DNA of 64,000 nucleotides. It comes from an uncultured Candidatus Actinomarina sp. GTDB taxonomy: Bacteria; Actinomycetota; Acidimicrobiia; Actinomarinales; Actinomarinaceae. The notes under the pieces are model-generated. The model had not been told where the DNA came from, made no database searches, and saw nothing but the letters and a program-made list of their open reading frames with translations. Shown in pieces: positions 1 to 64,000 of the stretch. A program made the position numbers and the translations under genes. Location: assembly GCA_902634185.1 (NCBI GenBank), contig CACPJC010000004.1, positions 1-64,000 of the forward strand, read 5' to 3'. Positions within the stretch are counted from its first letter, which is position 1. Each line of letters begins with the position of its first letter.

Positions 1-1206
1 GGTAAAATTTAGTCCTCTCTGTAATTTGTTAACACTTTTTGTTGTGCTATCAGGATCTATAAAAGCACATGGAATATCCTTTCCCCAAGCAAATTGCTGT
101 GTACTCTTTTGAAATGTGCCAACTTTGTTTCGATATGTAAATTCATATTCGAAGCTTAAAATTTCTTTATTTTTATTGGTAACAACTCTGTTAATTTTAA
201 ATTTTAATTTATTATTTTTACCTCCTATTGATCTAAAATTTCCTTTTTTCAAGTCTTTCCAATCCTGTCCATTAAATCTATATCTGAATCTATACTCATA
301 CTCTTTAGTATCACTGGTAAAAACTGCTAGATACTGAAATTTATTTTTACCTATGTGTTTTCCACCAGTCACTGGTGTACAAAAAGAAGATTCACTTACA
401 TTATCATCTGTTGGAATCTCATTTATTAATAATCCAAGAGTTGTTGAGGTAGTTGAAGTCGTTGTAGGGGCAAGAGTTGTTGAGGTAGTTGAAGTCGTTG
501 TAGGGGCAAGAGTTGTATTAGGTTCAGCAGGGTTTGGATTAACAGTATATATAAAACCAGCCTCTAAAGCATCTTGTTCATTTCGACAAGTTAATACTGT
601 ATTTGCGTTTCCTTCTGAATCGTAAAGTGTATAAGGTTGAAAATCTTCATCGTTACATTCTGGAATTGTTGTAGGAGTTGTTGTGCTGGTAGACGTTGTT
701 GAAATTGATTTATTGGATAGTGGTAAGTTAACAGATTTAACTTCAATTATTTCATCATTGCCTTCTATTAATAGTAATAAAATATTCAGATCTTCATCAA
801 AACAGCATTCGACAACATTTCCGATACTTTCATCAATTTCAATAATTAATAATTCTGATTCAGATTCAACTAATATAGCACCCTCTTCAATTGATTCGTT
901 AATTTCCCAATCTATAGTTAATTCTCCCACTTCATTAACAGAAGCGACTATTTCACCTGATACAACTGACTGGGGATAGATAATAAAAAATAATATTGTT
1001 AACAGAAAAATTAAGAGTAACGGTGTAAGGTATTTTTTAAAAAAGAATATAAACCTTTTTTTCCTAAAATAAGAAATGATTTCTCTAATTTCTTCGTCAT
1101 TTAAAGTTGATAAATGTGAATTAACTTTTATATTGCAAAATTCTGCAGCCAAAAGTATTTCTTTTGATTTTTTATTTAACTTTTTAGCTAATTCAAATAC
1201 TTTCAT
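1..1206 (-). CDS. Membrane-anchored protein: IF2_N-like N-terminus, TM helix, Ser/Thr-rich linkers, extracellular domains (3' end runs off the window)
   Basis: Hand translation: ATG at 1206, no stop down to position 1 (at least 402 codons). Begins MKVFELAKKLNKKSKEILLAAEFCNIKVNSHLSTLNDEEIREII, then LLLIFLLTILFFII. Absent from the ORF track, presumably because it has no stop codon in the window. Confidence 0.85.
   Translation of the reverse strand, partial: MKVFELAKKLNKKSKEILLAAEFCNIKVNSHLSTLNDEEIREIISYFRKKRFIFFFKKYLTPLLLIFLLTILFFIIYPQSVVSGEIVASVNEVGELTIDWEINESIEEGAILVESESELLIIEIDESIGNVVECCFDEDLNILLLLIEGNDEIIEVKSVNLPLSNKSISTTSTSTTTPTTIPECNDEDFQPYTLYDSEGNANTVLTCRNEQDALEAGFIYTVNPNPAEPNTTLAPTTTSTTSTTLAPTTTSTTSTTLGLLINEIPTDDNVSESSFCTPVTGGKHIGKNKFQYLAVFTSDTKEYEYRFRYRFNGQDWKDLKKGNFRSIGGKNNKLKFKINRVVTNKNKEILSFEYEFTYRNKVGTFQKSTQQFAWGKDIPCAFIDPDSTTKSVNKLQRGLNFT
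435..516. repeat. 36-bp tandem repeat (about 2.3 copies) encoding a TTLAPTTTSTTS linker
   Basis: caagagttgttgaggtagttgaagtcgttgtagggg at 435-470 and 471-506, partial copy 507-516. Confidence 0.95.
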
Positions 1207-1262
1207 TTTTTGTGTGGTTATTGGAAAATTTATAAATTACATTCTAATATTTCAAGTACCAT

Positions 1263-2057
1263 ATGAAAAAATCTTTATTCATTCTAATCATTCTCCTTGT
1301 AGCATGTGGAGGATCTCAAGGGAACATATCCGATATGTCATATCAAGAACCATTTATATCTGATTCAATCCAGGAAATCGGTACATCCAGATCAATGGAT
1401 ATTTCTTCAGGTGATTACATTATTAAAACTGCCTATGGAACTATAGAAGTTTCATCATCCAATTTTCAAAATACAATAAATGAATTTGAGACATTAATTT
1501 CGACTTATAAAGGATCTATATCAAACACATACTTATCGACTAATTATCAAGGATTACAAAGTTATACAGTAACAGTAAATGTACCGGCAGTACAATTTGA
1601 TAAATTTATAAGTGATATAGAGGACATATCAGAATTTAAAAATATCAGTATAAATGCAAATGATGTGACGACATATGTACTAAATATTGATTCTCGTCTC
1701 AACGCACTTGTAAATGAAAAACAAGATCTTGAGGAGATAAAATCTGATGCATTGTCTACGTCGGAAAAACTCGAGGTTCAGTCACAGTTGAGGTACATCA
1801 ATCAGGAAATTGAAATTTTACAAGATCAAAGAGAGTTTTATGAAACATCTGTAAACTATTCAACACTTTCCTTAGAGATAAGGGAGGGTGCCGGAATCTC
1901 ACTATTTTCCTGGAATTATTATGTTGAAAGAGCTCTGAATTGGTTAGAGTCGTTAATTGGATATCTTGTATCTATCTCAATAGTTGGTATCCCGATCGTT
2001 ATATTTATATATTTTGTAAGAAAATTTTTAATTAAGAGAAATAATATAAAAACATAA
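1263..2057 (+). CDS. DUF4349-like lipoprotein
   Basis: Lipobox LVAC, NVPAVQFDKF and DVTTYVLNIDSRL motifs, coiled coil, C-terminal TM helix. Confidence 0.75.
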   Translation: MKKSLFILIILLVACGGSQGNISDMSYQEPFISDSIQEIGTSRSMDISSGDYIIKTAYGTIEVSSSNFQNTINEFETLISTYKGSISNTYLSTNYQGLQSYTVTVNVPAVQFDKFISDIEDISEFKNISINANDVTTYVLNIDSRLNALVNEKQDLEEIKSDALSTSEKLEVQSQLRYINQEIEILQDQREFYETSVNYSTLSLEIREGAGISLFSWNYYVERALNWLESLIGYLVSISIVGIPIVIFIYFVRKFLIKRNNIKT

Positions 2058-2062
2058 AAGAT

Positions 2063-3268
2063 ATGAGTCAAAATATTGTCGAGACTGAATATCAACCTAC
2101 AGTACCTATCAAGGGAATGTGTCATGAAGATTTCCAAAATGTAGCTGAAATATTTGCTGTAAATTTTGATAAATATTCTGAAATAGGTTCTTCATTATGC
2201 GTTATTGCTGATGGGGAAGTTACCGTAGATTTATTTACAGGTCATACAACAAACCAGAAACACGAAGAGTGGAACGAAAACACGTTAGCTGTTGCGTTTT
2301 CATGCACAAAAGCTGCTGTTGCTTTATGTGCTCATATTTTAATTGATAAAGGACTTCTTAATGCGCAAGAAAAAGTAACAAAGTATTGGCCTGAATATGG
2401 CAAAAATGGAAAAGAAGACACAACAGTTGAGATGATACTGAATCATTCAGCTGGATTACCTGCTTTAAAAACCAAAGTAAAAGATGGTGGCTTTTTAGAT
2501 TGGGATTATGTAGTGAATTTATTGGAAAATGAAGAACCATTTTGGAAACCAGGTGAACAAACAGGTTATCACATGATGACAACAGGATGGTTAATAGGAG
2601 AGATTATACGAAGAATTTCTGGTAAATCGCTGGGTCAATTTTTCAAAGAAGAAATCAGCGATCCACTAAATTTAGAGTACTGGATTGGATTACCTGAGAG
2701 TGAAGATCATAGAGTTGCTAAAGTTACTCCTTACACATCTAGTCCATCAGATAAACCTAGTGCATTTGCAGATGCATTTAGAAATGATATATCTTCTATG
2801 CAGAGATTATCACTTACAAATACCGGTGGCTACGATTACAACTCTCCAGACACTTATAGATCCGAATTAGGGGGAGTTGGCGGTATAACTAATGCACACT
2901 CCCTAGCTGAAATGATGACACCACTAGCACAAAACAATGAAAAAATTATTTCGAAAGATGGAGTTAAGCGTTTAAGTCAATCCAATATTAGATCAGATAT
3001 CGATAGCATGCTTTTACTTCCAACAAACTTTTCTGAAGGATTCATGTTAAATATGGACAATAGAGGAAAATTTGAAGGAGAAGGTGGATCTTTTTTAATA
3101 GGTAATAATGCATTTGGCCATGTAGGCTTTGGTGGAAGTAGTGCAACTTTTGCTGATCCTGATTGTAAATTAGCTTTTGGTTACATTGTAAACAAATTAG
3201 GTGGTGAATATTTAATTAATGAAAGGGGACAAAGCCTAATTGATGAAGCATATAAATCATTAATCTAA
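2063..3268 (+). CDS. Serine hydrolase, beta-lactamase/EstA family VIII esterase
   Basis: SxxK (FSCTK), LNHSAGL, WKPGEQTGYH, FGHVGFGG. Confidence 0.85.
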   Translation: MSQNIVETEYQPTVPIKGMCHEDFQNVAEIFAVNFDKYSEIGSSLCVIADGEVTVDLFTGHTTNQKHEEWNENTLAVAFSCTKAAVALCAHILIDKGLLNAQEKVTKYWPEYGKNGKEDTTVEMILNHSAGLPALKTKVKDGGFLDWDYVVNLLENEEPFWKPGEQTGYHMMTTGWLIGEIIRRISGKSLGQFFKEEISDPLNLEYWIGLPESEDHRVAKVTPYTSSPSDKPSAFADAFRNDISSMQRLSLTNTGGYDYNSPDTYRSELGGVGGITNAHSLAEMMTPLAQNNEKIISKDGVKRLSQSNIRSDIDSMLLLPTNFSEGFMLNMDNRGKFEGEGGSFLIGNNAFGHVGFGGSSATFADPDCKLAFGYIVNKLGGEYLINERGQSLIDEAYKSLI

Positions 3269-3305
3269 TTTTTTTACACCTACAGCACTATATTATTATT
3301 TAAAC

Positions 3306-3430
3306 GGCTATCTATTTTTAGGAATTTAAATAGCTATTTAGATAAGGGGTTTCTCCAGGATGGGAACCGTCTTATCTTTACAAGGATGTAGTGAAAAGTA
3401 AAAATCCTCAATCGATTACAACATCTGTAA
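3306..3430 (+). ncRNA. Candidate structured RNA with three AGGA-containing hairpins
   Basis: Stems ggctat/atagct, agataag/cttatct and ttaca/tgtaa; TATTAT (3294-3299) lies 6 nt upstream. Confidence 0.35.
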
Positions 3431-3471
3431 TGTAAGTATCAAATTTTTGCAGTAAAAAATAATAATTCTCC

Positions 3472-3515
3472 GTTTTATTTGGGTTTACGCTTTGTTTACT
3501 TTCACCAGCCATTAT
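3472..3515 (+). promoter_or_regulatory. PHO-box-like 11-bp direct repeats plus -10 element upstream of phnD
   Basis: GTTTTA (3472), GTTTAC (3483), GTTTAC (3494), then 10 nt, then CATTAT (3510). Confidence 0.6.
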
Positions 3516-3538
3516 TGAACTCATAGGAGGATTAATTA

Positions 3539-4588
3539 ATGAGAAACAAACTTTTAATATGTCTTCTCGTATTTGGACTTTTAACCGCAGCTTGCGGACC
3601 AGGAGATCCAGAAGTCATCAAATGGGGATTTATTCCTGCTGATAATGCAGATGCATTACAGGAATTATCCGAACCATTTGTTGAATTTATGAGTGACTAT
3701 GTTGGAATACCAATTGAGGCAAGTCTTACACAAGATTATGCCGGAGCTATTACAGGTTTAGGGTCTGGACAACTTGATGTTGCAGGTTTAGGACCTTTGG
3801 GGTTTGTATTAGCACAACAACAATACCCTGATCAGATTACAGCCATATCAAAAGCTATACGATTTGGTTCTGCAACGTATCATGGACAGATTGTTACAAA
3901 TGATCCATCAGTATGTAAATCAGCACCTGTAATTGGAGCATGGTCTAATAAAAATGGAACACCAGAAATTATTCCAGGATCAACAACTGCACCACCAGAT
4001 GTAAAAGCATTACAAGTGGGATGGTCGTTTGGTGATAATGGATTAGAACCTGAAGTTTTAGATACTGGAGAAACAGTAAGCCCTGGATATGCTTGTGAAG
4101 CAGATTTAACATCCATGAAGGGTAAAACTGTTGCTGCTGCTGATCCAGCATCAACCTCTGGCTATTTATTTCCAGGTCTTGCAGCACAAAACGCAGGACT
4201 TGATTTAGATGCAGATATGAATCTCATATTTGCTGGTGGACACGGTGGAGTAATCCAAGCAGTTTACAATGGAGATGCTGATTTTGGATTTTCATTTGAT
4301 GATGCAAGAAGAACTCTCCGAAAAGAGAATCCAGACGTTGGAGAAAAAGTGATAGTTATTGGAATCTCACCAGAAATACCAAACGATGTCATAGCTGTTA
4401 ATGCTGATCTTTCAGATGAATTACAACAGCTTATATTAGATGGTATGGTTGCATTCCTTGCACAAGGAGAAGATGCTGAGAACTTTTTTGATACATTTTA
4501 TGGATGGACTGCTGTTGAACCAGTAGAAGATTCAGAATTTGACCCGGTAAGGGAAGCTCAAGAAGCCTTTGGGATAACTGAGCCGTAA
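3539..4588 (+). CDS. phnD: Phosphate/phosphonate ABC transporter substrate-binding lipoprotein
   Basis: Lipobox TAAC, DPASTSGYLFP, GGH, IPND; AGGAGG RBS. Confidence 0.88.
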   Translation: MRNKLLICLLVFGLLTAACGPGDPEVIKWGFIPADNADALQELSEPFVEFMSDYVGIPIEASLTQDYAGAITGLGSGQLDVAGLGPLGFVLAQQQYPDQITAISKAIRFGSATYHGQIVTNDPSVCKSAPVIGAWSNKNGTPEIIPGSTTAPPDVKALQVGWSFGDNGLEPEVLDTGETVSPGYACEADLTSMKGKTVAAADPASTSGYLFPGLAAQNAGLDLDADMNLIFAGGHGGVIQAVYNGDADFGFSFDDARRTLRKENPDVGEKVIVIGISPEIPNDVIAVNADLSDELQQLILDGMVAFLAQGEDAENFFDTFYGWTAVEPVEDSEFDPVREAQEAFGITEP

Positions 4589-4625
4589 ATCTCTTCATTT
4601 ATATAAAGTACGTCACTGAACTAAA

Positions 4626-4657
4626 TAATCCGGCAGATTTAAAGCTCTGCCGGATTA
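4626..4657 (+). other. Perfect 12-bp intercistronic hairpin after phnD (mRNA stabiliser or attenuator)
   Basis: taatccggcaga-tttaaagc-tctgccggatta; no strong U tract. Confidence 0.65.
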
Positions 4658-4682
4658 TCATATTTAAAATAAGGGAGTTATT

Positions 4683-5456
4683 TTGATCAAATTAAAAAAT
4701 GTGAATGTTATTTATCCAACAGGCACTCATGCTATGAAGGATGTTTCATTAGACATAAATGAAGGAGATTTTTTAGTTATAGTTGGAAAATCAGGAGCAG
4801 GTAAGTCAACTTTATTAAGAACGCTCAATGGTCTAGTAAAAACAACAAGTGGGAGTATTAATATTTTTGACAAAGAAGTTACAACATCATCAAAAAGAGA
4901 GCTCAGAGAGATTCGCTCAAAGACTGGGATGATATTTCAAACTTTCAATCTTGTCACAAGAACCACAGTATTTAACAATGTCTTAACTGGAAGATTAGGC
5001 GAGATGTCAACACTTAGAGGATTTTTTGGATTATGGTCTGACGAAGATAAAAAAATAGCAATGGATGCATTAAAAGAAGTAGAGATAGAAGAGAAAGCGT
5101 GGACAAGAGCTTCAAAATTATCTGGCGGTCAGCAACAAAGAGTTGGCATAGCAAGGGCACTAACTCAGAAACCCAAGCTTGTTTTAGCTGATGAACCAGT
5201 TGCTTCATTAGATCCAGTTACATCTAGAAAAGTCATGGACTATATCAAAAAAATTAACGTTGAGTTAGGCATAACAACAATTGTAAATCTACACTTCCTT
5301 GACTTAGCAAAAGACTATGCAGAACGCATCATAGGCATGTACGATGGAAAAATTGTTTACGATGGCATGGTTGATGATATTACTGATGCAGATTTTGAAA
5401 AAATCTATGGAGGTCAACTCACCGAGGAAGATTATAATGAAACAAGAACAAATTAA
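4683..5456 (+). CDS. phnC: Phosphonate/phosphate ABC transporter ATPase
   Basis: GKSGAGKST, LSGGQQQRVGIARAL, ADEPVASLDP, NLH; TTG start with AAGGGAG RBS. Confidence 0.92.
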   Translation: MIKLKNVNVIYPTGTHAMKDVSLDINEGDFLVIVGKSGAGKSTLLRTLNGLVKTTSGSINIFDKEVTTSSKRELREIRSKTGMIFQTFNLVTRTTVFNNVLTGRLGEMSTLRGFFGLWSDEDKKIAMDALKEVEIEEKAWTRASKLSGGQQQRVGIARALTQKPKLVLADEPVASLDPVTSRKVMDYIKKINVELGITTIVNLHFLDLAKDYAERIIGMYDGKIVYDGMVDDITDADFEKIYGGQLTEEDYNETRTN

Positions 5457-6255
5457 AAATCCTGACTCAAGAAAAAACTTAAGAAATAGATTTTTTATCG
5501 TTTTATCAATAATTCTATTAACAGTATTTGGAATTGATAGGGTTGGTTTTTCACCCAGAAGAGTCGATGGTGCTATTGATAATTTAATTTTTGTTGTTTC
5601 AAAATTTTTCCCTGAAGATTATTTTCAAGAAGGGGGTGCTATTGAATGGACGTATGAGGTAGCTTCTGGAGCCTTTATAGAGTCAATTCAAGTAGGAGTC
5701 CTGGGTGCAATCATAGGTTGTATCCTTGCATATCCCTTATGTTTATTTGGTTCTAAATTAACAGCTCCAAACAAAGTTGTATTAAACACAACAAGAACTT
5801 CAGTAAATGTGATAAGAACAATGCCCGAACTTTTCTGGGTAATACTTGCAACTACAGCACTTGGTTTCGGGCCATTTGCGGGCCTAGTTGCAATTATTAT
5901 ATTTGTTGTTTTTGTTGTGTATAAGATGTTTACAGAATCTATCGATGCATTAGATCCTGGGCCCTTAGAGGCTTTAAATGCTACGGGTGCAACATATTTT
6001 ACTTCGTTAAGACATTCAGTTGTTAAAGAGATAAATCCTATATATTTTGCTCTATGTATTTTTATGCTTGAACTCTCTATAAGGGTAAGTGCAGTGATAG
6101 GCTTAGTTGGTGCTGGCGGCATAGGTCAATTGCTAAATGTTGAAAGAGTTTACTTTCATTGGGATAACGTAAGTGCAATTGTCTTGGCAATGACTGCAAT
6201 GATAGTTATCCTTGAAATCATTTCAACTAGTGTACGAAGTAGGTTGTTAAGATGA
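5437..6255 (+). CDS. phnE: PhnE-type ABC permease 1
   Basis: RTMPE, IDALDPGPLEALNATGA, IRVSAVIGLVGAGGIG; ATG 5437 chosen over ORF-track start 5344. Confidence 0.88.
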   Translation: MKQEQIKNPDSRKNLRNRFFIVLSIILLTVFGIDRVGFSPRRVDGAIDNLIFVVSKFFPEDYFQEGGAIEWTYEVASGAFIESIQVGVLGAIIGCILAYPLCLFGSKLTAPNKVVLNTTRTSVNVIRTMPELFWVILATTALGFGPFAGLVAIIIFVVFVVYKMFTESIDALDPGPLEALNATGATYFTSLRHSVVKEINPIYFALCIFMLELSIRVSAVIGLVGAGGIGQLLNVERVYFHWDNVSAIVLAMTAMIVILEIISTSVRSRLLR

Positions 6256-7040
6256 TAACCTCAACAGATAATAGAACTAAATACATCAGGTTAGGATTTT
6301 ATATTTTACTTGGAGTTGTTGTATTTTGGTCCTCATCTGACCTCTCAATAACATGGGAGAGATTTGTAAGCTCATTCCCTAAAGTTGCAAAAATATTTAG
6401 CTTAATGATTCCACCAGATTTAAGCACTGAAATGATTACCAGAGTCTTTATTAAGCTAGAAGAGACAATATGGATTGCCTGGGTAGGCACGATAATTGGT
6501 ATAATTTTCTCAATACCTCTTGGATTCTTAGCAAGTTCAAACTTGTTTCCAAACTTCGTATGGGGCCCTTTTAAGTCACTACTTGTGATAATACGAGCAA
6601 TACCCGAACTCATTATTGCCTATGTATTAATACCCATAACTGGGCTAGGTGCTTTAACAGGTACCCTTGCTATTGGCATAGGATCAATAGGAACGCTCGG
6701 TAAATGGCAATCTGAATTATCAGAAGAGGTTGATTTTGGGCAGAGAGAAGCTGTTATTGCAACTGGGGCTACAAGTGTCGTAGAATCTAGATGGGCTGTC
6801 CTTCCTCAAGTTCTCCCATCACTCTTAAGTTTTTATTTATATAGATTTGAAATAAATATAAGAGCGTCAGCAATTTTAGGACTTATTGGTGCAGGTGGAA
6901 TTGGGGCAGAATTGCTTGGACAATTTCAATATAGAGACTTTCCAAGAGCTGGAACCGTTGTATTATTTACTGTCCTTGTAGTTGTTATTATCGATGAGAT
7001 TTCATCGAGAATACGATCAAAAATTATAGAGGGAACATAA
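6252..7040 (+). CDS. phnE: PhnE-type ABC permease 2
   Basis: RAIPE, YRFEINIRASAILGLIGAGGIG; ATGA overlap with upstream gene. Confidence 0.9.
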   Translation: MITSTDNRTKYIRLGFYILLGVVVFWSSSDLSITWERFVSSFPKVAKIFSLMIPPDLSTEMITRVFIKLEETIWIAWVGTIIGIIFSIPLGFLASSNLFPNFVWGPFKSLLVIIRAIPELIIAYVLIPITGLGALTGTLAIGIGSIGTLGKWQSELSEEVDFGQREAVIATGATSVVESRWAVLPQVLPSLLSFYLYRFEINIRASAILGLIGAGGIGAELLGQFQYRDFPRAGTVVLFTVLVVVIIDEISSRIRSKIIEGT

Positions 7041-7750
7041 TGTTTATATTATTGGTTAGGCATGCGCAACCTTTTTGGAGAGAGGAAGCAAAAGATCCTA
7101 ACAATCCTGAACTAACAGAGCTTGGTATAGAGCAGGGTAAGATTACAGGTAACTATATCAATCTCTTGAAAAGCATGGATATTACATTTGAAACAATTTG
7201 GCATTCAGAATTAACTAGGTCTAGACAAACAGCAGAATTAATTTCTAAAGAGCTTGATAACAATATAAAAATGTCAGAGCATTCTTGGTTGAATGAAGTG
7301 AAATTACTCGATTTTAAGGGTATGAAAGAGTATGCTGAAAGATCTGAAAAATCTGATTTCAATGCAGTTGAACTTGATAAATGGTACGAGGGTTTTGAAT
7401 CAATGGAAAATTTTGTTGATCATGCAAACAATCTCACACCACATTTTTATCAGTCATTAGAAGATTTTGGTATAAAAAAAAGTTATCAACAAACTAGAAA
7501 TGGTGATGAAAAAGTATGGGAGATAACTACAGATAAGAATTTACTTATTGTTGGGCATGGTGGTACTAATTCAGTACTGTTATCTGAACTTCTTTCATTT
7601 GATTTTAAACCCTGGAATGTCGTTCGATTAGGAATAGACCATGCATCAATAGCTATGCTAGTTGGGGTATCAGTAGGTAAAGAACATATTTTTAGGTTAC
7701 AAAAATTAAACGATACACATCTCTTATCTCCTGAAAAAATAACAAGATAA
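7040..7750 (+). CDS. Histidine phosphatase (phosphoglycerate mutase superfamily)
   Basis: RHAQ, SELTRSRQTA, LNE, VGHGG; TAATG coupling to phnE. Confidence 0.85.
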   Translation: MFILLVRHAQPFWREEAKDPNNPELTELGIEQGKITGNYINLLKSMDITFETIWHSELTRSRQTAELISKELDNNIKMSEHSWLNEVKLLDFKGMKEYAERSEKSDFNAVELDKWYEGFESMENFVDHANNLTPHFYQSLEDFGIKKSYQQTRNGDEKVWEITTDKNLLIVGHGGTNSVLLSELLSFDFKPWNVVRLGIDHASIAMLVGVSVGKEHIFRLQKLNDTHLLSPEKITR

Positions 7751-7761
7751 TAATTCTATTT

Positions 7762-7827
7762 GTTTAACTTTTATTAAATTACATGTAATACAAAATTCAT
7801 ATTCTGTTTACTTTTAACTTTTATATT
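7762..7827 (+). promoter_or_regulatory. PHO-box-like 11-bp-period array plus -10 element
   Basis: GTTTAA (7762), ATTAAA (7773), TGTAAT (7784), ATTCAT (7795), GTTTAC (7806), then 10 nt, then TATATT (7822). Confidence 0.5.
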
Positions 7828-7847
7828 TTTTGTTAGAAAGGAAAACA

Positions 7848-9416
7848 ATGAAAAAATATTTACTTTCATTTCTATCCCTTACCGTTTTATCAGTGGGTGT
7901 TGCATATGCTGCTCCCAATGTCTTTATGGTTGGAGATAGTAATTTGAATTCTCAAAATCAAAATATTGAAATAGAACATATTAAATCTTTTGGTTTAGGC
8001 GTTGGCCAGCCACTGGGTGATTTTGAAGCAGTTACAGAAATCGCTGACTATCATCCAGGTTCAAAAATGTTGTATTCAACAAATGGTTATAACAGTCCTG
8101 CTACTGTTGATCGCTACGACTTAAGTGATATTAATAATCCTACATTAATTGAATCTGTCAATGTGGGTACTGGTGGGGTAACATCTGTTGCCATTTACGG
8201 AGATTTGTTAGCAGCGGCAGTACCCTCTGCTACTGCAACTAATAACGGCTATCTAAAAGTATATAATATAGCCAATGACGGAGCACTTACTTTAGCTAAG
8301 TCACTTCGAGTTGGTGTGTTACCAGACATGGTCACATTCTCACCTGATGGGAATATGATTTTAACTGCTAATGAAGGTCAACCCAATGATGCTTATACAA
8401 TTGATCCTGAGGGAAGTGTTTCAATTGTTGATATCTCTAAAGGTGTTGCGTCGGCTACTGTTACCACTGCAAACTTTAGGGCTTTTAATAGCAATCCTTC
8501 TAGTATAAGAAAATCAGTTCCAAGTGCAACATTAGCTCAAGAAGTTGAACCAGAATACATAGCAGTATCTGCAGATTCCAAAAAAGCTTATGTAAGCTTG
8601 CAGGAAAATAACGCTATTGCAGTTGTTGATTTAACAACAAAAAAGGTTATTGGAATGTGGGATCTCGGTCTAAAAAATTATCGTTACAATTGTATGGATC
8701 TCTCTGATAAAGAGACAAATATTGACTCTTCAAAATCAAAGAGAATTAAAACTAAATGCGCAAATGTTATGAGTATGTATCAACCTGATGCAATACAAGC
8801 ATATGAGGTAGATGGTCATACATATATAGTTACAGCTAATGAAGGAGATTCTAGAGATTATGATGGTTACTCTGAAGAAGTTCGAGTTGCTGACTTAACA
8901 TTAGACAAAGCAGCATATCCAAAGTCTTTAACTGCGGTTCTTGATACACAGTTAGGAAGACTCAAAACCTCAAAAGAAGAGGGTGATTTTGACGGTGATG
9001 GAGACGTCGATCAAATAATTGGTTACGGTGGAAGATCATTTTCTATCTACACTGCTGGTGGTATTCAAGTGTTCGATAGCAGAAATGAATTTTCAAGAAT
9101 AACAATGGCTGATGGAACTTATCAAGATGGTAGAAGCGATGATAAGGGTTGTGAACCAGAAGGACTTGGTATAGAGGAAATTAGTGGATCAACCTATGCA
9201 TTTATTACATTAGAACGTTGTAGTGTAATTATGGTATACGATATTTCCGACCCGCGAAACCCAGTATTTCAACAAGCTGTTTCAAGTGATGGCGATGTGT
9301 CACCAGAAACTGTTGTCATAATAAAAGCCGAGGACAGTCCTAATGGGAAAACATTACTCATTGGTACTAATGAATATTCTGGAACAATTGCGATTTACCA
9401 AATAAACAATAAATAA
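7848..9416 (+). CDS. Secreted choice-of-anchor I family beta-propeller protein (alkaline-phosphatase-like)
   Basis: Signal peptide ending AYA; LPDMVTFSPDG, ANEGQP, EPEYIAVS, QENNAIA, YQPDAI, ANEGDSRD, GRSDDKGCEPEG, SPE. Confidence 0.8.
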   Translation: MKKYLLSFLSLTVLSVGVAYAAPNVFMVGDSNLNSQNQNIEIEHIKSFGLGVGQPLGDFEAVTEIADYHPGSKMLYSTNGYNSPATVDRYDLSDINNPTLIESVNVGTGGVTSVAIYGDLLAAAVPSATATNNGYLKVYNIANDGALTLAKSLRVGVLPDMVTFSPDGNMILTANEGQPNDAYTIDPEGSVSIVDISKGVASATVTTANFRAFNSNPSSIRKSVPSATLAQEVEPEYIAVSADSKKAYVSLQENNAIAVVDLTTKKVIGMWDLGLKNYRYNCMDLSDKETNIDSSKSKRIKTKCANVMSMYQPDAIQAYEVDGHTYIVTANEGDSRDYDGYSEEVRVADLTLDKAAYPKSLTAVLDTQLGRLKTSKEEGDFDGDGDVDQIIGYGGRSFSIYTAGGIQVFDSRNEFSRITMADGTYQDGRSDDKGCEPEGLGIEEISGSTYAFITLERCSVIMVYDISDPRNPVFQQAVSSDGDVSPETVVIIKAEDSPNGKTLLIGTNEYSGTIAIYQINNK

Positions 9417-9441
9417 AAAATATTTATCCATATATAAAAGC

Positions 9442-9471
9442 AAAAGAGCCTTGATTTATCAAGGCTCTTTT
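9442..9471. terminator. Intrinsic terminator (bidirectional type)
   Basis: aaaagagccttgat-tt-atcaaggctctttt. Confidence 0.85.
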
Positions 9472-9579
9472 ATTATTCAAAACAATGTCATTGATTATTA
9501 TAAAGATTATTAATCCACAAATTATTGCAATGAACGTTGGCACATTATAAAAAACCTTTTTTATTTACCTTAGAACTAT

Positions 9580-9612
9580 TTTTACTTATTGTTTAACTCT
9601 TTGATTTACATT
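9580..9612 (+). promoter_or_regulatory. PHO-box-like repeat pair plus -10 element upstream of the small Zn-ribbon ORF
   Basis: TTTTAC (9580), GTTTAA (9591), then 10 nt, then TACATT (9607). Confidence 0.45.
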
Positions 9613-9628
9613 TACATTGGGTGGTGAT

Positions 9629-9787
9629 ATGAATATAGATACAAATATACAATGTCCAATATGCAATCATCAGTTTGCTAATTTATTGACTGTGAATGAC
9701 ACGGACATCATACTCTGTACAAGTTGTTTTAGTGACAACCGATTAATAAGTAAAAATAACAGGGTTGATCAACATATAGCTTTGTAG
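9629..9787 (+). CDS. Unannotated 52-aa zinc-ribbon microprotein
   Basis: MNIDTNIQCPICNHQFANLLTVNDTDIILCTSCFSDNRLISKNNRVDQHIAL; CxxC-x17-CxxC; GGTGGTGA immediately upstream. Confidence 0.65.
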   Translation: MNIDTNIQCPICNHQFANLLTVNDTDIILCTSCFSDNRLISKNNRVDQHIAL

Positions 9788-9835
9788 TTAGTCTCCCTTT
9801 TTACTACAATCGGTAAGGTCAACCCTGCTATTTTT
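9752..9835. ncRNA. Long imperfect hairpin with CU-rich loop (3'-UTR element or sRNA candidate)
   Basis: 9752-9770 pairs with 9817-9835; inner ttgtagt/actacaa stem; loop TAGTCTCCCTTTTT. Confidence 0.45.
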
Positions 9836-9923
9836 ATTTCACAATTATTTTAAAATGACATTTCATATGTCGTAGATAATACCTCTAAAACCAACGACGA
9901 TTTCAACTGTTAAAATTATCTAT

Positions 9924-10349
9924 ATGGAAGAGATTAAACCAGATAATAAAGACTTCAGAATAGCTGAATTACATGTTGAAGGCTTATCTAACCCACAGAT
10001 TGCTGATGCATTAGGTATTAATAGGTCTACTGTTTATAGAAGATTGCAAACCCCACAATGTAAAGCTGTTGTAAATGAAATACGAAATATTTACCATAAT
10101 TCTTTAATTGCAAGATTACATAATCTAGCTGCAAAAGTTATCACCGCTTATGAAAAAAAAGTTTTAGATGGAGATGTAACTGCTGGAGAGTTAAATGGAT
10201 TTTTACGAGTATTATCAAACTTATTTATAAAAGATCCTACTCTGTATGAATTTGAGAATCCAAAGATTGTAAGTTATGTACAATTCCAAAGAGACCTCGA
10301 TGTTACACCTGTTGAGAGATTCAAGAATGGTCAGAAAGGACATATTTAG
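9924..10349 (+). CDS. Helix-turn-helix protein resembling phage phBC6A51/terminase-small-subunit-type HTH
   Basis: GLSNPQIADALGINRSTVYRRL followed by a helical region ending GDVTA. Confidence 0.55.
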   Translation: MEEIKPDNKDFRIAELHVEGLSNPQIADALGINRSTVYRRLQTPQCKAVVNEIRNIYHNSLIARLHNLAAKVITAYEKKVLDGDVTAGELNGFLRVLSNLFIKDPTLYEFENPKIVSYVQFQRDLDVTPVERFKNGQKGHI

Positions 10350-10351
10350 GT

Positions 10352-11386
10352 ATGGAAATCGGAATAGATTCGTTTGCCAAAAAAACCCAAACTAATGACG
10401 GTGGGACAGTGGATGATGATGCAAAAGCAATGTCTGAATTAATTGAAAGAATTGTACATGCAGATAAAGTGGGACTTGATGTTTTTGGACTTGGAGAGCA
10501 TCACAGAGAAGAATTCCTTGATTCAGCAGCTCATAATATACTTTCAGCAGCTGCGGCAAAAACAGACAATATAAAACTTACAAGTGCAGTGGCAGTTATC
10601 AGTGCTACAGATCCTGTCAGACTTTTTCAAAATTATGCAACCTTAGATCTTATTTCAAATGGAAGGGCCGGCATTGTCGCTGGTAGAGGTTCTTTTACCG
10701 AAGCTTTTCCTTTGTTTGGTTTAGATTTCGGAGATTATGATGATTTATATGCTGAGAAGCTTGATCTTTTACTAAAAATTAGAGATGAAGAACATGTTAC
10801 TTGGTCTGGTAAATTTAGACCTCCTTTAGTTAACCAAATTGTATATCCAAGACCTGTACAGGATAAATTACCGATATGGGTTGGAGTTGGAGGAACACCT
10901 GCTTCTTTTGTTCGAGCAGGAACTCTTGGTTTACCATTAATGATTGCTGTTATTGGTGGTGAAACACATAGGTTTAGACCACTAGTTGATCTTTATTACG
11001 AGGCTGCCGAAAAAGCGGGTCATGATAAATCAACTTTAAAGGTTGGATTACATTCTTTAGGTTTTGTTGCTAATTCTAAAGAGGAGGCTATTGAGAAATA
11101 TTACCCTGGTTACAGAATCTGGTTCAATCAAATTGGTAAAGAACGAGGATGGCCACCTGTCACAATGGAGAGATTTGAAGAACAAATAGGTGATCTGGGT
11201 GCATATGTAATTGGAGGCCCCGAAGAAGTTGCAGATAAGTTAGTAAGACATAGTGAAGCTTTAGGGGGATTATCACGTTTTACATTTCAGATAGACAATG
11301 CAGGTTTAAGTCACGATGATTTATTACAAACATTTACGCTTATTGGAGAAGTGGTAAAACCACTTGTTAATGAACGGCTTCAATAA
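10352..11386 (+). CDS. Luciferase-like (LLM) flavin-dependent oxidoreductase, Atu2307/SP_0267-type
   Basis: GEHHREEFLDSA, DPVRLFQNYATLD, GRGSFTEAFPLFG, VGGTPASF. Confidence 0.88.
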   Translation: MEIGIDSFAKKTQTNDGGTVDDDAKAMSELIERIVHADKVGLDVFGLGEHHREEFLDSAAHNILSAAAAKTDNIKLTSAVAVISATDPVRLFQNYATLDLISNGRAGIVAGRGSFTEAFPLFGLDFGDYDDLYAEKLDLLLKIRDEEHVTWSGKFRPPLVNQIVYPRPVQDKLPIWVGVGGTPASFVRAGTLGLPLMIAVIGGETHRFRPLVDLYYEAAEKAGHDKSTLKVGLHSLGFVANSKEEAIEKYYPGYRIWFNQIGKERGWPPVTMERFEEQIGDLGAYVIGGPEEVADKLVRHSEALGGLSRFTFQIDNAGLSHDDLLQTFTLIGEVVKPLVNERLQ

Positions 11387-11439
11387 GTAAATTTAGATTA
11401 TTCAATTGGATTTAATTATTAATTGTGTAATATTTAATT

Positions 11440-11492
11440 AGGTAATAAGCCTGTTACCTCAAAAAAGAGTTCAGGAAACTGGACTCTTTTTT
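11440..11492 (+). ncRNA. Candidate ~53-nt sRNA (5' hairpin plus terminator)
   Basis: TAATAT (11428) 6 nt before hairpin aggtaata/tgttacct, then terminator; lies between convergent genes. Confidence 0.4.
11461..11492. terminator. Bidirectional intrinsic terminator
   Basis: aaaaaagagttcag-GAAA-ctggactctttttt between convergent genes. Confidence 0.85.
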
Positions 11493-11511
11493 ACGTATTG
11501 AGATTATATTT

Positions 11512-11886
11512 TTAGCTAAGCCCACCTTTATATCGTTTAGATATCGGATTCATGGGTGCAAGATTTTCCATTAACTCATCTGATACATCACCAAGAACTG
11601 TCATTTTTTCAATATTTGCAATCTCTCGAAATTTTAAATTAACAGGTGTTCCCATTACTTTTCCAGCTAACCCTTGAAAATTTTCTGATTTCTCAAAAAC
11701 CTCAACCAAAGTTCCTGTGTTGGAATCTTCATCAAGAAACCATTCAAACTTAATCAAACCTTCAGGATCGACACTATCAATAAACTGGCATTGTTCATTT
11801 AATATGAAATCCATAAACATTTCTCTGTCATCGAATGACACATCAATAATTACTGTTATGTTTCCACTGTTATTATGTAATTGCAT
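11512..11886 (-). CDS. Hypothetical protein, ABM/dimeric alpha+beta barrel-like
   Basis: DPEGLIKFEWFLD..TLVEVF pattern; AGGAG RBS. Confidence 0.55.
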   Translation of the reverse strand: MQLHNNSGNITVIIDVSFDDREMFMDFILNEQCQFIDSVDPEGLIKFEWFLDEDSNTGTLVEVFEKSENFQGLAGKVMGTPVNLKFREIANIEKMTVLGDVSDELMENLAPMNPISKRYKGGLS

Positions 11887-11902
11887 TTTTCTCCTTTTTT
11901 AT

Positions 11903-13432
11903 CTATTCAATTATAGAACTTGCTGTATCAACCCTAATGTCGTGTGAAGCTTTCCAACTTTCTGGAGTATTAACAATTGCTGATATAGGTCCATAGCTAT
12001 TTTGTAAATCGTTAAGTTGATTTACTTTATGACCTTTCTTAATTAATTCATTAATAATTTTTTCATCTATCCCAGGTTCAATATTTATTTCAGATACTGA
12101 TTCTTTTCCGAATTCATCAATATTCCATCTAGGAGACGTCATTGCATTCTCTAATTTTTCATTCTTAAGTATTTTTAAAATAAAATGGCTTAATAGTTGT
12201 GGTTGATACCTTCCACCTCTTGTACCTATGACCATATCGAGATTTCCATCTATACTCCACATAGTTGGAGATAATGTATGAAGTGGTTTTCTTCCCGGCT
12301 TTAAAGAGTTTGGATGATTATGAATCAGATTAAATCCTGCCCCTCTATTGTGTAAAAAGAATCCTAAATCATCAACACCAATAGTGCTACCAATACCATG
12401 AAAATTAGATTGAATTAGTGAAACTGCATTCCCATCATTATCTTTAGTGCACATGTATGCCGTTCCACCACCTAGTTCTTTTGGTTGACCAAATACTGAG
12501 GTTGTATCTTTATTAATCAGATTTGAAAGAGTTTTAAGATATCCAAGATTAAGTCCATTAAATTGGTCTATGTTTTCACCATAATCATACGTCAGCTCAT
12601 CTCGCTCAGATGCAATTGCTCTATATGATTCAACAAGTGTATGAAAGTCAATATTATCTGAACCATCATCTAGGAGCTCATAAATTTTTAATGTTCCAAG
12701 TGTTAGATAACTTTGTGTATGAGGAGGAGTAACCCAGCCTGTTTTGCCGTACACATCTATTGATAAAGGTTTAATCCACTTTGATTCAAAAGATCTCAAA
12801 TCGTCTTCAGTAATTACATGATTAAGCGTTTCTGAAATTTTCTTTGCAACTGATCCTGTATAAAAATATTCAGGACCATCGATACTTAAACGTTTTAAAG
12901 TTTTACCAAGTAAGCTTCTTTTAATAATTGCTCCAATTTCTGGTGACTCACCATCATCAAATAATTCGGAACCCGATTCCTGTTTATTTAATGTTTCTTT
13001 ATGAATTAAAAGAGAATGATGTAGTTCAGTTGAAACTTTGAAACCTTCATCACATATCTTAATTGCATGACTAAAAATATCATCAATACTTAATTTCCCA
13101 AATCGATCATGCATACTAAACCAGCCTTTAACAGCTCCTGGAACAGTTACCGACATGGGGTGATCTAAAGGAATACTTTCTTGTGTAGATAATTGTGAAA
13201 TATCTACATTTGAACCAGCATATCCTGAAGAATCTAAACAATAAGGAGTGCTCTCACCATTAATCCATATTAGTGAAAATAAATCACCACCTATTCCACA
13301 AGTCTCTGGGGCTACGACTCCTTGCACAATATTGGTGCCGATTGCTGCATCAATAGCATTCCCACCATTCTGAAGAATTTCTATTCCAGCATTAGTTGAA
13401 AGATAATGTGGAGAAACTACGATATTAGACAT
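11903..13432 (-). CDS. ggt: Gamma-glutamyltransferase family protein (YwrD-like)
   Basis: GGNAIDAAI, CGIGGD, VTVPG, GTAY (nucleophile Thr), HNRG, PGRKPLHTLSP. Confidence 0.88.
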   Translation of the reverse strand: MSNIVVSPHYLSTNAGIEILQNGGNAIDAAIGTNIVQGVVAPETCGIGGDLFSLIWINGESTPYCLDSSGYAGSNVDISQLSTQESIPLDHPMSVTVPGAVKGWFSMHDRFGKLSIDDIFSHAIKICDEGFKVSTELHHSLLIHKETLNKQESGSELFDDGESPEIGAIIKRSLLGKTLKRLSIDGPEYFYTGSVAKKISETLNHVITEDDLRSFESKWIKPLSIDVYGKTGWVTPPHTQSYLTLGTLKIYELLDDGSDNIDFHTLVESYRAIASERDELTYDYGENIDQFNGLNLGYLKTLSNLINKDTTSVFGQPKELGGGTAYMCTKDNDGNAVSLIQSNFHGIGSTIGVDDLGFFLHNRGAGFNLIHNHPNSLKPGRKPLHTLSPTMWSIDGNLDMVIGTRGGRYQPQLLSHFILKILKNEKLENAMTSPRWNIDEFGKESVSEINIEPGIDEKIINELIKKGHKVNQLNDLQNSYGPISAIVNTPESWKASHDIRVDTASSIIE

Positions 13433-13569
13433 TAGTTAAAGTGTCTATAAAATGCTAAGACAATAAATGATCCCCATATTATTTTCTCAAATCGTTTTGA
13501 AATCCAAAGTCTTCCATATGATTTGTGAAAACCAAATAATAGAAAAAATCTTTTTATTATTGTGCTCAT
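13432..13569 (-). CDS. Unannotated 45-aa basic/hydrophobic small protein
   Basis: MSTIIKRFFLLFGFHKSYGRLWISKRFEKIIWGSFIVLAFYRHFN; ATGA overlap with the panB-like stop and TAATG overlap with the ggt start. Confidence 0.65.
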   Translation of the reverse strand: MSTIIKRFFLLFGFHKSYGRLWISKRFEKIIWGSFIVLAFYRHFN

Positions 13570-14396
13570 TCTTTATTTAGCTCATTAATTAACTTATCTA
13601 ATTCACCATCATCCATAGATATAGTGTGTTCAGAATTTGGATAGTTACTATTCTGTACATCAGTTTTAAATGCATTGATTGCTTTACTTCTTTCTTGATT
13701 TAATTTATCTAAAATTTTATTACCATCACCCCATGATTTTGCGTGTCTAGGCATTTTTATATTTTTTGTTTCACCAACAATATCTTCAAAGAATAAAAAT
13801 ATAACATCACCACCAGAACCTGCTCCGAGTGAATTTAATACAAGATCTGTGTGTTTACTAATTTCAATCAAAGCATCTTCTGCAACACATTCAACTTCAG
13901 CTCCAAATGCTCCCGCATTTTCAAGATCTTTTAAATCTTTTAGTATTCCAATTGCTTCATCTACTGTTTTCCCGACTGTTCTTATCCCACCAAATTTTGT
14001 AGCATTTGATGGAACCATACCTACATGACCTTGTACATGCATACCTTCATTTGCTAACATTTCAACTATTTCTGGACTACGTGGTGTTAATACTGAATCT
14101 GCACCTTTCATTGCTACTTCAATTGCACCTTTTAATATATCATCCTTTGTTATAAATCTTCCTGCAAATAAAGCTGCTGTAATAAATGTATTTGGAGCAC
14201 CACTTCTAACATCCTCATATGAATCACTTCCAGTGATAATCATGTCAATATTCTGGTCAGAAAGGATTTCCGCTTCTTCTTTATTTTGTGCAGTCACCTG
14301 TGTCATTTTTACACCATTTTTTTTATTTTCTATGATGTCCGCAATAGTTATATTTCTTTGGACTTGTTCATGACCATAGGTGTAAATTCTTTTCAT
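13566..14396 (-). CDS. Divergent ketopantoate hydroxymethyltransferase (PanB)-like protein
   Basis: GHVGMVP, GGIRTVGKT, LENAGAF..VECV, LGAG, PRHAK; canonical VGDSLG and DMPF motifs not seen. Confidence 0.7.
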   Translation of the reverse strand: MKRIYTYGHEQVQRNITIADIIENKKNGVKMTQVTAQNKEEAEILSDQNIDMIITGSDSYEDVRSGAPNTFITAALFAGRFITKDDILKGAIEVAMKGADSVLTPRSPEIVEMLANEGMHVQGHVGMVPSNATKFGGIRTVGKTVDEAIGILKDLKDLENAGAFGAEVECVAEDALIEISKHTDLVLNSLGAGSGGDVIFLFFEDIVGETKNIKMPRHAKSWGDGNKILDKLNQERSKAINAFKTDVQNSNYPNSEHTISMDDGELDKLINELNKE

Positions 14397-14467
14397 AGCT
14401 TCATTGTAGATTCATGCTATCTTCTGGTTCAAATTTTAAACGTAATTCATAGTGATAACATATGTGT

Positions 14468-15415
14468 ATGAAGATTTACTTACAGGCAAGAGGTAGCTAT
14501 CAAACATTACTTGATTTATCAACATGGTGCGAAAGTAATAACATAGAACGTATCGGATTGCCAGATCATTACATCGTGGGTAAGCAACGAAAAGATAAAG
14601 ATGAACCAGCACCAGCATTAGATTTATTAACCGCAATAGCTGGCTTAGTACGCGATACAGAAACAATGATATATTCGGTTTTAGTGTCTCCGATTACCTT
14701 TAGACACCCAAGTGTTCTTCTTAAAATGGCTACGACTATTAATGAGATGGCAAAAAATAGATTTAGATTAGGTGTTGGTACTGGTTGGTTAGAAATTGAA
14801 CATGAAGTATTTGGTATCAATTTTCCCGATCTTAAAACTAGGTTTGAAATGTTAGGCGAGGCACTTGAGTATTTATCTCAAGGCATGTTTGGAGAAAATA
14901 ATGGATTTTACGGTAAATATTATCAACTTGATAGTGTTCCAATACTTCCAAGTGCTAAAGGTGAAGTCCCAATAATCATTGGTGGTGGTGGAAAGAAGAA
15001 GACCCCAACTCTTGCTGGTAAATATGCGGATGAATTTAATATTTACGCAGGACCTGAAGATGTATTAAAAAACAGTATTTCTCTTTTCTATGATGTGGCT
15101 AGTCAGAATAATAGGGATGTAGATAAACTTGAAGTCTCGACTGCCTGCCCACCTGTTGTCGGATTTACAAAAGATGATGTTGATCAATCTTTAGTCGATG
15201 CAGCAAAATCTCTTATCCAACCTAAAGATGAAATTGCTAAAAATTGGAAAGATAGAAGTTATCTTTACGGAACTCCGGAAGAAATAGCTGAAACAATTGG
15301 TATGTGGAAGGATGCTGGTATTCAATCTGTATATCTACAGTTGCTTGATTTAGATAAAAATAAAAGAGAGAACGATATAGAAGTTATTAGAAAAGCTGTA
15401 GAACTAGCTCGTTAA
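14468..15415 (+). CDS. LLM-class (probably F420-dependent) oxidoreductase
   Basis: PDHY, LVSPITFRHP, GVGTGWLEIEH, IIGGGG, ADEFN. Confidence 0.82.
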   Translation: MKIYLQARGSYQTLLDLSTWCESNNIERIGLPDHYIVGKQRKDKDEPAPALDLLTAIAGLVRDTETMIYSVLVSPITFRHPSVLLKMATTINEMAKNRFRLGVGTGWLEIEHEVFGINFPDLKTRFEMLGEALEYLSQGMFGENNGFYGKYYQLDSVPILPSAKGEVPIIIGGGGKKKTPTLAGKYADEFNIYAGPEDVLKNSISLFYDVASQNNRDVDKLEVSTACPPVVGFTKDDVDQSLVDAAKSLIQPKDEIAKNWKDRSYLYGTPEEIAETIGMWKDAGIQSVYLQLLDLDKNKRENDIEVIRKAVELAR

Positions 15416-16150
15416 GATTCTAAGAGATAACAATATTGAGACAACAACAAGTATTGGTCTAATTAATTTATCACCAACTTTTATTGCAGATTTTGAACCT
15501 AAATAAGCACCACTTATTCCACCTACGGCCATAATTAAACCAAGCTCCCAAATCACGTAGCCTTGAACTGCAAAGATGATAAATGCTGCAAAGTTAGATG
15601 CAAAGTTTAATAATTTAGATGTCGCTGTTGATTCAAGTAAAGTTTGATTTTTAAACACTAGAAATAACATAACAAAAAAAGAGCCAGTTCCCGGACCAAA
15701 AAAACCATCATAAAAACCAATAAGAAAAATTAATGGTGTTAATAAAACTATATAATTACTTAAGTCTGTTTTGACCTGTCTATTAAGGACAAAAAATATA
15801 GCAACTGATATTAAGAGGATTGGAATCAATGTTCTTAGTATGTCATCCGAAAGCCTGCTAACCATTAAAGTTCCAGCTGATGACCCAATAAAAGACAATA
15901 TAAAATATTTATTCTTATTTATATCTGTCAGATATCCATTAACGTAGTAATTTCTTGATGATGTAAAAGTACTAAACGAAGATTGGAATTTATTTGTACC
16001 CAACACGGTCAATGGATTTATTCCTACCAATAACATCGATGGAGTAGTTAATAATCCACCTCCGCCTGCAATTGAGTCTATGAATGAAGCAAGAATTGAA
16101 ACCCCAAAGAGAAATAAATATACCGTATTAGTGTCTTGAGTAATGTCCAT
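15404..16150 (-). CDS. TSUP (TauE/SafE, YfcA-like) transporter
   Basis: FIDSIAGGGGL, GTNKFQS, GFYDGFFGPGTGSF; ATG 16150 chosen as start. Confidence 0.88.
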   Translation of the reverse strand: MDITQDTNTVYLFLFGVSILASFIDSIAGGGGLLTTPSMLLVGINPLTVLGTNKFQSSFSTFTSSRNYYVNGYLTDINKNKYFILSFIGSSAGTLMVSRLSDDILRTLIPILLISVAIFFVLNRQVKTDLSNYIVLLTPLIFLIGFYDGFFGPGTGSFFVMLFLVFKNQTLLESTATSKLLNFASNFAAFIIFAVQGYVIWELGLIMAVGGISGAYLGSKSAIKVGDKLIRPILVVVSILLSLRILTS

Positions 16151-16206
16151 AAAAAAATTTTTGAAATCGTTCTTGTTTATTTGATAATACAACTAGATTT
16201 TTAATA

Positions 16207-16467
16207 ATGTTGACAATAGTTTCAGAAAGAATTGCTCAGGGATTCCTTTCAGGTATAGGTGTTGGCGCACTTTTCTATTTGTATCCTGTCATGAAACATA
16301 TATTTAATGATAAATATCGAAGAACATTTAAAATATCTGAATTTGGTGAAGAACTATTCAAAATTGAAACTATTAAATATCTAAGAAAAGGACTTATATA
16401 TGGATTCCTTTACGGTGCAATTGTAGGTACTGTAATTGGTCCATTTGGTGCTGTCTTAGGTATTTAG
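16207..16467 (+). CDS. Small hypothetical membrane protein
   Basis: Two Gly-rich hydrophobic segments; leaderless-type start. Confidence 0.6.
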   Translation: MLTIVSERIAQGFLSGIGVGALFYLYPVMKHIFNDKYRRTFKISEFGEELFKIETIKYLRKGLIYGFLYGAIVGTVIGPFGAVLGI

Positions 16468-16991
16468 TGAAATACAAACCCCCTAAGTACATTCTTTTTT
16501 ATGTTTATATCTTTTTTCTCTTGTACACATTTTTATTCATTAGGCCACAACAGTCAGAACGTGTTCAACTTGGAGTTTATGAGTTGGAAAAATACAATGA
16601 GACGAAAGTTAATTTAAATATTTATAATATTCGTGAATTAGAAATAGAAATTATTGATACCTATACAACTCCAGATGACAAGTTATGTAAATTTGAAGAA
16701 ATATATATATTTGGCTCTCTTCCTTCATTTAATAGGTTTGTTCGTTTAAGAATTCAAGATGTTGATGTGAGTAGTGGTTTAAAGGTCACAAACGAAATAG
16801 AAAGTGAAAATTACTCTCGAGTTGATTATCAAGATCCAATAAGTATCATTTCCAAGACCTTTGAGTGTATAAATGAATCTATATATATTGAGTTTGAAGA
16901 AAATATTGACATTGAATATTTGAGAATTATTCAAGACGATAGCGATACTTACAGAAGTGTTAAATTGGTAAATATAGACGCGTACTCATAA
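16467..16991 (+). CDS. Hypothetical protein with N-terminal membrane anchor
   Basis: 1-nt overlap with upstream stop; hydrophobic N-terminus. Confidence 0.55.
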   Translation: MKYKPPKYILFYVYIFFLLYTFLFIRPQQSERVQLGVYELEKYNETKVNLNIYNIRELEIEIIDTYTTPDDKLCKFEEIYIFGSLPSFNRFVRLRIQDVDVSSGLKVTNEIESENYSRVDYQDPISIISKTFECINESIYIEFEENIDIEYLRIIQDDSDTYRSVKLVNIDAYS

Positions 16992-17012
16992 CATTTTTTA
17001 TATTATTTAATT

Positions 17013-18476
17013 ATGGATTATTTTTTATCAATTGATCAAGGAACAACCAGTACACGGTGTATCTTGTTTGATCAAGATGGTGGCATAAAGGGAACTCATC
17101 AAGTTGAATTTAAACAGATCTTTCCAGATAATAAATCAGTTGAACACGATGCTAATGAAATATTAGAAACAGTAAAAACTTGCATTCAATATGTCATAAA
17201 AGATACAGAGTTAGAGAGTATTAAAAGTATTGGTATAACAAATCAACGAGAAACTACTGTTGCTTGGAGTAAATCTACTGGTAAACCCCTTTATAACGCT
17301 ATCGTTTGGCAAGATACACGAACACAGGATATCTGTGATGAATTAATTGCTGACGAGAGTCTTTCAAGTCTTTTTGAAAAAACTGGACTACCTATTGCTA
17401 CTTATTTTTCTTTATCTAAGATTTTATGGCTTATACGCAATGTTCCTAATATTAAAAATTCTTTAGAATCTGATGTTTGTTTTGGAACGATTGATAGTTG
17501 GTTGATTTATAATTTAACCGGAAATTTCTATACTGATGTAACAAACGCATCCAGAACTCTTCTATATGACTTATATGATATGGAATGGTGCAGTGATCTA
17601 CTAGAAAAATTAGATATACCTATCAACTCTTTACCACAGGTAAAACCATCTTTCTCAAACTTTGGAGAGATGAAGGAGATAATACCTGGTGTTCCTGTTA
17701 CTGCCATTTTAGGAGATCAACAAGCTGCATTATTTGGACAAAACTGTATTAACAAAGGTGATGTTAAAAATACATATGGTACGGGTTGTTTTGCACTCAC
17801 AAACACAGGAAAAGATATAGTTAAATCAAACAATGGATTGTTAACAACTATTGCTTACCAAAAAGAAGGAGAAGATCCAATGTTTGCTTTGGAAGGGTCA
17901 GTTCCAATTGCTGGTGCTGCAGTCCAATGGTTAAGAGATAATCTAAATATTATCGATAAAAGTGAAGATATTGAATCATTAGCGATGCTGGAGAAAGATA
18001 ACGGTGATGTATATTTTGTACCTGCTTTCTCTGGATTATTTTCTCCTCATTGGGACGAGACAGCAAGAGGTTCTTTATTTGGGTTAACAAGATTTTCAAA
18101 TAAGTCACATATGGCAAGAGCGGTACTTGAATCTGTTGCATTCCAAACATACGAGTTGCTTGCAAGTATGGAAAAAGATCTTGATACTGATTTTGAAAGT
18201 CTCAAAGTAGATGGGGGAATGGTTGCAAACAATCTATTAATGCAATTTCAATCAGACATATTGAATAAATCTATTCATTCACAGGAAATTAATGAAATAA
18301 CTGCTCTTGGAGTTGGAGTGGCAAGTTATCTTTATGTCATGGATTTGCCGCTTTCATCAATGGGAAATTATATTACCTCATCAAAGACTTGGAATCCCAA
18401 TATGAGTAATGAGACAAGAATTAACTCTCTTAAATCTTGGTATAAAGCCATAGAAAAAGCTAAAAATTGGTTATAA
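17013..18476 (+). CDS. glpK: Glycerol kinase
   Basis: IDQGTTSTR, TNQRET, WQDTRT, GDQQAALFGQ, KNTYGTGCF, VDGG. Confidence 0.95.
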   Translation: MDYFLSIDQGTTSTRCILFDQDGGIKGTHQVEFKQIFPDNKSVEHDANEILETVKTCIQYVIKDTELESIKSIGITNQRETTVAWSKSTGKPLYNAIVWQDTRTQDICDELIADESLSSLFEKTGLPIATYFSLSKILWLIRNVPNIKNSLESDVCFGTIDSWLIYNLTGNFYTDVTNASRTLLYDLYDMEWCSDLLEKLDIPINSLPQVKPSFSNFGEMKEIIPGVPVTAILGDQQAALFGQNCINKGDVKNTYGTGCFALTNTGKDIVKSNNGLLTTIAYQKEGEDPMFALEGSVPIAGAAVQWLRDNLNIIDKSEDIESLAMLEKDNGDVYFVPAFSGLFSPHWDETARGSLFGLTRFSNKSHMARAVLESVAFQTYELLASMEKDLDTDFESLKVDGGMVANNLLMQFQSDILNKSIHSQEINEITALGVGVASYLYVMDLPLSSMGNYITSSKTWNPNMSNETRINSLKSWYKAIEKAKNWL

Positions 18477-18832
18477 AGTTTATAACACTTGGGTACGTAG
18501 GTTTTTTCGTTGTTGCTGGAATAAACCATTTTATTAATCCAATTTTTTACGACAAAATTGTACCTGATTTTATTCCATTCCCACGTTTTGTTCATTTAGC
18601 AACAGGTGTAATCGAAATAATTCTCCCATTGTTCTTTTTTACAAGATTCAGAAAAGAGGCAGCTATTTTGATGATAATTTTCCTTGTTGTTATTTATATT
18701 GGTAATTTAAATGTATGGATAAATGACCTACCTTATGGAAATCGCTATTTTTCAAATTATCAACATTTCTTAAGAATGCTTTTGCAGCTTTTCTATATTG
18801 GAATAGCCTATATTATCTATTTATATGAATGA
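18467..18832 (+). CDS. DoxX family membrane protein
   Basis: AGINHF..P..Y..IVP..IP, TGVIE, R..LQ. Confidence 0.75.
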   Translation: MVIKFITLGYVGFFVVAGINHFINPIFYDKIVPDFIPFPRFVHLATGVIEIILPLFFFTRFRKEAAILMIIFLVVIYIGNLNVWINDLPYGNRYFSNYQHFLRMLLQLFYIGIAYIIYLYE

Positions 18833-20096
18833 ATTTAAATTTCCAGATAAATTTCTCTTTGGTACAGCTGTGGCATCATATCAAGTCGAGGGTGGAATTT
18901 ACAATAATGATTGGACTATTTGGGAAAATAAATCTAACTCTGTTTGTGTAGAACCATGTAATGAAGCATGTAAACATTATGAAATGTTAGATCAAGATAT
19001 TGAGCTTCTTAAAGAACTTGGTATAAAAGCTTTTAGATTCTCAATAGAATGGAGCAGGATCGAGCCTACAGAAGGAAATTATGATACTGACGCAATTAAT
19101 CATTATGTAGAAAAAGCAAAAAAATTAATTGCAAACAACATTACTCCTATAATTACTTTTCATCATTTCACCACTCCTGAATGGCTATACAATAAGGATT
19201 CTTGGCTCAACCCAAATGCTGATAATTATTTTGATAATTATGTTGAGAAATTAATGGAGTATTTACCAAATGAAATTGAATATTTTAATACAATAAATGA
19301 GCCAGGAATATTCGCCTTCTTTGGATATTTTTCAACTAATAAATTCCCTCCAGGTATAGCTAATGAAACAAAATTCATACAAGCATCAGAGAATATTATG
19401 TCTGCTCACAAAAAGGCATTAAAGACAATAAAAAAATATAATCAAAATGCAAAAGTTGGCATGACTCATGCTTTACAAGAATGGGAAGATGATGATAATA
19501 ATAAGTTAAAGGAATATTTGAAATATCATCTTGAGGATAAATTTTTAGATGCTTCAATAGATGACGACTTCATAGGTTTACAAACATATACAATCGTAAG
19601 ATATCCAAAAAATATTTTTTTAAAAATCTTTAATTCTTTACTTTTAAATATTGGATTTATAAGAAAATTTATATTACCTCGTATTATTCAAATTTTTGCA
19701 GGAAGAAATGGTGCAATAACAAGTGAAACACGTACAACAAAAATGGGGTATGAATATAGACCAGAAGCAGTCCTATATAACTTAAGGAGATTACATAATA
19801 TTTTTCCTGATAAAGAAATTTTTATTACTGAAAATGGCATAGCAACAGACAATGACGCTGAGAGAGTCGAGTTTGTAACTACTGTATTACAGGATGTTCA
19901 CCGATTTCAAGCTGAACATAATAATGTAATTGGTTATCTGTATTGGTCATTGTTAGATAATTTTGAATGGGACCTTGGGTATCAAATGAACTTTGGTTTA
20001 GTAGAGGTTGATAAGGAAACATATCAACGAATACCTCATAAATCAGCTTCTTGGTTTGGCAATATTTCATCTTCAAACGTTTTATCTATTAAATAA
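18825..20096 (+). CDS. Glycoside hydrolase family 1 (beta-glycosidase)
   Basis: ASYQVEG, RFSIEWSRIEP, TINEP (acid/base), ITENG (nucleophile), WSLLDNFEW. Confidence 0.92.
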   Translation: MNEFKFPDKFLFGTAVASYQVEGGIYNNDWTIWENKSNSVCVEPCNEACKHYEMLDQDIELLKELGIKAFRFSIEWSRIEPTEGNYDTDAINHYVEKAKKLIANNITPIITFHHFTTPEWLYNKDSWLNPNADNYFDNYVEKLMEYLPNEIEYFNTINEPGIFAFFGYFSTNKFPPGIANETKFIQASENIMSAHKKALKTIKKYNQNAKVGMTHALQEWEDDDNNKLKEYLKYHLEDKFLDASIDDDFIGLQTYTIVRYPKNIFLKIFNSLLLNIGFIRKFILPRIIQIFAGRNGAITSETRTTKMGYEYRPEAVLYNLRRLHNIFPDKEIFITENGIATDNDAERVEFVTTVLQDVHRFQAEHNNVIGYLYWSLLDNFEWDLGYQMNFGLVEVDKETYQRIPHKSASWFGNISSSNVLSIK

Positions 20097-20117
20097 TTTT
20101 CTTTTAAACTGTAAATT

Positions 20118-20831
20118 ATGGTCTATATCATTGCTGGAGCTACAGGAGTTGTAGGTAGTGCTATTTCAAAAGAATTAGCCAAGGAAAACGAAGTTCATCT
20201 AATTGGAAGAGATGAAGAAAAACTTTCTGCCTTAAGTAAAGAAATCGATGTCCAATATTCAGTTATTGACTTAACTAACACAATAGAACAACGTGAATTT
20301 TCTAAAATAATTCCTGACGATAAAGAAATTAAAGGTCTTGTAAATTGCATAGGTTCAATCTTGATAAAACCTTTACATGGAACTAAGACTGAAGAGTTTG
20401 AAGAAGTTTTGAGAGTAAACCTTTTTTCTAGTTATTATCTCTTAAGTTCATTTGCTAGACGTATGAAAAATGGATCTGCAATATTTTTCTCATCTGTTGC
20501 TGGAACTAAAGGACTTTCTAATCACGAAGCTATTGCAGCTGCTAAAGCTGGATTAGAAGGTATGGCAAGATCAGCTGCGGCTTCTTATGCAAAAGATAAT
20601 CTGCGAGTAAACGTTATTGCACCTGGACTTATGGATACGAACATGAGTCAACGATTACTAGCAACAGAACAAGCCAGAGAATTATCAAAATCAATGTATC
20701 CAATACAAAAAATTGGTGATTTTAATGATATACTTCCTGTTGTAAAATGGTTGTTATCAGAAGACTCAAAATGGGTTACTGGTCAGACTATACATGTTGA
20801 TGGGGGTCTATCAACGGTTAAGCCGAGATAG
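20118..20831 (+). CDS. SDR family oxidoreductase
   Basis: GATGVVG, AAAKAG, VNVIAPG, VTGQTIHVDGG. Confidence 0.85.
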   Translation: MVYIIAGATGVVGSAISKELAKENEVHLIGRDEEKLSALSKEIDVQYSVIDLTNTIEQREFSKIIPDDKEIKGLVNCIGSILIKPLHGTKTEEFEEVLRVNLFSSYYLLSSFARRMKNGSAIFFSSVAGTKGLSNHEAIAAAKAGLEGMARSAAASYAKDNLRVNVIAPGLMDTNMSQRLLATEQARELSKSMYPIQKIGDFNDILPVVKWLLSEDSKWVTGQTIHVDGGLSTVKPR

Positions 20832-20837
20832 GAGAAT

Positions 20838-21200
20838 ATGTCAGATATAAAATATTTAGAAACTCATGAGTGGTATCTCATGAAAGATGAAGAAATTACT
20901 GTTGGTATATCCGATTTTGCTCAAAACGAGTTAGGGGATATTGTTTATGTAACATTGCCTGAAGTTGGACAAGAGTTTGAAAAGGGTGCAGCAGTAGTTG
21001 AAGTTGAAGCAACTAAAACTGTTGCAGATGCATATGCACCGATGGATTGCACAATTACAGCTGTAAACTCACAACTTGAAACTGAGCCTGAGACCATCAA
21101 TAATGATCCATGTGGTGATGGGTGGATGTTTAAAGCAAAAGTAAATACTGTTGATGATTCAGGAATGTCTTATCAAGAGTATGAAACTTTTGTATCTTAA
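20838..21200 (+). CDS. gcvH: Glycine cleavage system H protein
   Basis: HEW, GISDFAQNELGDIVY, lipoyl Lys in EATKT, INNDP..DGW. Confidence 0.93.
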   Translation: MSDIKYLETHEWYLMKDEEITVGISDFAQNELGDIVYVTLPEVGQEFEKGAAVVEVEATKTVADAYAPMDCTITAVNSQLETEPETINNDPCGDGWMFKAKVNTVDDSGMSYQEYETFVS

Positions 21201-22219
21201 TGGATAAAAAAACTACTCAACTTCATAAATACCATTTATCTCAAGAAGCTAAATTTATTGATTTTGGTGATTGGTCAATGCCTTTTTCCTATGAAGGTAC
21301 TTTAAAAGAGCATGATATTGTTAGAACATCATCAGGTTTTTTTGATGTATCTCATATGGGTCGTTTAGAGATCCAGTATTCAGAAATTGAAAAAATATCA
21401 AAATTAATTTGTTCTGAAATCATTGATATTCCGACTAACAAAGCGCTTTATTCTATTTTTACAAACGCTGATGGTAATGCTCTTGATGATGTTATATTTT
21501 GGAAATTTGATGATAAGATCATACTGATTCCAAATGCATCCAATTTAGAAAAAATTAAATCTCACTTAGATGCGCATAATGTAGAATTTATTGATAAATC
21601 ACCAGACACTGTTCTTATTGCTATACAAGGACCAGATACAATCGACTTAATTCAAGATAGATTTGAGATTCCAGAAAAGTTTTCAACAAATTATACAGAA
21701 AGCTTTCTTTACGCTCGAACAGGTTATACGGGAGAAGATGGTGTTGAAATTATGGCAAATAATGAGGACGCAGAGTCATTATTAACTTTCTTAATAGATA
21801 AAGGTGTAAAACCTTGTGGACTAGGTTCCAGAGATACACTAAGGCTAGAGGCATCACTTCCATTATATGGTTTTGAATTGACAGAAGATATAACACCTGT
21901 TGAAGCATCTCTAAATTGGACAATTACTAATAAAAATGAGTATTTAGGTTCAAATAGAATAAATGATCAATTGTCGGGTGAAAGCCATAAAGTTTTAAAG
22001 AAATTTATTATTAACTCTAGAAAGATAGCAAGAACAGAAACTGTTGGTATTGCTGGTGAAACTAAGGGTTTAGTTACTTCTGGTAACTTCTCCCCGGTAT
22101 TAAATAAAAGTATTGGCTTTATATTATTTGAAAATATGCCCTCTCACGATTTAATAGAGTTTGATATTCGTGGTAATTTAATAAAAGGCAATATATTAAA
22201 TAAGAGGTTTTTAAGTTAA
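21200..22219 (+). CDS. gcvT: Glycine cleavage system aminomethyltransferase
   Basis: FDVSHMG, IQGP, RTGYTGEDGVE, GLGSRDTLRLEA. Confidence 0.93.
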   Translation: MDKKTTQLHKYHLSQEAKFIDFGDWSMPFSYEGTLKEHDIVRTSSGFFDVSHMGRLEIQYSEIEKISKLICSEIIDIPTNKALYSIFTNADGNALDDVIFWKFDDKIILIPNASNLEKIKSHLDAHNVEFIDKSPDTVLIAIQGPDTIDLIQDRFEIPEKFSTNYTESFLYARTGYTGEDGVEIMANNEDAESLLTFLIDKGVKPCGLGSRDTLRLEASLPLYGFELTEDITPVEASLNWTITNKNEYLGSNRINDQLSGESHKVLKKFIINSRKIARTETVGIAGETKGLVTSGNFSPVLNKSIGFILFENMPSHDLIEFDIRGNLIKGNILNKRFLS

Positions 22220-23526
22220 TGTTTGTACCACATTCTGAATTAGATTTAAAAAAGATGTTCGATGAGTTAAAAATTAATTCTTTAGATGATCTATTTACTC
22301 ATATTCCTGACGCATTACTGCTAGAAAATGGTCTTGATTTGCCTGAATCTTTATCAGAACTTGAATCTATTGATTATTTTGATGATATTGCAGCTCGTAA
22401 TAAATCAGAATTAGTTTGTTTTGCTGGTGGAGGTCATTACGACGTATATCTTCCACAAACAGTCAAATCTCTAACTATGAGACCTGAATTTATGACATCA
22501 TATACTCCATATCAAGCAGAAATATCTCAAGGGATTCTTCAAGTTTTATTTGAATTTCAATCTTTAGTCTGTGATTTAACAGATATGGAGTTAGCTAATG
22601 CTTCTTTGTATGATGGTGCTACTTCAATAGCTGAAGCGATCTCAGTTGCAATTAACAAAACAAAACGTGATGAAGTTGTTATATCATCGGGTTTAAATCC
22701 AAACAGTAAAGAAGTTATCAATACATTAATTGATAGAAATAAATTCAATTTAGATTATGTAGATCTGGATAACTTTTTATTTCCAAATAATTTTGAATTT
22801 GAGGACTCCCAGGCTGCTTTTGTAGTTTCTTACCCACATTACGAAGGTTCATGTCAGGATTTAACTGAACTTGTTGAACGTGCAAAAGAAAAAGGTCTTG
22901 TAACTATTTGTTATGTTGATCCTTCAATGTTGGGAGTACTTACTACACCTGGACAAATGGGTTTTGACATTATTGTAGCTGAGGGACAGTCATTAGGATC
23001 TCCGCTATCTTTTGGTGGTCCAACAGTTGGTTGGTTTGCTACAAAGAAAGAATTTGCCCGATTAGTTCCAGGAAGATTAATAGGTGAGTCTAGAGATAAA
23101 GATGGAAATAAATCCTATGTTATGACTTTAAGAGCTAGGGAACAAGACATCAGAAGAGAAAAAGCTTCATCTAACATATGTACTAATCAAACTCTTAATG
23201 CAATTGGTTCAGCAATTCATCTTTCGTGGCTTGGGCCTGAGGGTATTTATGAAATGGGATACCATGCTATTCAAAAAGCTAATTATATGAGAAAACAACT
23301 CATAAAAAATGGTTATGTAATACCTAATGATGATTCAAGCTTGAGAGAGTTCTTACTTGAAGTAAAGTCTGACGCAGCAGAATTAATTCAAAAAATGGGT
23401 GATAAAGGTTTTCTCGCAGGAATTTTATATGATGAAAAGCACATACTTGTTGCTGTTACAGAAAAACGCAAAAAAATCGAGATCGATAATTATATAGAAT
23501 CACTGATGGAGGTTGATAATGGTTAG
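22219..23526 (+). CDS. gcvPA: Glycine dehydrogenase subunit 1
   Basis: YTPYQAEISQG, ANASLYDGA, REQDIRREKASSNICTNQ. Confidence 0.93.
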   Translation: MFVPHSELDLKKMFDELKINSLDDLFTHIPDALLLENGLDLPESLSELESIDYFDDIAARNKSELVCFAGGGHYDVYLPQTVKSLTMRPEFMTSYTPYQAEISQGILQVLFEFQSLVCDLTDMELANASLYDGATSIAEAISVAINKTKRDEVVISSGLNPNSKEVINTLIDRNKFNLDYVDLDNFLFPNNFEFEDSQAAFVVSYPHYEGSCQDLTELVERAKEKGLVTICYVDPSMLGVLTTPGQMGFDIIVAEGQSLGSPLSFGGPTVGWFATKKEFARLVPGRLIGESRDKDGNKSYVMTLRAREQDIRREKASSNICTNQTLNAIGSAIHLSWLGPEGIYEMGYHAIQKANYMRKQLIKNGYVIPNDDSSLREFLLEVKSDAAELIQKMGDKGFLAGILYDEKHILVAVTEKRKKIEIDNYIESLMEVDNG

Positions 23527-25024
23527 TGGAGGAAACGCTAGTTCATTACCGTTAGTTGGTGGTAAACCTGAACCTACAATAAAAGAACTATCAAGTCCTG
23601 GACGCCGTGCATCAAAATTTCCAAAGTTAGATGTACCTGAAGTAAAAATCAACCATGAGTCTCTTAAAAAAGAGAAAGCAAGACTTCCTGAAGTATCTGA
23701 GCATGATTTGGTTATGCATTATTCAAGGCTAGCTCATAGAAACTTCGCTGTAGATCTAGGTTTTTATCCACTTGGATCTTGCACAATGAAATATAATCCA
23801 AGGTTTGCAGATTCTATTTCCTCTGATTCGAGATTTGCAAATATCCATCCGTCAATGCCTGAGGAATTTACCCAGGGCTGTTTAAAGGTTTATTACGAAA
23901 TTGGAAACTATCTGTGTGAAATTACTGGTATGGATGATGCTAGTTTTCAACCACCTGCTGGTGCCTCTGGTGAACTAACAGGATTATTAATAATCAAAAA
24001 ATATTTAGAAGTAAACAATATGAATCACAAGACAGAAATTATTGTTCCGGATTCTGCACATGGAACCAATCCAGCTTCAGCAAGAATGGCTGGATTTACA
24101 GTTGTTGAAGTTGAGACAGATTCTCGCGGAATGGTAAATATTGAAAAATTAAAAGAAATTGTTAATGACAATACTGCTGGCTTAATGTTAACGAATCCAA
24201 ATACTGGAGGGTTATTTGAAGAGGAAATCTTAACAATTTCTCAAATAATTCATAATGCTGGAGGACTTTTATATTATGATGGTGCGAACCTTAATGCAAT
24301 AGTTGGAGCTTCAAGACCTGGTGACATGGGCTTTGATATAGTTCATTCAAATTTACATAAAACATTTGCTACACCTCACGGAGGTGGCGGACCTGGTTCT
24401 GGTCCTGTAGCTGTAAAAAGTTTTTTAAGGGAGTATTTACCAGGACCAATAGCTGAGAATAAAGATCGTAAATATAACTGGTATCAACCTGAAAATAGTA
24501 TCGGTAGAATGCACGGTTACCATGGAAACTTTTTGGTTACATTAAGAGCATTAGTTTATATGAAATTACTGGGTAAAGAAGGACTAGATAAACTTGGTGC
24601 TTATGCTGTTTTAAATGCTCGATACTTAAGTAGCAAAGTATCACAAATTATTCCACTTGCATATGATGAACCGTGTATGCATGAGTTTGTAGCATCTGTC
24701 AAAGATTTAAAGAAATCACATAAGATCAAGGCTTACGATGTTGGAAAAGCCTTACTTGATAAAGGATTTCATTCTCCAACAATTTATTTTCCTTTAATTG
24801 TTGAAGAAGCTTTGATGTTTGAACCAACAGAAACACAATCAAAAGAAACATTAGATGATTTAGCTGAAAATTTAAAACTTATAGTTGATGATCTACAAAA
24901 AGACGACACTGTTCTTGAGGATTACCCCAAAAATCTTCCAGTTGGAAGACCAAATGAGCTTATTCCTGCAAAGTATCTAACAGTTAATTGGGGAGATTTT
25001 GAACTTCTTGAAATAACTGAATAA
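23519..25024 (+). CDS. gcvPB: Glycine dehydrogenase subunit 2
   Basis: YPLGSCTMKYNP, SAHGTNPASA, NLHKTFATPHGGGGPG; GGAGG RBS. Confidence 0.93.
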   Translation: MVSGGNASSLPLVGGKPEPTIKELSSPGRRASKFPKLDVPEVKINHESLKKEKARLPEVSEHDLVMHYSRLAHRNFAVDLGFYPLGSCTMKYNPRFADSISSDSRFANIHPSMPEEFTQGCLKVYYEIGNYLCEITGMDDASFQPPAGASGELTGLLIIKKYLEVNNMNHKTEIIVPDSAHGTNPASARMAGFTVVEVETDSRGMVNIEKLKEIVNDNTAGLMLTNPNTGGLFEEEILTISQIIHNAGGLLYYDGANLNAIVGASRPGDMGFDIVHSNLHKTFATPHGGGGPGSGPVAVKSFLREYLPGPIAENKDRKYNWYQPENSIGRMHGYHGNFLVTLRALVYMKLLGKEGLDKLGAYAVLNARYLSSKVSQIIPLAYDEPCMHEFVASVKDLKKSHKIKAYDVGKALLDKGFHSPTIYFPLIVEEALMFEPTETQSKETLDDLAENLKLIVDDLQKDDTVLEDYPKNLPVGRPNELIPAKYLTVNWGDFELLEITE

Positions 25025-25033
25025 TATGTAAGT

Positions 25034-26680
25034 ATGTCCCTTACAAAGTTAGATATTGATCGATTTATTACTACATTAAGGACAAAGTCAAAAGAATATA
25101 ACTCAATTAACAATGTTCAATTGGCCTCTATGTTGGAAGAAACTATATCGAATATTAAAGAAGTTTCATTTTTCTGGGCAACTATATGCTCTGACAACAA
25201 AGGAACAACAAAAACTCCAGCAGAAGGTGAAGAGTGGTTAGGTGGTCCTTTCGCATCAGTATTAGCAACTCAGTATTACATAAAAAGTCTCACCAATGAT
25301 GATGACTTGACTGAAAAAAAATACAACAGTGAAGAAAATAGTTATAAAGTTTTCCCAAATAATTTTACGGAGCGAATTACCTTCCCTTTTATTGATGCGA
25401 AAGTTATTTTTAATAAATCCATGTCTTTTGATGATATTAATAAATACAGAGGATTTTCAAAAAGATATGAGATCGACCCTTCCATAACTTTAGTTTTGGG
25501 TGCTGGAAATTTTTCTTCTATTCCTTATCTAGATGTCTTATATCATTTGATAACTAGAAAATCTGTAATTTTGCTTAAGCTAAACCCAGTAAATGAATAT
25601 CTAAAACCTGTATTTGAAAAAGTATTTCAAAACTTTATTGAGCGTGGATACATTATTGTTACTACAGGTAATATTGATGAATCAAAATATATGGCTAACC
25701 ATCCAGGTATAAATCACATACATTTAACTGGTTCAGATAAAACATTTGAAGATATTGTATATGGTAGAGAACTTACAGAAAAGGAAAGAACAACTAAATC
25801 TCTATCAAAAATAAACAACAAATCTATAACATCAGAACTTGGTAATGTAACTCCAATCATTATTCACCCAGGTAAGTGGTCAACTTCAGATATTAAGTAC
25901 CAAGCAAGAAAAATTGTTACAGCTAAATTAAATAACAATGGTTTCAATTGTGTAGCTGCACAGGTAGTTGTTTTACCTGATGGATGGGGACAAACTGATA
26001 CTTTAATCAAATTTGTAAAACATTACATGAGCAAGGCAAAAGAACGCAAAGCTTATTATCCAGAAAGTATTGAACGTTTAGAAAAACTTGAAAAACAAAA
26101 AGGATATGAAAGGGTTAACGCATTGAGTTGTGTTACTCCTCATTTAACACGTGAAATTAAAGCCTATAGTAAATTCGAAATAGATGAAGTTTGGTCTTCC
26201 ACCATATATTTTAAAAAAATTGAGTACACAAGTATTGAAGATTTTGCGAATAAAGCTATTGATTATTGCAATAATGAGCTTTGGGGAAATCTCGGTGTAT
26301 CAGTAATTATAAAAGATCACGATAGAAAATTTAACAAGCATATTACTAATTTGTATACTGAAAAATTGAATTATGGTACAGTCGCAGTCAATGAATGGGC
26401 AGCAATTGGTTATATAATACCTCAACTACCTTGGGGAGGGTTTCCTGGTAATAGAGATAATGATATACAAAGTGGTCAATCAGTAGTTCATAATTCAATG
26501 CTTTTTGAATCACCATTAAAAGGTGTTGTTAATACTAAATTTAGAATATCTAGACTCATTGACCCGCCTTGGTTTGTTACTAACAAAAAGGCAAGAAGAT
26601 TATTTAAGAATCTAACATACTATCAAATCAATAATTCAAATATAAATTTCTTAAAATTAATTTTTGCTGCACTAGTATAA
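25034..26680 (+). CDS. Aldehyde dehydrogenase family protein
   Basis: VLGAGN, KLNPVN, HLTGS, SELGNVTP, catalytic Cys in GFNCVA, PWGGFPG. Confidence 0.8.
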   Translation: MSLTKLDIDRFITTLRTKSKEYNSINNVQLASMLEETISNIKEVSFFWATICSDNKGTTKTPAEGEEWLGGPFASVLATQYYIKSLTNDDDLTEKKYNSEENSYKVFPNNFTERITFPFIDAKVIFNKSMSFDDINKYRGFSKRYEIDPSITLVLGAGNFSSIPYLDVLYHLITRKSVILLKLNPVNEYLKPVFEKVFQNFIERGYIIVTTGNIDESKYMANHPGINHIHLTGSDKTFEDIVYGRELTEKERTTKSLSKINNKSITSELGNVTPIIIHPGKWSTSDIKYQARKIVTAKLNNNGFNCVAAQVVVLPDGWGQTDTLIKFVKHYMSKAKERKAYYPESIERLEKLEKQKGYERVNALSCVTPHLTREIKAYSKFEIDEVWSSTIYFKKIEYTSIEDFANKAIDYCNNELWGNLGVSVIIKDHDRKFNKHITNLYTEKLNYGTVAVNEWAAIGYIIPQLPWGGFPGNRDNDIQSGQSVVHNSMLFESPLKGVVNTKFRISRLIDPPWFVTNKKARRLFKNLTYYQINNSNINFLKLIFAALV

Positions 26681-26684
26681 AGTT

Positions 26685-27809
26685 ATGAAAAAGTTCGGTT
26701 TTATTCTATTAACTTTTTTACTTGTATTGTGCAATTCTTCAAATGAATCAACAGATATAGTCGATACATCTACAACAACTATTAACGAAGAGAGCTCAAT
26801 TGAAGAAGGTGATGTTACAACAACTTCACCAACAGAAAACTCTTCAGATACATCTATTGTTGAAAATTATGAATACGATAAAGACAAAATGTCACCATTT
26901 ACAGGACTAGAACTAAGTCCTGAATTATGGTTAAAAAGACCACGAAGAGTTATTGCTTTTAAAGTTGATAATAATCTTAATGCAAGGCCTCAATCTGGTC
27001 TTCAAGAAGCAGACACTGTTATGGAGATTTTAGTCGAGGGTGGAATGACAAGGTTTTTAGCATTCTATATGGATAAAACTAGTTCATACGTAGGTCCTAT
27101 TAGATCGGCTAGACCAACTGATCCTAACTTAGTTAGACCTTATGGTGGCATCCTTGTTGTTTCTGGAGCTACTGCTGGTTTGATTCCTGCAATCAGAGAA
27201 TTAGGTGTTCCAGTTCTAGAAGAAGTATCTGCTCCAACAATGTTTAGAATTGCAAATAGAAAAGCCCCACATAATTTATATGCAGATACTGAATTAGTTA
27301 GAGAGTACATTGATCAAAAAGGTTTTCTCTTTAATCAAGATGTAAATCCGTTGTACGATTTTGGTAATGACCAGTCAAATTGGAAATCAGGTGCTGGAAG
27401 AGTAACTGTTAAATACAGTGACTTCACAACAGTAATTTGGAAGCTTGACAATGATCAATATAGTAGATTTATCGTTGATGGATATTCACCTGAAGACGAT
27501 GCTGTTGCTCATAACTTTATAACACGAGATGGTTACACAGACATACTTCAAATACCTACAGTAGTAGTCATACAAGGTCCACTTTATAATGACGAAGTTA
27601 CAACTTTACCAAGCGTTCTAACAGTTGGTGTTGGTCCAGTAACAATATTTAGTGGTGGAAAATACATTGAAGGAACATGGAGACGTAATGATATAACTGA
27701 CCCATTTGAATTTATTGATGCTAATCAAGAACCCATAGAAGTACCACCTAGCAAGCAATGGATACACATATTGCCATTGAATGGTGAAATAATCATCACA
27801 GAAAATTAA
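26685..27809 (+). CDS. DUF3048 (YerB-like) secreted/lipo-protein
   Basis: KVDN..NARPQSGL, VEGGMTRF, GPIRSAR, APHNLY. Confidence 0.85.
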   Translation: MKKFGFILLTFLLVLCNSSNESTDIVDTSTTTINEESSIEEGDVTTTSPTENSSDTSIVENYEYDKDKMSPFTGLELSPELWLKRPRRVIAFKVDNNLNARPQSGLQEADTVMEILVEGGMTRFLAFYMDKTSSYVGPIRSARPTDPNLVRPYGGILVVSGATAGLIPAIRELGVPVLEEVSAPTMFRIANRKAPHNLYADTELVREYIDQKGFLFNQDVNPLYDFGNDQSNWKSGAGRVTVKYSDFTTVIWKLDNDQYSRFIVDGYSPEDDAVAHNFITRDGYTDILQIPTVVVIQGPLYNDEVTTLPSVLTVGVGPVTIFSGGKYIEGTWRRNDITDPFEFIDANQEPIEVPPSKQWIHILPLNGEIIITEN

Positions 27810-27867
27810 TATTTTTTAACTAAAATAACTTTTTACACAATTCACTAATATATTTATAGGGTTGTGT

Positions 27868-29886
27868 ATGCATAAAAAATTACATAAAGATTTATATTCC
27901 AAAAGAAACAAGAAAAAATATTATCCTCCTGTAAATAATATATCAATATCTCCATCAGATAACGTCAATTATGAAACTGAGGAAGATGTCACTGTCATTC
28001 GTAAGAAAAAATATAATCGTTTAGCTATATTTACAACACTTATTGCTTCAGGGCTAATAATTTTTGGCTATTCGATTTTTAGTAGTTCTTCTCAAAATGA
28101 GATAAATTTATTATCTGTTGATCAAATTGATACAATTTCTAACGACTCTATTTCAACAACAACTTCACCATCAACAACAACATCAACAACAACTTCATCA
28201 TCAACAACATCAACAACATCAACAACAACATCAACAACTTCAACTACTACTACTGTTCCTATTAATGTTGAAAATATATCTGATGCACAGAATCAACTTA
28301 CAATTCTTGGTTTATATACCGGTGATATCAATAACGAACTCAATAATGAAACTAAAGCTGCGTTAAAGGAGTTTCAGAGGCTTGCAGGTTTATCAGTTGA
28401 TGGCATTTTAGGTCCAAAAACTAAAGCAGCATTAGAAAAAGGTGAAGATTCATATATTGGTATTGGTGGTGCTGGTGTTAATAATGTAGAAGTTATTATT
28501 TATTCTAAAGAGATTGAAAATGCTCAGAAAACCTTAAAAGAACTAAATTTATACACTGGTGAAATAGACGGTATTAATGGTATAGGTACCAAATCTGCAA
28601 TCAAAGAATTTCAAAAATTAGCTGGGTTATCTATAGATGGTGTAATTGGACCTAATACAAAAGCAGCATTAGAAAAAGGTGAAGATTCATACGAGTCAGT
28701 TAATACAATTGAGAGCAGTTCATCAACTAATAATGAGGCACTAACTGTTGATTTAATTAATTATGACCCAAATGGTACATGTATTATTGGATACGTTAAT
28801 GAGGCACAAATTTGGGTACCTGACCCTTGTTTTTATCCTGTATTTGTTTTTAGATATGGACAAACTGCACAAGTGAATTCACAAGCTGAATTAGACGCTT
28901 ATTTAAGTCAAAATTGGTCTAGAACCAAAGAAAAAACATATAATTCTCTTGGTGAGGTTCCTACACAGAACTATACAAAAGGTATAAATTCTCCTGTAAA
29001 CGGATTAATAATGCCATCTGGATCTAATAACTCAATTGTTATAGGCATTAAGAATGACAATAACGTTAATGCGAGACCACAATCTGGACCTCAAAATGCT
29101 GATGCTGTTTTTGAAGTACTTGTCGAAGGTGGTATGACAAGGTTTATTAACATATTTTATCAGAGCGATACAACTTATCATGGTCCAATTAGATCTGCAA
29201 GACCAACTGATCCAACAGTTTTAAGACCTCTAGGTGGAGTACTTGTAGCTAGTGGAGCAACTGGGGGATTAATTCCTGAAATTGTTGATATGGGTGTACC
29301 AGTGATAACAGATAGAAGACCAGATTATTTTAGGATTACATCTCGAAGAGCTCCACATAACTTGTATGCAGATACAAACAAATTGAAATCTACAGCAATA
29401 TCGAAAGGATATAGAAAAACCAATACACCTCAACCATTGTTTCCTTGGGGTGAACCTTCTTTCAATAATTGGAAAACAAATTCGTACTTAACATTAGCTT
29501 TTTCTGGATACACCAAAACAACATGGACTTGGAATGGATCAAATTATGTTAGGACATATTATGATGCCTACAAAAATCAAAAGAGTGATAATGTTCATTA
29601 TTGGTCTGATATAAATGGAAATACAGGACAGATTTCATTTAAAACTGTAATTGCATTATTTTGTGAACCTTATGTTCACCCTCTACAGCTACCTTCAGTT
29701 AAAACTGTAGGTGAAGGTAGAGCAATAATTTTACATGGTGGAAAAATGTTGGATGCTAAATGGAAAAGAGGTTCAAATTTAGATCCGTTTCATATTGTTG
29801 ATGGCAACAACAACATATTGTATGTTCCTAAAGGAAAAGTTTGGATTTCTCTTGTTCCTAACACAAAAAATCCCTCTTTTGGCTAA
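27868..29886 (+). CDS. Membrane-anchored protein: Ser/Thr linker, two peptidoglycan-binding repeats, DUF3048 domain
   Basis: TM helix, poly-S/T, two copies of EFQ.LAGLS.DG..GP.T, then NARPQSG, VEGGMTRF, GPIRSAR, APHNLY. Confidence 0.85.
   Translation: MHKKLHKDLYSKRNKKKYYPPVNNISISPSDNVNYETEEDVTVIRKKKYNRLAIFTTLIASGLIIFGYSIFSSSSQNEINLLSVDQIDTISNDSISTTTSPSTTTSTTTSSSTTSTTSTTTSTTSTTTTVPINVENISDAQNQLTILGLYTGDINNELNNETKAALKEFQRLAGLSVDGILGPKTKAALEKGEDSYIGIGGAGVNNVEVIIYSKEIENAQKTLKELNLYTGEIDGINGIGTKSAIKEFQKLAGLSIDGVIGPNTKAALEKGEDSYESVNTIESSSSTNNEALTVDLINYDPNGTCIIGYVNEAQIWVPDPCFYPVFVFRYGQTAQVNSQAELDAYLSQNWSRTKEKTYNSLGEVPTQNYTKGINSPVNGLIMPSGSNNSIVIGIKNDNNVNARPQSGPQNADAVFEVLVEGGMTRFINIFYQSDTTYHGPIRSARPTDPTVLRPLGGVLVASGATGGLIPEIVDMGVPVITDRRPDYFRITSRRAPHNLYADTNKLKSTAISKGYRKTNTPQPLFPWGEPSFNNWKTNSYLTLAFSGYTKTTWTWNGSNYVRTYYDAYKNQKSDNVHYWSDINGNTGQISFKTVIALFCEPYVHPLQLPSVKTVGEGRAIILHGGKMLDAKWKRGSNLDPFHIVDGNNNILYVPKGKVWISLVPNTKNPSFG
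28152..28253 (+). repeat. Low-complexity TCA/ACA repeat encoding the Ser/Thr linker
   Basis: tcaacaacaacttcaccatcaacaacaacatcaacaacaac... Confidence 0.85.
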
Positions 29887-29927
29887 ATAGCTTTACTTTT
29901 TAGAAATGTTCGTGGTAATCTAAGAGT

Positions 29928-29992
29928 GCGTTTCAATTAAGTGTGATACGCAGCCCTGTTGGGAAGCCTCCTTTTTGGGGGCTTCCGTTTTT
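29928..29992 (+). ncRNA. Candidate ~65-nt sRNA (5' hairpin, linker, GC-rich terminator)
   Basis: TG-n-TAATCT (29913-29921), then 6 nt, hairpin gcgtttca/tgatacgc, AGCCCTGTT linker, terminator. Confidence 0.5.
29962..29992 (+). terminator. Intrinsic terminator
   Basis: ggaagcctcc-ttttt-gggggcttcc followed by gttttt. Confidence 0.85.
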
Positions 29993-30934
29993 CTAGAGCT
30001 TTTCAGATAAGATATCTAATGTATCGCCCCAAACAATATCAGGAACGTATGCTATTAAGTAATCACATTCAACTTCAGTAAATTGATCCATTATTTCAAA
30101 AACTTTTTCTTTTACTCCAACAAGTGGTTTGCTTGTATACATCTCTTCAGGAATACCTGTAAATTCCACAATTTTTCTTAATTTGTCTTCTAAATCTTTT
30201 TGATTTTCTCCAATAATTACATTTGTATGAAGAGTTTTTTTTATCTCAGAATATTCACGTTTTTGAACTTCACAGTGTTCTTTTAATATTTTGGATTTAT
30301 GTATAAAGCCTTCAACATCAACATCCCAATTTCCATAATCACCGTATTTTGCAAGTAATTTCAAAGTAACTTTTTCTCCACCGCCACAAACCCAAAGTGG
30401 TGGATATGGTTTTTGTAATGGTTTTGGTTGGTTTATTGCTTCTTTTATTTGATAGTATTCACCTTCAAATGTTGCTTTCTCCTGGGTTGTCATTGCAATA
30501 TATATTTGTAAAGCTTCTTCCAACATTTTTAATCTGACACCAGCAGAGGGATATTCATATCCATAAGCTTTATATTCTTGATCATACCAACCAGCACCAA
30601 TAGCAAATTCTAATCTGCCTCCAGACATGGAATCAATACTAGATGCTACTTTTGTTAGATACGCAGGGTTTCTATAAGAATTACACGTACACATTTGTCC
30701 AATTCTCACTTCTGATGTTACTTGAGATAAAGCTGCCATTAGTGACCAACATTCAAATGTTGGATCTTGAGTTGGGGATGGAACAGTGTGAAAGTGATCG
30801 TATACCCAGACAGATTCATATTTTAATTTTTCAATTTTTGCAGTTGATTCTAAAATTGTATCCCACTGATCTTTTGGATCTATTCCATGTAAATCCATTC
30901 TCCAACCTTGAGGTACCATTGCACCAATTTTCAT
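29993..30934 (-). CDS. F420-dependent LLM oxidoreductase, Rv1855c-type
   Basis: PQGW, YDHFH, GQMCTCNSYRNPAYL, GAGWY..EY..YG, GGGEKVTL. Confidence 0.85.
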   Translation of the reverse strand: MKIGAMVPQGWRMDLHGIDPKDQWDTILESTAKIEKLKYESVWVYDHFHTVPSPTQDPTFECWSLMAALSQVTSEVRIGQMCTCNSYRNPAYLTKVASSIDSMSGGRLEFAIGAGWYDQEYKAYGYEYPSAGVRLKMLEEALQIYIAMTTQEKATFEGEYYQIKEAINQPKPLQKPYPPLWVCGGGEKVTLKLLAKYGDYGNWDVDVEGFIHKSKILKEHCEVQKREYSEIKKTLHTNVIIGENQKDLEDKLRKIVEFTGIPEEMYTSKPLVGVKEKVFEIMDQFTEVECDYLIAYVPDIVWGDTLDILSEKL

Positions 30935-31299
30935 TTTTTATTCATCCTTTTTAAAATCATCAATAAATCGGATAATTCTTCTCTTTTAGGCCGATTTTTA
31001 TATATGTAAAATAAATATACTAACAATGTTATTAAAAAAATGAACGTAATACTTGATGTAACAAGTATTGTTAACCCTCTTTCCCGACATTGTCTCCAAT
31101 TTGCACCTAATTTTTCTGAATACTCACTATTACTTGTTGCTTGGACCACCTCTAAGATGTCACCACATATAATTTCATAACTTCTGAAATCATTCAATGA
31201 AATAGCGTTATATTTAAGCGTTACTGTGGAGAATACGTTAATTAAAATGGTAATTAGTAAAAATATAATAAGCTTGATTGGAAATTTTATATTAAACAT
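30931..31299 (-). CDS. Hypothetical membrane protein with two TM helices and two Cys in the loop
   Basis: ATGA overlap with the LLM gene; hydrophobic segments. Confidence 0.6.
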   Translation of the reverse strand: MFNIKFPIKLIIFLLITILINVFSTVTLKYNAISLNDFRSYEIICGDILEVVQATSNSEYSEKLGANWRQCRERGLTILVTSSITFIFLITLLVYLFYIYKNRPKREELSDLLMILKRMNKK

Positions 31300-31320
31300 A
31301 ATCTATATAAACTCTAACAA

Positions 31321-31896
31321 ATGGAAAAAATAACCCTTTATAAAGAACAATTATCGAGAATGAGATCGATGAATAGGTATTATCACGACCAATTTTTACT
31401 AGATGTAAGAATATTGTTCATTCTAAATACAGTATTTATATTTTTATCTTTAAATAATAAGAACGCTCTTTATTTAATTCCATTAATTTCATTATTTGGA
31501 TCTGTTCTATTGAGTTTTCACGCTTATTTTTTAATATTTTCTAGGCATTACAGTGAATTTATCGAAAAGAGAATCAACTCTGAATATGACGAGAATATTC
31601 TTATTGCTCATGAATTAGAAAATGATTATTTCTTTCCTACACAGGAACGAAAAATTGTTGTAGCTGTACTTAACAAAGGTTTTACATGGTTTAGTTTCGT
31701 AACATTATTTATTACTCTTTATGGAATATCTTCATATATTTGGGCGATGAGTCAAATTTTAAATAATGACTTAAACATGATGTATATTTATTTAGTATCG
31801 ACCGTAACATTTATTACACTTGTAATAGGCTACTGGTGGTTTGTTTCTGGAACTGGCGAGAAAAGATTAGAGAAAGTTTTTAATAAACATGGATAG
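31321..31896 (+). CDS. Hypothetical protein with four TM helices
   Basis: Four hydrophobic stretches; overlaps the next gene. Confidence 0.65.
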   Translation: MEKITLYKEQLSRMRSMNRYYHDQFLLDVRILFILNTVFIFLSLNNKNALYLIPLISLFGSVLLSFHAYFLIFSRHYSEFIEKRINSEYDENILIAHELENDYFFPTQERKIVVAVLNKGFTWFSFVTLFITLYGISSYIWAMSQILNNDLNMMYIYLVSTVTFITLVIGYWWFVSGTGEKRLEKVFNKHG

Positions 31897-32272
31897 CAAG
31901 AATTTTTTAGAAGGTACATTTGATCCTTATATCGGACATGAAATCATCGAGATAAGAGAGAACTATGTAAAAAGCTCACTTGAAGTCAAAGATTTTCACA
32001 AACAACCTATGGGGATGGTTCATGGTGGGGTAATAGATACCATGGCTGAAGCTGCAATATCTTATGCTGCTTATTTCACACAAGAAGGTACTTGGGTCGG
32101 TGTAAATAACAATACTGATTTTATCAGAGCAATTACTGATGGAACAATCATATGTGAAGCAACTCCCATTAAGCTTGGCAAGAGATCACAGATTTGGGAA
32201 GCAAAATTATATAACAATGATACTGAATGCGCACGATCAACAGTTCGTTTAACTAACATTGATAAGTCATGA
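31889..32272 (+). CDS. PaaI-family hotdog thioesterase
   Basis: HKQPMGMVHGG..TMAE, VGVNNNTDFIR. Confidence 0.88.
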   Translation: MDSKNFLEGTFDPYIGHEIIEIRENYVKSSLEVKDFHKQPMGMVHGGVIDTMAEAAISYAAYFTQEGTWVGVNNNTDFIRAITDGTIICEATPIKLGKRSQIWEAKLYNNDTECARSTVRLTNIDKS

Positions 32273-32892
32273 AAAGATACTTAATTTTAATTGTGTTATT
32301 ATTAATTTTTTGTGGTGAAGACACTGTAGAAGAAACAATTATAGAAACAACGGAGGTTACAGAAGTGGCATACGATAAGACTTATACATCACCGCCTGAA
32401 ATGTCTATCAATGAACAGGCTAAATATATTGCAACAATTGAAACATCACTAGGAACACTTGTAATCGATCTGTATGCTGACATAGCACCTAAAACAGTCA
32501 ACAATTTTGTTAATTTATCTAATGACGGATATTACGACGATATTATTTTTCATCGTGTAATTAAAGGTTTCATGATACAAGGTGGGGATCCGAGTGGAAC
32601 CGGGCATGGTGAAATGGGTAAATTCCCAGGTTATGAATTTGAGGATGAATTAGATTATCCAATGAATTATGCAAAAGGAATCGTTGCTATGGCAAATAGA
32701 GGACCAAATACTAATGGAAGCCAATTCTTTATTATGCACGTTGACTATCCATTACCATATCAATACACAATATTTGGTAAAGTTTCTGAAGGCCTTGATA
32801 CAGTGGACTCAATAGCCAATGTTCAAACAGGCGACAATGATAAACCTGTAGATGATGTAGTTATAAAAAGTATAAAAATTACAGAGAAGTAA
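32269..32892 (+). CDS. Cyclophilin-type peptidyl-prolyl isomerase, exported
   Basis: FHRVIKGFMIQGGDP, AMANRGPNTNGSQFFI; N-terminal signal. Confidence 0.93.
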   Translation: MKRYLILIVLLLIFCGEDTVEETIIETTEVTEVAYDKTYTSPPEMSINEQAKYIATIETSLGTLVIDLYADIAPKTVNNFVNLSNDGYYDDIIFHRVIKGFMIQGGDPSGTGHGEMGKFPGYEFEDELDYPMNYAKGIVAMANRGPNTNGSQFFIMHVDYPLPYQYTIFGKVSEGLDTVDSIANVQTGDNDKPVDDVVIKSIKITEK

Positions 32893-33445
32893 GAATTTTT
32901 AACGACTTTTTAGTCAAGGTTCCACCGGCTAATCCTTTTTTTGAACTTTTAAGAAATCCTTTTGTGAAACATTCTTTTGTAAGGTTTTTTACATAAGACT
33001 CTTTATAATTTATTTTTTCACTAATTTTTCTAGATATATTTTCACCATATTCTCTTTCGGTGTTTAAGTAGAACAATGAGTAAATAGCTAATAAATCTGA
33101 TCTGTTGTTGTATTGCTTTTTATTAATTTTTTTTATTAAATCCTTTGATGTAAGTATTGGATCGTAAATAGGTGAATTTTTCTTATACGTTTTTTTATCT
33201 AGATCAATATTTTTATCAATTAATTTAATACTTGTTTTTACTAAATTGTGGATATTAATTTTTCTTAAATCTGTTGAATTAATATTGGTAGATTTCTCTT
33301 TATTTTCAATCACTATTTTCTTACATGTCAGTTGATATTGATTTATTGGAATAAATTCAAGATATAAATTTTGGTTTTTAATTAATTTTTTAAAAGAAAC
33401 TACAATTTTGTTTAGTTCAAATATTACATCTGTAGTTTTACTCAT
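32879..33445 (-). CDS. Basic hypothetical protein with a C-terminal HTH-like region (DUF6214-like)
   Basis: ISEKINYKESYVKNLTKECFTKGFL...GLAGG.LT. Confidence 0.45.
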   Translation of the reverse strand: MSKTTDVIFELNKIVVSFKKLIKNQNLYLEFIPINQYQLTCKKIVIENKEKSTNINSTDLRKINIHNLVKTSIKLIDKNIDLDKKTYKKNSPIYDPILTSKDLIKKINKKQYNNRSDLLAIYSLFYLNTEREYGENISRKISEKINYKESYVKNLTKECFTKGFLKSSKKGLAGGTLTKKSLKILTSL

Positions 33446-33521
33446 ATATTTATTAAAACAGATGTTTAATTAATTTATAGTTTCTTAGGTAGAATAAATT
33501 AATAATTAATATACAAAAGTA

Positions 33522-35450
33522 ATGATAAATATAACATTTCCTGATAAATCAGTTAGAAAATATGAATCTAGTATCACTGGTAATGATCTAGCTAAATCAA
33601 TTAGCAATAGTCTTGCGAAAAGTGCTGTTTGTATTGAAATTAACGGTGAATTGAGAGACCTTTCATATTTAATTGAAAATGATGCAGTCTGTAAAATTTT
33701 TACCAAAGAAGATCAATATTCCCTTGATACGTTAAGACACTCAACTGCACATGTTATGGCACAAGCTGTCTTAAATCTTTATCCTGGCACTGAGTTTGCT
33801 GTTGGACCCTCCATTGATGATGGTTTTTATTACGATTTCCTGTTTAAGGAAAATATTAAAGAGTCTGACTTAATCAAAATTGAAAATGAAATGAGAAGAA
33901 TCAGTAAATCCCAGCAGGATTTTGTTAGAGAAGAAATTTCGAAGGATGAAGCATATAGGATTTTTAGTAAACAAACATTTAAGCAAGAACTTATTAATTC
34001 AGCTGACAAAAGTGAAGGTGTATCCGAAGAAAATATATCTATTTATAAAAATGATAAATTTAGTGATTTATGTAGAGGTCCACATGTTCAAAATACTAGT
34101 TTGATAAATCATTTCAAATTAACCAAGCTTGCTGGAGCTTATTGGAGAGGTATAGAAACAAATCCACAATTACAAAGAATTTATGGTACTGCCTGGTTCA
34201 ACAAAGATGATTTAGATAATTATTTAAAAAGACAAGAAGAAGCAGAGAAACGTGATCATAGAAAATTAGGCAACGAATTAGATTTATTTATTAGTACTGA
34301 TGAAACTGGTCCTGGTCAATTTTTGTGGAAACCAAAAGGTGCTGTATTAAGACAAATAATAGAAGACTATTCAAAAAAAGCACATTCTGAAAATGGTTAT
34401 GATTATGCTTACACACCTCATATTGGTAGATCAGTCTTATGGGAAACATCCGGTCATTTAGATTACTACAAAGAAGGTATGTTTCCTCCATTAAAAAACG
34501 AAGAGAATGATGAAGAGTATTATCTCAAACCAATGAACTGTCCTTTCCATATTCTTATATATAAAAGTGACATTCGTTCGTATAAAGAATTACCTCTAAG
34601 ATATTTTGAGTTAGGATCTGTATACAGATACGAAAAATCTGGTGTTTTACATGGCCTATTAAGAGCTAGAGGTTTCACACAAGACGATGCTCATATTTTT
34701 TGTACAACAGACCAAATTGAAGATGAGATACTCAACCTATTAACATTTTCAATAAAATTATTAAAATCATTTGGCTTTGACTCAATTGAAGCAGATCTTT
34801 CTACAAGACCTGAAAAATCAATCGGAAATAATGATGATTGGGAGAAAGCAACAAATAGTCTTAAGTCTGCACTCGAGAATCAAAATATATCTTATGTAAC
34901 AGCTCATGGAGAAGGTGCATTTTACGGTCCGAAAATAGATTTACATGTAAAAGATGCAATTGGTAGACGATGGCAATTATCAACAATACAAGTTGATTTT
35001 GCACAACCTGATAATTTCGATCTGCAATTCGTTGATAGTAATAATAAAAGAGTCAAGCCAGTTATGATTCATCGAGCATTGCTTGGATCTATTGAGAGAT
35101 TTACTGGTATTCTTATTGAAAATTATGCAGGTGAATTTCCAGGATGGTTATCACCATTACAGGTAAAAATTCTTACCATTGGTGATGTAAGTAATTATTT
35201 AAATAAAATCACTAAATCACTAAAAGGATTTAGATACGAAATTGATGATCGAAATTTACGACTTGGTGAAAAATTACATGATGCATCAAAAGATAGAATC
35301 CCTATAACCCTAATTGTCGGAGAAAAAGATGAATTATCAAATACCTTAGCTATAAATATACGTTCACAAGACAACCAGCAAAATGTGAAGTATGAAGATG
35401 CTATTAAACGAATTAAAGCTAATCTTAAGACACCGATTTTTAAAATATAA
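33522..35450 (+). CDS. thrS: Threonine--tRNA ligase
   Basis: RHSTAH, DLCRGPH, RDHRKLG, KPMNCP, FTQDDAH, AFYGPKID. Confidence 0.97.
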   Translation: MINITFPDKSVRKYESSITGNDLAKSISNSLAKSAVCIEINGELRDLSYLIENDAVCKIFTKEDQYSLDTLRHSTAHVMAQAVLNLYPGTEFAVGPSIDDGFYYDFLFKENIKESDLIKIENEMRRISKSQQDFVREEISKDEAYRIFSKQTFKQELINSADKSEGVSEENISIYKNDKFSDLCRGPHVQNTSLINHFKLTKLAGAYWRGIETNPQLQRIYGTAWFNKDDLDNYLKRQEEAEKRDHRKLGNELDLFISTDETGPGQFLWKPKGAVLRQIIEDYSKKAHSENGYDYAYTPHIGRSVLWETSGHLDYYKEGMFPPLKNEENDEEYYLKPMNCPFHILIYKSDIRSYKELPLRYFELGSVYRYEKSGVLHGLLRARGFTQDDAHIFCTTDQIEDEILNLLTFSIKLLKSFGFDSIEADLSTRPEKSIGNNDDWEKATNSLKSALENQNISYVTAHGEGAFYGPKIDLHVKDAIGRRWQLSTIQVDFAQPDNFDLQFVDSNNKRVKPVMIHRALLGSIERFTGILIENYAGEFPGWLSPLQVKILTIGDVSNYLNKITKSLKGFRYEIDDRNLRLGEKLHDASKDRIPITLIVGEKDELSNTLAINIRSQDNQQNVKYEDAIKRIKANLKTPIFKI

Positions 35451-35941
35451 TGGCTGAAGGCATAAACATTAATGAAAAGGACGTTCAGAAAGAAAACGTA
35501 CCTGATGATTTAAACTCTCTGGCAGTAGGAAGCTACGTTATTCCAAACCCTCTTAGAAGAAGAAGATTTGCCCATATAGTGTTATTAGCATCCATAATTG
35601 CGTTGGGATTAAACTTTACATTAGAATTAGGAGATTTAATACCGTCATCATTAATTTTAGGATTAACAAGTATTTTTATATATGCTATTGATAACAGAAT
35701 CTCATTAAATCAAAATGAAATTCTTGAATTTTTAACAGATAAAATCAATCATTCAATAGGGTATTACTCCATTGCTTTAACTTTTCAATTCAAATTCAAA
35801 TTAAGACTCTTAAATCCGGTTTGGACAGTAATTGTATATGATCATAAAAATCCACCATCTTTAAAAACTATCTTAGAAATCGACGCTTTAAAACTTGAAC
35901 TTATAGGTGATATCTATACCGAAGAAATAGTTGATGCTTGA
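35450..35941 (+). CDS. Hypothetical protein with two TM helices
   Basis: TAATG coupling to thrS; PNPLRRRR followed by two TM helices. Confidence 0.7.
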   Translation: MAEGININEKDVQKENVPDDLNSLAVGSYVIPNPLRRRRFAHIVLLASIIALGLNFTLELGDLIPSSLILGLTSIFIYAIDNRISLNQNEILEFLTDKINHSIGYYSIALTFQFKFKLRLLNPVWTVIVYDHKNPPSLKTILEIDALKLELIGDIYTEEIVDA

Positions 35942-36503
35942 AAAGTATTTTAAATCTGCTTCTGAAAAATTTGCCGTTCCATTTATTAATATTTGTATAA
36001 AGCTTGGTATTAAACCAAATGTACTATCTTTCTTAGGGTTATTGATAGTAATTATTGGATGTTATTTGTTTTTAAATGATATTAAGACAACTGGAACAAT
36101 AACAATTTTTATTGGTAGCGCAATTGACGGATTAGACGGACCTTTAGCAAGAAAAACCAATATGATTTCAAAAAAAGGCGCTTTACTTGATTCATTTATT
36201 GATAGAGTTGGTGAACTTTTTATATGGAGCGTAGTTGCTCTTAGGTTTACTTCAACGGATTTTGAATTGTTTATTATATTATCAATCGTTACTGGATCAA
36301 ATTTAATTCCATATTTAAGAGCTCGTGGTGAGTCTTTGGGTATAGATAACAAAGTTGGTATTGCTGCTCGTCCAGAACGTGTAATTTTTGCTGTAATATT
36401 TATGCTTTTTGAACTACCTTTTTACAGTATTTATATATTCACATTCATATTGTGGTTTACTGTTTATCAAAGATTTAATATTCTATATAACAATTTCAAA
36501 TGA
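35934..36503 (+). CDS. pgsA: CDP-alcohol phosphatidyltransferase (phosphatidylinositol phosphate synthase)
   Basis: DGLDGPLAR..GALLDSFIDR, RPER; position in the PIM operon. Confidence 0.85.
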   Translation: MLEKYFKSASEKFAVPFINICIKLGIKPNVLSFLGLLIVIIGCYLFLNDIKTTGTITIFIGSAIDGLDGPLARKTNMISKKGALLDSFIDRVGELFIWSVVALRFTSTDFELFIILSIVTGSNLIPYLRARGESLGIDNKVGIAARPERVIFAVIFMLFELPFYSIYIFTFILWFTVYQRFNILYNNFK

Positions 36504-37366
36504 AAATTTTACAATATCTACTTATTAGTTTGAGCCATAAAATATTAAAAATCTTACCATATAGATTCATAAGACTATTATCTGTTCCAATTGGTACTCT
36601 ATATTATCTTTTGACATTGAGATCGTCAATAAAGCTATTTAATCGAAAAAAAATATTTGAGAAATTGAAAATCACCTATAAACCACTAATTGTAAAAATT
36701 AATTACACACGATATTGGTTGGAAACCTTGTGGCTTACAAATAAGAATTTTTCTAAACATATCACACCATATGTAGAAATCGAAAATCAAGAATATGTTG
36801 ATAAGTTAAAAAAACAATATCCTGGTTTAATATTCGCACTTCCTCATCTTGGTAATTGGGAATTTGCAATCCCTATAGGTAATTCAATAAAATTAAATCT
36901 TCTTGCAGTAGCTGAACCATTAAGTAACAGTTATGTTTTGAATTGGTTTAAAACATTACGAGAATCACTTGGGATAGAAATAATTATTGGAGGAAAAGGT
37001 CAAAATACTTTTGAATTACTTGTTAATAAATTGAAAGCTGGAAAAGATATATGTCTTCTATCTGAGAGAAGTATCAAAAAATCGGGTGTTGCAACTGAAT
37101 TTTTTGGTCAACTCGCTGCCTTTCCAAAAGGACCGGTCGCACTTTCATTAAAAACTGAAGTGCCGATCATTCCAACTGCAATGATAAAAACAAAACGTGG
37201 ATACAAGTTAAGATTTAACAAGCCGTTTTATGTGCCATACTTTGAGAATGAAGCAACTAGTATACAACACGGTTTAAAAACTCTATCTAAAAGTTTTGAA
37301 GAATTATTAGCCTTAGATATAAACGATTGGCACTCAATTCAACCTGTGTGGACAAGTGAATACTAA
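36500..37366 (+). CDS. Phosphatidylinositol mannoside acyltransferase (PatA-like)
   Basis: ALPHLGNWE, FFGQ.A.FP.GP, WH..QPVW. Confidence 0.82.
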   Translation: MKILQYLLISLSHKILKILPYRFIRLLSVPIGTLYYLLTLRSSIKLFNRKKIFEKLKITYKPLIVKINYTRYWLETLWLTNKNFSKHITPYVEIENQEYVDKLKKQYPGLIFALPHLGNWEFAIPIGNSIKLNLLAVAEPLSNSYVLNWFKTLRESLGIEIIIGGKGQNTFELLVNKLKAGKDICLLSERSIKKSGVATEFFGQLAAFPKGPVALSLKTEVPIIPTAMIKTKRGYKLRFNKPFYVPYFENEATSIQHGLKTLSKSFEELLALDINDWHSIQPVWTSEY

Positions 37367-38342
37367 TCTATTATTAGTTTCACCATATAACGTTAATTTT
37401 AATGGTGGGGTACAAAACCAAGTTAATTTATTTAAGAATAACTTGGACAACTCTAAATTTAATGTTCGTATATTAGCGCCAGATTCATCTGATTATGACA
37501 TTGGCAAATCAATTAAAATTCCTTTCAATGGGTCAAATAATCCAATATCACTTTTACCTAATAAACAAATTTTAAATGAAGCCATTTCATGGGCAGATAT
37601 TATTCATATTCATGAACCATTTATCCCATTATTTTTTTGGAGATTAAAAAGTTCTAAAAAAATTATCGTCACTCATCATGCAAAAATAAGTAAGTTTATA
37701 TATTTTGGTCTTAAATTTTTGTACTTAACTTTAAATAATAAGAATTTTTATTCTACTGCTGTAAGTAAGGAGGCAAAAGCGAATGCTTTAACGTTATCAA
37801 AGACAACAAGAATAATTCCTAATTTCATTGTTATTGATGAAGATATTTCTTTTATTCCAAATAATAATTTTCTATTCATGGGGAGAAATGAAACTAGAAA
37901 AAACTTAAAATTGTTCATAGATTTATCAAAGACTATAGATGAGACAAAAGATTTTATTGCAATAACTAATAAAAGTTCAGAGAAGGATTTAATACAATAC
38001 GAACTTAATACCTCAGATGATGAGAAAAATTTGATCATTAAAAATGTTGGTTTTTATATTGCACCACAAACTCATTCTGAAAGTTTTGGTATAACAATAT
38101 TAGAAGCAATAAATGCCGGTAATATTGCAATTTGTTCAAACCTACCCGCTTTTATGGATCTTTTAGGAGATAGTGGTATTTACTTTAAGAATGATAATCT
38201 CCAATCATTACTGAACGTACTAAATAAAATAAATAATTCAGATTTACACACAATATGGAATAAACAATACGACCATATAAATAATAATTACAATTCAAAA
38301 AAAGTATTAGATGATTGGATTTATGTCTATAACAATTTGTAG
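37356..38342 (+). CDS. pimA: GT4 glycosyltransferase, phosphatidyl-myo-inositol mannosyltransferase
   Basis: [30 protein letters not shown]; operon context. Confidence 0.8.
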
Positions 38343-38356
38343 GTAGTATTAATTAT

Positions 38357-39241
38357 ATGAAAATCGAATCAACTTTTAAAATAAAAAAAGGTTTAGCTGA
38401 AATGCTAAAAGGTGGCGTGATAATGGACGTCGTCAATGCAGAACAAGCAGTTATAGCCGAAAAATCAGGTGCCGTAGCTGTTATGGCATTAGAGAGAATT
38501 CCTGCTGATATTCGTGCAGAAGGTGGCGTTGCAAGGATGTCGTCAGTTGAGACAATTCAAGAAGTAATAGATTCAGTATCAATACCAGTTATGGCAAAAG
38601 CTCGTATTGGACATTTTGTTGAAGCGCAAATGTTAGAATCCCTAGGGATTGACTTTATTGATGAAAGTGAAGTTTTAACACCAGCCGATGATAAAAATCA
38701 TATCTATAAACATGATATAAAGACTCCATTTGTTAATGGTGCAACTGACATCGGTGAAGCATGCAGGAGAATTGGTGAGGGTGCAGCTATGATTCGAACT
38801 AAAGGTGAAGCTGGCACTGGGAACGTTATTGAAGCTGTAAAGCATATGAGAAGTATGACAGATGGTATAAATAAAATTAAAACATCTGATCAAAATGAAT
38901 TGATGTCATTGGCAAAAGAAATAAGAGCACCATTTGATGTCGTTAAAGAGATTCATGAGCTTGGTAAACTGCCAGTAGTTAATTTTGCCGCTGGAGGTAT
39001 AGCAACACCTGCTGATGCAGCATTGATGATGCAACTCGGGTGTGATGGTGTATTTGTTGGATCGGGTATTTTTAAAAGCGGTGATCCAAAAGAAAGAGCA
39101 GAAGCAATTGTAATTGCAACAACAAACTACAACGATCCAGAAAAACTCATAGAAGTTTCTAAAAACCTTGGTGAACCAATGGTAGGAATAAATATAGATG
39201 ATTTAGATGAAGCGGAGAAATTAGCTAAAAGAGGTTGGTAA
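38357..39241 (+). CDS. pdxS: PLP synthase subunit PdxS
   Basis: [33 protein letters not shown]. Confidence 0.97.
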
Positions 39242-39819
39242 TGAAAACTGGTGTTTTAGCACTTCAAGGTTCCTTTTACGATCACGTACAATCTTTAGAA
39301 TTTATTGATCAAGATTATGTTTTAATTAAAGATACTTCAGATCTATCTCATGTAAATTCTTTAATTCTTCCTGGTGGAGAATCTACATCCATGATAAAAA
39401 TTCAAGAAAATAATGATTTATTTTCTGAATTAAAGAAATTAATAGAAAGTGGTATTCCAACATTGGGAACATGTGCTGGTCTGATTCTATTAGCAAAAGA
39501 CGTAATTGATGGTGAAACCTCATTGGGAGTTTTAAATACAGTCGTTGAAAGAAATGCATACGGGCGTCAGAATCAATCATTTGAGGGACTCGTTAATTTG
39601 CTAGATAATAAAGAAATGTATTGTTTCATAAGAGCTCCCAAAATTCTATCTTATGAAGATTCAGTATCCCCAATAGCAACAATTGATAATGAAGTTGTCG
39701 GCGTAATAGAAAATAATGTTGTTGGTCTCTCTTTTCATCCGGAATTAACCAATGATAAAGTTTATTTAGATTGGCTAAGTAGTTTCCTAAAGGACGGTGT
39801 AAATGTCAGGTCACTCTAA
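39241..39819 (+). CDS. pdxT: PLP synthase glutaminase subunit
   Basis: LALQG, PGGEST, GTCAG, RNAYGRQ, FHPE. Confidence 0.95.
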   Translation: MKTGVLALQGSFYDHVQSLEFIDQDYVLIKDTSDLSHVNSLILPGGESTSMIKIQENNDLFSELKKLIESGIPTLGTCAGLILLAKDVIDGETSLGVLNTVVERNAYGRQNQSFEGLVNLLDNKEMYCFIRAPKILSYEDSVSPIATIDNEVVGVIENNVVGLSFHPELTNDKVYLDWLSSFLKDGVNVRSL

Positions 39820-40546
39820 GTGGTCAACGATAAAAAGAAAAAAAGGTGCAAATGATGCTAAAAGAGGAAAATTATTTGCCAAACTTATTAGAGGTATCGA
39901 GGTTGCAGCCAAGAATGGTGGTGCTGATCCAAATAATAATGCTGCACTTTATCAAGCAATTAGTAAAGCAAAATCAAATTCAGTACCCAATTCAAATATT
40001 GACAATGCATTAAAGAGAATGTCAGGTGATTCATCAACTGAATCATTTGATGAGATTACTTATGAAGGTTACGGACCAAATGGAGTTGCAATATTAGTTG
40101 AATGCGTTACTGACAATAGAAATAGAACTTCATCAGATGTAAAAGCTACTTTTAATAAATATGAGGGAAATACCGGTTCTCCTGGAAGTGTTAATTACTT
40201 ATTCACAAGAAAAGCAATATTTCAATTTGATGAATATAAAGAAGAGATAATAGATCTTGCAATAGATAATAATTGTATTGATATTCAAGAAAATGAAACC
40301 GGTGTTACATTTGAATTTCAACCTTCTGAATTTCAGAAAGTAGATCAATTATTTAGAAATTCAGGTTTTAATTTAGTAAATTCGGAGGTTGCTTATTTAC
40401 CATCCAGTTCTGTAAATTTAGATATAGAAAAATTTAACAGACTGTCAAAGTTGATAGAAGCATTAGAAGATCTAGATGACGTTCAGAATGTATATGCAAA
40501 TTTTGATATTGATAACAAACTATTAGAAAAAGCAATAACAGAATAA
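39803..40546 (+). CDS. yebC: YebC/PmpR family protein
   Basis: MSGHSKWSTIKRKK, YEGYGP, TDNRNRT, LEDLDDVQNV. Confidence 0.95.
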   Translation: MSGHSKWSTIKRKKGANDAKRGKLFAKLIRGIEVAAKNGGADPNNNAALYQAISKAKSNSVPNSNIDNALKRMSGDSSTESFDEITYEGYGPNGVAILVECVTDNRNRTSSDVKATFNKYEGNTGSPGSVNYLFTRKAIFQFDEYKEEIIDLAIDNNCIDIQENETGVTFEFQPSEFQKVDQLFRNSGFNLVNSEVAYLPSSSVNLDIEKFNRLSKLIEALEDLDDVQNVYANFDIDNKLLEKAITE

Positions 40547-40565
40547 TTTTAGCTACAATTATTGT

Positions 40566-40919
40566 GTGGTTAATAAAGCTAAAAAACAGGGAACTACATA
40601 CGAATCAAATATCGTAAAAAGATTGAATGAAAATTCAAATATGAAAGCTCAACGTTTTGCTGAAGGTGGCTCTAATGATTTGGGTGACATACAATTGTTT
40701 GTTGACGGAGAAGAGTATTTTATTGAAGCAAAATCTCGACAAAATCTAAATTTACATCAGTCACTAGGTAAAGCAATTGAAAAGTCTAGCGATGAAAATA
40801 CTGTCTTATTTTGGAAAAAACTGAAGAGACAGGGTGACAACAAGAGACGTACAAATGATGGAATGCCAGAAGTTGTGTCAATGTCATACGAACTTTTTAT
40901 TAAGCTTTTAAACAAGTAA
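40566..40919 (+). CDS. Hjc-type (phage/archaeal) PD-(D/E)xK Holliday junction resolvase-like nuclease
   Basis: KKQGTTYE (G..E), DLGDI, FIEAK, LFWKK. Confidence 0.72.
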   Translation: MVNKAKKQGTTYESNIVKRLNENSNMKAQRFAEGGSNDLGDIQLFVDGEEYFIEAKSRQNLNLHQSLGKAIEKSSDENTVLFWKKLKRQGDNKRRTNDGMPEVVSMSYELFIKLLNK

Positions 40920-41930
40920 TTGAACAAAACCCATATTTCTGATTTAGATTATCATTTACCAAAATCATCGATAGCCCAAGATCCATACAAAAATCCAGAG
41001 GATTCAAAAATTCTTGATGCAGAAAGTATGAAAATTCATAAATTTGAAAATATAGATAATGTAATTCCAAAACGATCATTACTTGTTTTTAATAATTCTC
41101 AAGTTAAAGATGTTCGAGTCAAAACAATTAAAAAACATACTCTCGGAAACGTTGAAATATTCATACTTAAGATAGTTGATGAATATTCTGCAGATTGTTT
41201 ACTTAAATTTAATGGAAAAAAGAATATTGGAGAAGAAATTGAACTTGAAAAATTCTCAATACATATTATCAAAAATGTAAACGATCAATTCAGAGTAAAA
41301 TTTTCTTTACCCATAGAACAAATAATCAGCAATTATGGATCCACTCCTTTACCACCATACATTGATGATATGGAATATAAATATAACCACTACAAGACTT
41401 TTTTTAGTGTGAAAGGATTTTCAGTGGCTGCATCTACAGCTGCTCTTCATTTTACTCCAAATTTATTTCAACAGCTTGAAAATAATGATATTGATATAAG
41501 TTTCCTTAATCTTGATATCGGCCTCGGTACCTTCAAACCGATTAGTACTGACTACGTAGAAGATTATGATATACATTCTGAAGATTATGAGATTAATAAA
41601 TCAACTTACCATGAAATAATTGCCAAAAAAAACAAGGGATATAATATTGTTTGTGTTGGTACGACAACATTGAGAACTTTAGAGCATGTATATAAAACTT
41701 CTACTTTTAAAGGGAAAACAAATTTATTTATAACAAAAGGATTCAAATTTAATGTTGCTGACTATCTAATAACAAATTTTCATGCTCCTAAGAGCTCTTT
41801 ACTTTCAATTGTTCAAACTATTTATGGCGATTCTTGGAAAAAACTTTATGCTTTTGCTTTAGAAAATAACATGAAGTTCCTAAGTTTTGGTGATGCAGTA
41901 ATGTTTAAAGTAAAAAACAATGGCATATAA
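40920..41930 (+). CDS. queA: S-adenosylmethionine:tRNA ribosyltransferase-isomerase
   Basis: DYHLP..IAQ, PLPPYI, SVAASTAALHF, VGTTTLRTLE, TNFHAPKS, SFGDA. Confidence 0.92.
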   Translation: MNKTHISDLDYHLPKSSIAQDPYKNPEDSKILDAESMKIHKFENIDNVIPKRSLLVFNNSQVKDVRVKTIKKHTLGNVEIFILKIVDEYSADCLLKFNGKKNIGEEIELEKFSIHIIKNVNDQFRVKFSLPIEQIISNYGSTPLPPYIDDMEYKYNHYKTFFSVKGFSVAASTAALHFTPNLFQQLENNDIDISFLNLDIGLGTFKPISTDYVEDYDIHSEDYEINKSTYHEIIAKKNKGYNIVCVGTTTLRTLEHVYKTSTFKGKTNLFITKGFKFNVADYLITNFHAPKSSLLSIVQTIYGDSWKKLYAFALENNMKFLSFGDAVMFKVKNNGI

Positions 41931-42996
41931 ATTAATTTCAAATGACAAAAATGCTCGTGCTGGGATACTTTCTATAAATAATATTGAAGTACAGACTCCT
42001 ACATTTATGCCTGTTGCTACAAGAGGTGCAATCAAATCTACTCCTCATCAATACCTAGATAAGACCTCAATACTTCTAGCAAATGCATATCATCTTCATC
42101 TAAGACCTGGTGCGGAGTTAATAAACGATTTAGGTGGATTACATAAATTTATGAACTGGAATAAATTAATACTTACTGACTCTGGAGGTTTTCAAGCATG
42201 GTCATTACCAACCAAATTATTAGATGATGGTATTGAATTTAAAAATGTATATGATGGATCCTTTTTTAAAATGACTCCTGAAGATTCAATCAATACACAA
42301 AATCTTTTAGGGAGTGATATTGCAATGATATTTGATTATTTAATTGATTATGACAAATCAGATGGTGATCAAATGAAAGCAATTAATATAACAAGTAAGT
42401 GGGCTGAAAAAGCAAAAAGTGTGCATAAAAACAATAAACAAGAGTTGTTTGGCATTGTTCAAGGAGGTTTAAATCTTGATTTAAGAGAAACTTCAGCAAA
42501 ATCAATGATCGAATTAGATTTTGACGGATATGCAATTGGGGGATTAGCAATCGGCGAATCAAGTACTGAAAGAAAAAAGGTCGTAGAACATTTAAATTCA
42601 ATACTTCCAATAGATAAACCAAGATATGTTATGGGTTTAGGAGACACCGTAGGTTTAATTGATTTGATTGATTCTGGTGTTGACATGTTTGATTGTGTTT
42701 GGCCTGCAAGACTTGCAAGGCATGGTAAATTAATAACTCGTAATTCATACATCAATATAAAAAATCAAAAATTTAAGAATGATGAAAATCCTATAGATAA
42801 TAATTGCAAATGCTTTACGTGTTTAAATTATTCAAAAGCTTACTTACGTCACCTTTTTACAAATGAAAATACAACTTCTTGGTTATATTTAACTGTACAT
42901 AATATAATTCAAACAGAACAAATTATTGAAGAAGCTAGAGAAAGTATATTAAACTCAAGTTTTGAAAGTTTTAAAAAGGAATTTATAAATGAGTGA
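41920..42996 (+). CDS. tgt: tRNA-guanine transglycosylase
   Basis: TPTFMPV, TDSGGFQ, GIVQGG, DMFDCV, CxCxxC zinc site. Confidence 0.95.
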   Translation: MAYKLISNDKNARAGILSINNIEVQTPTFMPVATRGAIKSTPHQYLDKTSILLANAYHLHLRPGAELINDLGGLHKFMNWNKLILTDSGGFQAWSLPTKLLDDGIEFKNVYDGSFFKMTPEDSINTQNLLGSDIAMIFDYLIDYDKSDGDQMKAINITSKWAEKAKSVHKNNKQELFGIVQGGLNLDLRETSAKSMIELDFDGYAIGGLAIGESSTERKKVVEHLNSILPIDKPRYVMGLGDTVGLIDLIDSGVDMFDCVWPARLARHGKLITRNSYINIKNQKFKNDENPIDNNCKCFTCLNYSKAYLRHLFTNENTTSWLYLTVHNIIQTEQIIEEARESILNSSFESFKKEFINE

Positions 42997-43240
42997 CATA
43001 GTATCTTTATTGCCCTTAGTTTTTGTATTTGTAGTATTTTATGCAGTTTTATACTTACCTCAACGAAGACGAAATAAAAAACACAAAGAATTTGTTGAAA
43101 ACTTAAAAATCGGTGAGGATGTAATTACAGATTCAGGTATTTATGGGAGAGTTACCTCTATTAGTGATGATACAGTTACATTAGTTCTCAAAAATGGTGA
43201 AATAAAAATTAAAACATCATTTATTAACAGTATTTCATGA
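42989..43240 (+). CDS. yajC: Preprotein translocase subunit YajC
   Basis: TM helix, PQRRR, GEDVITDSGIYG. Confidence 0.88.
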   Translation: MSDIVSLLPLVFVFVVFYAVLYLPQRRRNKKHKEFVENLKIGEDVITDSGIYGRVTSISDDTVTLVLKNGEIKIKTSFINSIS

Positions 43241-44682
43241 GACGAACCTTTAAATTTCTTTTTCTACCTATCCTTGCTATTGGTTTATTTATATATGTTT
43301 ATCAATCATCTTTATCACCAAAACTTGGATTAGATTTACAAGGTGGAATCTCAGTAATACTTACAGCTGATCAGGATACTGATCCAGAAGTTTTAGAGAA
43401 GTCTGTTGAAATAATGAGAACAAGAATTGAAGCATTTGGTGACGTACAAGAACCAGAAATATCTATAAGTGGAAATAATGCTGTACTTGTTCAGCTTCCT
43501 GGCGTTACAGATCAAGAACGCGCAATTGAAGCCCTGGGAGCTACTGGCTTATTGACTTTTAGACCAGTACTAGCTTCCTCTTTTGATACTGGATATTCAC
43601 CTGCTTTTGAATATCTTCCAAATCCAGATGACCCTGAAAATCCTATTAAAGTTTCAGCACCTGGTGTTGATGAAGAAATTGGAATAACTTTAGATGATAA
43701 TCCAAATACTGAATCATACCTTTTATCTATAACATCAAGTTACCCTGTAATTTATAAATTAGGCCCAGCAGTCTTAACTGGTAATGATATTGAAGATGCA
43801 ATTGCAGCATATCCTGAGAATGAATGGATAGTTTCATTAGAATTTAAAGACTCTTCAGCAGTTAAATTTACAGATTTAACAAAACAATTAGCAAGAGAAT
43901 CTGGTGATAAAAGAAGACTAGCTATTGTCTTAGATGGTGAAATAGTATCTGCACCAGGAATAGCTTTAGACGTCAATCCTGATATTGGAATAACAGGTGG
44001 AACAGCAGCAATATCAATGGGAAATACGGATACAGGGGAATCAGCAAATAATCTTGCTGTAATTTTGAGATATGGCGCATTGCCAGTATCGTTTGAAAGA
44101 TCATCCATTCAGAAAGTTTCCGCAAGTTTAGGAGAGGACACATTAAATCTTGGGTTACAAGCCGGATTAATTGGTCTAATTATTATTTCGATAATAATTA
44201 TCCTTTATTACCGTTTTCTTGGTTTCATATCCGTATTTGGTTTATCAATGTTTGGACTCTTGTTTTATTCAGTAATTTCAGTTTTAGGCAATTTACAAGG
44301 GTTCACATTGACACTTGCAGGTATTGCTGGAATTATTGTTTCAATTGGTTTAGCTGCGGACTCTTATATTGTTACTTTTGAAAAACTAAAAGATGAAATT
44401 AAAGTTGGAAGATCTTTCGAATTTGCAGCTAATAAAGCTGTAGATGAATCATGGAAGACAATATTAACAGCTGATTTCGTTTCATTGTCTGCAGCCTTTT
44501 TACTTTATATCTTAGCTGTAGGACCAATACGTGGTTTTGCATTAGCACTTGGTATTGCAACAATTTTTGATTTATTGTTCACTCGTCTTTATACAAGAAA
44601 TGTTGTACCAATTGTTATATCAAGAATTAAAAATACTAGATTTTTGTTTCCAATTAAAAACAAGGATATAACCAATGTTTAA
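43237..44682 (+). CDS. secD: Protein translocase subunit SecD
   Basis: LGLDLQGG, VQLPG, AIVLDG, GALP, LTLAGIAG. Confidence 0.93.
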   Translation: MRRTFKFLFLPILAIGLFIYVYQSSLSPKLGLDLQGGISVILTADQDTDPEVLEKSVEIMRTRIEAFGDVQEPEISISGNNAVLVQLPGVTDQERAIEALGATGLLTFRPVLASSFDTGYSPAFEYLPNPDDPENPIKVSAPGVDEEIGITLDDNPNTESYLLSITSSYPVIYKLGPAVLTGNDIEDAIAAYPENEWIVSLEFKDSSAVKFTDLTKQLARESGDKRRLAIVLDGEIVSAPGIALDVNPDIGITGGTAAISMGNTDTGESANNLAVILRYGALPVSFERSSIQKVSASLGEDTLNLGLQAGLIGLIIISIIIILYYRFLGFISVFGLSMFGLLFYSVISVLGNLQGFTLTLAGIAGIIVSIGLAADSYIVTFEKLKDEIKVGRSFEFAANKAVDESWKTILTADFVSLSAAFLLYILAVGPIRGFALALGIATIFDLLFTRLYTRNVVPIVISRIKNTRFLFPIKNKDITNV

Positions 44683-45580
44683 AAACTTATTTCTAGGCAA
44701 TACAAATATCGATTTTTACAATAAACGTAACTTGCTTCAGAAAATATTTATTGTTGAAATAGTTATATTTCTAACAGTATTGATATGTGCAGCTATTGGT
44801 ATATTAAATTTGAATTTTTCAATTGATTTTACAGGTGGTACAACATATCAATTAACAAGTGAGTATTCAAAATCTGATATAGATGAAGTACTAACTAACA
44901 ACATATTAGAAGTTTCAAGATATCAAACATATGAAAATTCAGATACTGTTTTATTCAGGGCTGTTGAGGGATCACAATCCCAAGAAACTGAATTCTTAAA
45001 TTATCTTGCAAATAAGTTTAATGTCAACAGTAATGAAATCGAGTTCCAACGTGTAGGACCAACATTTGGACAAGAAATTACAACTAAGGGAATTAGAGCG
45101 CTAGTAATATTTTTATCCTTTATAGTTTTATTGATATCAATTAGATTTCAGTTTAGGTTTTCTATAGTTGCTCTAATTGCTTTGATTCATGATCTTTTAA
45201 TTTGTACAACGATTTATTTATTATTGAATTTTGAAATAACACCATCCACAGTTATTGCACTTTTAACTATTCTTGGTTATTCACTTTACGATACGGTGAT
45301 ACTTTTTGATAAATTAAGAGATAGTCAAAGAATGAATAAAGAAAGTAATTTATCTATAAAAACTTTAAACAAAACGTTTAATGAGATCTTAATGAGAAGT
45401 ATCAATACATCAATTACATCAGCTGTGCCAATAGCTTCTATATTGTTTCTCGGTAATATAATTGGTTTATCTGGAACTCTAACCGATTTTGCTTTACCTC
45501 TATTTATTGGAATAATATCTGGTACGTACAGCTCAATATTTGTAACTATTCCATTTTTATCAAGGATAATTAATAAATAA
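44675..45580 (+). CDS. secF: Protein translocase subunit SecF
   Basis: IDFTGG, VGPTFG, HD, GYSLYDT, RSINTS, GTYSSIF. Confidence 0.93.
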   Translation: MFKNLFLGNTNIDFYNKRNLLQKIFIVEIVIFLTVLICAAIGILNLNFSIDFTGGTTYQLTSEYSKSDIDEVLTNNILEVSRYQTYENSDTVLFRAVEGSQSQETEFLNYLANKFNVNSNEIEFQRVGPTFGQEITTKGIRALVIFLSFIVLLISIRFQFRFSIVALIALIHDLLICTTIYLLLNFEITPSTVIALLTILGYSLYDTVILFDKLRDSQRMNKESNLSIKTLNKTFNEILMRSINTSITSAVPIASILFLGNIIGLSGTLTDFALPLFIGIISGTYSSIFVTIPFLSRIINK

Positions 45581-45601
45581 AAAAACTAGTACCATTAATT
45601 T

Positions 45602-47761
45602 ATGGTTAAAAATCTTGATTTACTTGATGCAGATGAGCTTATTAACAACCTGTATTCTAAATTTAAAAATGATGAAGAAATACTAAAAAAAGCATATTTA
45701 TATGCGTCCGAAGGTCATTTAAATCAAAAAAGAGCTTCTGGAGAACCATATATCACTCATCCTTTACAGGTTGCTACCTATTTAGCTGATTTAAGTATGG
45801 ATATTGAAACAGTTGTATCAGCTATTTTGCATGATTTAATTGAAGATACAGATGTTACTTTTAAAGATATAAAAAAAGAATTTGGAAGTGACATAGCAAA
45901 TATAGTAGATGGTGTAACAAAATTAGATAAAATCCAATATAACTCAAATGAGGAAGCTCAGGCAGATGCAATAAGAAAAATGGTTATTGCTATGTCCAAA
46001 GATATAAGAGTTTTAATATTAAAACTTGCAGATAGACTCCACAACATACAAACTATTCAGTATTTAGCAGATTACAAACAAGAAAAAATAGCTAATGAAA
46101 CATTATATGTGTATGCTCCACTCGCACATAGGTTAGGGCTTCAAAATATAAAACACATACTTGAAGATATATCATTTAGTTTGATATTTAAAAATCAAAA
46201 TTCTGAAATAGAAAATTTAATTGAGAAAACTGCTCCTGATAGAGACAAAAATATAAATAAGTCATTAAAGGTAATTGAAGATCTTTTGTCTGCGAATTCT
46301 TTATCTGCAGAAGTTGTTGGAAGACCAAAACATAATTATTCGATATACAAAAAAATTATCAATAATGGTTTAACGTTTAATGAAATAAATGATCTCATCG
46401 GTCTCAGAATTTTAACTGATGATGTAAAAAATTGTTATACAATTCTTGGTTTAATCCACGCAAACTTTCAACCAGTACTTGGTAGATTCAAAGACTTTAT
46501 TTCAATGCCAAAATTTAATCTTTACCAGAGCTTACATACAACAGTTCTAACGGAAACAGGTCAAAAAATGGAGATACAGATAAGAACTCACGATATGCAC
46601 TATAGAGCTGAATATGGAGTAGCTGCTCATTGGAAATATAAAGAAAAGCCACAAAATGATACACAACAATGGACAAATGCATTATCGGAATTGTCAGATG
46701 AATATCCTGATCCGAATGAATTTCTAAGTCATATGAAATTAGATCTTTATGAAGATGAAGTATTTTGTTTAACACCAAAGGGAGACGTAATTACCTTACC
46801 TCAGGGGGCAACACCTGTTGATTTTGCTTTTTCAGTTCATACTCAAGTAGGAGAAAAATTAATTGGTGCAAAAATCAACGGTAAATTAGTAAATTTAAGT
46901 ACAAGGCTATCTACTGGTGATACAGTCGAGGTGCTAACAACAAATGAAAAAAATAAAGGACCAAGTCGTGACTGGTTAACATTTGTAAAGACCTCAAGAG
47001 CACGTTCTAAAATTAAGCAATGGTATCAAAAACAACTTAAGGATGAAGATATACAAAAAGGTAAGCAGATATTAAATTCCTGGTTAGAAGAAAATGATGA
47101 GATTTTTAACTATTCAAGTAAAGATAATATTTTGAATGAACTTTTAAACATTCTTAAATATCCAAATATTGAAACGATTTATCAAAATTTAGGTAATGGA
47201 AACATAAAAATAAATAATGTTGGAAACAAAATCAGAAAATTTGTATTTCCTGAAGAAATTTCTGAGGAAGAGGATATTCTATCACCAGATAAATATCAAA
47301 CAAATGATGATCAGCTTGTAATAGTAGAAGGATATGATGATATAAAAGTAAGGATGGCAAGATGTTGCGTTCCTGTTCCTGGCGATGATATATTAGGTTT
47401 CATTACGATATCAAATGGAATATCAATTCATAGATCTGATTGTCTGAACATTAAGATAGATAGCTCCAAAGGTGAAAGAATAATTGATGTTTCATGGGGA
47501 TTCAATGCACAGACTGGATCAATTGTTTGGTTAGAAATAGAAGCTATTGATAGACCTTACTTACTAAGAGATGCAACAATAGCAATATCAGACAATGGTG
47601 GCAATATCCTTGTTGCAAAATCACTTACTAATAGCAAGAGAATAGTGACTTTATTATTCCAAGTTGAAATAAGTGGAAATGAACAACTTGATTCAATAAT
47701 TAGAGATGCTAAAAATATAGAAAATGTTTTCGACGTTCAACGAGCAAATCCAGGAAACTAA
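45602..47761 (+). CDS. relA: Bifunctional (p)ppGpp synthetase/hydrolase Rel
   Basis: GEPYITHP, intact HD motif (LHDLIED), KLADRLHN, YQSLHT, EIQIRT, TGS and ACT domains. Confidence 0.95.
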   Translation: MVKNLDLLDADELINNLYSKFKNDEEILKKAYLYASEGHLNQKRASGEPYITHPLQVATYLADLSMDIETVVSAILHDLIEDTDVTFKDIKKEFGSDIANIVDGVTKLDKIQYNSNEEAQADAIRKMVIAMSKDIRVLILKLADRLHNIQTIQYLADYKQEKIANETLYVYAPLAHRLGLQNIKHILEDISFSLIFKNQNSEIENLIEKTAPDRDKNINKSLKVIEDLLSANSLSAEVVGRPKHNYSIYKKIINNGLTFNEINDLIGLRILTDDVKNCYTILGLIHANFQPVLGRFKDFISMPKFNLYQSLHTTVLTETGQKMEIQIRTHDMHYRAEYGVAAHWKYKEKPQNDTQQWTNALSELSDEYPDPNEFLSHMKLDLYEDEVFCLTPKGDVITLPQGATPVDFAFSVHTQVGEKLIGAKINGKLVNLSTRLSTGDTVEVLTTNEKNKGPSRDWLTFVKTSRARSKIKQWYQKQLKDEDIQKGKQILNSWLEENDEIFNYSSKDNILNELLNILKYPNIETIYQNLGNGNIKINNVGNKIRKFVFPEEISEEEDILSPDKYQTNDDQLVIVEGYDDIKVRMARCCVPVPGDDILGFITISNGISIHRSDCLNIKIDSSKGERIIDVSWGFNAQTGSIVWLEIEAIDRPYLLRDATIAISDNGGNILVAKSLTNSKRIVTLLFQVEISGNEQLDSIIRDAKNIENVFDVQRANPGN

Positions 47762-47763
47762 GC

Positions 47764-48390
47764 GTGAATGATTTATTTGTTTTCACAAGTTTTACTACCT
47801 CTAACTGCTACATAGTTACGCCCAGTCTTTCCAATGGTATATCATACGTCATTGATTTACCACCTGATCTTGATCCTGTACTGGATTATATTAAAAAAGA
47901 AAATCTTAGTATTGGAGGAGCATTATTAACTCACGGTCATTTTGATCATGCCTTAGGTATGAATAGTTTTGATGGATCCATTTATATAGATTTGAACGAC
48001 GAACAATTAGCAAGGAACCCTGAAGAACAACTTAAATCATTTATGGGATTAAATCTTGATTCAATTACATATCAAGGTGAGTTAAATGAAGTCAAAAATT
48101 TAAATAGTAACGAATTAGTTGTGCACAGCAATCCTGGCCACACAAAGGGGAGTAGTTCATTTGAGTTTCCAAGTTTGGGAATAGTATTTACAGGTGATTT
48201 TATATTTAAAGATGGAATTGGTAGAACTGATTTATTAACTGGTGACACAAATGAGATGATCCATTCAATAAATAATGTGTTTACAGGATTTCATGATGAT
48301 TATATTCTCTATCCGGGACATGGAGATAAAGACACTGTAAAATCAATAAAAAACAACAATATTCTAGTGAGGGAATATTTGAATGATTGA
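47764..48390 (+). CDS. MBL-fold metallo-hydrolase (glyoxalase II-like)
   Basis: THGHFDH, PGHT, TGD, GRTD, PGHG. Confidence 0.9.
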   Translation: MNDLFVFTSFTTSNCYIVTPSLSNGISYVIDLPPDLDPVLDYIKKENLSIGGALLTHGHFDHALGMNSFDGSIYIDLNDEQLARNPEEQLKSFMGLNLDSITYQGELNEVKNLNSNELVVHSNPGHTKGSSSFEFPSLGIVFTGDFIFKDGIGRTDLLTGDTNEMIHSINNVFTGFHDDYILYPGHGDKDTVKSIKNNNILVREYLND

Positions 48391-49555
48391 ACAAGTAAAA
48401 GGCACTAGAAATTTATTTGGTGCAGAATCAGAAAAATACATACATATATTTAATGCCTTTTGTGATGCTTTTGTTGATTATGGGTTTGAATTTGTTGAGT
48501 TACCCATTCTTGAACATAAAGAGTTGTTTATAAAATCTATTGGAGAGAATTCGGAAATTGTTACTAAACAAATGTATGAATTTAAAGATAAAGGTGATAG
48601 ATCACTTGTATTAAGACCTGAAGCAACTGCTAGTGTTGTGAGATTTCATAACGAGTTTTTTAAAAATGAATCAAAAAAGTATGCCTATTTTGGAAAAATG
48701 TATCGATATGAAAGTCCTCAAAAAAATCGGTATAGAGAGTTTATTCAAGCAGGAGCCGAATTAGTTGGTACGATTGATGATTTTTCAGAACTACAGATAC
48801 TGAAATCCTCAATCAATTTTTTAGAAAAATTAAATATAAATGCAAAACTTAATATAAACACTATTGGATCTATTGAAGAAAGAAAACTATATATAAAAGA
48901 ACTAGAAAATTACTTTAAAAAGAATAAAAATAATTTATCAAAAGAAAGTAATGAGAAAATTGGTAAAAATACTTTACGAATTTTGGATTCTAATGACCCT
49001 TTCGATTCAGAAATAATTGATCTTGCACCTGTAATTTATCAATATTTAGATGAAGATACGTTAGACAGATATGAAAATTTAAAACAAAACCTAAAAAATG
49101 AAAATATCGGATACGTAGAGAACTCAAAACTAGTTAGAGGACTTGATTACTACAATGACTTAACATTTGAGTTTGTTTATAAAGCTACAGTACTTGGTGG
49201 TGGTGGTAGGTATGATAAGCTAGCTGAATCTTTGAAACTAGGTAATTCTGCAGGAGTAGGTGTTGCTTTTGGTGTTGACAGAATAATTAATTGTATAAAT
49301 TATGTATCTTCTACAAAAAAGATCATGTTGATTGGTCAAAATTTTGATGATATTAAATCCGTTTCTAAAAAATTAGATAAAAGTGGAATTAAATATTTTT
49401 TACCAATAAGAAAAAGTAAAGAGAACACACAGTATAAAGAGGCTATAAAAAACAATGTCGACTATGTTATAAACTGTACTGAAAAGACCATTAAGAATCC
49501 AAAAAATAGTGAGTCATTTGAATTTAATATAGGAAACTTGAAGAAGTTAATATGA
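48383..49555 (+). CDS. hisS: Histidine--tRNA ligase
   Basis: LRPEAT, RYESPQ..RYREF.Q, LVRGLDYY, GGGRYD. Confidence 0.95.
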   Translation: MIEQVKGTRNLFGAESEKYIHIFNAFCDAFVDYGFEFVELPILEHKELFIKSIGENSEIVTKQMYEFKDKGDRSLVLRPEATASVVRFHNEFFKNESKKYAYFGKMYRYESPQKNRYREFIQAGAELVGTIDDFSELQILKSSINFLEKLNINAKLNINTIGSIEERKLYIKELENYFKKNKNNLSKESNEKIGKNTLRILDSNDPFDSEIIDLAPVIYQYLDEDTLDRYENLKQNLKNENIGYVENSKLVRGLDYYNDLTFEFVYKATVLGGGGRYDKLAESLKLGNSAGVGVAFGVDRIINCINYVSSTKKIMLIGQNFDDIKSVSKKLDKSGIKYFLPIRKSKENTQYKEAIKNNVDYVINCTEKTIKNPKNSESFEFNIGNLKKLI

Positions 49556-51249
49556 AAATAGACGACTTAATAAAATCAAAAGTAAACAGTGAAGTTTCTG
49601 ACTTAAGAGGTTGGGTAAGTAGTATTCGAGACCACGGAGGTTTAGTTTTCATTGAACTAAGAGACTCAAGTTCAAAAATACAAATCGTTTTAGATTCTGA
49701 AAATGTCGATATCGATACTTTAAAATCTGAATATTACATAAGTGTCAACGGAACATATATAAAAAGAGATAAGTCAATGATTAATAAATCTCAACAATTC
49801 GGTGAGTATGAGATTAGTGCTGACAGTTACTCAATTATCTCAAAAAGCAAACCTCTACCGTTTCAAATAGAGGACTCTATCGATACTGATGAAAATATAA
49901 GATTGAAATACAGATATTTGGATTTAAGACGAGAAGATATGAAAAGAAATATTGTTGCTCGTTCAAACACATTTAAATCCATTAGAAATTCAATGGATAG
50001 TTTATCTTTTTTAGAATTAGATACACCAACGTTAACAAAATCTACACCTGAAGGTGCGAAAGACTTTTTAGTCCCATCAAGAAAACAAAGTGGTTCATTT
50101 TATGCTTTACCCCAATCACCCCAGATGTATAAACAATTATTTATGATTTCAGGATTTAACAAATATTATCAAATTGCTAAATGCTACCGAGATGAAGATT
50201 CAAGAAAAGACAGACAACCAGAATTCACACAACTAGATTTGGAAATATTAAATGGTACACCAGATGAAGTAAGAAAAACTACTGAAACAATAGTTAAAGA
50301 ATTATTGGATAATGTATTTTCTATTAAAGTCGATGTACCTTTTCGAGATATGACTCACAAATATGCAATAGAAAACTATGGTACTGATAAGCCAGATTTA
50401 CGAATTAGAGAAACTATTGAAGATTTAAGTAATATATTTAAAAATACAGAAATTAATTTTATAAAATCATCATTAGAAAATTCAGGTTTCGTAAAGGGCT
50501 TTCATACATCAAAAATAATGACTAGATCAGAGATAGATGCTTTAGATGAGTTAGTTAAAGATAACGGAAGTAACGGTCTTGGATGGTTTAAAATTGAAAA
50601 CTCCACAGTATCGGGACCATTATCTAAAATTACAACTGACAAAGAGAATGAAGAAATACTAAAACTAGGTGATGGAATGCTCTTATTTCAATCTGGAAAT
50701 ATGGAGATATATCAAGTATTAGATGTTATTCGTCGAGAAATTTTTACTCCGGTAGATACTTACAGTTTCACTTGGATTTATGATTTTCCTTATTTTGAAG
50801 TTGAAAATGGAGAAATACAACCCTCTCATCATCCTTTCACATCACCAAAAGATACTGAGAATTTTATTGAAGATCCTAATAATGCAACAGCTCTACATTA
50901 TGATTTAGTTCTTAATGGATCAGAGTTGGGTTCAGGATCACAAAGAATTAATTCTCCAGATATCCAAAGAAAAGTATTAGAAATGTGGGGTCTTTCAGAT
51001 GATGACATTGAAAATCGTTTTGGATGGTTTATTGAAGCTTTGTCTTATGGAACACCGCAACATGCAGGAATAGCTTTAGGTATAGATAGGATTATTGCTG
51101 TGATGCTCAACGTTGATTCAATAAGAGATGTTATACCTTTTCCTAAAACACAATCTGGACTTGACCCTTTAACAAACGCGCCAACTATTATTGATGAAAA
51201 TGAATTAGAGGATTATAACCTTAAATACATTGAGGTAGCTGATGAATAG
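49552..51249 (+). CDS. aspS: Aspartate--tRNA ligase (RDHGG suggests non-discriminating Asp/Asn type)
   Basis: RDHGG, STPEGAKDF, ALPQSPQ, DRQPEFTQ, HHPFT, FPKT. Confidence 0.95.
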   Translation: MKIDDLIKSKVNSEVSDLRGWVSSIRDHGGLVFIELRDSSSKIQIVLDSENVDIDTLKSEYYISVNGTYIKRDKSMINKSQQFGEYEISADSYSIISKSKPLPFQIEDSIDTDENIRLKYRYLDLRREDMKRNIVARSNTFKSIRNSMDSLSFLELDTPTLTKSTPEGAKDFLVPSRKQSGSFYALPQSPQMYKQLFMISGFNKYYQIAKCYRDEDSRKDRQPEFTQLDLEILNGTPDEVRKTTETIVKELLDNVFSIKVDVPFRDMTHKYAIENYGTDKPDLRIRETIEDLSNIFKNTEINFIKSSLENSGFVKGFHTSKIMTRSEIDALDELVKDNGSNGLGWFKIENSTVSGPLSKITTDKENEEILKLGDGMLLFQSGNMEIYQVLDVIRREIFTPVDTYSFTWIYDFPYFEVENGEIQPSHHPFTSPKDTENFIEDPNNATALHYDLVLNGSELGSGSQRINSPDIQRKVLEMWGLSDDDIENRFGWFIEALSYGTPQHAGIALGIDRIIAVMLNVDSIRDVIPFPKTQSGLDPLTNAPTIIDENELEDYNLKYIEVADE

Positions 51250-53776
51250 TAATGAAATAAGAGAAGAGTTTTTAAAATTCTTTGAACAAAATAATCACAA
51301 GATTATGTCATCAGCGTCATTGATACCTATAGACGAAACCTTACTGTTTACTGCCGCTGGAATGGTTCCATTTAAAGATTATTTTCTAGGTAACAATAAA
51401 CCGCCACATACAAATCTTGTTTCATCACAAAAATGCCTAAGAACAGTTGATATTGATATTATCGGTGACACAGATCGTCATCTTACTTTTTTTGAAATGC
51501 TTGGAAATTTTAGTATTGGAGAATATTTTAAAGAACAAGCAATAAAACATGCATATGAATTTATAACCAAAAATTTAGGAATTAATCCAGATGACTTATG
51601 GTTTACAGTCTATAAAGATGACGACGAATCATTCAATATTTGGAAAGACGTAATAGGTGTTCCTGAAGAAAGAATACAGAGAGGTGATAAAGACAATTTT
51701 TGGCAAATGAATATCCCTGGACCTTGTGGACCGTGCTCTGAAATATTTATAGATAGAGGACCAGACTATGGAGAAGAAGGCGGTCCAATTGGTGGTGGGG
51801 AAGATAGATTCATAGAAATTTGGAACTTAGTTTTTATGGAATCAATACAAGACAAACCTTACAATGTCGTAGGTGAATTACCTGCAAAAAATATTGATAC
51901 AGGTATGGGACTTGAGCGTATTGCTATGGTTCTTCAAGATAAAGAGTCACCATTTGAAATAGATACATTTGAATCAATTTATGAACAATTAAAACCAAAA
52001 ATTAAAACTACGAATAAAAAATACGAAAGAATCATATTGGATCATATGAAAGCATCAACGTTTATGATTTCAGATGGTGTTGTACCAACAAACGAGGGTA
52101 GAGGATACATTTTAAGAAGGCTAATTAGAAGAGCAATAAGAGCATATTATGGTTTAACAAATGAAATAGAATCTATTGAATTTCTAATATCTCCAATTGT
52201 TGAAATTTACAAAGATCACTATCCAGACCTTTATGAGAATATTGATAAAATTAAGAAACTTTATACTACTGAAGAAAATCTCTTTCACAAGACACTAGAA
52301 AAAGGCACAGTTGAAATAAATAGGCTTATACAAGATAAAGAAAAATTTGATGAGGAAAAAGCATTTTATCTTTTTGAAACTTTCGGTTTTCCATATGAAC
52401 TTACAAAAGAGATTGCATTTGAAAATAATATTCAATTAAATGATGATAAGTATATGAAAAAGTTTCAAGAACATCAGGCTAAATCTAGTGCATTTAAGAA
52501 AGAGATATCAAATATAAGTGAATTTGATGTAGATTGCAACGTTTTTACGGGTTATGAAAATACAAATACCATAAGTGAAGTAACACTAGTCCTGAATAAA
52601 AATAGTACAACAACAATATTTACAGAAGCTACGCCATTTTATTATGAAGCTGGAGGTCAAATATCTGACCAAGGCTCAATAATATTTGAAGATAAAGAAT
52701 ATACGGTAGCTGATGTCGTTCAATCTAGCTCTGGTGCTACTGGCTTAGTAATAAATGAAGATATAAAAATTCAATCAGGAGAAAAAATTGAATCTAAAGT
52801 AAACGAATCATTTAGAAGATCTGTATCTAAAAGTCATACATCTGCACATATAGTTCACTCATCTTTAAGAAAGATTCTTGGTGATCATGTTGCTCAAGCA
52901 GGGTCATATGTTGCTCCTGGAAGATTTAGATTTGACTTTAGTCATTCAGAAAAAGTCACACAGGAAGAACTTAATGAAATCTTCACATTAAGTAATAAAA
53001 ATGTCTTTTCAGATTTAAAAGTAGATACAAAAATAATGAATATTGACGAAGCAAAAAAAGAAGGTGCATTGGCATTTTTTGGTGATAAATATGATGACGA
53101 TGTAAGAGTAGTAAATATCGGGAATTTCTCTAAAGAACTTTGTGGTGGTACTCATGTATCTAATTCAAATGAAATAGGATTAATAGTTTTATTAAATGAG
53201 TCTTCAATTGGCTCAAATCTAAGAAGAGTAGAGATGCTTTCAGGATTTGAAGCTTATGATTTTATGACTAATGCTTACAATTCATATAAAAGTGTAAGCA
53301 ATCTTTTAAATACAAATATAGAAAATGTACCTACAAAACTCGAATCTTTATTTAATTCATATGAGGAACTTAAATCACAGGTTGATCAATTTAAACAAAT
53401 TAGAAACAACGAAATGGTAGATCAGATATCAAATAAATTTGAAAATGTTGGTGATTATAAAGTATTCATAAATCAAATTTCAATGGATACAGTTGATGAT
53501 ATAAGAAATGTAGCTATTAATTCGATCAATAATGGAGTTGTTGATTACATATATTTAATTTCACAAATAGAGTCAAAATTTGTCATAGTTGCTATGAAAA
53601 ATGAGAAAGTTCTTAAAGATATGAATGTATCTGAACTTGTGATAGAAACTTCTAAAAATTTTGGTGGGGGAGCATCAAAAGATCAGGTTTTATCAGTTGG
53701 TGGGGGTCCTAATGATTACTCAATAGATGAAACCCTAAAATATGTTAAAGAATCTATTGTTAACAATATCAAGTGA
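51242..53776 (+). CDS. alaS: Alanine--tRNA ligase
   Basis: AGMVPFK, HLTFFEMLGNFS, IDTGMGLER, HTSAH, ELCGGTH. Confidence 0.97.
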   Translation: MNSNEIREEFLKFFEQNNHKIMSSASLIPIDETLLFTAAGMVPFKDYFLGNNKPPHTNLVSSQKCLRTVDIDIIGDTDRHLTFFEMLGNFSIGEYFKEQAIKHAYEFITKNLGINPDDLWFTVYKDDDESFNIWKDVIGVPEERIQRGDKDNFWQMNIPGPCGPCSEIFIDRGPDYGEEGGPIGGGEDRFIEIWNLVFMESIQDKPYNVVGELPAKNIDTGMGLERIAMVLQDKESPFEIDTFESIYEQLKPKIKTTNKKYERIILDHMKASTFMISDGVVPTNEGRGYILRRLIRRAIRAYYGLTNEIESIEFLISPIVEIYKDHYPDLYENIDKIKKLYTTEENLFHKTLEKGTVEINRLIQDKEKFDEEKAFYLFETFGFPYELTKEIAFENNIQLNDDKYMKKFQEHQAKSSAFKKEISNISEFDVDCNVFTGYENTNTISEVTLVLNKNSTTTIFTEATPFYYEAGGQISDQGSIIFEDKEYTVADVVQSSSGATGLVINEDIKIQSGEKIESKVNESFRRSVSKSHTSAHIVHSSLRKILGDHVAQAGSYVAPGRFRFDFSHSEKVTQEELNEIFTLSNKNVFSDLKVDTKIMNIDEAKKEGALAFFGDKYDDDVRVVNIGNFSKELCGGTHVSNSNEIGLIVLLNESSIGSNLRRVEMLSGFEAYDFMTNAYNSYKSVSNLLNTNIENVPTKLESLFNSYEELKSQVDQFKQIRNNEMVDQISNKFENVGDYKVFINQISMDTVDDIRNVAINSINNGVVDYIYLISQIESKFVIVAMKNEKVLKDMNVSELVIETSKNFGGGASKDQVLSVGGGPNDYSIDETLKYVKESIVNNIK

Positions 53777-54150
53777 AAAACATAATAGCTATAGATTATG
53801 GTGAACGTTACGTTGGTCTTGCATTAAAAAAACAATCAATAAATTCGGCTTATGCATATAAAGTCCTGGATAGTAAATCTTTGGATGTTTTAGATGAAAT
53901 TAAACAATCATTAATTGATCACGAAATAGATGAGATTGTAATTGGTTATCCAATAGGATTAAATTCTCATCAAACACGTATGAGTAAAGTGGTAGATGAA
54001 TTTATTGAAAATGATCTAAAATCTATAACAACTATTCCAATACATAAAGTTGATGAACGAATGACTTCAAAGTTAACAAATGATAAAACAATAAGAAATG
54101 ATGACTTAGCAGCATTAGAAATACTAAATTCACATTTAAAAAATGATTAA
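53773..54150 (+). CDS. yqgF: YqgF/RuvX pre-16S rRNA nuclease
   Basis: AIDYGERYVGLA, IGYP, VDERMTS, DDLAA; follows alaS. Confidence 0.9.
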   Translation: MKNIIAIDYGERYVGLALKKQSINSAYAYKVLDSKSLDVLDEIKQSLIDHEIDEIVIGYPIGLNSHQTRMSKVVDEFIENDLKSITTIPIHKVDERMTSKLTNDKTIRNDDLAALEILNSHLKND

Positions 54151-55216
54151 TTATTACTTTAAAAATCGACTTGTAATATCTGTTTTATTTACAATATTTG
54201 CTGTATATATTGCAATTAATTTTGCTTCAAATATTGCTTCATCAATAGACCAAACAGCAAGTATCGTTTCAAATAATGATGATATAGAAGAATCAATTAT
54301 TTTAATAAATATTCCACAAGGTGCCTCAGCGGCACAGATTTCATCAATACTTGCACAAGAAGGAATTATATCGTCTTCATTAGCTTTTGAAATATATCTA
54401 AGGAATGAGAATCTTGGTGACAAATTACGAGCTGGAGAATATGAAATTTCAAATAAATTAGAGTTCGAAGAGATAAGTAATATTTTATTAAAGGGACCAC
54501 CATTAAAAACTTACACAATTACTATTCCGGAAGGACTTTGGATAACTGAAACAATAGAATCTATATCTTCTCAAACTGGTTACGATGTAGATCTACTTAC
54601 GAATTCACTTTTATCTGGAAATGTAGAAAGTAAATATGTTTATTTAGGTGATGTTTCAAAGTTACAAAATTGGGAAGGTCTTCTATATCCAAACACTTAT
54701 CAAATAGCTTTAGATGCATCTGGTGAAGAAATTCTACAAATTTTAGTTAATGAACTCGAAGCAGTAATTGATAGATTGCTCGTTACCTATTCAACACCTA
54801 ATTGGATAAATTCTACGAGTGAACTTTTTGCAATTGCTAGTCTTGTTGAAGCTGAATCGAAACTAGAAGAAGACAGACCACTTGTTTCGTCTGTTATAAA
54901 AAACCGATTGTATGATGATATGTTACTTCAAATTGATGCGATGATACTATATGCTCTTCAAGAGCGTAAATCTCAAGTACTACTAATCGATTTACAAGTA
55001 GAATCACCATATAACTCTTATAAATATACTGGTTTACCACCTACTCCTATATCTGGATTTGGTGAGCGATCATTAATTGCAGTATTTGAAACACCAGAGA
55101 CTGATTTTATATACTACTTACTAACAGATAAAAATGGAAAAATGTCATTTACAAATGACTATACAGACTTTATTAATATGAAAAATAAAGCAAAAGAGGA
55201 AGGTGTAATTCCCTAA
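54143..55216 (+). CDS. mltG: Endolytic transglycosylase MltG
   Basis: TIPEG, EGLLYPNTY, ASLVEAE, LQID, YNSYKYTGLPPTPI. Confidence 0.92.
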   Translation: MINYYFKNRLVISVLFTIFAVYIAINFASNIASSIDQTASIVSNNDDIEESIILINIPQGASAAQISSILAQEGIISSSLAFEIYLRNENLGDKLRAGEYEISNKLEFEEISNILLKGPPLKTYTITIPEGLWITETIESISSQTGYDVDLLTNSLLSGNVESKYVYLGDVSKLQNWEGLLYPNTYQIALDASGEEILQILVNELEAVIDRLLVTYSTPNWINSTSELFAIASLVEAESKLEEDRPLVSSVIKNRLYDDMLLQIDAMILYALQERKSQVLLIDLQVESPYNSYKYTGLPPTPISGFGERSLIAVFETPETDFIYYLLTDKNGKMSFTNDYTDFINMKNKAKEEGVIP

Positions 55217-55773
55217 TGGTATCTACAAATGATATGAGGCCAGGACAGTCTATATTGGTTGATGGAACTATCTATCAGATAATGGATTATGCCCATGTTA
55301 AGCCCGGAAAAGGAAAAGCTTTTGTTAAAACAAAGCTCAAAAATCTTATTGATGGTGGAATTATAGAAAAAACTTTTAGAGCTGATGAAAATGTTGATCA
55401 AGCTTTTATTGAAAAACAAGAATTTCAATATTTATATAATGAATCTGGAAATTTCATATTTATGAATACAGAAAATTATGAGCAAGTATCATTAAATGCA
55501 AATCTCATTGCAGAAATAGAACTTTTATTAATACCAAATAGCGAGGTAACTATACAAATGTATGAGAATAAACCATTAAATGTACTGTTGCCTTCTAGTG
55601 TTGAATTAAAAGTAACAAAAGCAGAACCAGCTGTTAAGGGTGATACTGTAACATCGTCTACTAAAACAGTCACTTGTGAAACTGGTTTAGAGGTGGTTGT
55701 TCCTATGTTTATTGAAGAAGGTGAAATAATTAAAATTGACACTAAAGATAATTCATACATGACAAGGGTTTAA
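55216..55773 (+). CDS. efp: Elongation factor P
   Basis: HVKPGKGKAFVK, KGDT, ETG..V.VP.FI. Confidence 0.96.
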   Translation: MVSTNDMRPGQSILVDGTIYQIMDYAHVKPGKGKAFVKTKLKNLIDGGIIEKTFRADENVDQAFIEKQEFQYLYNESGNFIFMNTENYEQVSLNANLIAEIELLLIPNSEVTIQMYENKPLNVLLPSSVELKVTKAEPAVKGDTVTSSTKTVTCETGLEVVVPMFIEEGEIIKIDTKDNSYMTRV

Positions 55774-56147
55774 TGAAAGATTTTAGACAAATAACATTTG
55801 AAACATTATTTGAAGAAGGCTTAACAAGCTTAAAGGAAAAAGATTTTAATATATCATCATTAAGTGAAAATCAGAATCTAAGAGCAAACCAGTTATTTAA
55901 TAATACAAAAATCAACAGTGAGAGAATTGAAAATTCAATTCGAACTTATTCTGATAATTGGAGTTACGAAAGAATAGGTAAAGTAGAATTAATTACTTTA
56001 ACATTGGGTATTTCAGAATTAATTATGGAGTTATCACCTACAAAAGTTATTATCTCAGAATGGGTAAAGCTTGCAGATAAACATTCTTCTTCACAGTCTG
56101 CAAAATTTGTAAATGGAATACTTGATAAATTATCTCAGGAGATTTAA
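55773..56147 (+). CDS. nusB: Transcription antitermination factor NusB
   Basis: NWSYERI, VIISEWVKLA, KFVNGILD; follows efp. Confidence 0.85.
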   Translation: MKDFRQITFETLFEEGLTSLKEKDFNISSLSENQNLRANQLFNNTKINSERIENSIRTYSDNWSYERIGKVELITLTLGISELIMELSPTKVIISEWVKLADKHSSSQSAKFVNGILDKLSQEI

Positions 56148-56428
56148 TGAGTGACTCATATATTTTAGAGATTAAAAATAAAAGAAAAGATTTTATCAAC
56201 TCATTTGAAAAAAATATTGAGAACATAGATAATGAACTTATTAGAGCTAGTAACGACAATCAATTAAATTCAATAAGAATACATAAATATCTGACAGAAA
56301 CTGGTGTTCTTGGAAAAGTTAAAACTGCTCGTTTTTTAGATGATATAGGACTTAATGAAAAATCAAAATTATCTGACTTAAACGATAATTACATTGAATC
56401 AATTTCTAACTATGTGAAAAACTCATGA
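56147..56428 (+). CDS. mihF: Divergent actinobacterial integration host factor (mIHF/sIHF, H2TH fold)
   Basis: RIHKYLTETGVLGKVKTARFLDDIGL resembles the mIHF core (PGVGKV); immediately upstream of gmk. Confidence 0.65.
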   Translation: MSDSYILEIKNKRKDFINSFEKNIENIDNELIRASNDNQLNSIRIHKYLTETGVLGKVKTARFLDDIGLNEKSKLSDLNDNYIESISNYVKNS

Positions 56429-56955
56429 TTATTATTTTCAGTGGGCCCTCTGGTGTTGGTAAATCAACAATTATTAACAATTTATCAAATGATTTTAATT
56501 TTTATTTTTCTACCTCACATACAACAAGACCTCAAAGGGAATCTGAGATAGAAGGTAAGGATTATTATTTTATATCTGAAGAAGAATTTAATTCAATGAT
56601 AAGTAATGATGAATTTTTAGAATACGAAAGATACGGTAGCTATTATTACGGAACTTCAAAAAAAGAGTTAGAACGAGATGATTTTATTGTCCTCGATCTC
56701 GAAGTAAACGGTGCAACAAAATTGTTAACATCAAATGATTCATATATAGGAATTTTTATAGATATTGATGACAATGTTTTGATTGAAAGATTAAATGAAC
56801 GAGGTCATGATGACCAGTTTATAGAAGAAAGAATGAATTTAGCTAAAGAACAACGGCAATCTATGGGCAACTTTGACTATATAATTAAAAATATAGATTT
56901 AAAGGCTACTATTAAAGAAATATTAGATATATTATATGACCTGGAGAAAAAATGA
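56425..56955 (+). CDS. gmk: Guanylate kinase
   Basis: SGPSGVGKST, HTTRPQR, YYGT. Confidence 0.95.
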   Translation: MIIIFSGPSGVGKSTIINNLSNDFNFYFSTSHTTRPQRESEIEGKDYYFISEEEFNSMISNDEFLEYERYGSYYYGTSKKELERDDFIVLDLEVNGATKLLTSNDSYIGIFIDIDDNVLIERLNERGHDDQFIEERMNLAKEQRQSMGNFDYIIKNIDLKATIKEILDILYDLEKK

Positions 56956-57179
56956 TAAAACCACCTATTGAAGAACTTTTAGAAAACTCACCTGGCAGAT
57001 TTGCACTTGTTATAACGTCAGCAAGAAGAGCTAAAGATATAAACTCATACTTTAACCAATTAGGTGAAGGTATTGGAGCATATACACCACCTCAAGTACA
57101 AAGTCTTAGTAGAAAACCACTTACCGTTGCTTTTGAAGAGATTGCTTCTGGAAAAGTAGAGGTTAGCGAAAAAGAATAA
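56952..57179 (+). CDS. rpoZ: RNA polymerase omega subunit
   Basis: PPIEELL, ARRAKDINSY..QLGEG, KPLTVAFEEI. Confidence 0.92.
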   Translation: MIKPPIEELLENSPGRFALVITSARRAKDINSYFNQLGEGIGAYTPPQVQSLSRKPLTVAFEEIASGKVEVSEKE

Positions 57180-57183
57180 CCTC

Positions 57184-58296
57184 ATGAGCAAAAAAATACT
57201 ACTTGGTATTACTGGTAGTATTGCTGCTTCAAAGTCTGAAAACCTACATTCATTACTTTCAGAAAATAACGAAACTGTAGTCTTTTCAACCGATGAAGGA
57301 TTGAAGTATATTTCAGAGGAATTTCAAAACAAAAATGATATCTTTCATAGTTGGGATCAATTAGATGGATCACCTCATATAGAATATGCAAGATGGGCTG
57401 ATAGTATTGTTATATATCCAGCAACAGCAAATTTTATAAGTAAATTTGCAAATGGTTTGGCTGACAATTTATTACTTTCTACTTTATTGATGTTTGATAA
57501 AGAAATTTATGTTGCTCCTGCAATGCATGAAGAAATGTTTATGGACAATAAAATACAGTCAAACATCATTGATTTAAGCGAAAATGTAATATTTTGTGGT
57601 CCCAGATATGGAAACCTTGATATTGGAGATAAAGGTTTAGGTAGGCTTATCGAACCAATAGAAATGTTTGATATTATATTTAATAAAAAAGAAAAGGTTA
57701 TCGTAACATCAGGTCCAACTTCTGAATATCTTGATGATGTTAGAACAATAACAAACAAATCTTCTGGAAAGCAAGGAAGGGCAGTTGCTATAGAATTGAT
57801 GAGTTTAGGATATGATGTTGTTTACATACATTCGAAAACAATATCTCCTGTTGCTGGAGCTAAAAATATTTCGTTTGATACTTCAAAGGAATTACAGGAA
57901 GCAATGAATATTGAATCAAATAGTACAAAACATTTGTACATGGTTGCTGCTGTTTCTGATTTTATACCTGAAAAAGTAGAAGGAAAAATGAAAAGAACTG
58001 AAGGTAATATGACATTAAATCTGTCACCAAACGTTGATATAGTGAAAGAGTACAAAGAAAAATATAAAATGATAAATGTAATAAGTTTTTCAGCTCAAAC
58101 TAATGATGACCTTAATTTTGAAAAGATTAATGAAAAAAATTCTGATTTTTTAGTTATTAATAATATTAATGATATTTCATTTGGTTCAGACACTAACAAA
58201 GTAACCATAATTAATAAAAAAGACAAAGTGTTTGAATCAGAAGAAAAAAATAAACATATCATTGCTCAAGAGATCATTAAAAATACTTTGATTTAA
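57184..58296 (+). CDS. coaBC: Phosphopantothenoylcysteine decarboxylase/ligase
   Basis: GITGSIAA, PATAN, APAM, TSGPT.E..DDVR..TNKSSGKQG, AAVSDF. Confidence 0.9.
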   Translation: MSKKILLGITGSIAASKSENLHSLLSENNETVVFSTDEGLKYISEEFQNKNDIFHSWDQLDGSPHIEYARWADSIVIYPATANFISKFANGLADNLLLSTLLMFDKEIYVAPAMHEEMFMDNKIQSNIIDLSENVIFCGPRYGNLDIGDKGLGRLIEPIEMFDIIFNKKEKVIVTSGPTSEYLDDVRTITNKSSGKQGRAVAIELMSLGYDVVYIHSKTISPVAGAKNISFDTSKELQEAMNIESNSTKHLYMVAAVSDFIPEKVEGKMKRTEGNMTLNLSPNVDIVKEYKEKYKMINVISFSAQTNDDLNFEKINEKNSDFLVINNINDISFGSDTNKVTIINKKDKVFESEEKNKHIIAQEIIKNTLI

Positions 58297-58297
58297 A

Positions 58298-59653
58298 TTG
58301 TTTGCTGATGTAGAAATAATCTCAAATAACACATATAAGTTTCAACTTTTTACATATTCAGTACCTACAAATCTATCTAATAAAATTGATATTGGTTCAA
58401 TAGTTTCAGTGAATTTTAGAAATAGAAAGAAAACTGCTGTTGTTGTAAATATACATAATAAAGATTTAAAAATCAAAACTTTAAAACCTGTTGAAAGGAT
58501 TATTAGTAAGTTAGATCAAGATCAGTTACTTTTTTTAAAACACGTTGCAGTTTCTTATTATTTAAATATTGGTTTTTTAATATTCAATCTATATAAGGAT
58601 ATGAATTTTAAATTAGATAGAAAGATTAAAAATAGTTCATTAAGTATTTATAACAATACAGAAATAGACAAAGTGTTATCCACTAATTCTAAAAATATAA
58701 TCTTTACTCCTTCTTTAAAAGCAACTAAAAATTTATATAAAAATCTATCAGAAAAAGGAATAAAAATAAATTTTTATCAAAAAACAGGTGGCAAAGAGGA
58801 AATCCAAAACGCATTAAGTACAGTTAATAAATTTAACAATTGCATATTACTTGCGAATAATTTTATGAAAATAAAACCACAATCAACTTCAAATTACCAT
58901 TTTTTTGATACCAATGATTATTCTTACAATTTACCAAAATTTAATTCTCTAAACATTATTGAATTGTCAGTACTTAAAAATAAGTACTTTGGAGGAAATT
59001 ATCATTATTACAATGAGTACCCATCTCTAAATTACTTCAATAAAATTAAAAATTATAAAACACCTGATCTAAGTAATGTAGAAATTTATCATGGAAACTC
59101 TTTACAAGATTGTATTGAATTATTTAAAACAAAGCATACTGATAAAAATTTAAAATTATTTTTTCACGACGAGATTCTAAATGAATTACTTAATGATTAC
59201 AAAACTGTAAAAAGTGAGAATGATTTATACGATTTAAATTTATTAGTAAACCCAACAATATCTTTTAAAGGTAAATTGAATTCTGAGCGTTTAATTTTTC
59301 TGTTACGACAAATAGAAAGATCGAAGCGAAATGATAGTATAACGATCATACTTACAACAAAAAATATAAACTTAAAAGAATCCTTAAAGAATTCAAATAT
59401 AACAAAATGGAGCAAAGAAGAGCTAGTATCTAGAAATAAATGGGGACCAAACCTTAATCATAAAGTTTTTAAATTTTCATCTGATTCAATAATTAAATAT
59501 GAAAATGAATATATTTTAGGACCTAAAAAGGTTGATAATTCATATGAATACGAAATCAATATAAATTTATCAAAAGATACTAATTACAATGAAATTACAA
59601 ATATGTATTCAAAACTACTACAGTATGAACCAAGAAAAGTTATTTCTATATGA
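58298..59653 (+). CDS. Highly degenerate PriA-like protein (only the N-terminal 3'-DNA-binding domain is recognisable)
   Basis: FTYSVP..IGSIVSVNFRNRK..AVV..LKPV..YY; PriA locus position; no Walker or CxxC motifs seen. Confidence 0.55.
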   Translation: MFADVEIISNNTYKFQLFTYSVPTNLSNKIDIGSIVSVNFRNRKKTAVVVNIHNKDLKIKTLKPVERIISKLDQDQLLFLKHVAVSYYLNIGFLIFNLYKDMNFKLDRKIKNSSLSIYNNTEIDKVLSTNSKNIIFTPSLKATKNLYKNLSEKGIKINFYQKTGGKEEIQNALSTVNKFNNCILLANNFMKIKPQSTSNYHFFDTNDYSYNLPKFNSLNIIELSVLKNKYFGGNYHYYNEYPSLNYFNKIKNYKTPDLSNVEIYHGNSLQDCIELFKTKHTDKNLKLFFHDEILNELLNDYKTVKSENDLYDLNLLVNPTISFKGKLNSERLIFLLRQIERSKRNDSITIILTTKNINLKESLKNSNITKWSKEELVSRNKWGPNLNHKVFKFSSDSIIKYENEYILGPKKVDNSYEYEININLSKDTNYNEITNMYSKLLQYEPRKVISI

Positions 59654-60147
59654 TGAATGAAATTGTAACTTTTGGTCACCCATCCCTTAAATCTAAATCA
59701 GTAAATATAACTAAATTTGATGAAGCACTAAAAAAATTATCAGAAAGAATGATAAAGATTATGTATGAGGCACCTGGAGTAGGTCTAGCAGCTCCACAAA
59801 TTGGTATAAATAAAAATATTTTTGTTTTTGATGCTGGAGAAGGTCCGAACGTAGCAGTCAATCCAAAGAAAATCGAAGTTGAGGGTTCTGCAGTATTTTT
59901 AGAGGGATGTCTTTCATTACCTGGTTATTATTGGGAAATTGAAAGACCAGAATATTCAAAAATCTACTGTCAAGATATAAACGGTGAAGATATTACATAT
60001 GAAGGGGAAGAGCTTATGGGTAGAGTTCTCCAACATGAATATGACCATTTAAAAGGCAAGCTTTTATTATCATCTTTACCTAGAAAAGAGAGAAAAGAAG
60101 CAATTAAAAAAATTGCACTAAATGGGTTTCCAGGAAATGACTTATAA
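59650..60147 (+). CDS. def: Peptide deformylase
   Basis: GVGLAAPQIG, EGCLS, QHEYDHL. Confidence 0.96.
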   Translation: MMNEIVTFGHPSLKSKSVNITKFDEALKKLSERMIKIMYEAPGVGLAAPQIGINKNIFVFDAGEGPNVAVNPKKIEVEGSAVFLEGCLSLPGYYWEIERPEYSKIYCQDINGEDITYEGEELMGRVLQHEYDHLKGKLLLSSLPRKERKEAIKKIALNGFPGNDL

Positions 60148-60949
60148 GTATTTTTTTGGTAGTGACAACAGGAGTATTCCTTACTTAAATACATTGATAG
60201 ATAATTACGATTCAATAAAAGTCGTGACAACAGAGCCTCGGAATACTGGCCGTGGTAGGAAGATTTTATATAATCCGGTTGAAGGTTATTGCAGGAGAAA
60301 TAATGTTGAATTTTCTTACTTTTCTAATTCAAAATATTATGACGATATGGATTTTGGTATCTGCGTAAGTTTTGGTTCTATTTTTTCAAACGATTTTCTA
60401 AATAAACATCCTTCTATATTCAATATTCATTTAAGTATATTGCCTAATCTAGTCGGTCCATCCCCAGTTGAAACAACAATATTAAATGGCGATACACTAT
60501 TTGGATATACCATTTTTAAGATTATTAATGAGGTCGATAGAGGTCCGATACTTTTTAAAAATCAAATTGATATTGTTAACAATTATTCATCAAATGTATA
60601 TCAAGAATTATCTGAAGATTTTAAAATAAATTTTAACAGCATCGACTTTAATTCATCATTGAAAGATCAAGTGGGTGAAGTAACTAGAAGTTATAAATTC
60701 ACCAAAAATGATTATTTAATAAGTAAAGAAGATACGCTAATCATTGCAAAAAATAAAATAAAAGCTTTTGATGTTTTAGGTCCTGCTTTTATTAAATACG
60801 ATTCAAAAATAATTAAAATCCATAAATATACTGAGAATAATTCAACTTTTACATATGAATTAAAAGATGGACTCTTATATTTAGATGAAATAACACCTGA
60901 AGGGAAAAAAAGAATGAAAGCAAATGATTATATGCGTGGTCTTCAATGA
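60137..60949 (+). CDS. fmt: Methionyl-tRNA formyltransferase (divergent)
   Basis: FFGS, VVT.EP..GRG, NIHLSILP..GPSP, D.GPI, PEGKKRM. Confidence 0.85.
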   Translation: MTYKYFFGSDNRSIPYLNTLIDNYDSIKVVTTEPRNTGRGRKILYNPVEGYCRRNNVEFSYFSNSKYYDDMDFGICVSFGSIFSNDFLNKHPSIFNIHLSILPNLVGPSPVETTILNGDTLFGYTIFKIINEVDRGPILFKNQIDIVNNYSSNVYQELSEDFKINFNSIDFNSSLKDQVGEVTRSYKFTKNDYLISKEDTLIIAKNKIKAFDVLGPAFIKYDSKIIKIHKYTENNSTFTYELKDGLLYLDEITPEGKKRMKANDYMRGLQ

Positions 60950-61536
60950 AAATATCAGCAAGTATTCAGGCATCAAATATATATAATCTTCTTGATGAAT
61001 TAGAAAACTACAAAGATAGTTTTGATCAATTACATGTAGATATTACAGACGGTAATTTCACAGATAATATTTCACTACCAGTTGCAATTATTGAGTACAT
61101 CAAAACTAACACAGAATATGTTGTAGATACACATTTGATGTTAAATAACAACGAATTATTTACTAGCAAAGCGTTTGAATTTGGCTCAGATATAGTAACG
61201 GTACATTGTGAAACAACGTCAGCTGAATTATTTAGTTCACTAGTGAATAAACACAATAACGTTGGAATAGGTATATTACCGAGTACAGATATAAATGTTT
61301 TATCTGATTATATTGATAATGCACATAGCGTATTGTTGCTTACAGTAAATCCGGGATTCTCTAATCAAAGTAAAGCAGTAAATTTATTAGATAGAGTTAC
61401 TGAATTTAAAAATACTTATCCTAATTACTCTAATTTATTAATTGTTGATGGAGGGGTTAAAAATGAAGAACTTCAAACCTTGAGGGATTTAAAAGTTGAT
61501 ATAGCTGTTCAGGGAGGAGCTATATTTGCTAAATAG
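60946..61536 (+). CDS. rpe: Ribulose-phosphate 3-epimerase
   Basis: LHVDITDGNF, DTHLM, TVH.E, TVNPGF, VDGGV. Confidence 0.92.
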   Translation: MKISASIQASNIYNLLDELENYKDSFDQLHVDITDGNFTDNISLPVAIIEYIKTNTEYVVDTHLMLNNNELFTSKAFEFGSDIVTVHCETTSAELFSSLVNKHNNVGIGILPSTDINVLSDYIDNAHSVLLLTVNPGFSNQSKAVNLLDRVTEFKNTYPNYSNLLIVDGGVKNEELQTLRDLKVDIAVQGGAIFAK

Positions 61537-62509
61537 TCTTCAATATCTCAATTTTTCTGAGCATATGATTGAAGCAATTAAATTTGCACTTAGATATGAT
61601 CCATCTCCAAATCCAAGAGTCGGTGCTGTGCTGGTTGATAAAAATAATAAAATAAAAAAGATAACTGCACATAAAGAGAAAGGTAAGGATCATGCTGAAT
61701 ATAATCTATTTAAAAATTCAGATATTACAGAAAATGATACTTTATATATTACATTAGAACCTTGTTTTCATGATGACACCTCACCATCTTGCGCAATTGC
61801 TGTTTTGGAAACAAATGTACAAAATATAGTTGTTGGGGATATAGATCGTGATGAAAGAACTAATGGTAAAGGTATCGAACTTTTAAAGAACAATGATTTG
61901 AATGTATCGATTGAAAATGGCGTAAATGATTTTTTAAATCCTGGATACAAAATCAAAAATGATAAACCATATCTCATTGGTAAAGTAGCAACCTCAGCAG
62001 ATCATATAATGTACAATGAAAAAAAGAAGTATATTACAAATAAAAATTCATTAGAAATTAGTCATTATTTAAGAGCAACAGTTGACTCCGTCATAATTGG
62101 AAAAAATACATTAAAAATTGACAAACCAAAGTTGAATGTACGTCTAGATTATGAATATAAAAATCCTCAACCAGTTGTTTTGTGGGGAAATGACACTAAA
62201 GAATTAAATAAATATTCTAGTTTATTTAATAATTTTATATTTTATGTTGAAAATGATGAAGATTCATTTAGTAGCTTTTTAGAGAGACATTCTATAAAAA
62301 GTGGACTAGTTGAAGGTGGTAATTCTATTTTGTCTTATTTTTTAAATGAAGATATGATTGATGAATTTTATTATTTCAAGTCATCAGATAGCCTTGAAAG
62401 TGGATTAAAAATTGATAAAACAATTGAGGAATATATCAGTAATAACTTTCAATCTATTCAAGAATATCCCATTATTGATAATCTATTAACTACTTATACT
62501 AATAAGTAA
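61526..62509 (+). CDS. ribD: Riboflavin biosynthesis deaminase/reductase
   Basis: SPNPRVGA, HAE, TLEPC..SPSC, D.PKLNVR, VEGG. Confidence 0.88.
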   Translation: MLNSLQYLNFSEHMIEAIKFALRYDPSPNPRVGAVLVDKNNKIKKITAHKEKGKDHAEYNLFKNSDITENDTLYITLEPCFHDDTSPSCAIAVLETNVQNIVVGDIDRDERTNGKGIELLKNNDLNVSIENGVNDFLNPGYKIKNDKPYLIGKVATSADHIMYNEKKKYITNKNSLEISHYLRATVDSVIIGKNTLKIDKPKLNVRLDYEYKNPQPVVLWGNDTKELNKYSSLFNNFIFYVENDEDSFSSFLERHSIKSGLVEGGNSILSYFLNEDMIDEFYYFKSSDSLESGLKIDKTIEEYISNNFQSIQEYPIIDNLLTTYTNK

Positions 62510-63087
62510 TGTTTACTGGAATTATTAATTCGATTGGCAATATTGAATCAAGAAATATTGATGAAATACAAATAAGTACAGATAATGATTTATATCATGG
62601 TTTGGAACCAGGTACTAGTATTTCCATAGATGGCATGTGTCTTACATTAAGGGATTACAAGGATGATTTCTTAAATTTTCAAGTATCTGAAGAAACATTC
62701 AATAGAACCGTGGCTAAAGAATATGAGAAGGATGTTAAAACAAATTTAGAACTTCCCGCTACTTTAACTACTTTCTTGAGTGGACATATAGTACAAGGAC
62801 ATGTTGATAATACATCTGTTGTAACAAACATAGTTGAAAACGATAATAATCTTTGGACATATCATTTTAAAAATACGGATACAAGATATATAGTTGATAA
62901 AGGTTCTGTAACAATAAATGGTATATCTTTAACTGTTGTTAATCCCAATAAAGACGAGTTTAGTGTCGCAGTTATAAACGAGACATACCAAAGGACAAAT
63001 TTAAAGTACCTTAAAACCGGATCGATAGTTAACATTGAATATGACATACTTGCTAAATATATGGAAAGAATGATAAATGATAAGTGA
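62509..63087 (+). CDS. ribE: Riboflavin synthase
   Basis: MFTGII, GMCLT, GHIVQGHVD, KGSVTINGISLT. Confidence 0.95.
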   Translation: MFTGIINSIGNIESRNIDEIQISTDNDLYHGLEPGTSISIDGMCLTLRDYKDDFLNFQVSEETFNRTVAKEYEKDVKTNLELPATLTTFLSGHIVQGHVDNTSVVTNIVENDNNLWTYHFKNTDTRYIVDKGSVTINGISLTVVNPNKDEFSVAVINETYQRTNLKYLKTGSIVNIEYDILAKYMERMINDK

Positions 63088-64000
63088 CATAGAAGTAATT
63101 ATCGAAAAATTTAAAAGAGGTGAGATGGTCATTCTCGTTGACGATGAAGACAGAGAGAATGAGGGTGACTTAATTGTATCTTCACAGTACTTAACACCTG
63201 AACATATTAACTTTATGATAACTTATGCAAAGGGTCTTGTGTGCGCGCCAATCGCAAAAGATGTAGCAACAAAGTTAAAACTTTCATTAATGCAGGGTAT
63301 TGATAATGAAGAAGATACACAATTTACAACTTCAGTCGATCTAATGGGAGATGGGGTTTCAACAGGAATTTCAGCAGATGATAGATTTAAAACAATAAAA
63401 GGTCTTAGTGATCCAAATGCTACTAGACAAGATTTTAAAGTTCCAGGTCACGTCTTCCCTTTGCAGGCAATGGATGGAGGAGTATTAAGACGTGCTGGTC
63501 ATACTGAAGCAGCTGTAGACTTATGTTTACTCGCTGATCATTATCCGGTAGCTGTTATTTGTGAAATAATAAATGATGATGGTTCAATGGCACGCATTGA
63601 CGATTTAGTAAATTTTTCGAAAAAACACGATGTAGCTATTGGAACTATTAAAGACTTAATCGAGTACAAGTTGAAATTAACAAATCCTGTATCTTTTGTA
63701 TCTAAAGCAAAAGTGCCAACTGAATTTGGTGAATTTACGGCTCATGTTTACAAAGACAATAATGATAATACTGAGCATATTGCACTGACATATGAAAATT
63801 ACTTAGAAGGTGAGTCTTCAATGGTAAGAGTACATTCAGAGTGTTTAACAGGTGATGTATTTAGTTCAAATAAATGTGACTGTGGATACCAGTTGGATAG
63901 TGCATTAGAAACTATTGTAAATAATGGTTCCGGTGTTCTGCTCTACATGAGAGGACACGAAGGAAGGGGAATAGGTTTAGGAAATAAGATTAAAGCATAC
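63077..64000 (+). CDS. ribBA: Bifunctional DHBP synthase/GTP cyclohydrolase II (runs off the window)
   Basis: Hand translation: MISDIEV..VDDEDRENEGD, PGHVFPL, RAGHTEA, RVHSECLTGD..CDCG, EGRGIGL. Confidence 0.93.
   Translation, partial: MISDIEVIIEKFKRGEMVILVDDEDRENEGDLIVSSQYLTPEHINFMITYAKGLVCAPIAKDVATKLKLSLMQGIDNEEDTQFTTSVDLMGDGVSTGISADDRFKTIKGLSDPNATRQDFKVPGHVFPLQAMDGGVLRRAGHTEAAVDLCLLADHYPVAVICEIINDDGSMARIDDLVNFSKKHDVAIGTIKDLIEYKLKLTNPVSFVSKAKVPTEFGEFTAHVYKDNNDNTEHIALTYENYLEGESSMVRVHSECLTGDVFSSNKCDCGYQLDSALETIVNNGSGVLLYMRGHEGRGIGLGNKIKAY

Follow-up and report, generated by a model that had tools for sequence, protein, structure and literature searches.

RuvABC is regarded as near-universal in bacteria, and the ruv genes are used as completeness markers. 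Non-orthologous replacements of RuvC are known, namely RecU in the Firmicutes and, in the rus suppressor strains of E. coli, RusA together with RecG. In these, junction cutting passes to a nuclease of another fold. In the E. coli rus case, a prophage resolvase stands in for the whole Ruv system in a RecG-dependent manner. The archaeal resolvase Hjc can also substitute in a bacterial host, as a review reports that it brings back repair in E. coli cells that lack RuvC (PMC10956419). Here we describe a locus from the marine order Actinomarinales, whose members are tiny and abundant actinobacteria and for which a published genome study infers very strong homologous recombination (PMC7771536), at which a single small nuclease gene occupies the place of ruvC, ruvA, and ruvB. 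Our search of the literature found no paper on this replacement in Actinomarinales.

The window analyzed here, the whole 64,000-nucleotide stretch of Candidatus Actinomarina DNA, contains an open reading frame (ORF) with a GTG start at positions 40566-40919 of the plus strand that encodes an Hjc-like nuclease of 117 amino acids of the PHROG 244/PDDEXK_15 type. The gene upstream is yebC (TACO1/YebC family; 39803-40546, plus strand; PF01709, E = 5.9e-48; PF20772, E = 1.6e-29), which ends 19 nt 5' of the nuclease gene, and queA (40920-41930, plus strand; PF02547, E = 7.5e-86) begins right behind the nuclease stop codon. The first-pass annotation had reported one gene of this length between yebC and queA, with no ruvABC there, and examination of the ORF and its neighbors verified this. 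Further out, the pair is bordered on the same strand by pdxS and pdxT (ORFs, 38357-39819) and by tgt, yajC, secD, secF, and relA (ORFs, 41920-47761; tgt identified by Pfam). The order of the upstream block 5' of yebC is the same in outgroup loci L058-L060, as is that of the downstream block in L058-L061. No defence-type genes were seen in the ORF neighborhood of the nuclease.

The start of the nuclease gene is supported by comparison with its relatives, as the codon at this position was GTG in six of 20 loci and ATG in the other 14, and the N-termini of the homologues follow the pattern M-(V)-N/S-K-x-K-x-Q-G-T. Six nucleotides 5' of the GTG is a -10-like hexamer, TACAAT (40554-40559, plus strand), exactly as first noted. 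Among 20 relatives' loci, 18 have a box of the form TA[ACT]A[AT]T at a distance of 6 nt upstream of the start, and the remaining two have it at 8 nt. The background frequency of such boxes in the same genome is 0.0049 per position, a figure that does not translate into a probability as the loci are kin. The conserved box is consistent with a possible promoter for the nuclease gene that would give rise to a leaderless transcript. Assembled metatranscriptome contigs from three runs in three studies span the nuclease gene and both of its junctions. These assembled contigs, the only evidence from the RNA libraries, carry neither strand nor 5'-end information and do not demonstrate true transcription. 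Read-through from yebC is also possible, since contigs bridge the yebC junction.

Comparison with outgroups revealed what formerly occupied this interval. In two outgroup genomes of the Acidimicrobiia (G039 and G040) the gene order is pdxS-pdxT-yebC-ruvC-ruvA-ruvB-queA-tgt-yajC-secD-secF-relA, and among four outgroup loci yebC lies upstream of ruvC in three and queA straight after ruvB in three. The actinobacterial order given at first pass, with ruvC-ruvA-ruvB between yebC and queA, was therefore seen in both outgroups. In the 974-kb assembly from which the window derives (83% complete, 16 contigs) there was no match to RuvC (PF02075) or RuvA_N (PF01330). Three RuvB_N matches in this assembly were rejected as RuvB, as they represent DnaX, ClpX, and FtsH. 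The genome-wide HMM search for ruv genes located elsewhere was extended to the relatives and was negative for all three: RuvC, RuvA_N, and RuvB above cut-off were each found in 0/34 Actinomarinales genomes. In comparison, outgroups from other families of the class had RuvC in 24/24 genomes, RuvA_N in 23/24, and RuvB in 23/24. That the exact interval is filled, together with the absence of Ruv from all 34 genomes versus its presence in 23 to 24 of the 24 outgroups, upholds the earlier claim of an in-situ replacement of ruvCAB by a single nuclease.

The replacement is a shared feature of the order. Of the 62 Actinomarinales genomes searched, 53 have the nuclease gene, among them all 11 whose completeness is at least 90%, and the gene was flanked by yebC and queA in 20/20 relatives' loci, so the expectation that the gene would be conserved at this locus was confirmed. 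Two copies, in G008 and G029, are split. We rejected these as pseudogenes because genes beside them are split as well (secD, secF, and yebC in G008, yajC in G029), and the split copies look like assembly frameshifts. Across the genus, protein identity was 80-99% for the nuclease, 62-99% for YebC, and 46-99% for QueA. The nuclease gene is evolving more slowly than its neighbors, with a median dN of 0.113 versus 0.252 for yebC and 0.45 for queA, values which we compared as dN only and not as dN/dS ratios because dS was saturated (>1). The Actinomarinales nucleases form one clade (SH-aLRT 97), and elsewhere the family was nearly unseen, with two weak matches in 365 genomes of the class and four weak matches in 400 genomes of the phylum.

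The structural model of the nuclease (pLDDT 93.7) has an alpha-beta-beta-beta-alpha-beta topology, with helices at residues 4-21 and 63-74 and strands at 26-30, 42-46, 49-57, and 79-84. All of its top structural matches are PD-(D/E)xK proteins. When 48,161 chains were searched independently of Foldseek, three archaeal resolvases came first, Hjc 1gef (Z 8.5), Hjc 2wcw (Z 7.8), and Hje 1ob8 (Z 7.8), and comparison with chain 1gef_B gave Z 9.1 with an rmsd of 3.3 Å over 93 residues. The structural comparison that had been proposed for this protein thus confirmed a PD-(D/E)xK fold with Hjc as the best match (Z 7.8-9.1). In the same search, nucleases of this fold that are not Hjc scored about one Z unit lower (I-Ssp6803I, 7.4; SwaI, 7.3), and the RecU structure 1y1o reached only Z 5.5 against the model.

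The motifs named at first pass were all present in the protein: K6/K7, G9, Y12-E13, G40-D41, and I53-E54-A55-K56. In an alignment of 66 family sequences, D41 was invariant, K6, G9, E13, G40, and E54 were conserved in at least 90%, and K56 was the consensus residue. In the model, helix 1 carries E13, D41 immediately precedes strand 2, and strand 3 contains E54-A-K56, and we consider E13, D41, E54, and K56 to be the putative active site. When the 66-sequence profile was compared to the PDB, the seven best distinct sequences were all Hjc-type resolvases (E = 3.4e-4 to 2.7e-3, residues 1-60), and E13, R30, D41, E54, and K56 aligned opposite the E, R, D, E, and K of S. solfataricus Hjc. The first-pass claim of an Hjc pattern was upheld with a qualification. 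Distant homology is supported by both profile and structure. Membership of the Pfam family Hjc (PF01870) is not, as the nuclease had no match to it at E <= 1, none was found in five genomes, and only two of the 66 family members reached it at E <= 0.01. The nuclease also had no match to the models for RuvC (PF02075), RusA (PF05866), or RecU (PF03838), and no NCBIfam model matched it.

Several features may count against an Hjc-like role. The similarity to Hjc in sequence is limited to the N-terminal ~60 residues. In addition, the residues listed as essential for P. furiosus Hjc in PMC10956419 are E9, R10, R25, D33, E46, K48, and K81, and the equivalent of R10 is S14 in our nuclease and T in the family consensus, a substitution that would likewise weigh against such a role. 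K73 might be the equivalent of K81, although this assignment is only a candidate. In the structural comparison of the model, Hjc outscores unrelated PD-(D/E)xK nucleases by about one Z unit, a margin that could be counted against it as well.

Evidence on the origin of the nuclease pointed to phages. It matched PHROG 244 (E = 1e-11, residues 1-116), as did 66/66 family members. PHROGs labels this family 'RusA-like', yet the nuclease lacks a match to RusA. The match to PF24608 (PDDEXK_15) had an E-value of 9e-5, but its 22.9 bits fall short of the cut-off (27), and this model was matched by ten of 66 relatives at E <= 0.01. Full-length relatives with 44-46% identity were found on marine viral contigs, where they lie in replication modules, and one of these contigs is a complete 47.6-kb genome of 34.6% GC that carries a WhiB gene. 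Among cultured phages, the nuclease had matches in five Microbacterium phages only, over its first 43 residues. One of these is gp47 of Microbacterium phage Caron (53% identity over these residues), whose gene adjoins a primase/helicase gene. Two distant family members (P0134 and P0154) searched against cultured phages by tblastn gave nothing at E <= 1e-5. Structural matches to the nuclease in BFVD had TM scores of 0.6-0.7, the nearest ESM Atlas clusters were 80-100% viral, and cluster look-ups for 20 representatives returned a single organism name, uncultured Mediterranean phage. P0121 (6424 aa, 41 stretches), which ranked first when representatives were searched, was rejected as a false positive, being a T/D/N/S-rich repeat protein. 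The phage-type origin put forward at first pass is supported by the PHROG 244 match throughout the family, the viral contigs, and the viral nearest clusters. The distribution of the family suggests that transfer was from phage to host, and no single phage group was recovered in the tree as sister to the Actinomarinales clade.

To place the nuclease among the other recombination genes of the lineage, we considered five Actinomarinales genomes. RecA, LexA, and RuvX were present in 5/5 and RecG in 4/5, whereas RusA, RecU (PF03838), and RadA above cut-off were found in 0/5. The one genome without recG is that of the window, whose assembly is missing the whole block of >13 kb around it, and the absence is an assembly gap. 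RuvX (YqgF), encoded in the window at 53779-54138 on the plus strand (PF03652, E = 4e-20), is the only other gene with a resolvase-family name that was found in the lineage.

We consider it probable that a phage resolvase was domesticated to give the 117-aa nuclease, which would work with RecG. The source would have been a phage of marine low-GC actinobacteria, and the gene would have become fixed at the base of the Actinomarinales in the former ruvC-ruvA-ruvB interval. Like Hjc, the nuclease may form a homodimer, in which each subunit would bind metal through E13 of helix 1, D41 at the start of strand 2, and E54-x-K56 of strand 3. On a four-way junction, for which we presume it to be specific, the dimer would introduce two paired nicks, and the nicked duplex products would then be sealed by DNA ligase. 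As RuvAB and RadA were not found, branch migration and fork remodeling would go to RecG as its presumed partner, so that the late recombination kit would consist of RecA, RecG, and the nuclease. The broader proposal, that a free-living and highly recombining order carries out late homologous recombination without RuvA, RuvB, RuvC, and RadA, using one phage-derived Hjc-like nuclease and RecG, we hold only tentatively and rate as possible rather than probable.

The alternative that survives best is that the nuclease has another role on DNA, for instance at flaps, at forks, or on damaged DNA, or is a non-catalytic binder. In that case, RecG-driven reversal, RuvX, or some other route would clear the junctions, and the position of the gene would be a matter of operon context only. 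We regard this as unlikely. The PD-(D/E)xK fold covers many functions and by itself is no proof of function, a caveat attached to the structure-search tool, and the closeness in Z score of the homing and restriction endonucleases to Hjc is in keeping with this. RuvX is available in all five genomes, and mycobacterial RuvX is reported to process branched DNA (PMC11466669). Moreover, UPF0102, another Hjc-like bacterial protein, is described as binding DNA and having no nuclease activity in vitro (PMC10140301). Against this alternative, each of the four catalytic-motif residues shows full or at least 90% conservation in a family whose mean column identity is 36%, and all annotated relatives bear the name junction resolvase and are found in phage modules for replication or recombination. 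It would also be hard to credit as coincidence that the exact ruvCAB interval was replaced while every other known resolvase was lost.

A second alternative gives RuvX a larger part. RuvX could be an alternative source of junction cleavage, and it is conceivable that it is the true resolvase, with the 117-aa nuclease being a phage gene retained for phage conflict, such as the cutting of branched phage replication intermediates. The retention of ruvX in every genome of the five would be expected in that case, and the relatives of the nuclease lie mostly on phage-sized contigs, with none of the 120 relatives listed by the profile search on a contig of >41.4 kb. However, RuvX is also near-universal in bacteria that keep RuvC (10/14 control genomes), so that its presence leaves the loss of RuvABC unexplained. 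In every informative genome the nuclease gene sits within a housekeeping operon and not in an island, its dN is below that of its housekeeping neighbors, and the neighborhood has none of the defence-type genes that phage conflict would suggest, all of which makes this alternative improbable. Lastly, we find it scarcely credible that ruvABC only seems absent because the metagenome-assembled and single-cell genomes are incomplete, with the small gene as an unrelated insertion. Even though the assembly of the window is incomplete and has lost recG, and most relatives are 60-90% complete, the 34 genomes without Ruv include one single-contig genome of 1.0 Mb (whose completeness score of 87% fits with marker genes missing lineage-wide) as well as assemblies in 5 to 10 contigs, and the ancestral slot was contiguous with the small gene inside it at all 20 loci.

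An entire and very abundant marine order that lacks RuvABC yet shows strong signs of homologous recombination (PMC7771536) would shift the accepted view of the minimal bacterial recombination kit. The same case would alter the standards by which such genomes are assessed for quality. In addition, it would be a clean case of domestication in nature, with a phage gene taking up a core housekeeping function, and would provide a small candidate resolvase of 117 residues.

In comparison to the archaeal Hjc and Hje enzymes (PF01870; PDB 1gef, 2wcw, 1hh1, 4tkd, 2eo0, and 1ob8), the nuclease is of similar size (117 aa versus 120-143) and has the same PD-(D/E)xK core, and the catalytic E, D, and E-x-K and one arginine of those enzymes have equivalents in it. 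It differs from them in that its C-terminal half has conserved residues of its own (K73, W83, and G99), the E-R pair has S/T in second place, it occurs in bacteria and phages rather than in archaea, and it has no known PCNA-type partner. Its direct sequence family is that of the phage 'Holliday junction resolvases' of PHROG 244/PF24608, such as Caron gp47. Unlike those phage genes, it is chromosomal and single-copy, resides in a housekeeping operon, is inherited vertically across the order, and is under greater constraint than its neighbors. The solved resolvase of a bacterial virus, Hjc of Thermus thermophilus phage 15-6 (7bgs and 7bnx), was matched by the profile at E = 1.3e-3 and by the model at Z 6.8 (rmsd 3.1 Å, 88 residues), but is a viral gene product, is longer (163 aa), and is a weaker match than archaeal Hjc.

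The known bacterial replacements differ from this locus in other ways. Organisms with RecU keep RuvAB, whereas the Actinomarinales are without RuvA and RuvB as well as RuvC. The E. coli rus case shows the same pairing of nuclease and RecG that we infer here. RusA suppression, however, is the state of a laboratory mutant, whereas the replacement that we have described in the Actinomarinales is natural and has become fixed in a free-living order.

The gene for the 117-aa nuclease (40566–40919, forward strand, GTG start) is flanked in the window by yebC (39803–40546, forward strand), which ends 19 nt upstream, and by queA (40920–41930, forward strand), which is called from immediately past its stop codon. 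ORF calls and Pfam matches thus bore out the first-pass annotation, which had placed this single ORF between yebC and queA with no ruvABC. Further upstream of yebC are pdxS and pdxT, and downstream of queA are ORFs for tgt (also matched in Pfam), yajC, secD, secF, and relA. The start of the nuclease gene is upheld because the same codon is GTG in six and ATG in 14 of the 20 relatives' loci, and because the N-termini of the homologues are in register in the family alignment. The start of queA is uncertain; a presumed TTG at 40920 would leave no gap after the nuclease stop codon (TAA, 40917–40919), and among relatives the distance from the nuclease gene to the queA match is 3 to ~40 nt. The source assembly, whose contig C4 holds the window, comprises 974 kb in 16 contigs, with 32.6% G+C and an estimated completeness of 83%. 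It falls in Candidatus Actinomarinales / Candidatus Actinomarina, judging by the names borne by near-identical proteins and loci.

What this interval otherwise holds was seen in four genomes of the class that belong to other families, with ruv genes positioned by profile searches. Two of them (G039 and G040) have the order pdxS-pdxT-yebC-ruvC-ruvA-ruvB-queA-tgt-yajC-secD-secF-relA. G036 has the same order minus queA-tgt, and G049 has ruvC-ruvA-ruvB-queA onward, with yebC not found within 5 kb upstream. In Actinomarinales, the yebC-queA interval contained the 117-aa gene alone in all 20 relatives' loci inspected. The replacement therefore took place at the ancestral position, as had been proposed, and the conservation at this locus that had been set beforehand as a test was found throughout.

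Profile searches detected RuvC (PF02075) in 0 of 34 Actinomarinales genomes versus 24 of 24 class outgroups, and both RuvA_N (PF01330) and RuvB (TIGR00635, above cut-off) in 0 of 34 versus 23 of 24, the sole outgroup lacking RuvA and RuvB being a 330-contig assembly. Among the 34 genomes are G008, a single contig of 1.0 Mb, and several others assembled into 5 to 10 contigs. The expectation of no intact ruvABC elsewhere in the genome or its relatives held. That incomplete assemblies merely hide the ruv genes is scarcely credible, given these genomes and the contiguous yebC-queA interval filled by the small gene in all 20 loci. Weak RuvB_N matches in the source genome proved to be DnaX, ClpX, and FtsH. 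The closed-looking contig of G008 was scored as 87% complete, which fits marker sets that count genes absent from the whole lineage, the ruv genes possibly among them; if so, completeness figures for Actinomarinales are underestimates.

The 117-aa protein matched PHROG 244 (E 1e-11, residues 1–116) and, at 22.9 bits against a cut-off of 27, the PF24608 "phage putative PDDEXK endonuclease" model; no NCBIfam model matched it. Searched exhaustively, a set of 1.84 billion cluster representatives yielded 211 relatives at E ≤ 0.001. The top phmmer match, a 6424-aa protein with 41 weak stretches, was rejected as a compositional false positive, being a T/D/N/S-rich repeat protein with no fused nuclease. 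In an alignment of 66 full-length members (mean column identity 36%), all of which matched PHROG 244, T10 and D41 are invariant, and conservation is 90% or higher at K6, G9, E13, R30, E33, G35, D38, G40, E54, K73, W83, and G99. When the family profile was compared with all PDB sequences, the seven best matches were Hjc-type Holliday-junction resolvases (E 3.4e-4 to 2.7e-3). Over the first 60 residues, which this alignment spans, the Sulfolobus solfataricus Hjc residues E, R, D, E, and K pair with E13, R30, D41, E54, and K56. At the position of R10 of Pyrococcus furiosus Hjc, which a review (PMC10956419) describes as essential, the family has S or T.

The AlphaFold2 model (pLDDT 93.7, pTM 0.85) has the alpha-beta-beta-beta-alpha-beta topology of the PD-(D/E)xK fold, the fold on which the earlier proposal was to be judged. 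Foldseek placed Hjc/Hje at the top (E 8e-4, TM ~0.5), and with VIA-align the six best chains were all Hjc/Hje, with P. furiosus Hjc at Z 9.1 (rmsd 3.3 Å over 93 residues). A Foldseek-independent search of 48,161 chains was led by two Hjc chains (Z 8.5 and 7.8) and one of Hje (Z 7.8), an Hjc being the sole chain at Z ≥ 8. The lead of Hjc over other PD-(D/E)xK nucleases is ~1 Z unit. The modeled fold settles the superfamily and favors Hjc, short of proving function. A different role on DNA for this PD-(D/E)xK nuclease would accommodate the narrow lead, but given the conserved catalytic-motif residues and the exact location in the ruv slot, we consider it unlikely.

Other recombination genes were sought in the five best Actinomarinales genomes (G000, the source assembly, and G008, G009, G010, and G026). 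RusA, RecU, and Pfam Hjc (at E ≤ 1) were found in none of the five, and neither was RadA/Sms (TIGR00416) above cut-off, the weak matches listed including the RecA gene; RadA appears to have been lost from the lineage along with RuvABC. RecA, LexA, and RuvX/YqgF (in the window at 53779–54138) are present in all five. We regard junction cutting by RuvX as improbable, since RuvX also accompanies RuvC in other bacteria (10 of 14 control genomes) and the 117-aa nuclease gene has a lower dN than its housekeeping neighbors. RecG was found in four of the five, the exception being the source assembly. There, the end of contig C13 (~position 3–167) breaks inside a large gene (an 899-aa frame in the close relative G010) of the block flanking recG, and >13 kb of the recG-bearing block of G010 has no counterpart; for these reasons, we read the missing recG as an assembly gap rather than a loss. 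All five genomes also have a second, shorter LexA-like gene beside the true lexA (in the source assembly a 176-aa frame, C5:28285–28728). It scored 108 bits against the LexA cut-off of 111, with only the C-terminal two thirds matching, and could encode an S24-peptidase or UmuD-like protein.

Overall, the slot, the absent ruv genes, the fold, and phage kinship support the reading that ruvABC was replaced by a single phage-type resolvase, and we think it likely that the 117-aa nuclease is the junction resolvase of this lineage. It would act as a homodimeric, metal-dependent enzyme making paired nicks across the four-way junction in the manner of Hjc. As RuvAB and RadA were not found, branch migration would be supplied by RecG. 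In E. coli, the prophage resolvase RusA takes the place of the Ruv system, provided that RecG is present. An archaeal Hjc restores repair to E. coli without RuvC (PMC10956419). These two precedents make such a scheme workable. [quoted passage not shown] Recombination of that strength implies that the lineage needs a means of handling junctions.

The family profile found the nuclease gene in 53 of 62 Actinomarinales genomes, from both genera, and in all 11 with a completeness of 90% or more; outside the order there were two weak matches in 365 other genomes of the class and four in 400 of the phylum, one of these four being in a genome flagged as unpublished and given no weight. Protein identity over the genus is 80–99% for the nuclease, 62–99% for yebC, and 46–99% for queA. 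In pairwise comparisons of seven diverged representatives, median dN is 0.113, 0.252, and 0.45, respectively, reported without a ratio as dS was saturated. The gene is seemingly split in G008 and G029. At the G008 locus (C1:630000–640000), secD, secF, and yebC are each in two frames as well, as is yajC at the G029 locus (C10:28000–33000), and since these neighboring housekeeping genes are split too, the breaks look like assembly frameshifts, not decay.

TACAAT, the box of the putative leaderless-type promoter annotated earlier, lies 6 nt upstream of the GTG. A TA[ACT]A[AT]T box (background 0.0049 per position) is kept at 6 nt in 18 and at 8 nt in two of the 20 relatives' loci, with surrounding sequence differing between groups. 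Contigs from three seawater metatranscriptome runs, each from a different study, span the gene with 0–1 mismatches. These contigs cross the junctions with yebC (40508–40660 and 40411–40622) and queA (40601–40980). The gene is probably expressed and read-through from yebC is possible, assembled contigs being unable to reveal strand, ends, or true transcription.

Full-length relatives (44–46% identity to the window's protein) occur on three viral contigs, beside genes for a replication initiator, primase, and exonuclease. Among them is a viral genome of 47.6 kb (34.6% G+C) that was rated complete. It encodes a WhiB protein sharing 68% identity with a WhiB of the source genome. A WhiB gene is a usual mark of actinobacterial phages, and this genome is a candidate Actinomarinales phage. 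One relative's cluster includes a protein attributed by name to an uncultured Mediterranean phage, and among large ESM Atlas clusters, those nearest are 80–100% viral. With a profile built without Actinomarinales sequences, none of the best 120 relatives was on a contig >41.4 kb; the contigs that carry Actinomarinales copies reach 324 kb. A "Holliday junction resolvase" of a cultured Microbacterium phage, adjoining a primase/helicase, has 53% identity across the N-terminal 43 residues. All 11 Actinomarinales rows group in a single clade (SH-aLRT 97) of a 79-sequence tree, which does not settle the sister group. The simplest reading is one phage capture at the base of Actinomarinales followed by vertical descent, the phage-to-host direction being inferred from distribution, not from the tree.

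A full-text literature search on ruv genes and Holliday junctions in Actinomarinales, SAR11, and SAR86 found no paper on this, although gene tables supplementing the genome papers could list the absence. RecU as a substitute for RuvC alone is textbook material, and phage resolvases of the Hjc type have been described too (PDB 7bgs). The present case differs in that the whole RuvABC set and apparently RadA are gone from a free-living order, and that a nuclease of a phage family is fixed in the vacated slot.
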